From a virus (Duplodnaviria > Caudoviricetes), in the IMG/VR virus record IMGVR_UViG_3300020042_003422, positions 1 through 27,191 of that record: 27,191 nt of DNA. One strand, 5' to 3'. The notes under the pieces are model-generated. The model saw nothing but the letters and a program-made list of their open reading frames with translations, searched no databases and had not been told where the DNA came from. A program made the position numbers and the translations under genes. Positions 1 through 27,191 of this stretch are shown one piece after another. Position 1 is the stretch's first letter. Each line of letters opens with the position of its first letter.

Positions 1-2
1 TG

Positions 3-1475
3 ATTGTTGTCTATGATTTTATGTGTGTATATGGCAAAGGTAAAAGTAACTTTTTAGTTATGGGTAGTAATGACACCAAACCAATTGCACTTAGCCAATG
101 CTATGATAACACCATAGGCTTTAATGCTGAGACCATTGCGTCACGCATCAATATCCCTGCAACATTGCAAAATGAGGTAATCAATTGGCAACGCATTTCA
201 AGGTCGAATGTTACAGGTGCTCAGGATAGCGCATACAAGATACTCAGTTGGATTGCAGACGATGGTACTTACATAAACCAAAGCTATCCCTACGTAAACA
301 TTGCGAATTTCAGATATGTATTATATGACAACGCATACGCTCAAATCATAACCTTTGACATTCCAATGGAATTCTTAGAGGGTGGATTGATTCATATTCC
401 TGCAGGATTAAAGAACTTAGTGGATGGTTCATTCATAACACAAGCACAAGCTGACGATACTTCCTTTTGGACTATTGTAGGTGTAGATGGAGATGATGTT
501 GAGGTGACTGCAAAATATGGATTTTATATTGACGAAGATTGCAAACACAACCCAGTGCATTTATATTGGCTCAATCAATTAGGTGGATGGGATAGCTACT
601 CATTCATCAAAAAGAATGAGCGTAGTATTGATGTCGAAAAGAAACGTTACAAGACTTATTTGGGCAACTATAATACTGCGGATGTAGATAATCCATTTGA
701 TACCAAAAACTATTCAAGGTCACTCAATGAGCGTGAACCCATCACAAAGACATTCATTAACTTAACAAGTGACTGGGTAACTGAGTCGGAATACAAATGG
801 ATGCGAGATTTATTCTACTCAAAATCGGTGTGGATGGTTGACGATAACGTAGACGGTTACAATATTCTTCCCGTTGTTGTTGAAGACACAAACTACTTGA
901 TGCGTCGTGAGCGCAATAGTCGCAAATATAACCAATCATTGCGACTTCAATTAGCGAATGAATACGACACCATCAATATCACATCTTACGAATATCCGTT
1001 ACCAGATCCGAATCCCTGCACAATTGTAGATTCAGTTGCGGTGGTTGCTGCAAATGGTATGGCAAATGTATCACCAACTGCAAACGAATATCCAGTTGTG
1101 TTCCAAGGTACAAATTGGGGTATCAATGGAGGTACTAAATATCAGCCTAAGATTTGGAATGTGAATGGTCAGCCATCCGATACAAATGGATTGGTAACTG
1201 GTCAAACGTACAGAGTTGAAATCACTTTGAGTGTGGCAATGAGTGGCTCATTCTATTTCTCTTTTGGTAGGTTTAGCAGTGCGCCATCATTTAACGGATG
1301 GGATTGGGAACTAAACGGAGCGTTAACCACTACGCAAGTCAATAACTTGGTGTGGAATCCTTACAATCTAAGCGGTGGCACGGGTATCTATGGCATCATT
1401 GGAAAGGCAGGATTGACCTTCCCCGGATATAATGGTACAATAACTATAAATGTCTACTCAGGTAGCGGTTGCTAA
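3..1475 (+). CDS. Tail-associated structural protein (distal tail/baseplate hub-like), 5'-truncated by the window edge
   Basis: The frame is open from position 3 with no stop before the ATG at 21. It contains the 'WLNQLGGWDSYSF...LTSDWVTESEYKWMRDLFYS' motif typical of Bacteroidota siphophage tail genes and directly precedes a large tail protein. Confidence 0.65.
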   Translation: MVVYDFMCVYGKGKSNFLVMGSNDTKPIALSQCYDNTIGFNAETIASRINIPATLQNEVINWQRISRSNVTGAQDSAYKILSWIADDGTYINQSYPYVNIANFRYVLYDNAYAQIITFDIPMEFLEGGLIHIPAGLKNLVDGSFITQAQADDTSFWTIVGVDGDDVEVTAKYGFYIDEDCKHNPVHLYWLNQLGGWDSYSFIKKNERSIDVEKKRYKTYLGNYNTADVDNPFDTKNYSRSLNEREPITKTFINLTSDWVTESEYKWMRDLFYSKSVWMVDDNVDGYNILPVVVEDTNYLMRRERNSRKYNQSLRLQLANEYDTINITSYEYPLPDPNPCTIVDSVAVVAANGMANVSPTANEYPVVFQGTNWGINGGTKYQPKIWNVNGQPSDTNGLVTGQTYRVEITLSVAMSGSFYFSFGRFSSAPSFNGWDWELNGALTTTQVNNLVWNPYNLSGGTGIYGIIGKAGLTFPGYNGTITINVYSGSGC

Positions 1476-1478
1476 ACT

Positions 1479-4400
1479 ATGGAAACAGCTTTAATACTAT
1501 ACACCCAAGCGGATAACACTCCGTATTTGGTAGACCTTTACGAGAATGAGAACATCTCTTTGAACTATTCGTTTAACGACATCAAAGATTTAACTCCGAG
1601 AGGTAACTATTCACGCACATTTCGCATTCCATTTACGGAGACCAATGCAAAGATTTTTGGATTTGTACAAGAGAATACTTTTCAATTTAGTGGGTTCAAT
1701 CCCAAGCGCAAAATCAATGCATCCATCACAGTGGATACCATTCCAATCATTGAGGGATATGTGCAATTTAAGGCAGCGTATACAAGCAATGGAGAGGTGA
1801 GTGATTTGGAGATTGTATTCTTTGGGAATGTAGTAGACTTTTTCAAGACAATTGGAGATGCAGACTTCAAAAATTACATTGGTGCTGAATTGCAAATTGA
1901 TTACGATGTAGTTTTAACCTATGATAACTTAGCCACATTAAACGCATCCAATGAGGTTTATCTTGGCTTTGCGGATAGAGGGCAAAATTGGGTAGGTGAA
2001 ATCAATGAAACTGGTACACGTTCAATTTATTCAACAAATGAATCCACTGTCCCTGCTGTTGGTGAACTCACACCAATGGTTTCAGCACGTTATATCTTTG
2101 ATAAGATTTTTGCGTTAAGTGGTTTTCAATTTAACGACACGGATAGTTCTACATTGGTGGAGCAATTGGATAAGATGTGGATTCCGTGGAGTGGTGAAGC
2201 TGGATACATCCAAACCGTTGGCAATCCTGAAACTGCTAAATTCAAATTGGAAGGAGGTGTCGATGGAGATACGATAACGAGTGGGGATTTTAGCGCAATC
2301 ACTTTGGACAATGGGTTAACTTTTTATGGTGCTCCACTTTCGGCAATAACTGAAGTCTTTGACTATGGAAATAACGTAACTGGCAATGAGTACACTGCGC
2401 CTATTTCAGCACGTTATATTTTACAAGCTAATTGTGTTGCAGAAATTGATACAGCTTTACCAACTGGATTTCAATTATTATTTGGATTAGTTCGCACGTA
2501 TGCAGGACAAAAGCAATTGTATCCATATACATCGCCATTTCCTTTTTATGATGTACAAGCTGGAACGGATGAATTGAACACTCCCAAAATTGCGAGCGCA
2601 TATTCATCTTGGAGTTCAACAACCATAGCAGATAATTACATTCCGGAAGGTGCAATAGTTGAGCCTTATGTATTATTTGGAAGTTCTGCAATATTATCTT
2701 GGGGTGGCACAATCACTTTGCGCAATGATGCAGGTGGTTCGTTCAATACTTTGTTCAAATCTAACTCCATCACTAAACCATATTTTGGTAATCCAATAGA
2801 CTGGGCAGCCAATGCACCAATAATGAAATGCAGTGAGTTTATCTCCTCTATTTTCAAGATGTTCAATTTGGTGGTTATTGCTGACGATATTAACCCAAGA
2901 TTGTTGTCATTTATACCCATTCAAGAATACTTAGCACAAGGCAATACCAAAGATTGGTCAAATAAAATAGACCTTTCAAAAGACATCACTTTGACTTCAA
3001 CTGCTGACTACCAATCACAGCAAAATACTTGGACTTACAAACAATCAACTGATTACATCAATAGTCTTTACAATTCGCAAGGTGATCGTATTTATGGTAG
3101 GCTGTTATTGATTGATCCAGAAAACGACTTTGCAACCAAAGAACAAAAGACTGAATTGATGTTCAGTCCTACACCTTTGGCATTGATTAAAGGAACTGAA
3201 TACCCTATACCAAAATTCATTAACAATACTGGTCAATATGTCAATGCAGGGGTTAAGATATTATACCAATGCGATAGTACAATTGTAATCAATTTGTTTA
3301 ACAATGATGCAGAGACAATAGTATCGGAAACATTGAATATATTTAGCCATTACACCACTGCAATACCATCCATTGCAGATGAAGATTTGAACTTTGGTCA
3401 AGAAATACCATTGCATCCCATTGCATCCACTCCGTGGCAAACACTTTACGCACGTTATTGGAATGATTATATTGCTGACATTTACGCACCTGATGCACGT
3501 ATTATTGAAGCGTTTTTTGCGTTAGACTTTGCCGATATTTATCAGTTCAAATTCAATGACCAAATATTCATAAGAGATTCATATTGGAGGATTCTTGAAA
3601 TTAGCGACTATGTGGTAGGTATGCAAGACACGGTTAAGGTGCGACTGATTAAAATGGTGAGCGCGACCCCCGATTGTTTGCTTCATCCAGGTGCCACAAT
3701 AAACGTAGATGGAAGCGTGCCATTCTTGGATAGCAATGATGATGCTGCAGCAGCCACTGAGGCCTGTTGTAATAAGTACGGTTACTTTTGGGTGAATGAT
3801 GACTGCTATGCTATCCTGCGAGATGGGAAAGGTTCAGGTGGTAAAGAGCCATCTATTTTAGATGATAATAGCACACCTACATCGGATGTAAACAACTCAA
3901 AAAATGCATTGATACAAGTCAATAATTCAGTAGTGAAAGAAGGTAATGATAGGTCTATTGTGATAAGCGATACAAGCTATCTCGGTTCAAATAATAACGG
4001 CTCATTTGTCAGTGGCAATAGAAACTATGTAGAAGATGGATTGGGTTCGGTAACCGTTCTTGGCGATTCAGCAAATACAATTAACCGAGAGGTCACAATT
4101 GGTAGCGGTGGAACTTATGCTGGTGAATACCAAAGCGGTATGATTCAACTGTTGGGTAGTGGCGATTTCACCAATGATACCACACCAATAACATTAACCA
4201 ATTTTGGTAACTACATCACTATGCCTGATGATTCAGTATGGTATGCAAAATTGATGCTGACTGTTGGACAAATCAATCTTGGAATTGATGGCAATGGAGT
4301 AGTAGAATTCAATCTTCATTTGGCATCAAGCGCAGGGGTGCTATCCGTTAAAGATGCAATCATTGTAACTGAAAATTTAGAAACGTTTAGCGGCAACTTT

Positions 4401-4526
4401 GAGTTCGATGTTGACATTATCGGATTGACTTTTGCTCCACGTTTACTCCTTAAAAATGACACCTATCCACAAGATAATGTCTTTGTGGCAGGTCAAGTAA
4501 TTTACAATCAATACCATTATGAATAA
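1479..4526 (+). CDS. Large tail tip/baseplate protein (1015 aa)
   Basis: N-terminal 'DLYENENISLNYSFNDIKD...YSRTFRIP' and internal 'KMFNLV...FIPIQEY...DWSNKID' and 'LYARYWNDYI...IFIRDSYWRI' blocks are typical of Bacteroidota phage tail proteins. The C-terminus is beta-rich and Ser/Asn/Gly-rich. Confidence 0.7.
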   Translation: METALILYTQADNTPYLVDLYENENISLNYSFNDIKDLTPRGNYSRTFRIPFTETNAKIFGFVQENTFQFSGFNPKRKINASITVDTIPIIEGYVQFKAAYTSNGEVSDLEIVFFGNVVDFFKTIGDADFKNYIGAELQIDYDVVLTYDNLATLNASNEVYLGFADRGQNWVGEINETGTRSIYSTNESTVPAVGELTPMVSARYIFDKIFALSGFQFNDTDSSTLVEQLDKMWIPWSGEAGYIQTVGNPETAKFKLEGGVDGDTITSGDFSAITLDNGLTFYGAPLSAITEVFDYGNNVTGNEYTAPISARYILQANCVAEIDTALPTGFQLLFGLVRTYAGQKQLYPYTSPFPFYDVQAGTDELNTPKIASAYSSWSSTTIADNYIPEGAIVEPYVLFGSSAILSWGGTITLRNDAGGSFNTLFKSNSITKPYFGNPIDWAANAPIMKCSEFISSIFKMFNLVVIADDINPRLLSFIPIQEYLAQGNTKDWSNKIDLSKDITLTSTADYQSQQNTWTYKQSTDYINSLYNSQGDRIYGRLLLIDPENDFATKEQKTELMFSPTPLALIKGTEYPIPKFINNTGQYVNAGVKILYQCDSTIVINLFNNDAETIVSETLNIFSHYTTAIPSIADEDLNFGQEIPLHPIASTPWQTLYARYWNDYIADIYAPDARIIEAFFALDFADIYQFKFNDQIFIRDSYWRILEISDYVVGMQDTVKVRLIKMVSATPDCLLHPGATINVDGSVPFLDSNDDAAAATEACCNKYGYFWVNDDCYAILRDGKGSGGKEPSILDDNSTPTSDVNNSKNALIQVNNSVVKEGNDRSIVISDTSYLGSNNNGSFVSGNRNYVEDGLGSVTVLGDSANTINREVTIGSGGTYAGEYQSGMIQLLGSGDFTNDTTPITLTNFGNYITMPDDSVWYAKLMLTVGQINLGIDGNGVVEFNLHLASSAGVLSVKDAIIVTENLETFSGNFEFDVDIIGLTFAPRLLLKNDTYPQDNVFVAGQVIYNQYHYE

Positions 4527-4701
4527 TCCACAACAGACTTTTAAGAATATTTGCGAGATGCAAAAGATGGGCATCAAGTCAAGCCATCCATCAAGCGAAA
4601 ATAAGTTATCAAATTGGGTAACCAAAGGCATCAATTATGCGGTTGTTGCTACTTTAATTGTAGGCACTATTTATTTAATTAAACTGATTTGTAATGGCTG
4701 A
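4519..4701 (+). CDS. Small membrane protein (60 aa)
   Basis: Overlaps both neighbours by 8 nt, suggesting translational coupling. It has a C-terminal hydrophobic helix 'YAVVATLIVGTIYLIKLI'. Confidence 0.6.
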   Translation: MNNPQQTFKNICEMQKMGIKSSHPSSENKLSNWVTKGINYAVVATLIVGTIYLIKLICNG

Positions 4702-6304
4702 TAATAAAGTTGTTTTAGAATTTGAACTGCAAGGTAACGCAACCGAAAAGACGCAGTCATTAAGGGCGCAAATGCGTCAATTAAGGGAAGAACTGGCAAA
4801 GCTACCCGAAGGCACTGCTGAATACAACAAGGTGCAAAGACAGTTGGGGGAACTGACTGATAAAGTAGGTGATTTAAGCAGGTCGGTTAACACGTTAGCA
4901 GGAGATCCATTGGAAAGATTGAACAATTCCTTTGGAATGATTGGCTCGTCTATCTTTTCATTGGACTTTGGTGCGGCACAAACTGGATTGCAAGGAGTAA
5001 CCAGTGCGATTAAAGATTTTAAATTTGGAGACCTCACAAAAGCGGCCAAAGGATTTGGAAGCACGATGATGGATTTGGGTAAGGCATTACTTACGAATCC
5101 TATCTTTTTAATTGGTGGAATCATTGCTTTAATCGTTGCAAATTTTGAAGCATTAACAGAGGCAGGTGGATTGGTGGGTAAAATGTTTGGTTTTCTCAAA
5201 ACAACCATTGATTCAGTTACGCAAGGTCTTGTAGATTTTATGGACTGGATAGGGTTAACCGATTCCAAAGCTGCAGAACGTGCTGAGAATGATAAGAAAA
5301 GAGCAGAGGAAAGTAAAAAGTTAAAGGATGAGGAACTGAAAAAGGCGCAGGAAGTAGAGAAAGAAAAAGAAAGATTAGCCAAAGAGGCAGCAGAGAAAGA
5401 GGCGCAAAGAATGCAGAAAATCAGAGATGACCAAAAGTCTTTAACTGAATTTTTGAAAGGTGAGAATGAAAAGCGATACCAAAATACTTTATCTAATCGT
5501 GAAAAAGAACTTCGTCAACTTGAATTAGAATATGAGCAAAAGAAAAAACTTGCTTATGGAGATAAAGAACTTTTGGTTGCGTTAGATAACGAATACAATG
5601 CGCAAAGATTAGGAATTGAATCAAATTATTTTACTGCATCCAAACAAATTAAATCCGCATCAGTACAAGAAGATACAAAAATAAAAGCAGATGGATTAAG
5701 GTCAACAATTCAATTTGCCAATGACGAACAACTTGTTGAATATGAAAGCGCAGAAAATCAAAAAGAAATAGCGAAAAGTCTATATGAAAGTCGCTTTATG
5801 TTGGCACAGGCATCGGTCAACGCTTTAATGGACTTAAATTCATTCCTTACCGATAGCGGTTTAATTAATGCTAAAAAGTCTTTCCAAATTAACAAGGCGT
5901 TAGGTATAGCACAAGCATCCATAACAACTTATGAAGGTGCTGCCAATGCATTTACAACAGCTTCAAAGTCTCCTATTGCTATTGCCTTCCCGGGTTATCC
6001 TGCATTGATGGCAGGAATAGCAGTTGCCGCAGGTCTTGCGAAGGTTGCCAAAATCGCAGCAACTAAATTTAATCCAAGTGGCGGTGCATCTGCACCATCA
6101 GGTGGTGGAGGTGGTGGAGGTGGCGCAATGGGTGGAATGGGTGGCGGCGGTGGATCAACATCTGCTCCAGCATTGGACTTGTCATTCCTAAACAACGGAC
6201 AAACCAAAGCACAACCGATACAATCTTACGTTTTAGCTACTAATGTAACATCGGCGCAAGATGCACAACAGAAGATTTTAGACCAATCAAAACTAATAAA
6301 ATAA
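4694..6304 (+). CDS. Tape-measure-like protein (536 aa)
   Basis: N-terminal coiled coil, hydrophobic 'LLTNPIFLIGGIIALIVANF', a long E/K/R helical centre, Ala-rich 'AGIAVAAGLAKVAKIAATKF', a Gly linker and C-terminal 'IQSYVLATNVTSAQ'. Confidence 0.7.
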   Translation: MADNKVVLEFELQGNATEKTQSLRAQMRQLREELAKLPEGTAEYNKVQRQLGELTDKVGDLSRSVNTLAGDPLERLNNSFGMIGSSIFSLDFGAAQTGLQGVTSAIKDFKFGDLTKAAKGFGSTMMDLGKALLTNPIFLIGGIIALIVANFEALTEAGGLVGKMFGFLKTTIDSVTQGLVDFMDWIGLTDSKAAERAENDKKRAEESKKLKDEELKKAQEVEKEKERLAKEAAEKEAQRMQKIRDDQKSLTEFLKGENEKRYQNTLSNREKELRQLELEYEQKKKLAYGDKELLVALDNEYNAQRLGIESNYFTASKQIKSASVQEDTKIKADGLRSTIQFANDEQLVEYESAENQKEIAKSLYESRFMLAQASVNALMDLNSFLTDSGLINAKKSFQINKALGIAQASITTYEGAANAFTTASKSPIAIAFPGYPALMAGIAVAAGLAKVAKIAATKFNPSGGASAPSGGGGGGGGAMGGMGGGGGSTSAPALDLSFLNNGQTKAQPIQSYVLATNVTSAQDAQQKILDQSKLIK

Positions 6305-6305
6305 A

Positions 6306-6902
6306 ATGAAAGAAGAAGAAGTAAAAGTCATTGAGTACACCATTGATGATAGTGGATACTTGGGAGTACACGCAATGTCATTGGTAGAAAATCCCGCTAT
6401 TGAAGTGGATTTTGTAGCACTATCTAAAACACGCAAAGTACAACAAGCTGCGGTTGAAGAAGGCGAAAGAAAAATGGTATATGGTGCGGTGATGTTACCC
6501 GAGCAATTGATCTACCGAGTTGATACCGCAGGCCGTGAGTATTATTGTAAGTATTCCAAAGAGACAATCAATAAGATAGCGCAGGAATATCTTAAAAGGA
6601 ATATGCATCACAACTCCAATCTTGAACACGAAATTCCAGTGGCGGGTTGCACGGTTGTTGAGTCTTGGATAACCGAAGGTCAATTCGACAAAAGTCAAAA
6701 CTTTGGATTCTCCTTTCCTGAAGGTACTTGGTGCATAGGGATGAAGATAGATAACGATGAGGTATGGCAATCAATTAAGCAGGGTGATGTCAAAGGCTTT
6801 TCATTGGAAGGATTCTTTACTGAAATTAGTGACGAATATATGACTCAACAAGAGATAGAAAAGATAATGAAGGAACTCGAAAATGAGTTAAGCGGACTGT
6901 AA
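6306..6902 (+). CDS. XkdF-like putative prohead serine protease
   Basis: Motifs 'SLVENPAIE', 'NSNLEH', 'VVESWI', 'GTW' and 'KGFSLEG'. It lies upstream of the scaffold and capsid genes. Confidence 0.8.
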   Translation: MKEEEVKVIEYTIDDSGYLGVHAMSLVENPAIEVDFVALSKTRKVQQAAVEEGERKMVYGAVMLPEQLIYRVDTAGREYYCKYSKETINKIAQEYLKRNMHHNSNLEHEIPVAGCTVVESWITEGQFDKSQNFGFSFPEGTWCIGMKIDNDEVWQSIKQGDVKGFSLEGFFTEISDEYMTQQEIEKIMKELENELSGL

Positions 6903-6937
6903 CGATTACACCGCGTGCAGGTGTATGTTTACCCGAC

Positions 6938-6972
6938 AAAAAAGGCCTCCACGTTTGGGGGCCTTCTTTGTT
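6938..6972 (+). terminator. Intrinsic terminator, probably bidirectional
   Basis: AAGGCCTCCA (6942-6951) pairs with TGGGGGCCTT (6956-6965) with one G-U and a 4-nt loop. An A-run precedes it and CTTTGTT follows. Confidence 0.7.
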
Positions 6973-7027
6973 GAAACAACTAAACAAACTTAAACGAAAA
7001 CTATGCTGGAACAAAAATAGTGTTTTT

Positions 7028-7035
7028 GCTACTTA
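7028..7035 (+). promoter_or_regulatory. Candidate phage late-promoter element GCTACTTA
   Basis: Intergenic, after a terminator and 25 nt before the scaffold ATG. The same octamer precedes the gene at 26532. Confidence 0.35.
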
Positions 7036-7060
7036 TGATTAGAAAAACAAAAAAGTAGAT

Positions 7061-7648
7061 ATGAACAAAGTAACAGAAATTGTTTCTAAATACGCTGATC
7101 GTTTGAAGGCCTTTGGTATTCAGTTGTCAGCCGAAGGAGAAATAACAAAAGAAGCACAGATGGCAATGGCCATTCTTGCCGATGGCACGGAGGTCTATTC
7201 TCCAGATGCTGAATTCGCAGTAGGTAGCGAACTTTTCGTAATGGATGCCGATGGCAATCCAGTACCTGCACCCGATGGAGAACACACAACTGCCGAAGGT
7301 AAAATGATTGTAGTTAGCGGTGGTCTAATTACTGAAATCAAAGAACCAATGGAAGAAGAACCAAAGGTTGAAATCGAAATTGAAAAGGAAGAACAAGCTG
7401 CCTTTGACGGTGTTAGCCGTGAGGAATTCGATTCAACAATCAACTCTTTGATGGAGGCTTTTGAAGCAAAGATTGCATCATTGAATGCTGAAAAGGAAAC
7501 TCTTTCTTCAGCTATCGAAAAGATGTCAAAGCAACCAGCTACCGATTCAGTAAAGAAGTCAGTTTCAGTTGCACAATCTGCACCAATTGACTTGGCTAAA
7601 ATGGATTCTAAGAATAGAATCTTCTCAATCATAAACAAATACAAATAA
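7061..7648 (+). CDS. Capsid scaffolding protein
   Basis: Acidic protein with 'LADGT...VGSELFV...PAPDGEH' then a coiled coil. It sits between the protease and the capsid gene. Confidence 0.7.
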   Translation: MNKVTEIVSKYADRLKAFGIQLSAEGEITKEAQMAMAILADGTEVYSPDAEFAVGSELFVMDADGNPVPAPDGEHTTAEGKMIVVSGGLITEIKEPMEEEPKVEIEIEKEEQAAFDGVSREEFDSTINSLMEAFEAKIASLNAEKETLSSAIEKMSKQPATDSVKKSVSVAQSAPIDLAKMDSKNRIFSIINKYK

Positions 7649-7666
7649 TAAAATAAAAAAAGAAAA

Positions 7667-8593
7667 ATGGCTTCAAGTTTAGAAATCAACAATTCAACCT
7701 ACGCAGGTGAATTAGCGTTGCCATACATCAACGCAGCCATCCTATCAGGAGATACTTTGGCTAAAAATTATGTAACACTTAAGGAAGGTGTAAAGTACAA
7801 GGCAGTAATGAAGAAGTTGTCAAATGCGGCATCTTTGGTACAAGCTGCATCTTGCGACTTTTCACAAGCTGGAGACTTGCAATTGGATGAGTCAGTTTTG
7901 GTTGTATCTGATTTGAAGGTGAATCTTGAACTTTGCAAAGCTGAATTTGCACGTGACTGGGAAGCGGCTGCTACTGGTCGTGGATTCATCAATGATGTTG
8001 TTCCTGCTAACTTCTCTGATTTCTTGATTGGTTACGCTGCTGCTAAAGTTGCTGAGAACATCGAGTTTACAATTTGGCAAGGTACATCAGGTGCTGGAAC
8101 TTATCCTGCATTTGATGGATTTGAAGAAATTGTTGATGTAAATTCTACTTACTACCGTAATGATTGGACTGCTGGAGCTATGGCTGTTGGTACTGTAATT
8201 GCTAACTTAAATCAAGTAATTGACAACTTGCCAGTTGCATTGATTGGTTCGCCTGAGACCAAGTTGTATATGAACAGACAAACTGCTCAGTTCTATCGCC
8301 AAGCGGTTGCAGCAGATGGTTACTTGCAACAATTCCAAGCGTCTGCAGATTTCAATTTGCAGTTCAATGGTTACGACATTTATGTTTGTCCAGGTATCAG
8401 CAACGGAACTGTAATTGCTGCTCAACCTTCTAACTTGTTTGTAGGTGTAGATGCAAATTCTGATTTCGCTGAAGTAAGAGTAGTTGATATGACTTTGACT
8501 GATGCATCTGACAACGTTCGTATGGCGATGAGATTCCGTGTAGGAGTTCAAGTCGGTGTATTGGGTGACGTTGTTTATTGCTACAACGACTAA
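7667..8593 (+). CDS. Major capsid protein (308 aa)
   Basis: 'TYAGE...YINAAILSG', 'VNLELCK', 'AENIEFTIWQG' and 'SDNVRMAMRF' match Bacteroidota phage HK97-fold capsids. It has an A-rich initiation region and a downstream terminator. Confidence 0.85.
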   Translation: MASSLEINNSTYAGELALPYINAAILSGDTLAKNYVTLKEGVKYKAVMKKLSNAASLVQAASCDFSQAGDLQLDESVLVVSDLKVNLELCKAEFARDWEAAATGRGFINDVVPANFSDFLIGYAAAKVAENIEFTIWQGTSGAGTYPAFDGFEEIVDVNSTYYRNDWTAGAMAVGTVIANLNQVIDNLPVALIGSPETKLYMNRQTAQFYRQAVAADGYLQQFQASADFNLQFNGYDIYVCPGISNGTVIAAQPSNLFVGVDANSDFAEVRVVDMTLTDASDNVRMAMRFRVGVQVGVLGDVVYCYND

Positions 8594-8610
8594 TAATAAC
8601 CACAAGTAAT

Positions 8611-8646
8611 AGGGAAGGTGGTTAGGTCTGCCTTCCCTTTATTTTA
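8611..8646 (+). terminator. Intrinsic terminator after the capsid gene
   Basis: AGGGAAGGTGG (8611-8621) pairs with CTGCCTTCCCT (8628-8638) and is followed by TTATTTT. Confidence 0.8.
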
Positions 8647-8667
8647 ACTAATAAAAAATATAAAATT

Positions 8668-9213
8668 ATGGCTTGTGAATTAACCGCAGGATTTACACTT
8701 GATTGCAAAGATACAATCGGAGGAATCAAAGCAATCTACTTGCAACAACACGCTGACTTTTTGACGGGTGTAACTGCTGATGCAGGGACTGAAGAGATTG
8801 ATGCGTTGCCTACTGCATCCATCTACAAATACATTTGTCCAAAGCACACGGGTAGCTTTAGCGAAGAGGTGGCTTCATCTGTTGAAAATGGAACTATTTT
8901 CTATACACAAACGGTAACTGCTACATTCTTTAAGTTAACTGCTCCACGCAGAAAGCAATTAGAATTGGTTGCCAAGAATCGTTTGGTTGTTTTTGTACAA
9001 GATAACAACGATAACATTTGGATGGTTGGTCGTATGGATGGTGCTGAAGTTACTGCAATGACTACCGCTACTGGAGTTGCCAAAGGTGATTTGAATGGTT
9101 ATACCATTACATTTACCGCAGAAGAGGCTCACAAAGCATATCGTTTGGAATCGTTTACATCAGTTCCTTTCGATAACTTTGAAGACATTACTGTTGTAGC
9201 TCCAACTATTTAA
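8668..9213 (+). CDS. Major tail tube protein (probable)
   Basis: 'MACELTAG...CKDTIGGIKAIY', 'ENGTIFYTQT' and 'GDLNGYTITFTAEE' match the conserved structural protein that follows the capsid gene in Bacteroidota siphophages. Confidence 0.65.
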   Translation: MACELTAGFTLDCKDTIGGIKAIYLQQHADFLTGVTADAGTEEIDALPTASIYKYICPKHTGSFSEEVASSVENGTIFYTQTVTATFFKLTAPRRKQLELVAKNRLVVFVQDNNDNIWMVGRMDGAEVTAMTTATGVAKGDLNGYTITFTAEEAHKAYRLESFTSVPFDNFEDITVVAPTI

Positions 9214-9229
9214 TTAACTTTGTAAGTAG

Positions 9230-9634
9230 ATGAATTACTTACAGACTAATACCGCCTCGCAAACCCTTCTTCTTTCATTAGAAGAGGGGGTTTTGCTTTT
9301 ACCTTCATTCACGGATTACTTACTTGTGATTCAAAATGAAATCACACTACAACTATTTGCGGTTATTCCTATCTTAATTGATAGCAATGAGCGAATAACT
9401 ACTTTGAGCGTTAGCACTGATACAGATGATGCGGAGAATGGATGCGTTTTAATAACTCAAAGTGGCCGTTACAATTATATAATTTATGGTCAAAATTCAT
9501 CTACTAATTTAGATCCTGAGGATGCTGTTGTAATTGGAGAATTGAAGCGTGGATTCATTGAATTCACTGCGCTAACTGAATACTTTGACCAGCCCAACCT
9601 AACAATCCCTAATGACATCGAATACAATGGCTAA
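9230..9634 (+). CDS. Putative virion structural/head-completion protein
   Basis: Beta-rich acidic 134-aa ORF with 'YNYIIYGQNSSTNLDP'. It overlaps the portal start. Confidence 0.5.
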   Translation: MNYLQTNTASQTLLLSLEEGVLLLPSFTDYLLVIQNEITLQLFAVIPILIDSNERITTLSVSTDTDDAENGCVLITQSGRYNYIIYGQNSSTNLDPEDAVVIGELKRGFIEFTALTEYFDQPNLTIPNDIEYNG

Positions 9635-11942
9635 TATAGAAGATATAAAACAACGCATTGGTGCAACTCAAATTGAGATGTCCAAGTACGTTAAAATTGA
9701 TCCCATTGAAAGAGAAGATAGAAAGGGATGGGTTAACTATGGAGAGGGCAATGCCTTCCCACAATACTTGATTGAATTATACAATGAGTCACCAATACAC
9801 GGCGCACTGGTGAACTCAATTAGTTATATGATTGCAGGCCGTGAATTAACGGCATCAACTCCACAAGCTGTAAAAGAAATTAGCCGTTTGAATTTAGATT
9901 CAATAATTCATCCGACATCATTGGATTTGAAGTTGCAAGGTGGATTTTATTGGGAAATAATTTGGTCAATGGATAGAAGCACCATCGCACAAATAAATCA
10001 TTTGCCATTTGAGAATTGCAGGTTAGCTTGTAGTGATGAGGCAGATGATGTTGTTGGTGTGTGGTATTCGAGAGACTGGACTGATACGAGAAAGAAAAAG
10101 AATACACCTCATTTCATTCCGATGTTCGATGTGAATACGAATGAAGCTGAACCAAAACAAGTATTGTTTGTACATAGTTTAATGGTTGGGAGTGAATATT
10201 ATCCAAAGCCTGACTATGTGGGTGCAATCAATGAGATTGAAAAGATGCGCCAACTTAGCGAGTATCAAGTCAACTTAATTCTCAATGGATTCTTCCCATC
10301 ACTTATAGCATCTTTCAATAATGGTATCCCATCTTTGGAGGAGCAGCATCTAATCAAGAATCAATTGCAAATGTCAATTCAAGGTTCGGAGAATGCAGGT
10401 AAAGTCTTGACATTTTTCAACGAAGAACGTGACCGAGGTGTGGAATTTACTCCTTTCCCAGTATCCGATATGGATAAGCAATTCACCACGTTGGTTGACC
10501 AATCAATGGAGGCAATTTTAGTAAGCCATAGAGTAACATCTCCTTTGTTATTTGGTGTACGTGCAGGTGGTGGATTGGGTAGTAATACCGATGAGATGCG
10601 AACTGCAATGCGCATATTCCAACGTCAAGTAATTGAGCCATTTCAGAGACTAATTACAGGCGCAACCGAAGAAGTGTTAGCCTCATTTGGTGTGTTTGCT
10701 AATGTCAAAATTGTACAGAATGATTTGTTCGCTGATGAGATGGTAGTAGATGCAGCAGGTGAAGTAGCACAACCAGTTGATGTTGCAAGTCAGGCATTGA
10801 ACGGAGCTCAAATTGCATCACTACTTGAGATAATTGTACAGACTACTGCGAATGTGTTGACCATTCCAAGCGCAAAGGCCATCACTAAAGCATCATTCCC
10901 AATGCTATCTGATGTTCAGATAAGCGAGATATTCGATAACCTTTCCAATGTTGTAATTGATCCTACTGAAGTAGTTCAAAAAAAAAAAGTTGAGTTAGAA
11001 AGCTACGAGCCAACCGATGAGATGGCAGGTGAAGCTGAGTTAGGATTGAAGTGGAGAGATGAATACGGCAGGGGTGGAACGGAGGTCGGAGTAGCGAGAG
11101 CGAGAGACATAAGCAATAAACGCAATTTGTCTTTTGATACAGTACAAAGAATGAACTCTTATTTTTCACGGCACGAAGTAGACAAAGAAGCTACCGGATG
11201 GAATCAAGGTGAGGATGGTTTTCCAACTGCTGGTCGCATTGCTTGGCAATTGTGGGGTGGTGATGCAGGTAGAGATTGGGCAAAGCGAATAGTGGAGCGT
11301 GTAAACGTTGAGCAGTCAGCTCACGAATTAGATGCTATTGCTGAAGAACTTATCCAACTCGGTGAAGATGCAAATGAGGACTGGATTTTGATAGATGAGT
11401 ACGATGTTGACTATGATGAGGATGATGCAGAAAACGAAGCTATCTCACACATCTTTGATGCAGTCGAAGTTCATCAAGTAAGTACTGGAACGGCAAGACC
11501 AAACGCAGTAAGTGACCAAGATGCTACTATCGATGAACGTAAGTATTACACACGTTATCGATACAGCGGTAGAATCACAGATGTCACTCGACCTTTTTGT
11601 ACTAAAATGCTACAAGCGGATAAGCTATATCGCAAAGAAGATATAATGGCAATGAACAATAGGGCAGTTAACCCGGGATGGGGGCCAAATGGTGCTGATA
11701 CTTATAGCTGTTGGTTGTATAAAGGTGGCGGCAACTGCCATCACATTTGGAAAAAGCAGTTGTACATTAGTGCAAAAGGATTTGGATTGGATTTGAATAG
11801 TCCAAATGTCCGCACTCAGGCTTGGACAAGAGCTGAAAAGGCTGGGTACAAAATTCGCAATAATTATTTGGTAGAAAAAAGACCTATTGATATGCCATAC
11901 AATGGATTCCTACCAACAAATCCACGTTTTGGAAACAAATAA
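9627..11942 (+). CDS. Portal protein with long C-terminal extension (WGG helical domain plus MuF-like domain)
   Basis: Portal motifs 'WVNYGEGNAFPQYLIELYNESPIHGA', 'YYPKPDY', 'GSENAGK' and 'HRVTSPLLFG' lie in the first ~365 aa. The ATG at 9627 is preferred to 9612 because it overlaps the upstream stop. About 320 aa follow the QKKKV tract. Confidence 0.8.
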   Translation: MANIEDIKQRIGATQIEMSKYVKIDPIEREDRKGWVNYGEGNAFPQYLIELYNESPIHGALVNSISYMIAGRELTASTPQAVKEISRLNLDSIIHPTSLDLKLQGGFYWEIIWSMDRSTIAQINHLPFENCRLACSDEADDVVGVWYSRDWTDTRKKKNTPHFIPMFDVNTNEAEPKQVLFVHSLMVGSEYYPKPDYVGAINEIEKMRQLSEYQVNLILNGFFPSLIASFNNGIPSLEEQHLIKNQLQMSIQGSENAGKVLTFFNEERDRGVEFTPFPVSDMDKQFTTLVDQSMEAILVSHRVTSPLLFGVRAGGGLGSNTDEMRTAMRIFQRQVIEPFQRLITGATEEVLASFGVFANVKIVQNDLFADEMVVDAAGEVAQPVDVASQALNGAQIASLLEIIVQTTANVLTIPSAKAITKASFPMLSDVQISEIFDNLSNVVIDPTEVVQKKKVELESYEPTDEMAGEAELGLKWRDEYGRGGTEVGVARARDISNKRNLSFDTVQRMNSYFSRHEVDKEATGWNQGEDGFPTAGRIAWQLWGGDAGRDWAKRIVERVNVEQSAHELDAIAEELIQLGEDANEDWILIDEYDVDYDEDDAENEAISHIFDAVEVHQVSTGTARPNAVSDQDATIDERKYYTRYRYSGRITDVTRPFCTKMLQADKLYRKEDIMAMNNRAVNPGWGPNGADTYSCWLYKGGGNCHHIWKKQLYISAKGFGLDLNSPNVRTQAWTRAEKAGYKIRNNYLVEKRPIDMPYNGFLPTNPRFGNK

Positions 11943-11953
11943 AAATTAAAGAA

Positions 11954-12529
11954 ATGCCAATACCACAAGAAATATTACTCATCAATGAGGACTACATCAA
12001 GAAATTTACTCCTTTAACTGATGCGGTTGATCCTAATTTAATTAGACCTGCAATATACTTGGCGCAGGATAAGTATTTAACCAACTTTTTGGGTACAAAT
12101 TTGACGGTAAGATTGAAGGATGATGTAGCGAATTCTACTTTATCAGGTGACTATGAGATACTACTCAATGAATATGTATTGAAAGTTGTGTTGTGGTGGA
12201 CTATGGTTGAACTTTATCCATCATTATTGTACAAGCACGACAACGGAAACTTAGTGAGCAGACAAAGCGAAGATACTACTCCAGTTACTAAGTTCGAAAT
12301 GGAGTCATTGAAAGAGGCTGCACGTCAAAACGCAAGATGGTACACCAAAAGAATGGTTGACTATTTGTGTTTTAATTCAACTTTATTCCCTGAATACACC
12401 AACAATACCGACAACAATATTTTCCCAGATAGAAACCCATACGGAAAGAGTAATTTTCTAATCTCAAATTCATATAGACAATGGCGCAACCAATGGTCAA
12501 TAAGAGACTTTCTCCCCCCATCGTATTAA
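11954..12529 (+). CDS. Head-tail adaptor/connector-like protein
   Basis: 'IYLAQDKYLTNFLGTNL' and 'YLCFNSTLFPEY' motifs. It lies directly after the portal. Confidence 0.55.
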   Translation: MPIPQEILLINEDYIKKFTPLTDAVDPNLIRPAIYLAQDKYLTNFLGTNLTVRLKDDVANSTLSGDYEILLNEYVLKVVLWWTMVELYPSLLYKHDNGNLVSRQSEDTTPVTKFEMESLKEAARQNARWYTKRMVDYLCFNSTLFPEYTNNTDNNIFPDRNPYGKSNFLISNSYRQWRNQWSIRDFLPPSY

Positions 12530-12588
12530 AGCGAAAGGAGTATGAAAAGTTATTGAAGCAGTATCTTAAAAAACAAGAAAAGAGATGA
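12481..12588 (+). CDS. Small basic protein (35 aa), not in the ORF track
   Basis: MAQPMVNKRLSPPIVLKRKEYEKLLKQYLKKQEKR. Its stop overlaps the holin start as ATGA and it fills the gap. Confidence 0.45.
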   Translation: MAQPMVNKRLSPPIVLKRKEYEKLLKQYLKKQEKR

Positions 12589-12992
12589 AGGTAAAGCTGT
12601 GGCTATTGGGTATTGCAACCGTCTTTTTACCCATCAAAGAACTGATGATTACAATCGGTTTTTTGGTTGCTATGGATATGGTTGTTGGGATTTGGAAAGC
12701 TATTAAATTAGGCCAAAGAATTAGGTCAAGACGAATGAGTGATACCATCACAAAATTGATGTTGTACCAAATTGCTATTGTGAGTGGATTTCTTATTGAG
12801 ACCTATGTAATAGCGCAACTTATCCCCATTACAAAGTTGATAGCTACCGTAGTTGCCATCATTGAATTCAAGTCAATCATTGAAAGTATTGAGTCGGTGA
12901 CTGGTAAAGATTTGTGGTCAAAGATTAAAGCTATCATAGGAAGAAAGAGTGAAGATTTAACCGATGCGATGATCGATGGAAAAGATAAGTAA
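12585..12992 (+). CDS. Phage holin
   Basis: Several hydrophobic helices with 'DMVVGIWKA...IRSRRM...K...Y...IEFKSIIE'. It overlaps the endolysin gene. Confidence 0.75.
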   Translation: MKVKLWLLGIATVFLPIKELMITIGFLVAMDMVVGIWKAIKLGQRIRSRRMSDTITKLMLYQIAIVSGFLIETYVIAQLIPITKLIATVVAIIEFKSIIESIESVTGKDLWSKIKAIIGRKSEDLTDAMIDGKDK

Positions 12993-13437
12993 ATACGTAA
13001 GCTACTTTGAGGTCACGCATAGCAACCAAGCGAAAGCGTTGAAGATTGGGAACATTCCAAATGCTGAACAATTAGCAAATCTGAAGCTGGTTTGCACCAA
13101 CATTTTTGATAAAGTGCGTGAGCATTTTGGAAAGCCAATCGGCATATCTTCAGGGTTCAGAAGTGTGGAACTTAATACACGCATAGGCGGTTCAAAAAGT
13201 TCACAACATATGGAAGGGAAGGCATTAGATATTGATGGAGATATTCACGGTGGCATAAATAACAAAGACTTATTTGATTATATTAGAAAAAATTGTACAT
13301 TTGACCAACTGATTTGGGAGTTTGGAAGTGAGAATGCACCATCTTGGGTACACGTAAGTTACAACAAAGAAGGGAACAGAGGTCAAGTGTTACGTGCGGT
13401 CAAGAGTGGTGGTAGAACTGTTTACCAACCATTCTAA
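12976..13437 (+). CDS. Endolysin, peptidase M15A family (Zn D-Ala-D-Ala carboxypeptidase-like)
   Basis: 'SSGFRS', 'SQHMEGKALD' (H-x6-D) and 'WVHVSY' zinc-ligand motifs. Confidence 0.9.
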   Translation: MEKISKYVSYFEVTHSNQAKALKIGNIPNAEQLANLKLVCTNIFDKVREHFGKPIGISSGFRSVELNTRIGGSKSSQHMEGKALDIDGDIHGGINNKDLFDYIRKNCTFDQLIWEFGSENAPSWVHVSYNKEGNRGQVLRAVKSGGRTVYQPF

Positions 13438-13446
13438 AAATAACAT

Positions 13447-14433
13447 ATGCCTGAAAGTCAAAAGACAAAAATCGCACGTGAATTGCGTGAGCGTTTTCCC
13501 GACACACCAACTTTAACGTTGGCTAAGAAATTAAGCAAAGAACATTTTGAAACCTTCTTGGGAGTTGAAGATGCACGTCACGCACTGCGTAGGATTGAAG
13601 GAAAAACTGGTAAATACAGACCTGCCGACAAATCTTTTATAGTGGAGAATGATAGACCTCGCAATCCTTTCAAGTTGCCAAAGTCATATGCGAAAGGTCG
13701 AAAGCATATTGACATTAAAGGCAAAAAGATTTTAATCCTATCGGACATTCACATACCCTACCACGACATTGACGCATTATCTACTGCTATCCAGTGTGGC
13801 ATTGATGAGGGTGTTGATACGGTTGTGCTGAATGGTGACGCATTAGACTGCCATATGATAAGCGACTTTGTAAAGGATCCGAAGAAACGCAAGTTCAAAG
13901 ATGAACTTTACGCAATGCGTACTTTCATTTATGAGTTGCGTCAAACATTTCCGGATGCTGAAATAATCTACAAGGAAGGCAACCACGAAGAAAGATATTG
14001 GAGATATATGAGAGTGAAAGCACCCGAACTTTTTGATATAGATGCATTTGATTTCGCCTCATTGTGTCATTTGGATAAACATAACGTACAATGGATAGAA
14101 GGAAAGAATAAGTTGAATGTTGGAGGTCTATCCATCTTTCACGGCCACGAATTTGGAAAGCAATTTATGCCGTCTGTAAACGTTGCGAGAGGTCTATTTT
14201 TGAAGACAAAAGCCAACGCTATGTGTGGACATCATCATCAAACTGCTGAACACACTGAGCGAGATGTAAATGGGAAAGTTATTACGTGCTGGGGTGTGGG
14301 GTGTCTATCCGAGTTGTCACCTGATTACAACCCATACTCAAAATACAATCACGGATTTGCAATAATTACAAGAGGCAATGGAAAAGAATTTAACGTTAAA
14401 AACTATCGTGTTAATCAAGGCAATATCTATTAG
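13447..14433 (+). CDS. Calcineurin-like metallophosphoesterase with N-terminal helical domain
   Basis: All five motifs are present: SDIH, NGDALD, GNHE, HGH and GHHH. Confidence 0.85.
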   Translation: MPESQKTKIARELRERFPDTPTLTLAKKLSKEHFETFLGVEDARHALRRIEGKTGKYRPADKSFIVENDRPRNPFKLPKSYAKGRKHIDIKGKKILILSDIHIPYHDIDALSTAIQCGIDEGVDTVVLNGDALDCHMISDFVKDPKKRKFKDELYAMRTFIYELRQTFPDAEIIYKEGNHEERYWRYMRVKAPELFDIDAFDFASLCHLDKHNVQWIEGKNKLNVGGLSIFHGHEFGKQFMPSVNVARGLFLKTKANAMCGHHHQTAEHTERDVNGKVITCWGVGCLSELSPDYNPYSKYNHGFAIITRGNGKEFNVKNYRVNQGNIY

Positions 14434-14692
14434 CATTGGTATTGCAATTGGTGTACTGATATGTGAAAAAAACTATAAACCAATCACAAAATCAGTTTAT
14501 CACAACGATACAATTGTTGTATTAAAAGCAACAGTTGACACGCTGAAACTTGAACGCATTAAACTAAAAACGATATATGAAAAGGACATTGATACTATTT
14601 ATATGTATGATAGCACTGCCATTGATAGCGCATACACAAAAGCTATCGAACGACTCATTGAACTGGAGAAAGCTGGATTCTTTGCGAACTGA
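14378..14692 (+). CDS. Membrane-anchored protein, i-spanin-like candidate
   Basis: N-terminal hydrophobic helix followed by a helical soluble part. It lies at the end of the lysis cassette and overlaps the next ORF. Confidence 0.45.
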   Translation: MEKNLTLKTIVLIKAISISIGIAIGVLICEKNYKPITKSVYHNDTIVVLKATVDTLKLERIKLKTIYEKDIDTIYMYDSTAIDSAYTKAIERLIELEKAGFFAN

Positions 14693-14951
14693 AAGACGAT
14701 TGGTAGTATTGGGTGTGCGGTCACTTGATTACTACATTGAACTCAATTCTAATTTAAGTAAGGAGATTCAGTCACTAACTAAAATGAACGCAGTTAATGA
14801 GTCATATATCGAACAATTAGAGGGTGATTTGTCCCATTTAAGACAAGTTAATGATGATGAGATTAGATCAAAAAAAAAGTGGCGCAATGCCACTCTTTTA
14901 ATATCAGGTGCGAATGTCATTTTTTTGACATCATTCGTTTTAAGTAGATAG
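14577..14951 (+). CDS. Signal-peptide/coiled-coil protein with C-terminal TM, spanin-like candidate
   Basis: Signal peptide 'MKRTLILFICMIALPLIAHTQ', a heptad-like centre and a 'KKKWRNATLLISGANVIFLTSFVL' tail. It overlaps the previous ORF by 116 nt. Confidence 0.45.
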   Translation: MKRTLILFICMIALPLIAHTQKLSNDSLNWRKLDSLRTERRLVVLGVRSLDYYIELNSNLSKEIQSLTKMNAVNESYIEQLEGDLSHLRQVNDDEIRSKKKWRNATLLISGANVIFLTSFVLSR

Positions 14952-15126
14952 CAAAATCAAGAGCCTCCTCGTAAGCGTGTTGCATCCATTCCTTTTCTGA
15001 TAGATTCGCATTATCTACCGTTGTGCCATACTTAGTCCTTCCCATTTTCTCACGTGAGATAAGGTCGCTAATAACCTCTTTGTAGATGTCGGACTGGCAG
15101 TTGTCAAAGTCGTGGGTTATATTCAT
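14917..15126 (-). CDS. Conserved small phage protein, possibly all-alpha NTP-pyrophosphatase-like
   Basis: 'GRTKYGTT...WMQHAYEEALDFAIYL'. The EExxD motif resembles MazG/dUTPase-type helical folds. Confidence 0.5.
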   Translation of the reverse strand: MNITHDFDNCQSDIYKEVISDLISREKMGRTKYGTTVDNANLSEKEWMQHAYEEALDFAIYLKRMMSKK

Positions 15127-15473
15127 ATTTTAACTTGTAATTTGGGTTGTGTTTGTTGTTGAGTGCGAATGTACTCCGTCAATTCGGGTAGCATCCAGTA
15201 TCCATATTCCGCCAAAAGTGATGTAAATTCAGACATTTGGCGAGTTATATCAGGCAGCATTGCACCATCCGCATCCCATAAAGCGGTTATTGTCTTGCCG
15301 TGTTCACGCTGAATAGACTCATTTAAGCGTTTCAATAACATCTTAGTTTGATGGTTGTAAAACCATTTGATATCCTCACATTCATCACCTGCGTAAATGG
15401 ATGCTTGAAGCCACATAAGTAGGTTAAGCACCTTGATTTTTTCAAGTTCGTCTTGTGTAATTTCAGTTTTCAT
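15123..15473 (-). CDS. Hypothetical protein (116 aa)
   Basis: A-rich initiation region and ATGA overlap with the downstream gene. Confidence 0.65.
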   Translation of the reverse strand: MKTEITQDELEKIKVLNLLMWLQASIYAGDECEDIKWFYNHQTKMLLKRLNESIQREHGKTITALWDADGAMLPDITRQMSEFTSLLAEYGYWMLPELTEYIRTQQQTQPKLQVKI

Positions 15474-15474
15474 T

Positions 15475-15636
15475 TTATTTGTTTTTATTTACGTGCCAGT
15501 ACATATCGCACTCATCATTTTTAATTGGAGGCTCAACAAAATAAGCTTGATAAAACTCATCTTCTTTTGCTGTGTACCGATAGCAATTTTGCTTGATTGG
15601 GCAATTCGTGCCCTTACATTTTGTGATGTCTGCCAT
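15475..15636 (-). CDS. Small Cys-rich protein (53 aa), not in the ORF track
   Basis: MADITKCKGTNCPIKQNCYRYTAKEDEFYQAYFVEPPIKNDECDMYWHVNKNK. It has 4 Cys and an A-rich leader, and fills the gap. Confidence 0.7.
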   Translation of the reverse strand: MADITKCKGTNCPIKQNCYRYTAKEDEFYQAYFVEPPIKNDECDMYWHVNKNK

Positions 15637-15662
15637 AGTTATTTATTTTTATTAGTTTCGTG

Positions 15663-16220
15663 TTACCTACGTACTCCGAAATCAGATTTACGTAATTTGC
15701 ACATCCGACCATCTGACTTGTGATGAAATACAATCCCTTCAATATCTTTTGAAGCGTCAGACAAATACGCCCTCAAATCTTCAAAATCTAAAGAAGGTAA
15801 TTGCAACACTTCGCATCCGTGTTTAACAAGTTTATGCCCTTCTATTTTTTCTGGGTTGCCTTGTACTTTATTTCCGCAAAGTTCATAAGTTCCATTCTCT
15901 TTATTTTCCAAAGCATCAAAGCCTTCAAAGAAATATTTATCTTCATTTTTACTTCTATCGCATTTTAACCAATGTGGATGATGTCCTGTTATTAAATCAG
16001 CTTCTTGACAAGGTATTGCACCTTCAGGAACTTGACGTCCTTTTTTAACATCGTATCTTTTGTAAAGTTCACCGTTAATAATAGCGGTTGCAGTTCCATC
16101 AAATTTACGTGTTGCAATTGCTTCGCCATCAAACACCCATTGATTTTCGGGATTGATTTCATTGATAACTCTGCCCAAGTCGTTTGAGTCTTTTTTGAAT
16201 AATGTGCTAATTTTTTTCAT
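15663..16220 (-). CDS. ATP-dependent RNA ligase-like nucleotidyltransferase (DUF5565/RLIG1-like)
   Basis: Motif I 'ATRKFDGT' (KxDG adenylation lysine), 'GTYELCG' (III), 'EGIVF' (IV) and 'CKLRK' (V). There is no OB-fold, which argues against a DNA ligase. Confidence 0.7.
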   Translation of the reverse strand: MKKISTLFKKDSNDLGRVINEINPENQWVFDGEAIATRKFDGTATAIINGELYKRYDVKKGRQVPEGAIPCQEADLITGHHPHWLKCDRSKNEDKYFFEGFDALENKENGTYELCGNKVQGNPEKIEGHKLVKHGCEVLQLPSLDFEDLRAYLSDASKDIEGIVFHHKSDGRMCKLRKSDFGVRR

Positions 16221-16249
16221 TTTTATTTAGTTATTAGATTTCAAATGTA

Positions 16250-17536
16250 TTAAGCGAATGCGTACTTTCCAAAATTCTTTTTGAGTTCGTAGTATGCCCT
16301 CATCATTATTGCATCCGCAAAGTCAGGAGATATACCGTGTCTTTTTTTCAAATCTTCTTTGTTGGTCACACGCAGCTTTCCATCACTATCTATCTTTTCA
16401 CGTCTAATCATTTCGAGTTCCTTGACAATGGTGTCCTTATGCGTTGACTCAAATGTGATGGCATTACTTGAAATCAATTCGCCAAGTTTGAAATAGCAGT
16501 CGCATTTCAAATTCATATAATTGTCACGCACTGCTTTTGATCCGTTCAAGAATCCTTTGCACCTGATAAAGTCAACCACTCCACCACCTATCCCATCCTC
16601 ATCCACCAGTACGTTAGATAATCTTACTGAGTGATTTTTGATAAGTTCATTGATGGTATCCACAACCTCATTGATTGGTTTGTGTTTTAATACTACAAAC
16701 TTTTCAGCGTGTAAGTTATTCCACACAATAATGACTGTCCTATCGTCTCCCATTCGTGCGATGTCGGCAGTAATGAATTTGTCTCCCAAATTAGTGGATG
16801 GGCGAAAGCATCGCAGTAAATCATCGTATTCATACAACCTATCTTTTGTCTCATCGTAATCCCAATCACCTTCAAGTAATCTTTTCCGGTCAATGTCGGG
16901 TAGCATCTGTAATGATTCGATATACACGGGTGAGATGTGTGGGTTGTCCGTTGGCAATGCCTGAATGAATCTTCTATCTTTTCTTATTGAGCCATTACGT
17001 TGAGCATCAAAGAACTCTCTGTATAGCCATCCCTTATGCGGATTGCAGGTCAATAGTCCTTTTGGATTGTCATTGATTAACTTGTAACGTACACGTGAAT
17101 TTAAGATATTGATACACTTTTCGCTGACCTCACTCGCCTCGTCAACAAAGTAGTCTGTGATTTCAAGCGACCCAAATCTTGAAAAATCTGCGTCTGAAGG
17201 CATATCCGCTAAGTCCATCAAGATTATTTGTGAGCCATTGAACCAATTGATTACGTGGTCTTGGCCATTGTACGTGAAATGTTTTCCTGCGATGAGATTA
17301 TATTTCGTGCAAAGCTCAAAGAACGTGGCAAGAGTGGATAGTCGTAACTTTTTAAGTTCAGCACGGCCAATAAGTCCACGTGTACCTGGATACTTTAACC
17401 GTCTTTTAATTTGCCAATCGCAACCAAGAAACGACTTTCCAGAACCTGCACTTCCGCCATATAATAATTGACGGCAATCATTGTCAATTGCAAGATAGGA
17501 TAGAGCCTCTTTTTGCTTATCGTGGAATTGTATCAT
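16250..17536 (-). CDS. terL: Terminase large subunit
   Basis: 'KQ' Q-motif, Walker A 'GGSAGSGKS', Walker B 'YFVDEASE', coupling motif 'TCNP' and RNase-H nuclease acidic residues 'ADIARMGDD' and 'SPDFADA'. Confidence 0.92.
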   Translation of the reverse strand: MIQFHDKQKEALSYLAIDNDCRQLLYGGSAGSGKSFLGCDWQIKRRLKYPGTRGLIGRAELKKLRLSTLATFFELCTKYNLIAGKHFTYNGQDHVINWFNGSQIILMDLADMPSDADFSRFGSLEITDYFVDEASEVSEKCINILNSRVRYKLINDNPKGLLTCNPHKGWLYREFFDAQRNGSIRKDRRFIQALPTDNPHISPVYIESLQMLPDIDRKRLLEGDWDYDETKDRLYEYDDLLRCFRPSTNLGDKFITADIARMGDDRTVIIVWNNLHAEKFVVLKHKPINEVVDTINELIKNHSVRLSNVLVDEDGIGGGVVDFIRCKGFLNGSKAVRDNYMNLKCDCYFKLGELISSNAITFESTHKDTIVKELEMIRREKIDSDGKLRVTNKEDLKKRHGISPDFADAIMMRAYYELKKNFGKYAFA

Positions 17537-17545
17537 ATGTATTAT

Positions 17546-18286
17546 TTATTCAATGCATTCGCAAGATATCGGATGCCAATCTTCTTCAACCCATTCAATT
17601 TTCATTTGATTGCGATCTCCATTTATTATATCTGTCCAACTTTTATTTCTTCCCAATCCTTTTAACTCAGCTAATTTCGTTGCGTTTTTTTCCATTGAAA
17701 TACATCTATCTTGCAAATCTTTTGGCAAAGAAAGTATTTCATTTAATTTCATATTTGGACAAAAAAAACAAGAACTTTTCCCAGCCTTTGGTAATCCAGC
17801 TTTATCAATAACTTCAATGCATTTTTCTCTATTCCATCCCCATTCAATTAAGGGATAGTAATTTTCAAAATTCTCATTTGGATTTGCCTTAATTCTTCTT
17901 TCTTCGCCTGAATCAAAACCAACCCACATTTGTATTTTTTCATTTGGATATTTTGCTTTCAAATATTTTTCAATTGGTTGAATTTTGAATTTTTGAGAGC
18001 AGGTTTTCCAACCAAATGCAATGGGAGGAATTGTATTATTATTTATACAATCTTGTTCTAATGTCAAAACATCTCCATTTTTATTGGTGTATTTCAATAT
18101 TTTTATTGATGGAAAATTCTTTGATATTAGCCATTGATTAAAAACATCAATAAATTGATAAGTGTGCGGATGTTCACCGCCAGTATCAGAGAATAAAATC
18201 TCATCTGGTATTATTTGATGTTTAACCATATTGATTAAAACTGCTGCTGAGTTCGATCCACCACCGAAAGAAACTACTATTTTCAT
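17546..18286 (-). CDS. PAPS-reductase-family (PP-loop, Fe-S) protein
   Basis: PP-loop variant 'SFGGGSNS', plus 'DTGGEHP', 'CSQKFKIQP', 'YPLIEWG' and 'SSCFFCP'. Confidence 0.8.
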   Translation of the reverse strand: MKIVVSFGGGSNSAAVLINMVKHQIIPDEILFSDTGGEHPHTYQFIDVFNQWLISKNFPSIKILKYTNKNGDVLTLEQDCINNNTIPPIAFGWKTCSQKFKIQPIEKYLKAKYPNEKIQMWVGFDSGEERRIKANPNENFENYYPLIEWGWNREKCIEVIDKAGLPKAGKSSCFFCPNMKLNEILSLPKDLQDRCISMEKNATKLAELKGLGRNKSWTDIINGDRNQMKIEWVEEDWHPISCECIE

Positions 18287-19050
18287 AATTGCGTTTTTAT
18301 TTTTGTTTGTAAAATATGACTATCCATTATATCCGAATAGATGAGCCTTGATAATTCACACTGATAATCATCTTTGAACTTTTGACGGCTTAACTTATCC
18401 AATCTCTTTGCCTTGTAAGCACTGATTGATTGAGCGTCTAAGGTCTTTTTATAGGCCATAAATTGCCATTTCTTCCATTCCTCATCCGACCACATCTCAT
18501 CTCTGATAATCTTCTTGTCGTAGAATGTGCGAACCTTCATTGGTGCTAACATCAGAACAAAATCTCTTTTATTTTCTCTCCATAGTCGGATATCTTCGTT
18601 AAAGGTATCAGTCCAATCAACTGGTTCATCGGTTGTATTGGATGGAAGCTCTATCTTTGCTTTCTTTTTGTCAATTGCCAAGTTGGTTTTCATCTTGAAA
18701 TCATTGTACGACTTCAGGATATCTGATAAGAATGCGACCGACATCATTCCAAAGGACTCAACTCTTTCCCATTCCGTTCCTACTGCATTGAGTTGAAACG
18801 CAAGAGCCATCTCTCCAGTTGTTAAGTATGGGTAGTGCGTCTGCATAGTCACATACAGAAGATTCGTTTCCTCATCTGAGGGCAGGTTTTTGATTCCGTA
18901 AAGCACTATTCCATATGCAATAGATTGCTTAAAAATTGAGAGCGTTATATCGCAAATCCGAGGGGATTCAAGACTTGTAATAAATGCTTTTTCGTTATGC
19001 GTTAACCCACTGTTGTAGGCTGTCTCTTTGAATTCTACCAATTGTTTCAT
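18283..19050 (-). CDS. Hypothetical replication-module protein (helicase loader-like position)
   Basis: 255-aa helical ORF immediately downstream of the initiator-like gene. The function is inferred from position only. Confidence 0.5.
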   Translation of the reverse strand: MKQLVEFKETAYNSGLTHNEKAFITSLESPRICDITLSIFKQSIAYGIVLYGIKNLPSDEETNLLYVTMQTHYPYLTTGEMALAFQLNAVGTEWERVESFGMMSVAFLSDILKSYNDFKMKTNLAIDKKKAKIELPSNTTDEPVDWTDTFNEDIRLWRENKRDFVLMLAPMKVRTFYDKKIIRDEMWSDEEWKKWQFMAYKKTLDAQSISAYKAKRLDKLSRQKFKDDYQCELSRLIYSDIMDSHILQTKIKTQL

Positions 19051-19366
19051 TGTGATTGTTTTTAGTTGTTACAAATTTACTTAAATCCCATGCCGACCTT
19101 ACTGCAGCTTTCCAGTCCTTCATTTTATTTTTGCCATACTTCCATCCAGTGTTAGTATAGTGAGAGATAAAGACATCAGCAAAGTGGAGCGCATCTTCTG
19201 AGTTGGCATTGGGCATTCTTTCAAGAAAGTAGTCAGCGACTTCCTCAAGAGATGGCGCAGTGAAACGACATTCTTTCAATTTTTTTTGTTGGTTCAATTG
19301 ACTTTCCAACTGGCTCACTCTCTCGCTTAACGAGTGAACCTCTAAGATTAAAGTATTTATGTCCAT
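18995..19366 (-). CDS. Replication-initiator C-terminal-like protein
   Basis: 'FTAPSLEEVADYF...F..HY...GWKYGKNKMKDWKAAVR.AW' is the C-terminal motif of many phage replisome organisers. Confidence 0.65.
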   Translation of the reverse strand: MDINTLILEVHSLSERVSQLESQLNQQKKLKECRFTAPSLEEVADYFLERMPNANSEDALHFADVFISHYTNTGWKYGKNKMKDWKAAVRSAWDLSKFVTTKNNHNETIGRIQRDSLQQWVNA

Positions 19367-19799
19367 TGTTTAGCATTAGTTTAGTTGTTGTGCAATTATA
19401 ACCATTATTTTCAAATGAGTTAAAAAAATCATTTATCAAAAATCTCCATTGCCCATCTATTCGATAAAGGTCGCAGAACTTTTTGAGTGAGTGGAGAACG
19501 GTTGAGTGATCAACACCAACTGGAGCGCCGATGTCTCTCAAAGTCTTTTTGTTGTTGGTGAAATAATTGAAAGCAATTACAATAGCACGTGCATCAACAA
19601 CCTCTCTTTTCCGTGTGCGACTTTGAATGTCACTATATTTAACATTCATCAAGTCTTTGCAGGCATTAGTGATGATATCATCAATGACTTTGGTTTCTTC
19701 AATAACTTTAATTTCTTCAGGTTGATTGGTGACCAATTCACGTAGTTCTGCAAGTTGCCTTTCGATTGCGGTTATTGAGTTTAATAATATCTCATTCAT
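19245..19799 (-). CDS. DnaA C-terminal (domain IV) HTH-containing protein
   Basis: 'SRTRKREVVDAR...TLRDIG...DHSTVLHSLKK' matches the DnaA domain IV signature. There is no AAA+ domain. Confidence 0.8.
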   Translation of the reverse strand: MNEILLNSITAIERQLAELRELVTNQPEEIKVIEETKVIDDIITNACKDLMNVKYSDIQSRTRKREVVDARAIVIAFNYFTNNKKTLRDIGAPVGVDHSTVLHSLKKFCDLYRIDGQWRFLINDFFNSFENNGYNCTTTKLMLNNGHKYFNLRGSLVKRESEPVGKSIEPTKKIERMSFHCAIS

Positions 19800-20058
19800 C
19801 TTGACCTCCGAACTTTTCTCCGAACTTTTCTCCGTAATAGTTTACTGGTTCGTGTTCGTTTTCATTTTCAGCCACAGCCAATGAGATCAATTCGCACTTA
19901 TCCACGTTTATCATTTTCGATAATTTGTCAATGTGGTTAATACTCATTGTGATTGGGTACGTTTCGTACTTGCGACCAGTTGGCCAAGTCACTCCCATCG
20001 CCTTAGCGAATTCGTAAGTGGATGGGTAGTGGGTTCTTATTAGTGTTCTAAACTTCAT
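19792..20058 (-). CDS. XRE/Cro-like HTH protein
   Basis: 'STYEFAKAMGVTWPTGRKYETYP' helix-turn-helix pattern. Confidence 0.6.
   Translation of the reverse strand: MKFRTLIRTHYPSTYEFAKAMGVTWPTGRKYETYPITMSINHIDKLSKMINVDKCELISLAVAENENEHEPVNYYGEKFGEKFGGQDE
19806..19834. repeat. 12-bp tandem repeat (CTCCGAACTTTT x2 plus CTCCG)
   Basis: Seen directly. It encodes GEKF-GEKF-G at the HTH protein C-terminus. Confidence 0.8.
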
Positions 20059-20115
20059 AATGTTTTCTTAAGTAGTTAAATAATTCTTTCGGGCTATCAA
20101 ACGTGATAACCCCCC

Positions 20116-20568
20116 TTAAAAAGGGAGATCATCAGCGTTATTCATTTTGCCATCTTGGATAGCATCCTTGTAAGGATTTTCGCCTGTGGTTAAATAGATT
20201 TCAAAAGCTTGAGCAGTGGCGCATATCACACCAATCTGTTGGTTGATAGCTTCACCTTCGCCTTTGTGGAGATCAACTGCTGCTTTCAACGCAACCGCAC
20301 GTGCGATGTCTGCGGACTTATCTTCTTTCACAAAAGACTTTGCACTACCTCCACCATTCCAAGACTTTTGCTCCTTAGCAAATTTGATATTCCAGTACCT
20401 ACCGTTCTGCGTGTATTCGTATTGCTTTTCATCTCCAACTTTGAAGGGTGGATCCTGAGATGCGGCAAAGCAACCGCCAACGTCTCCGTTTTCCATTTCG
20501 ACTTCGAACTTGAAAAGTTCTTTCCACGTGCCATTCTGCTGAATGGACTTGATTTTTGATGTTTTCAT
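20116..20568 (-). CDS. Single-stranded DNA-binding-like protein (OB-fold-like, DDLPF tail)
   Basis: Beta-rich N-terminus and acidic-aromatic 'DDLPF' C-terminus. It has a strong A-rich start at 20568, but the frame stays open to 20757. Confidence 0.6.
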   Translation of the reverse strand: MKTSKIKSIQQNGTWKELFKFEVEMENGDVGGCFAASQDPPFKVGDEKQYEYTQNGRYWNIKFAKEQKSWNGGGSAKSFVKEDKSADIARAVALKAAVDLHKGEGEAINQQIGVICATAQAFEIYLTTGENPYKDAIQDGKMNNADDLPF

Positions 20569-20753
20569 TTTATTTTGGTTTTTAATGATTTCTTGATATT
20601 TTTTTTCTAAATCTGTTTCAAAGTCTATGTGCATCATCACACCTCTATAAGCAACTGTGATGAGTCTACCTTGACTGAATTCATACTCTTGCCTTTTGCG
20701 TTCACGGTATGAAAGCGGTTTGCCAGTTTTGAATTCATCCCAATACTCCCAAG

Positions 20754-20927
20754 TCATCTCTTATAAGTTTTTTCTTTCAAGAGTGCCTCCATCCGTTCAA
20801 ATGGTTTGCGTGGAGATGAGTCTGCAATGTGTTGAGCAATTGCATTGAAATCAAGTTGCTCAGTTGGTAGACTGGAGGACATCACACAGATAAACTTGCG
20901 TGGGTAGGTTAGATCAAATGCTTTCAT
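20754..20927 (-). CDS. Hypothetical protein (57 aa), not in the ORF track
   Basis: MKAFDLTYPRKFICVMSSSLPTEQLDFNAIAQHIADSSPRKPFERMEALLKEKTYKR. Its stop overlaps the ATG at 20757 as ATGA. Confidence 0.6.
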   Translation of the reverse strand: MKAFDLTYPRKFICVMSSSLPTEQLDFNAIAQHIADSSPRKPFERMEALLKEKTYKR

Positions 20928-21147
20928 AATGGATATGTGTTTTCATTTTTTCAACCAATGCCTTTGCTTCTTCTTCATTTGCCCAATAAGTTGGGTATTG
21001 ATTTTCGAGCCATTGACCTATAAGATAACGTATAAGCATTGTTTCATCCGTTGTCAATAGATGCACTGTCGAATTCAAAGGACAATTCTCTTTGCTGAAT
21101 TGGTCAAGGTTATCACCTACCAACTCTATTTGCTTTCTTTTGTACAT
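20914..21147 (-). CDS. Hypothetical early protein (77 aa)
   Basis: The ATG at 21147 lies just after the upstream stop at 21149, so this start is preferred to 21177. Confidence 0.6.
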   Translation of the reverse strand: MYKRKQIELVGDNLDQFSKENCPLNSTVHLLTTDETMLIRYLIGQWLENQYPTYWANEEEAKALVEKMKTHIHYESI

Positions 21148-21148
21148 C

Positions 21149-21349
21149 TTAAATGATTTGAAAGATGAATGCTTCAACTCCGTTTACGTGATACTTGCCT
21201 GAATAAGCGTGGCAGTAACCGTGTTCATCCATATGGTATTTAATACCATTGTCGTGAGCGTAATCAATCACAGTAGCGTTAGCCTGCTCCAATGATTCGC
21301 AATTGATGGCTTGTTGATGAAAGCCTTTGAAAATGTGAACTTGATACAT
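21149..21349 (-). CDS. Hypothetical early protein (66 aa)
   Basis: A/C-rich leader 'aaacaaacaaaacaaaaaactATG'. Confidence 0.65.
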   Translation of the reverse strand: MYQVHIFKGFHQQAINCESLEQANATVIDYAHDNGIKYHMDEHGYCHAYSGKYHVNGVEAFIFQII

Positions 21350-21374
21350 AGTTTTTTGTTTTGTTTGTTTATTT

Positions 21375-21398
21375 GTGCGTTGTGGATGCGCACCCCCC
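21375..21398 (-). promoter_or_regulatory. Intergenic RNA hairpin GGGGGGUGCG-CAUCCACAA-CGCAC
   Basis: A GC-rich island in an AT-rich spacer with a 5-bp stem and no U-tract on the coding strand. Confidence 0.4.
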
Positions 21399-21409
21399 TT
21401 TTAATTATT

Positions 21410-21619
21410 TTAATGATTTATTACTTTCCATACGCCAGTCTTAATGTTATTTTCATAACTTTTATGACCAACATAAAATTTAGATGAACTTCTACCTGTT
21501 GAGCTTGTGTATTTGCATCCAGGTTGATCTAAATTTACTCTTTTGTCAGTTACAGAAGTGATAACATAAGTAGTGTTAAATCTTATGTCTAAAATCTGTG
21601 TGTTTGCGATTGCTTTCAT
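21410..21619 (-). CDS. First gene of the early arm, hypothetical (69 aa)
   Basis: The ATG at 21619 follows 'aaacaaaaacaaa' and lies just downstream of the promoter. Confidence 0.65.
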   Translation of the reverse strand: MKAIANTQILDIRFNTTYVITSVTDKRVNLDQPGCKYTSSTGRSSSKFYVGHKSYENNIKTGVWKVINH

Positions 21620-21646
21620 TTTGTTTTTGTTTCGTTGTTTGTTTGG

Positions 21647-21676
21647 CAAATATAGAAATAAATTTTAACTTGTCAA
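21647..21676 (-). promoter_or_regulatory. Bacteroidota housekeeping-sigma promoter (early, leftward)
   Basis: On the minus strand: TTG (21676-21674), 19 nt, then TATATTTG (21654-21647). This is an exact TTG-N19-TAnnTTTG match. Confidence 0.8.
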
Positions 21677-21751
21677 GAAAAAAATGAAAATATTTTTAGT
21701 TTTCCAATGTTTTCAAGGGTTTCAGGATGCATTTTTTTTTGTCTATCCTAT

Positions 21752-21759
21752 TAAATTTG
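21752..21759 (+). promoter_or_regulatory. Candidate rightward -7 element TAAATTTG
   Basis: TAnnTTTG match in the divergent intergenic region. There is no well-spaced -33 element. Confidence 0.35.
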
Positions 21760-21775
21760 TGTTTAATTTAGTCCA

Positions 21776-22171
21776 ATGAAAGGGAAAATAATCCAATCAA
21801 TGAAGCCAAGAGCCAAAAAACCGTTGGCTGGAGAGGCAGGTGTGCAGTTTGCGATTGTGCAGTATATCAAAGTGATGTATCCAAATGCGTTGTATTGCGC
21901 TTCTGCGGGTGGTATGTTTACATCAATGAAGCAAGCTATCAAGATGAAAATGACTGGATACGTTAAGGGATTTCCTGACCTTCAAATTTGCGAACCAAAC
22001 GAAAAATATCACGGTCTTTTTATAGAGGTCAAGACTGATAAAGGTGTTGTGAGCAAGGAACAGAAGGAATGGATAAAGCAGTTGAACAAACGTGGGTATT
22101 ATGCTACTTATGTCAAAGGATCTGAGGATGCCATAAAACTAATTGATGCATATTTCAAAAACGCAATATGA
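21776..22171 (+). CDS. VRR-NUC domain nuclease (PD-(D/E)xK, resolvase-like)
   Basis: 'GFPDL...LFIEVK...SKEQKEW...GY' motif. An alternative start exists at 21800. Confidence 0.85.
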   Translation: MKGKIIQSMKPRAKKPLAGEAGVQFAIVQYIKVMYPNALYCASAGGMFTSMKQAIKMKMTGYVKGFPDLQICEPNEKYHGLFIEVKTDKGVVSKEQKEWIKQLNKRGYYATYVKGSEDAIKLIDAYFKNAI

Positions 22172-22628
22172 CCAACATAGGCGGTTAGCCGTCAACTTGT
22201 GCGGCGGTAACGTGTACGAAGCGGACGACCTTCTGCATGATACGTTATTGTGCATCTTTGAAAATGGCAATGAGATTCGCAAGAGTGAGCATTATATTAA
22301 CCACGCTTTGAAAATCGCACACTGGTCTAATCGGAGTCATTACCATAACACCATTCGCAAGTTCAATCAAATGTCGGATGAGCCTACCGAGTCACAATTA
22401 CGAGATTACGAGAGTGTGACCGTGTGGTTAGGTGACCGCATTACAAATGAGCAACTTGATATCTTGATTTCAAGACTTCCATTCTTTGAGAGAGAGGTCT
22501 TTTACTTATACGCATTAAACGACTTTTCGTACAATGACCTATCCATTGATACTGGCATACCAAAGAAAGTCCTTTATAACGCAGTTAAATACGCTAAAAA
22601 TGAAATTAAAAAAGCAATAGTGATATGA
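22146..22628 (+). CDS. ECF-like sigma-70 factor
   Basis: Region 2 'EADDLLHDTLL' and region 4 'ISRLPFFEREVFYLY...SYNDLS...GIPKKV' HTH. Confidence 0.75.
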   Translation: MHISKTQYDQHRRLAVNLCGGNVYEADDLLHDTLLCIFENGNEIRKSEHYINHALKIAHWSNRSHYHNTIRKFNQMSDEPTESQLRDYESVTVWLGDRITNEQLDILISRLPFFEREVFYLYALNDFSYNDLSIDTGIPKKVLYNAVKYAKNEIKKAIVI

Positions 22629-23119
22629 ATAAGGTAATCGAAATGGCCAATATGCGGATGGCCATATGCAAAGAATGTCCCGTTTACAATTCAACTACCC
22701 GAACGTGTGGCACTCCACTAAATAAGTTAAACCCATTTGCACAACCAGTTACGTTGGATGGAGTGACATTCAAACCGTGTGGGTGTTTCTTGGACTTAAA
22801 GACAAAGATGACCTTTCAGGATTGCCCAGGTGGAAGATGGCCTGTTGTTGTGGATAGTGAAAAGAAAGCGCAAGCAAAGGAGTTGGTTCAATCCGTTAAG
22901 GCAACCAATGTACTTACCGATCCACAACGCAGACTTCTTGCCGAATTTGATGAGTTGATGAAGGGTAGCAAGGGTAAGGTGAGCAGTTGTGTGCCTTGCG
23001 TGAATAAGATGATTGATGACCTCCATAACCAACTAAAAACTGAGGAGGTGCTACTTACTACCGAAGAAACCACAATACCTAAGAAACGTGGAAGAAAACC
23101 AAGAAAATCAGGAATATGA
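22625..23119 (+). CDS. Cys-rich putative Zn-binding protein with basic tail
   Basis: 'RMAICKECP...CG...CGCFL..KT...CPGGRW', a second 'CVPC' and a C-terminal 'KKRGRKPRK'. Confidence 0.65.
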   Translation: MNKVIEMANMRMAICKECPVYNSTTRTCGTPLNKLNPFAQPVTLDGVTFKPCGCFLDLKTKMTFQDCPGGRWPVVVDSEKKAQAKELVQSVKATNVLTDPQRRLLAEFDELMKGSKGKVSSCVPCVNKMIDDLHNQLKTEEVLLTTEETTIPKKRGRKPRKSGI

Positions 23120-23313
23120 TGAGTCTGCTTCATTTTTGTTTTACGTGCTATTTACTGACCGCATTGTTACTTATTGGACTGATGGGCGTGATGATGCTAA
23201 GGCGAACCCTACCTACTTCAATTGAAAATGTTTTGGGTATGTTGTTTACCGCATTCTGTTGGCCTGTTGTGTTGGCAATGACAATTGTGGAATTGTTCAA
23301 AAGTAGTGAGTAA
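23116..23313 (+). CDS. Small two-TM membrane protein
   Basis: Two hydrophobic helices and a 'FCWPVV' motif. ATGA overlap with the upstream gene. Confidence 0.6.
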   Translation: MMSLLHFCFTCYLLTALLLIGLMGVMMLRRTLPTSIENVLGMLFTAFCWPVVLAMTIVELFKSSE

Positions 23314-23342
23314 TTAACAAGGCAACCATTCAACTGATTCAC

Positions 23343-23350
23343 TATCTTTG
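23343..23350 (+). promoter_or_regulatory. Bacteroidota -7 element TATCTTTG upstream of the ncRNA locus
   Basis: Exact TAnnTTTG match in intergenic DNA. No clear -33 element. Confidence 0.5.
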
Positions 23351-23373
23351 TAGTGTTGAGTGGTTAAGCGTTT

Positions 23374-23428
23374 TCCCCCTTTCGTTATAACCCTCAACAA
23401 GTTAATACGATTGGGGGAGTTTTTTTTT
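23374..23428 (+). terminator. Terminator-like hairpin with U9 tract, overlapping an alternative stem
   Basis: TCCCCC/GGGGGA, TCGT/ACGA and TAAC/GTTA stems, followed by G and T9. Confidence 0.5.
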
Positions 23429-23520
23429 AGTCAGGTGGCGGAATGGTAGACGCTATAACGAATAAGAGAGCAAGGCTACACGTTGATCCTTGCGTACAGG
23501 TTCGAATCCTGTCCTGACTA
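23429..23520 (+). tRNA. tRNA-like element (Leu-type scaffold) with unpaired anticodon region
   Basis: Acceptor AGTCAGG/CCTGACT (7 bp) plus discriminator A, D-arm GCGGAATGGTAGACGC, T-arm ACAGG-TTCGAAT-CCTGT and variable stem GCAAGG/CCTTGC. No anticodon stem and no encoded CCA. Confidence 0.75.
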
Positions 23521-23525
23521 CAACT

Positions 23526-23790
23526 CAATCATTGGCGGTGCAAATACGCTTGGATGATTGTTTTAAGCGTTACAAGGGGATGATGGCACAGCGCAGCGGT
23601 AGCATTAAGGACAAAGCCGCAAGACCATCACGAGAGCCGAATATCTCGTTAAAGTAGTGTCCAGGTCAAAGGTCAACGGTGATACTTTGAAACTTGAAGG
23701 TGAGGGACTCATTCGACAGATTGAATCTTAATCATCAAAGGGGAGTGACCACTGAGTTGAAAGTCAGTAGGATATTCTCATTCCCTTTTG
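23526..23790 (+). ncRNA. Putative multi-stem structured RNA of unknown family
   Basis: No ORF of 60 aa or more. At least five stems are visible by eye, including a 13-bp stem 23736-23748/23778-23790. Confidence 0.5.
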
Positions 23791-23843
23791 GTTCAGGATC
23801 TATTCTCTAGATTAAATATTATTACTTATATTTGTTATTATAT

Positions 23844-24200
23844 ATGATTATACTACCTGCTCAAATCGAATCTATTAAAAGTCGTAAGGATAGGACTACA
23901 GCTATTGTCATTGGCACTAATGAACTTACACCTGATCAAGCTGGGCAAATATTCAGTCTTCAAAATTCATTCGTCTATTGCGCTCTAAAAGAGGAGGAAT
24001 TCGCTACTAATGAAAAGGAGGTGATGAACGACCTTAAAGCTGACTTTGAAATTGAAAAGAAATCGAATGGTCAAAGGTTACGCAATGTCCTTTACAAGTT
24101 ATATGAGCAGGACAAAGAGGGATTCTTGACCTTTACTAAATACTATGACCATAAGATGGAGCAATTGATAAACCACTTTAAGACTAAAATAGATTTGTAA
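23844..24200 (+). CDS. Conserved hypothetical phage protein
   Basis: 'IESIKSRKDRT' and 'KSNGQRLRNVLYKLYEQ...YY..KME' motifs. It is preceded by TACTTA/TATATTTG at 23823-23834. Confidence 0.7.
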   Translation: MIILPAQIESIKSRKDRTTAIVIGTNELTPDQAGQIFSLQNSFVYCALKEEEFATNEKEVMNDLKADFEIEKKSNGQRLRNVLYKLYEQDKEGFLTFTKYYDHKMEQLINHFKTKIDL

Positions 24201-24217
24201 ATATCAAATTTTAACAA

Positions 24218-24883
24218 ATGAATCTCAGCGACAAAATAACCATTACCAATGAAGATAATATGAAATTGATGGCTCGTTATCCTGATGGATATTTTGACCT
24301 TGCTATTGTTGACCCACCTTATGGGATTGGTGTAGCAAATAATTCAACCGGAACAATTATTCGTAATAAATCGGATAAAGATATTTTTGTAAAAAAAGAT
24401 TGGGATAAATCTATTCCTAATCAAGAATATTTCAATGAATTATTTAGAGTATCCACAAATCAAATAATATGGGGAGGCAATTATTTTTTAGATATTTTAG
24501 GATATTGTAAAGCGCCAATTATATGGGATAAATTAAATGGAGATAGTATGTATGCTGATGGTGAACTTGCTTGGACAAGTAAAGGATTACCAAAAAATTT
24601 AAAAATTTGGAGACATCAATGGTGTGGTGCTTTTAAGGATAGTGAAAGGGGAATGCAAAAATATCACCCCACACAAAAACCTGTTGCGCTTTACAAATGG
24701 ATTTTAGATAAGTACGCAAAGTCAGGCGACAAGATACTTGATACTCATTTAGGTAGTGGCTCAATAGCAATAGCTTGCCATGATTACGATTTTGAGTTAA
24801 CAGCGTGTGAATTGGATAAGGAATATTACGACAACGCAATAAAGCGAATTAAAAACCATATGGCTCAACAAAAATTATTTTAG
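24218..24883 (+). CDS. Orphan DNA adenine (N6/N4) methyltransferase, beta class
   Basis: Motif IV DPPY is N-terminal, followed by 'HPTQKP' and the C-terminal SAM-binding motif I 'DTHLGSGS'. No adjacent endonuclease. Confidence 0.9.
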   Translation: MNLSDKITITNEDNMKLMARYPDGYFDLAIVDPPYGIGVANNSTGTIIRNKSDKDIFVKKDWDKSIPNQEYFNELFRVSTNQIIWGGNYFLDILGYCKAPIIWDKLNGDSMYADGELAWTSKGLPKNLKIWRHQWCGAFKDSERGMQKYHPTQKPVALYKWILDKYAKSGDKILDTHLGSGSIAIACHDYDFELTACELDKEYYDNAIKRIKNHMAQQKLF

Positions 24884-24884
24884 T

Positions 24885-25175
24885 ATGGGATTACCAAAAG
24901 GACAAACCAATAACCCGAACGGGAGACCAGTAGGTTCTAAGTCTGAAAAGACAAAGCAATGGGAATCATTGGGTGAATCAATCACAGGTCAACAAGCCGA
25001 GCAGTTCAACGCATTCTTAGATAAGCTATGGGCAAGTCGCAATGATGAGGACAAAATGATTGCATCTGAACTTTACTTAAAGACTTTGGAATACTTCAAA
25101 CCAAAGCAGGCAAGAAATACCATTGTCGGAGATACCGACAACCCAGTGCAAATTATTATTAGTGATAAGTTATGA
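24885..25175 (+). CDS. Terminase small subunit-like protein
   Basis: N-terminal 'KGQTNNPNGRPVGSK', a helical body and C-terminal 'PVQIII' strand are typical of TerS. Confidence 0.55.
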   Translation: MGLPKGQTNNPNGRPVGSKSEKTKQWESLGESITGQQAEQFNAFLDKLWASRNDEDKMIASELYLKTLEYFKPKQARNTIVGDTDNPVQIIISDKL

Positions 25176-25402
25176 GAGCTATTATAGAATTCGACCTTGA
25201 TGAGCCAACAGACATTGAGGCGCATAAGCGTTTCACCAACTTGAATGCGGTATACATTGCGTTATGGGACTTTGACCAATTGATGAGGTCACAAATCAAG
25301 TACAACTCTGAGAACTATTCAGGTGAGCAACTTGACGCACTGGATAAACTTCGTGATAAATTTTACGAGATACTTAATGATAATCAAATCAAGATTGACT
25401 GA
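25172..25402 (+). CDS. Hypothetical phage protein (76 aa)
   Basis: 'MRAIIEFDL...LWDFDQLMRSQIKY'. Coupled overlaps on both sides. Confidence 0.65.
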   Translation: MRAIIEFDLDEPTDIEAHKRFTNLNAVYIALWDFDQLMRSQIKYNSENYSGEQLDALDKLRDKFYEILNDNQIKID

Positions 25403-25608
25403 TGACTGCAAAGAAGAAAGCTCAAGACATTTATGATAAAGTCTATGATGGGATGGGTAATGGTGTGCCAAAAAAGTATGTACTCAAATGCGCCACGATT
25501 TTCATTGATGAAATGATTGATTATTTAGCTGAATGGGCAGATGAGGATGGTGCTGCACTGCACGTTATTTACTTATCACAAGTTAAAAATGAAATAATAA
25601 AATTATGA
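25402..25608 (+). CDS. Hypothetical phage protein (68 aa)
   Basis: 'MTAKKKAQDIYDK...CATIFIDE...VKNEIIKL'. TGATG coupling. Confidence 0.65.
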   Translation: MTAKKKAQDIYDKVYDGMGNGVPKKYVLKCATIFIDEMIDYLAEWADEDGAALHVIYLSQVKNEIIKL

Positions 25609-25784
25609 TGGATCAAGACCAAGCAAAAGAAACTGCCAAGCACACCTACACTATGTGCATTCTCTTTGGTATGTGGTTGAAAGAACCAGCGCAACGCAAA
25701 CGACTTTCAAAGGTGGATGCATCACAACTATTTGATGAATGGATCAATAAAGTATTGGAGGAGATGAACAATGCAAAAGATTAA
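25605..25784 (+). CDS. Hypothetical protein (59 aa), not in the ORF track
   Basis: MMDQDQAKETAKHTYTMCILFGMWLKEPAQRKRLSKVDASQLFDEWINKVLEEMNNAKD. ATGA overlap; fills the gap. Confidence 0.6.
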   Translation: MMDQDQAKETAKHTYTMCILFGMWLKEPAQRKRLSKVDASQLFDEWINKVLEEMNNAKD

Positions 25785-26349
25785 AGTATCCATTGACTAT
25801 AACACCATTACGGTGAAACAATATGTTGACTTCCTGAATAATGAAGGAAACGATATTGGTCAAGTGTCCGCAATTCTCGGACAATCAAAAGACTTTGTGC
25901 GTCAGCTTACACCTGAGGATATGGAGAAAGTTATCAATGGCTTTAGAGATGTCATTGCTAATCCATTGGCAAACCATCAACACAAATGGAATGGGTATGG
26001 GTTCATCCCTGACATCAATAAGATTTCATTTGGAGAATGGTTGGACCTTGATACGAATTGCAAGGACTTTCCAAAGAATCTACCAAAGCTATTGTCTATC
26101 CTTTACCGTCCTATCTTATCCGAGATTGGAACGAAATATAAAATTGAGCAGTACACCGCCGACCATTTGAGTAATGCGAAAGACTTTGAGTCAATGCCTT
26201 TGTCCATTGCAAATGGTGCGTTGCTTTTTTTTTCGACTATCGAAAGCGAATTGGTGACCACTTCCCTCTCGTATTTAGAACAACAGATTCAGCAGAACTT
26301 GACGAAGGCGATGGAGACGATGGAGGAAGCGTTGCAACAAGCGAACTAG
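25771..26349 (+). CDS. Tail assembly chaperone-like protein (zero-frame product)
   Basis: 'YGFIPD...ISFGEWLDLD...LSILYRP' motif, with a T9 slippery tract at 'LFF'. Confidence 0.6.
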   Translation: MQKIKVSIDYNTITVKQYVDFLNNEGNDIGQVSAILGQSKDFVRQLTPEDMEKVINGFRDVIANPLANHQHKWNGYGFIPDINKISFGEWLDLDTNCKDFPKNLPKLLSILYRPILSEIGTKYKIEQYTADHLSNAKDFESMPLSIANGALLFFSTIESELVTTSLSYLEQQIQQNLTKAMETMEEALQQAN

Positions 26350-26516
26350 CTGAACGCTATGGATGGTTTCACGTCATCGAAGAGTTAGCTGATAGGGATG
26401 TTACAAAGTTCGATGCAATAACTGAGACACAAGCGTCTACCATCTTTGCACACTTATCGTATCGCATAGATTATTACAACTTTCAAAAGCAATTGCTGTC
26501 TAAAACGGACCATTAA
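26232..26516 (+). CDS. -1 frameshift extension of the tail assembly chaperone (94 aa)
   Basis: The -1 frame is open from the T9 tract to TAA at 26514-26516 with no ATG: FDYRKRIGDHFPLVF...AERYGWFHVIEELADRDVTKFDAIT... Confidence 0.7.
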   Translation, partial: FDYRKRIGDHFPLVFRTTDSAELDEGDGDDGGSVATSELAERYGWFHVIEELADRDVTKFDAITETQASTIFAHLSYRIDYYNFQKQLLSKTDH

Positions 26517-26517
26517 A

Positions 26518-26525
26518 GCTACTTA
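26518..26525 (+). promoter_or_regulatory. Candidate phage late-promoter element GCTACTTA
   Basis: Identical to 7028-7035. It lies 6 nt before the ATG at 26532. Confidence 0.35.
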
Positions 26526-26531
26526 AATAAT

Positions 26532-27002
26532 ATGAGCGATTCATCACTTTATACATACAACGTAGTCATTGGTAAATTTGAGCAATTCTCAAATAGCCAC
26601 TCACTCCTTCGCAGGTTCACACACGGACAAATATCCCAAGCTGACTTGGAAAAGGAGGGTGAATGGCCTTGGATGCACGTCACACCAACATCATTTAGCT
26701 TTGATTCAGGTGCCTTAACGTATTCCTTTGATATTTATTTTGCTGATCTTCCGAGAGATAAGGAGGAAAAGACGGAATATCAAAGGCAGTCAATGAGTGA
26801 GTGCATCCAGTTGGCAGGTGACTTTGTAGCCATGCTGGAGAATGGGAGCATCTTTGATGAGTCGGTAGTCTTGGGTAAGCCAATAAGCGCACAACCTTTT
26901 ATAGAAGAGTTTAGCCACGTGCTAACAGGTGTGCAATTGTCCATTGACATCACAGTTGACTATCAGTGGAATGCGTGTATTATTCCTTACATAGGCGAAT
27001 AA
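26532..27002 (+). CDS. Tail completion/terminator-like protein
   Basis: Acidic 156-aa protein with 'WPWMHV', 'PFIEEF...LTG' and C-terminal 'CIIP'. It heads a structural gene block. Confidence 0.5.
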   Translation: MSDSSLYTYNVVIGKFEQFSNSHSLLRRFTHGQISQADLEKEGEWPWMHVTPTSFSFDSGALTYSFDIYFADLPRDKEEKTEYQRQSMSECIQLAGDFVAMLENGSIFDESVVLGKPISAQPFIEEFSHVLTGVQLSIDITVDYQWNACIIPYIGE

Positions 27003-27191
27003 TGAAGAAGCTTCAATACACAACCAATGATCCTGCAGCCTCTACCGATTACTTGGCAGGGGACAACACGTGGAAGACAATACCAGGCGGTGGCGGCGGT
27101 GGAATTACTTCATTGAATTCATTAACTGGTGCAACACAAACATTTGCGACTGGTAACGCAGGTACTGACTTTGCAATATCATCAGTAGGTA
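27002..27191 (+). CDS. Tail fibre-like protein, 3'-truncated by the window edge
   Basis: TAATG coupling. MKKLQYTTNDPAASTDYLAGDNTWKTIPGGGGGGITSLNSLTGATQTF... contains fibre-type 'YLxGDxTW' and 'ITSLNxLTG' motifs. Confidence 0.55.
   Translation, partial: MKKLQYTTNDPAASTDYLAGDNTWKTIPGGGGGGITSLNSLTGATQTFATGNAGTDFAISSVG

What the first reader, a model, noticed from the sequence alone, without database searches (positions are those of the whole stretch)
23429..23520. tRNA mimic that keeps Leu-type identity features but has no anticodon arm
Seen: a perfect 7-bp acceptor, discriminator A, class-II style D-arm (GCGGAATGGTAGACGC), perfect T-arm and a 6-bp variable stem followed by GT. The 16 nt at the anticodon position (TATAACGAATAAGAGA, 23454-23469) cannot form a stem and lack U33, although a TAA-GA remnant is visible. 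Established: bacterial LeuRS relies on A73 and tertiary structure and largely ignores the anticodon, and anticodon nucleases (PrrC, RloC, PARIS AriB) are antiphage effectors. Inference: intact pairing everywhere except the decoding arm suggests selection for a non-decoding role, such as a decoy for tRNA-targeting defences, a synthetase/EF-Tu sponge, or an RNase P/Z processing signal for the flanking RNAs.
Basis: partly seen in the sequence, partly recalled or inferred. Interest (0 to 1): 0.75.

Follow-up and report, generated by a model that had tools for sequence, protein, structure and literature searches.

The report
Phage tRNA frame with swappable interior
This phage carries a 92-base gene shaped like the top half of a leucine tRNA with no codon-reading arm; related phages keep the same frame but swap what lies inside it, so it likely serves as a reusable shell that gets small passenger RNAs cut out and protected, though expression and function are untested.

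Summary
Observation confirmed: a tRNA-Leu-type acceptor, D-arm and T-arm at 23429-23520 enclose a 42-nt interior with no anticodon arm. It is not a decayed tRNA or an attP fragment. It belongs to a large family in uncultured, probably Bacteroidota, phages. Of 165 distinct copies, 1 has a canonical anticodon arm. In a search that left the acceptor nearly free, 56 of 75 non-canonical copies shared this acceptor, against 0 of 25 true tRNAs. Interiors are mostly unrelated and are swapped in place: at four loci, phage pairs keep the flanks but differ in interior. One pair has this interior against another, with 150/150 identical bases on each side. The same copy also sits at other sites and in another phage. 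It is accessory (4 of 18 near-complete relatives carry any), and A73 is lost in 6 of 16 copies of this subfamily, which weakens the leucylation/sponge idea. Best reading: a host-processed tRNA shell carrying exchangeable RNA passengers; a defence decoy is the main rival. Transcription is not shown. This scan noted the family before on other DNA. Closest annotated analogues: phage T5 RNA1/RNA2.

The parts
23429..23520 (+). tRNA-Leu-derived frame RNA (whole element, discriminator A23520; CCA not encoded)
   Evidence: family
23429..23453 (+). Constant 5' half: acceptor strand, U8, Leu-type D arm (A14, A15, G18G19); inferred recombination handle
   Evidence: (D arm equals that of a Bacteroidota tRNA-Leu(CAA) except for one extra base in the host gene), 67
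23454..23495 (+). 42-nt exchangeable interior: 16 unpaired nt, 6-bp hairpin with a 12-nt loop, then GT (U48)
23496..23520 (+). Constant 3' half: T arm, acceptor strand, discriminator; inferred recombination handle
   Evidence: (21 of 27 bases from 23494 match the host-type tRNA-Leu(CAA)), 67
23343..23350 (+). Bacteroidota-type -7 promoter motif TAnnTTTG (consensus recalled, not from a call)
   Evidence: present 24-27 nt before the hairpin in 39 of 56 loci examined, all among the 46 where the hairpin was found
23373..23428 (+). Long hairpin plus U9 tract (terminator-like) directly 5' of the element; modules are exchanged right after it
   Evidence: z -4.14; empty and filled sites
23525..23808 (+). 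Separate conserved structured RNA ('RNA-A'), starting 5 nt after the discriminator; also present where the element is absent
   Evidence: 27 of 77 RNAalifold pairs with double-sided change in 14 sequences; no Rfam hit

Best explanation
The element is a tRNA-Leu-derived frame with no anticodon arm whose interior is swapped between phages; it likely acts as a shell that host tRNA-trimming enzymes would cut out and stabilise, carrying a small passenger RNA. Shown: the Leu-type frame, no decoding arm in nearly all family members, near-constant acceptor and T-arm sequence, in-place replacement of the interior, the same copy at several sites, and patchy presence. Inferred: (1) transcription from the upstream promoter by read-through of the hairpin; (2) RNase P cutting at +1, 3' trimming near N73/C74 and CCA addition, giving a stable RNA that cannot enter translation; (3) exchange by homologous recombination in the two constant halves, which also reshuffles neighbouring modules; (4) the selected product being the passenger, with the tRNA shape serving as packaging.
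For: D-arm-only scan: 56 of 75 non-canonical versus 0 of 25 canonical elements share this acceptor (11 rows without a T arm and 1 cut row dropped). Where acceptors differ among non-canonical D-arm hits they mostly stay paired, with double changes. 167 interiors fall into 143 clusters. Same-locus interior swaps: L032/L035 (this interior versus a 25-nt one, 150/150 identical bases each side), L149/L373/L241, L236/L394, L320/L342 (flank identity 0.84-0.99). This interior also occurs after the terminase of a phage with 80% terminase identity and beside a tRNA gene in a different gene context (L428). tRNA-gene-like flanks: U-1 in 91 of 117 versus 79 of 105 canonical phage tRNAs, C74 in 111 of 117 versus 101 of 105. 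10 of 159 members have the -7 motif ending 0-9 nt before +1, against 0-2 in other 10-nt bins. Some interiors keep their folds: L028 group 5 double + 8 single pair-keeping changes versus 1 break; L282 group 2 + 5 versus 0. This subfamily's hairpin shows C-G, U-G and U-A at one pair. T5 RNA1/RNA2, of similar build, are annotated as stable RNAs.
Against: No transcript ends, strand or processing shown. Interiors are only weakly structured on average (mean z -0.68 versus -0.18 for upstream controls; 12 of 117 below -2). Over all 17 clusters, 40 pair-keeping changes face 43 breaks (single-sequence folds, no null model). The subfamily's covariation is not significant (106 of 500 shuffles), and its near-identity could reflect recent spread rather than selection. 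No target or source for the interior was found. RNase P and RNase Z need only shape, so a shell role alone does not explain why the acceptor and T-stem letters are nearly frozen. That needs constant homogenisation by recombination or a sequence-reading partner.
Confidence: 0.5

Rival explanations
1. Decoy for tRNA-targeting defences. The constant top half soaks up enzymes that read the acceptor end or elbow, and the interiors diversify to bait or escape different effectors.
For: Near-frozen acceptor and T-stem letters suggest a sequence reader. Patchy presence (4 of 18 near-complete relatives) and fast exchange are typical of counter-defence genes. AriB also contacts the D loop. Several copies per phage occur.
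Against: AriB specificity needs an anticodon-arm sequence and loop contacts, absent here. In the PARIS work read, rescue is by real non-cleavable tRNAs (abstract). The frozen acceptor differs from the host-type Leu acceptors seen. No link to a defence system was tested.
Confidence: 0.2
2. DNA-level device or selfish repeat. The constant halves are recombination handles that shuffle small cassettes, and the RNA has little role.
For: Swaps end inside the constant halves. Flanks also exchange there (18 pairs share only the upstream flank and 11 only the downstream flank, with different interiors). The label is scattered on the tree like shuffled labels. Up to six matches in 3.1 kb.
Against: Tertiary RNA features are kept (A15:U48 in 127 of 165, GG in 147 of 165). 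Compensatory D- and T-stem changes occur (L035). tRNA-like leaders and promoters sit at +1. A DNA handle would need none of these.
Confidence: 0.17
3. LeuRS or EF-Tu sponge. The RNA is leucylated and sequesters synthetase, leucine or EF-Tu.
For: E. coli tRNA-Leu lacking the anticodon and variable arms stays chargeable (PMC9976931; PMC2377443). 100 of 165 members keep U8, A14, A15:U48, GG and A73 together; A73 in 149 of 165. The window's copy keeps all of them.
Against: 6 of 16 copies with this interior have G73 or U73, whereas 22 of 22 canonical phage tRNA-Leu have A73. The T-stem pairs sum to +0.4 kcal/mol against -0.4 for the commonest phage Leu stem (my sum from Table 2 of PMC3239215; pairs). 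A sponge does not explain the interior exchange.
Confidence: 0.1
4. Decayed tRNA-Leu or an attP-type tRNA fragment.
For: The frame derives from tRNA-Leu. One copy (L293) has a broken acceptor.
Against: Both halves are present and paired. No canonical tRNA has this acceptor (0 of 25). All close homologues are equally non-canonical. Among 36 matches of the 3' pattern in 185,579 genomes, none read as a canonical host tRNA with this acceptor on inspection. No integrase among the 32 window ORFs scanned.
Confidence: 0.03

Closest known systems
Bacterial class II tRNA-Leu (Rfam RF00005), e.g. the tRNA-Leu(CAA) of a Chitinophagaceae MAG (L461)
   Same: D arm identical but for one base; 21 of 27 bases at the 3' end; A15:U48, GT before the T arm, A73
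   Different: No anticodon arm; A1-U72 acceptor of near-fixed sequence; unrelated interiors of about 23-140 nt; multi-copy and exchanged
Phage T5 RNA1 and RNA2 (AY543070, annotated 'tRNA-like stable RNA with unknown functions')
   Same: RNA1 has a Leu-type D arm, GT and T arm around an enlarged middle; RNA2 has the family's T-arm variant around a long middle
   Different: Other acceptor sequences; RNA1 keeps an anticodon stem and a Leu-like loop remnant; single genes in a tRNA cluster, with no interior swapping known to me
Irregular/allo-tRNA polycistrons (PMC5389517; passages read) and Bacillus cereus tRNA-Other (PMC3399842; listing and abstract start only)
   Same: tRNA-shaped RNAs, some not used in translation, in mobile contexts
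   Different: Those keep an anticodon arm or 8/4 and 9/3 geometry; this has 7/5 geometry and an exchanged interior
Engineered tRNA scaffolds for recombinant RNA (recalled, no call)
   Same: Passenger RNA placed at the anticodon position of a tRNA body for processing and stability
   Different: Here natural and Leu-based; the passenger role is inferred
tmRNA tRNA-like domain and YrlA Y RNAs
   Same: tRNA top half without an anticodon
   Different: No Rfam tmRNA or YrlA match, no G3-U70, no ORF, not permuted

Membership tests
Canonical tRNA-Leu | 7/5 acceptor-T helix with D/T elbow (U8:A14, G18G19, T loop) | tested here: met
Canonical tRNA-Leu | 5-bp anticodon stem with 7-nt loop and U33 | tested here: not met
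   1 of 165 family members
Canonical tRNA-Leu | LeuRS determinants A73, A15:U48, G18G19, A20a | tested here: met
   met in the window copy; A73 lost in 6 of 16 subfamily copies
Canonical tRNA-Leu | CCA addition and leucylation | not testable with these tools
   CCA not encoded; only contigs available
T5-type tRNA-like stable RNAs (RNA1, RNA2) | tRNA top half around a non-decoding, enlarged middle | tested here: met
T5-type tRNA-like stable RNAs (RNA1, RNA2) | Accumulates as a discrete stable RNA in infection | tested here: inconclusive
   an RNA-library contig spans 23420-23640, but DNA cannot be excluded and contigs show no ends
T5-type tRNA-like stable RNAs (RNA1, RNA2) | Sequence homology beyond tRNA motifs | tested here: not met
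   acceptors and middles differ; no T5 record among the matches
tmRNA | G3-U70, tag ORF, pseudoknots | tested here: not met
   U3-A70
attP-type tRNA fragment | Partial (usually 3') copy of a host tRNA next to an integrase | tested here: not met
   both halves present
allo-tRNA (8/4 or 9/3) | 12-bp acceptor branch split 8/4 or 9/3 | tested here: not met
   7/5 split; definition

The most novel reading that the evidence does not exclude
Bacteroidota phage populations share a natural tRNA-scaffold library: one fixed leucine-tRNA shell is both the expression chassis and the recombination socket, and well over a hundred different folded RNA payloads (baits or aptamers against host defence or rival phages) are swapped in and out of it like cassettes.
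Probability: 0.2. Interest if true: 0.85.

Novelty: new variant of a known kind. Interest (0 to 1): 0.58.

Why it matters
Phage tRNA-like RNAs of unknown function are annotated in T5 but unexplained, and tRNA finders either miss these copies (as here) or give them arbitrary anticodons, which contaminates phage tRNA statistics. The same-locus swaps turn a vague 'pseudo-tRNA' into a two-part system, frame plus passenger, whose parts can be tested separately. A cultured Flavobacterium phage carries an unannotated RNA of similar build. If the passenger is the product, this is a natural form of tRNA-scaffold expression with built-in cassette exchange; if the frame is, it is a new kind of counter-defence decoy.

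Tried and rejected
(1) Link to the phage's RNA ligase (15663-16220): the ligase is in 1 of 40 relatives, which lacks the element, and is absent from complete element-bearing genomes G008, G012 and G019. Rejected. (2) Antisense or guide role within the genome: longest match of the interior to the window is 10 nt sense and 9 nt antisense, at or below shuffled values. The 9-nt complement in the upstream hairpin is not kept in L015. (3) Origin of interiors: 16 of 117 hit outside masked frames in 1.1 Mb of held loci; 15 were unmasked or cut family copies and 1 a T-arm fragment. Exact 16-mers from this interior found, besides this subfamily's own copies, only unrelated contexts. (4) Pseudoknot between 23456-60 and the hairpin loop: one diverged copy keeps 4 of 5 pairs, overall covariation 106 of 500 shuffles. 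Unproven. (5) Expression: 19 runs listed, none holding half the words; 4 were laid, all contigs. One contig of depth 41.6 spans 23420-23640 with 12 other letters, and 7 joints show other interiors. DNA carry-over is not excluded and uncovered parts prove nothing. Inconclusive. (6) Cultured phages: no record in the 50,697-record collection holds the element or its exact frame. (7) L422 and L428 could not be searched as whole records, so their distance from the window's clade rests on local gene context. (8) The sigma-70 scan does not cover Bacteroidota promoters and missed the long hairpin. (9) My pattern missed the variant copy in L035, so that tree shows it as 'none'; corrected counts are 6 same, 3 other, 47 none of 56.

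Full report
Setting. The window is a 27,191-base virus record with terminase, portal, head protease, holin, endolysin, a sigma factor and a methylase. Complete relatives are about 29-34 kb. The host is probably Bacteroidota: 17 of 36 genome-collection loci matching the family's 3' pattern carry Bacteroidota labels, and two that I inspected lie among phage-like genes (gene identities judged by me, not by a library scan). MAG labels on short contigs are weak evidence.

Observation. Rfam tRNA matches at 39.5 bits with the anticodon region skipped, ARAGORN finds nothing, and the stretch at the anticodon position does not fold. The 'TAA-GA remnant' has neither U33 nor a stem, and I give it no weight. 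The frame is Leu-derived: against a tRNA-Leu(CAA) from a Chitinophagaceae MAG the D arm differs by one base and 21 of 27 bases match at the 3' end.

Family. These held 179 matches and 165 distinct elements from 54 to over 200 nt; 6 matches had no recognisable 5' end. One of 165 has a canonical anticodon arm. Of 100 distinct elements with a T arm, 75 were non-canonical and 25 canonical; 56 of 75 versus 0 of 25 share the window's acceptor (11 rows without a T arm and 1 cut row dropped). Other non-canonical acceptors mostly stay paired through double changes. Interiors are largely unrelated: 167 fall into 143 clusters.

Exchange. At the window's site, 56 loci with both flanking genes gave 6 with this interior, 3 with another and 47 with no element (corrected for L035). 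Many join the U tract directly to the next module. On a 53-row tree of two flanking genes the label is as scattered as shuffled labels, though only 13 of 50 branches are well supported. L032 and L035 have 150 of 150 identical bases on each side, yet one holds this interior and the other a 25-nt one with compensatory D- and T-stem changes. Three more loci show the same pattern. This interior also lies after the terminase of a phage with 80% terminase identity, beside a tRNA gene in another context, and, diverged and with a broken acceptor, in a 68.7-kb record with no match to the window's terminase or to its 7667-8593 protein. Any tRNA-model hit occurs in 10 of 40 relatives and 4 of 18 near-complete ones, so the element is accessory. 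Recombination in the constant halves is the simplest cause; it is inferred, not shown.

RNA-level signs. Leader and trailer resemble real phage tRNA genes: U-1 91 of 117 versus 79 of 105, C74 111 of 117 versus 101 of 105. CCA is encoded in 4 of 165 against 22 of 105 canonical genes. A Bacteroidota-type -7 motif (consensus recalled) precedes the upstream hairpin in 39 of 56 loci and sits right before +1 in 10 of 159 family members. The hairpin and U tract look like a terminator (z -4.14), so expression here would need read-through. Public RNA libraries gave one contig across the element, but cannot show transcription. Interiors are weakly structured on average. Some clusters keep their stems by compensatory change and others do not under single-sequence folds: 40 keeping versus 43 breaking changes overall. 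In this subfamily one hairpin pair shows C-G, U-G and U-A, which is not significant.

LeuRS can charge tRNA-Leu lacking the anticodon arm (PMC2377443, passages; PMC9976931, passages), and 100 of 165 members keep the full determinant set. But 6 of 16 records with this interior have G73 or U73 (some records may be the same phage), and such changes cost 45- to 143-fold in Aquifex. The T stem is predicted about 0.8 kcal/mol weaker for EF-Tu than the commonest phage Leu stem (PMC3239215, passages and section 10; pairs). AriB reads a sequence in the anticodon arm and also the D loop (bioRxiv 10.1101/2025.02.04.636281, abstract and sections 8-9); PrrC and RloC were not checked. The downstream RNA-A occurs without the element in 19 of the 56 loci, so the element is not required to release it.

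Mechanism. I put 0.5 on a host-processed tRNA shell whose passenger is exchanged by recombination, 0.2 on a decoy for enzymes that read the acceptor end or elbow, 0.17 on a DNA handle or selfish repeat, 0.1 on a sponge, and 0.03 on decay or attP. Unexplained under the best reading: why the acceptor and T-stem letters are nearly frozen, and where new interiors come from (one search found no source).

Known versus new. T5 RNA1 and RNA2 are annotated as tRNA-like stable RNAs of unknown function and have a similar build, with no homology beyond tRNA motifs. Eight literature searches listed no paper on this family; the library lacks most subscription papers and old scans. PMC10690425 (passages) lists 10,006 viral candidate RNAs in supplements that I did not open, and they may include this family or RNA-A. 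PMC5389517 (passages) describes different irregular tRNAs. Earlier notes of this scan describe the same family in other genomes; they gave me the T5 lead and agree with my reading, but are not evidence.

Verdict. Real, selected, non-decoding, and one member of an uncatalogued family with exchangeable interiors. New variant of a known kind; interest 0.58.

Noticed in passing
Its first helix uses the upstream U tract where the element is absent and a different, compensated sequence where it is present. It deserves its own follow-up.
   Followed up: partly
same site in relatives, e.g. L042 and L059 (module B), L045 and L019 (module C): Two other conserved non-coding modules replace RNA-A at this site. 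By my motif tests no locus had two of them (22 A, 12 B, 11 C, 11 none of 56), which suggests interchangeable alternatives for one job.
   Followed up: partly
L514 about 1495-1668 (Flavobacterium phage FL-1, KY421186.2 about 19625-19798): Unannotated Leu-type D arm and T arm around a roughly 120-nt middle, with a different acceptor, in a cultured phage; no Rfam hit at E 0.5. A possible laboratory model.
   Followed up: partly
window 23343-23428: Conserved promoter motif followed by a long hairpin with a variable but paired stem and a U tract; may be a small RNA or an attenuator in its own right.
   Followed up: partly
L002, L004, L073, L236, L129, L428: A small recurring hairpin with a GAAAGA-type loop lies just 5' of frames, tRNA genes or RNA-A; no Rfam match at gathering score in the two of these loci where I checked the hairpin (L002, L073).
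   Followed up: no
window 15663-16220 (-): RNA ligase gene (phrog_14301) behind the terminase, found in only 1 of 40 relatives; other phages hold a copy of the tRNA-like element at this site instead (L290).
   Followed up: yes
window 16250-17536 versus 9612-11942 and 24885-25175: The large terminase lies on the minus strand among replication-type genes, far from the portal gene; 24885-25175 resembles a small terminase by recollection only (no PHROG hit).
   Followed up: no
L126 81-442 (-): A tmRNA (49.2 bits) next to three family frames in another phage contig.
   Followed up: no
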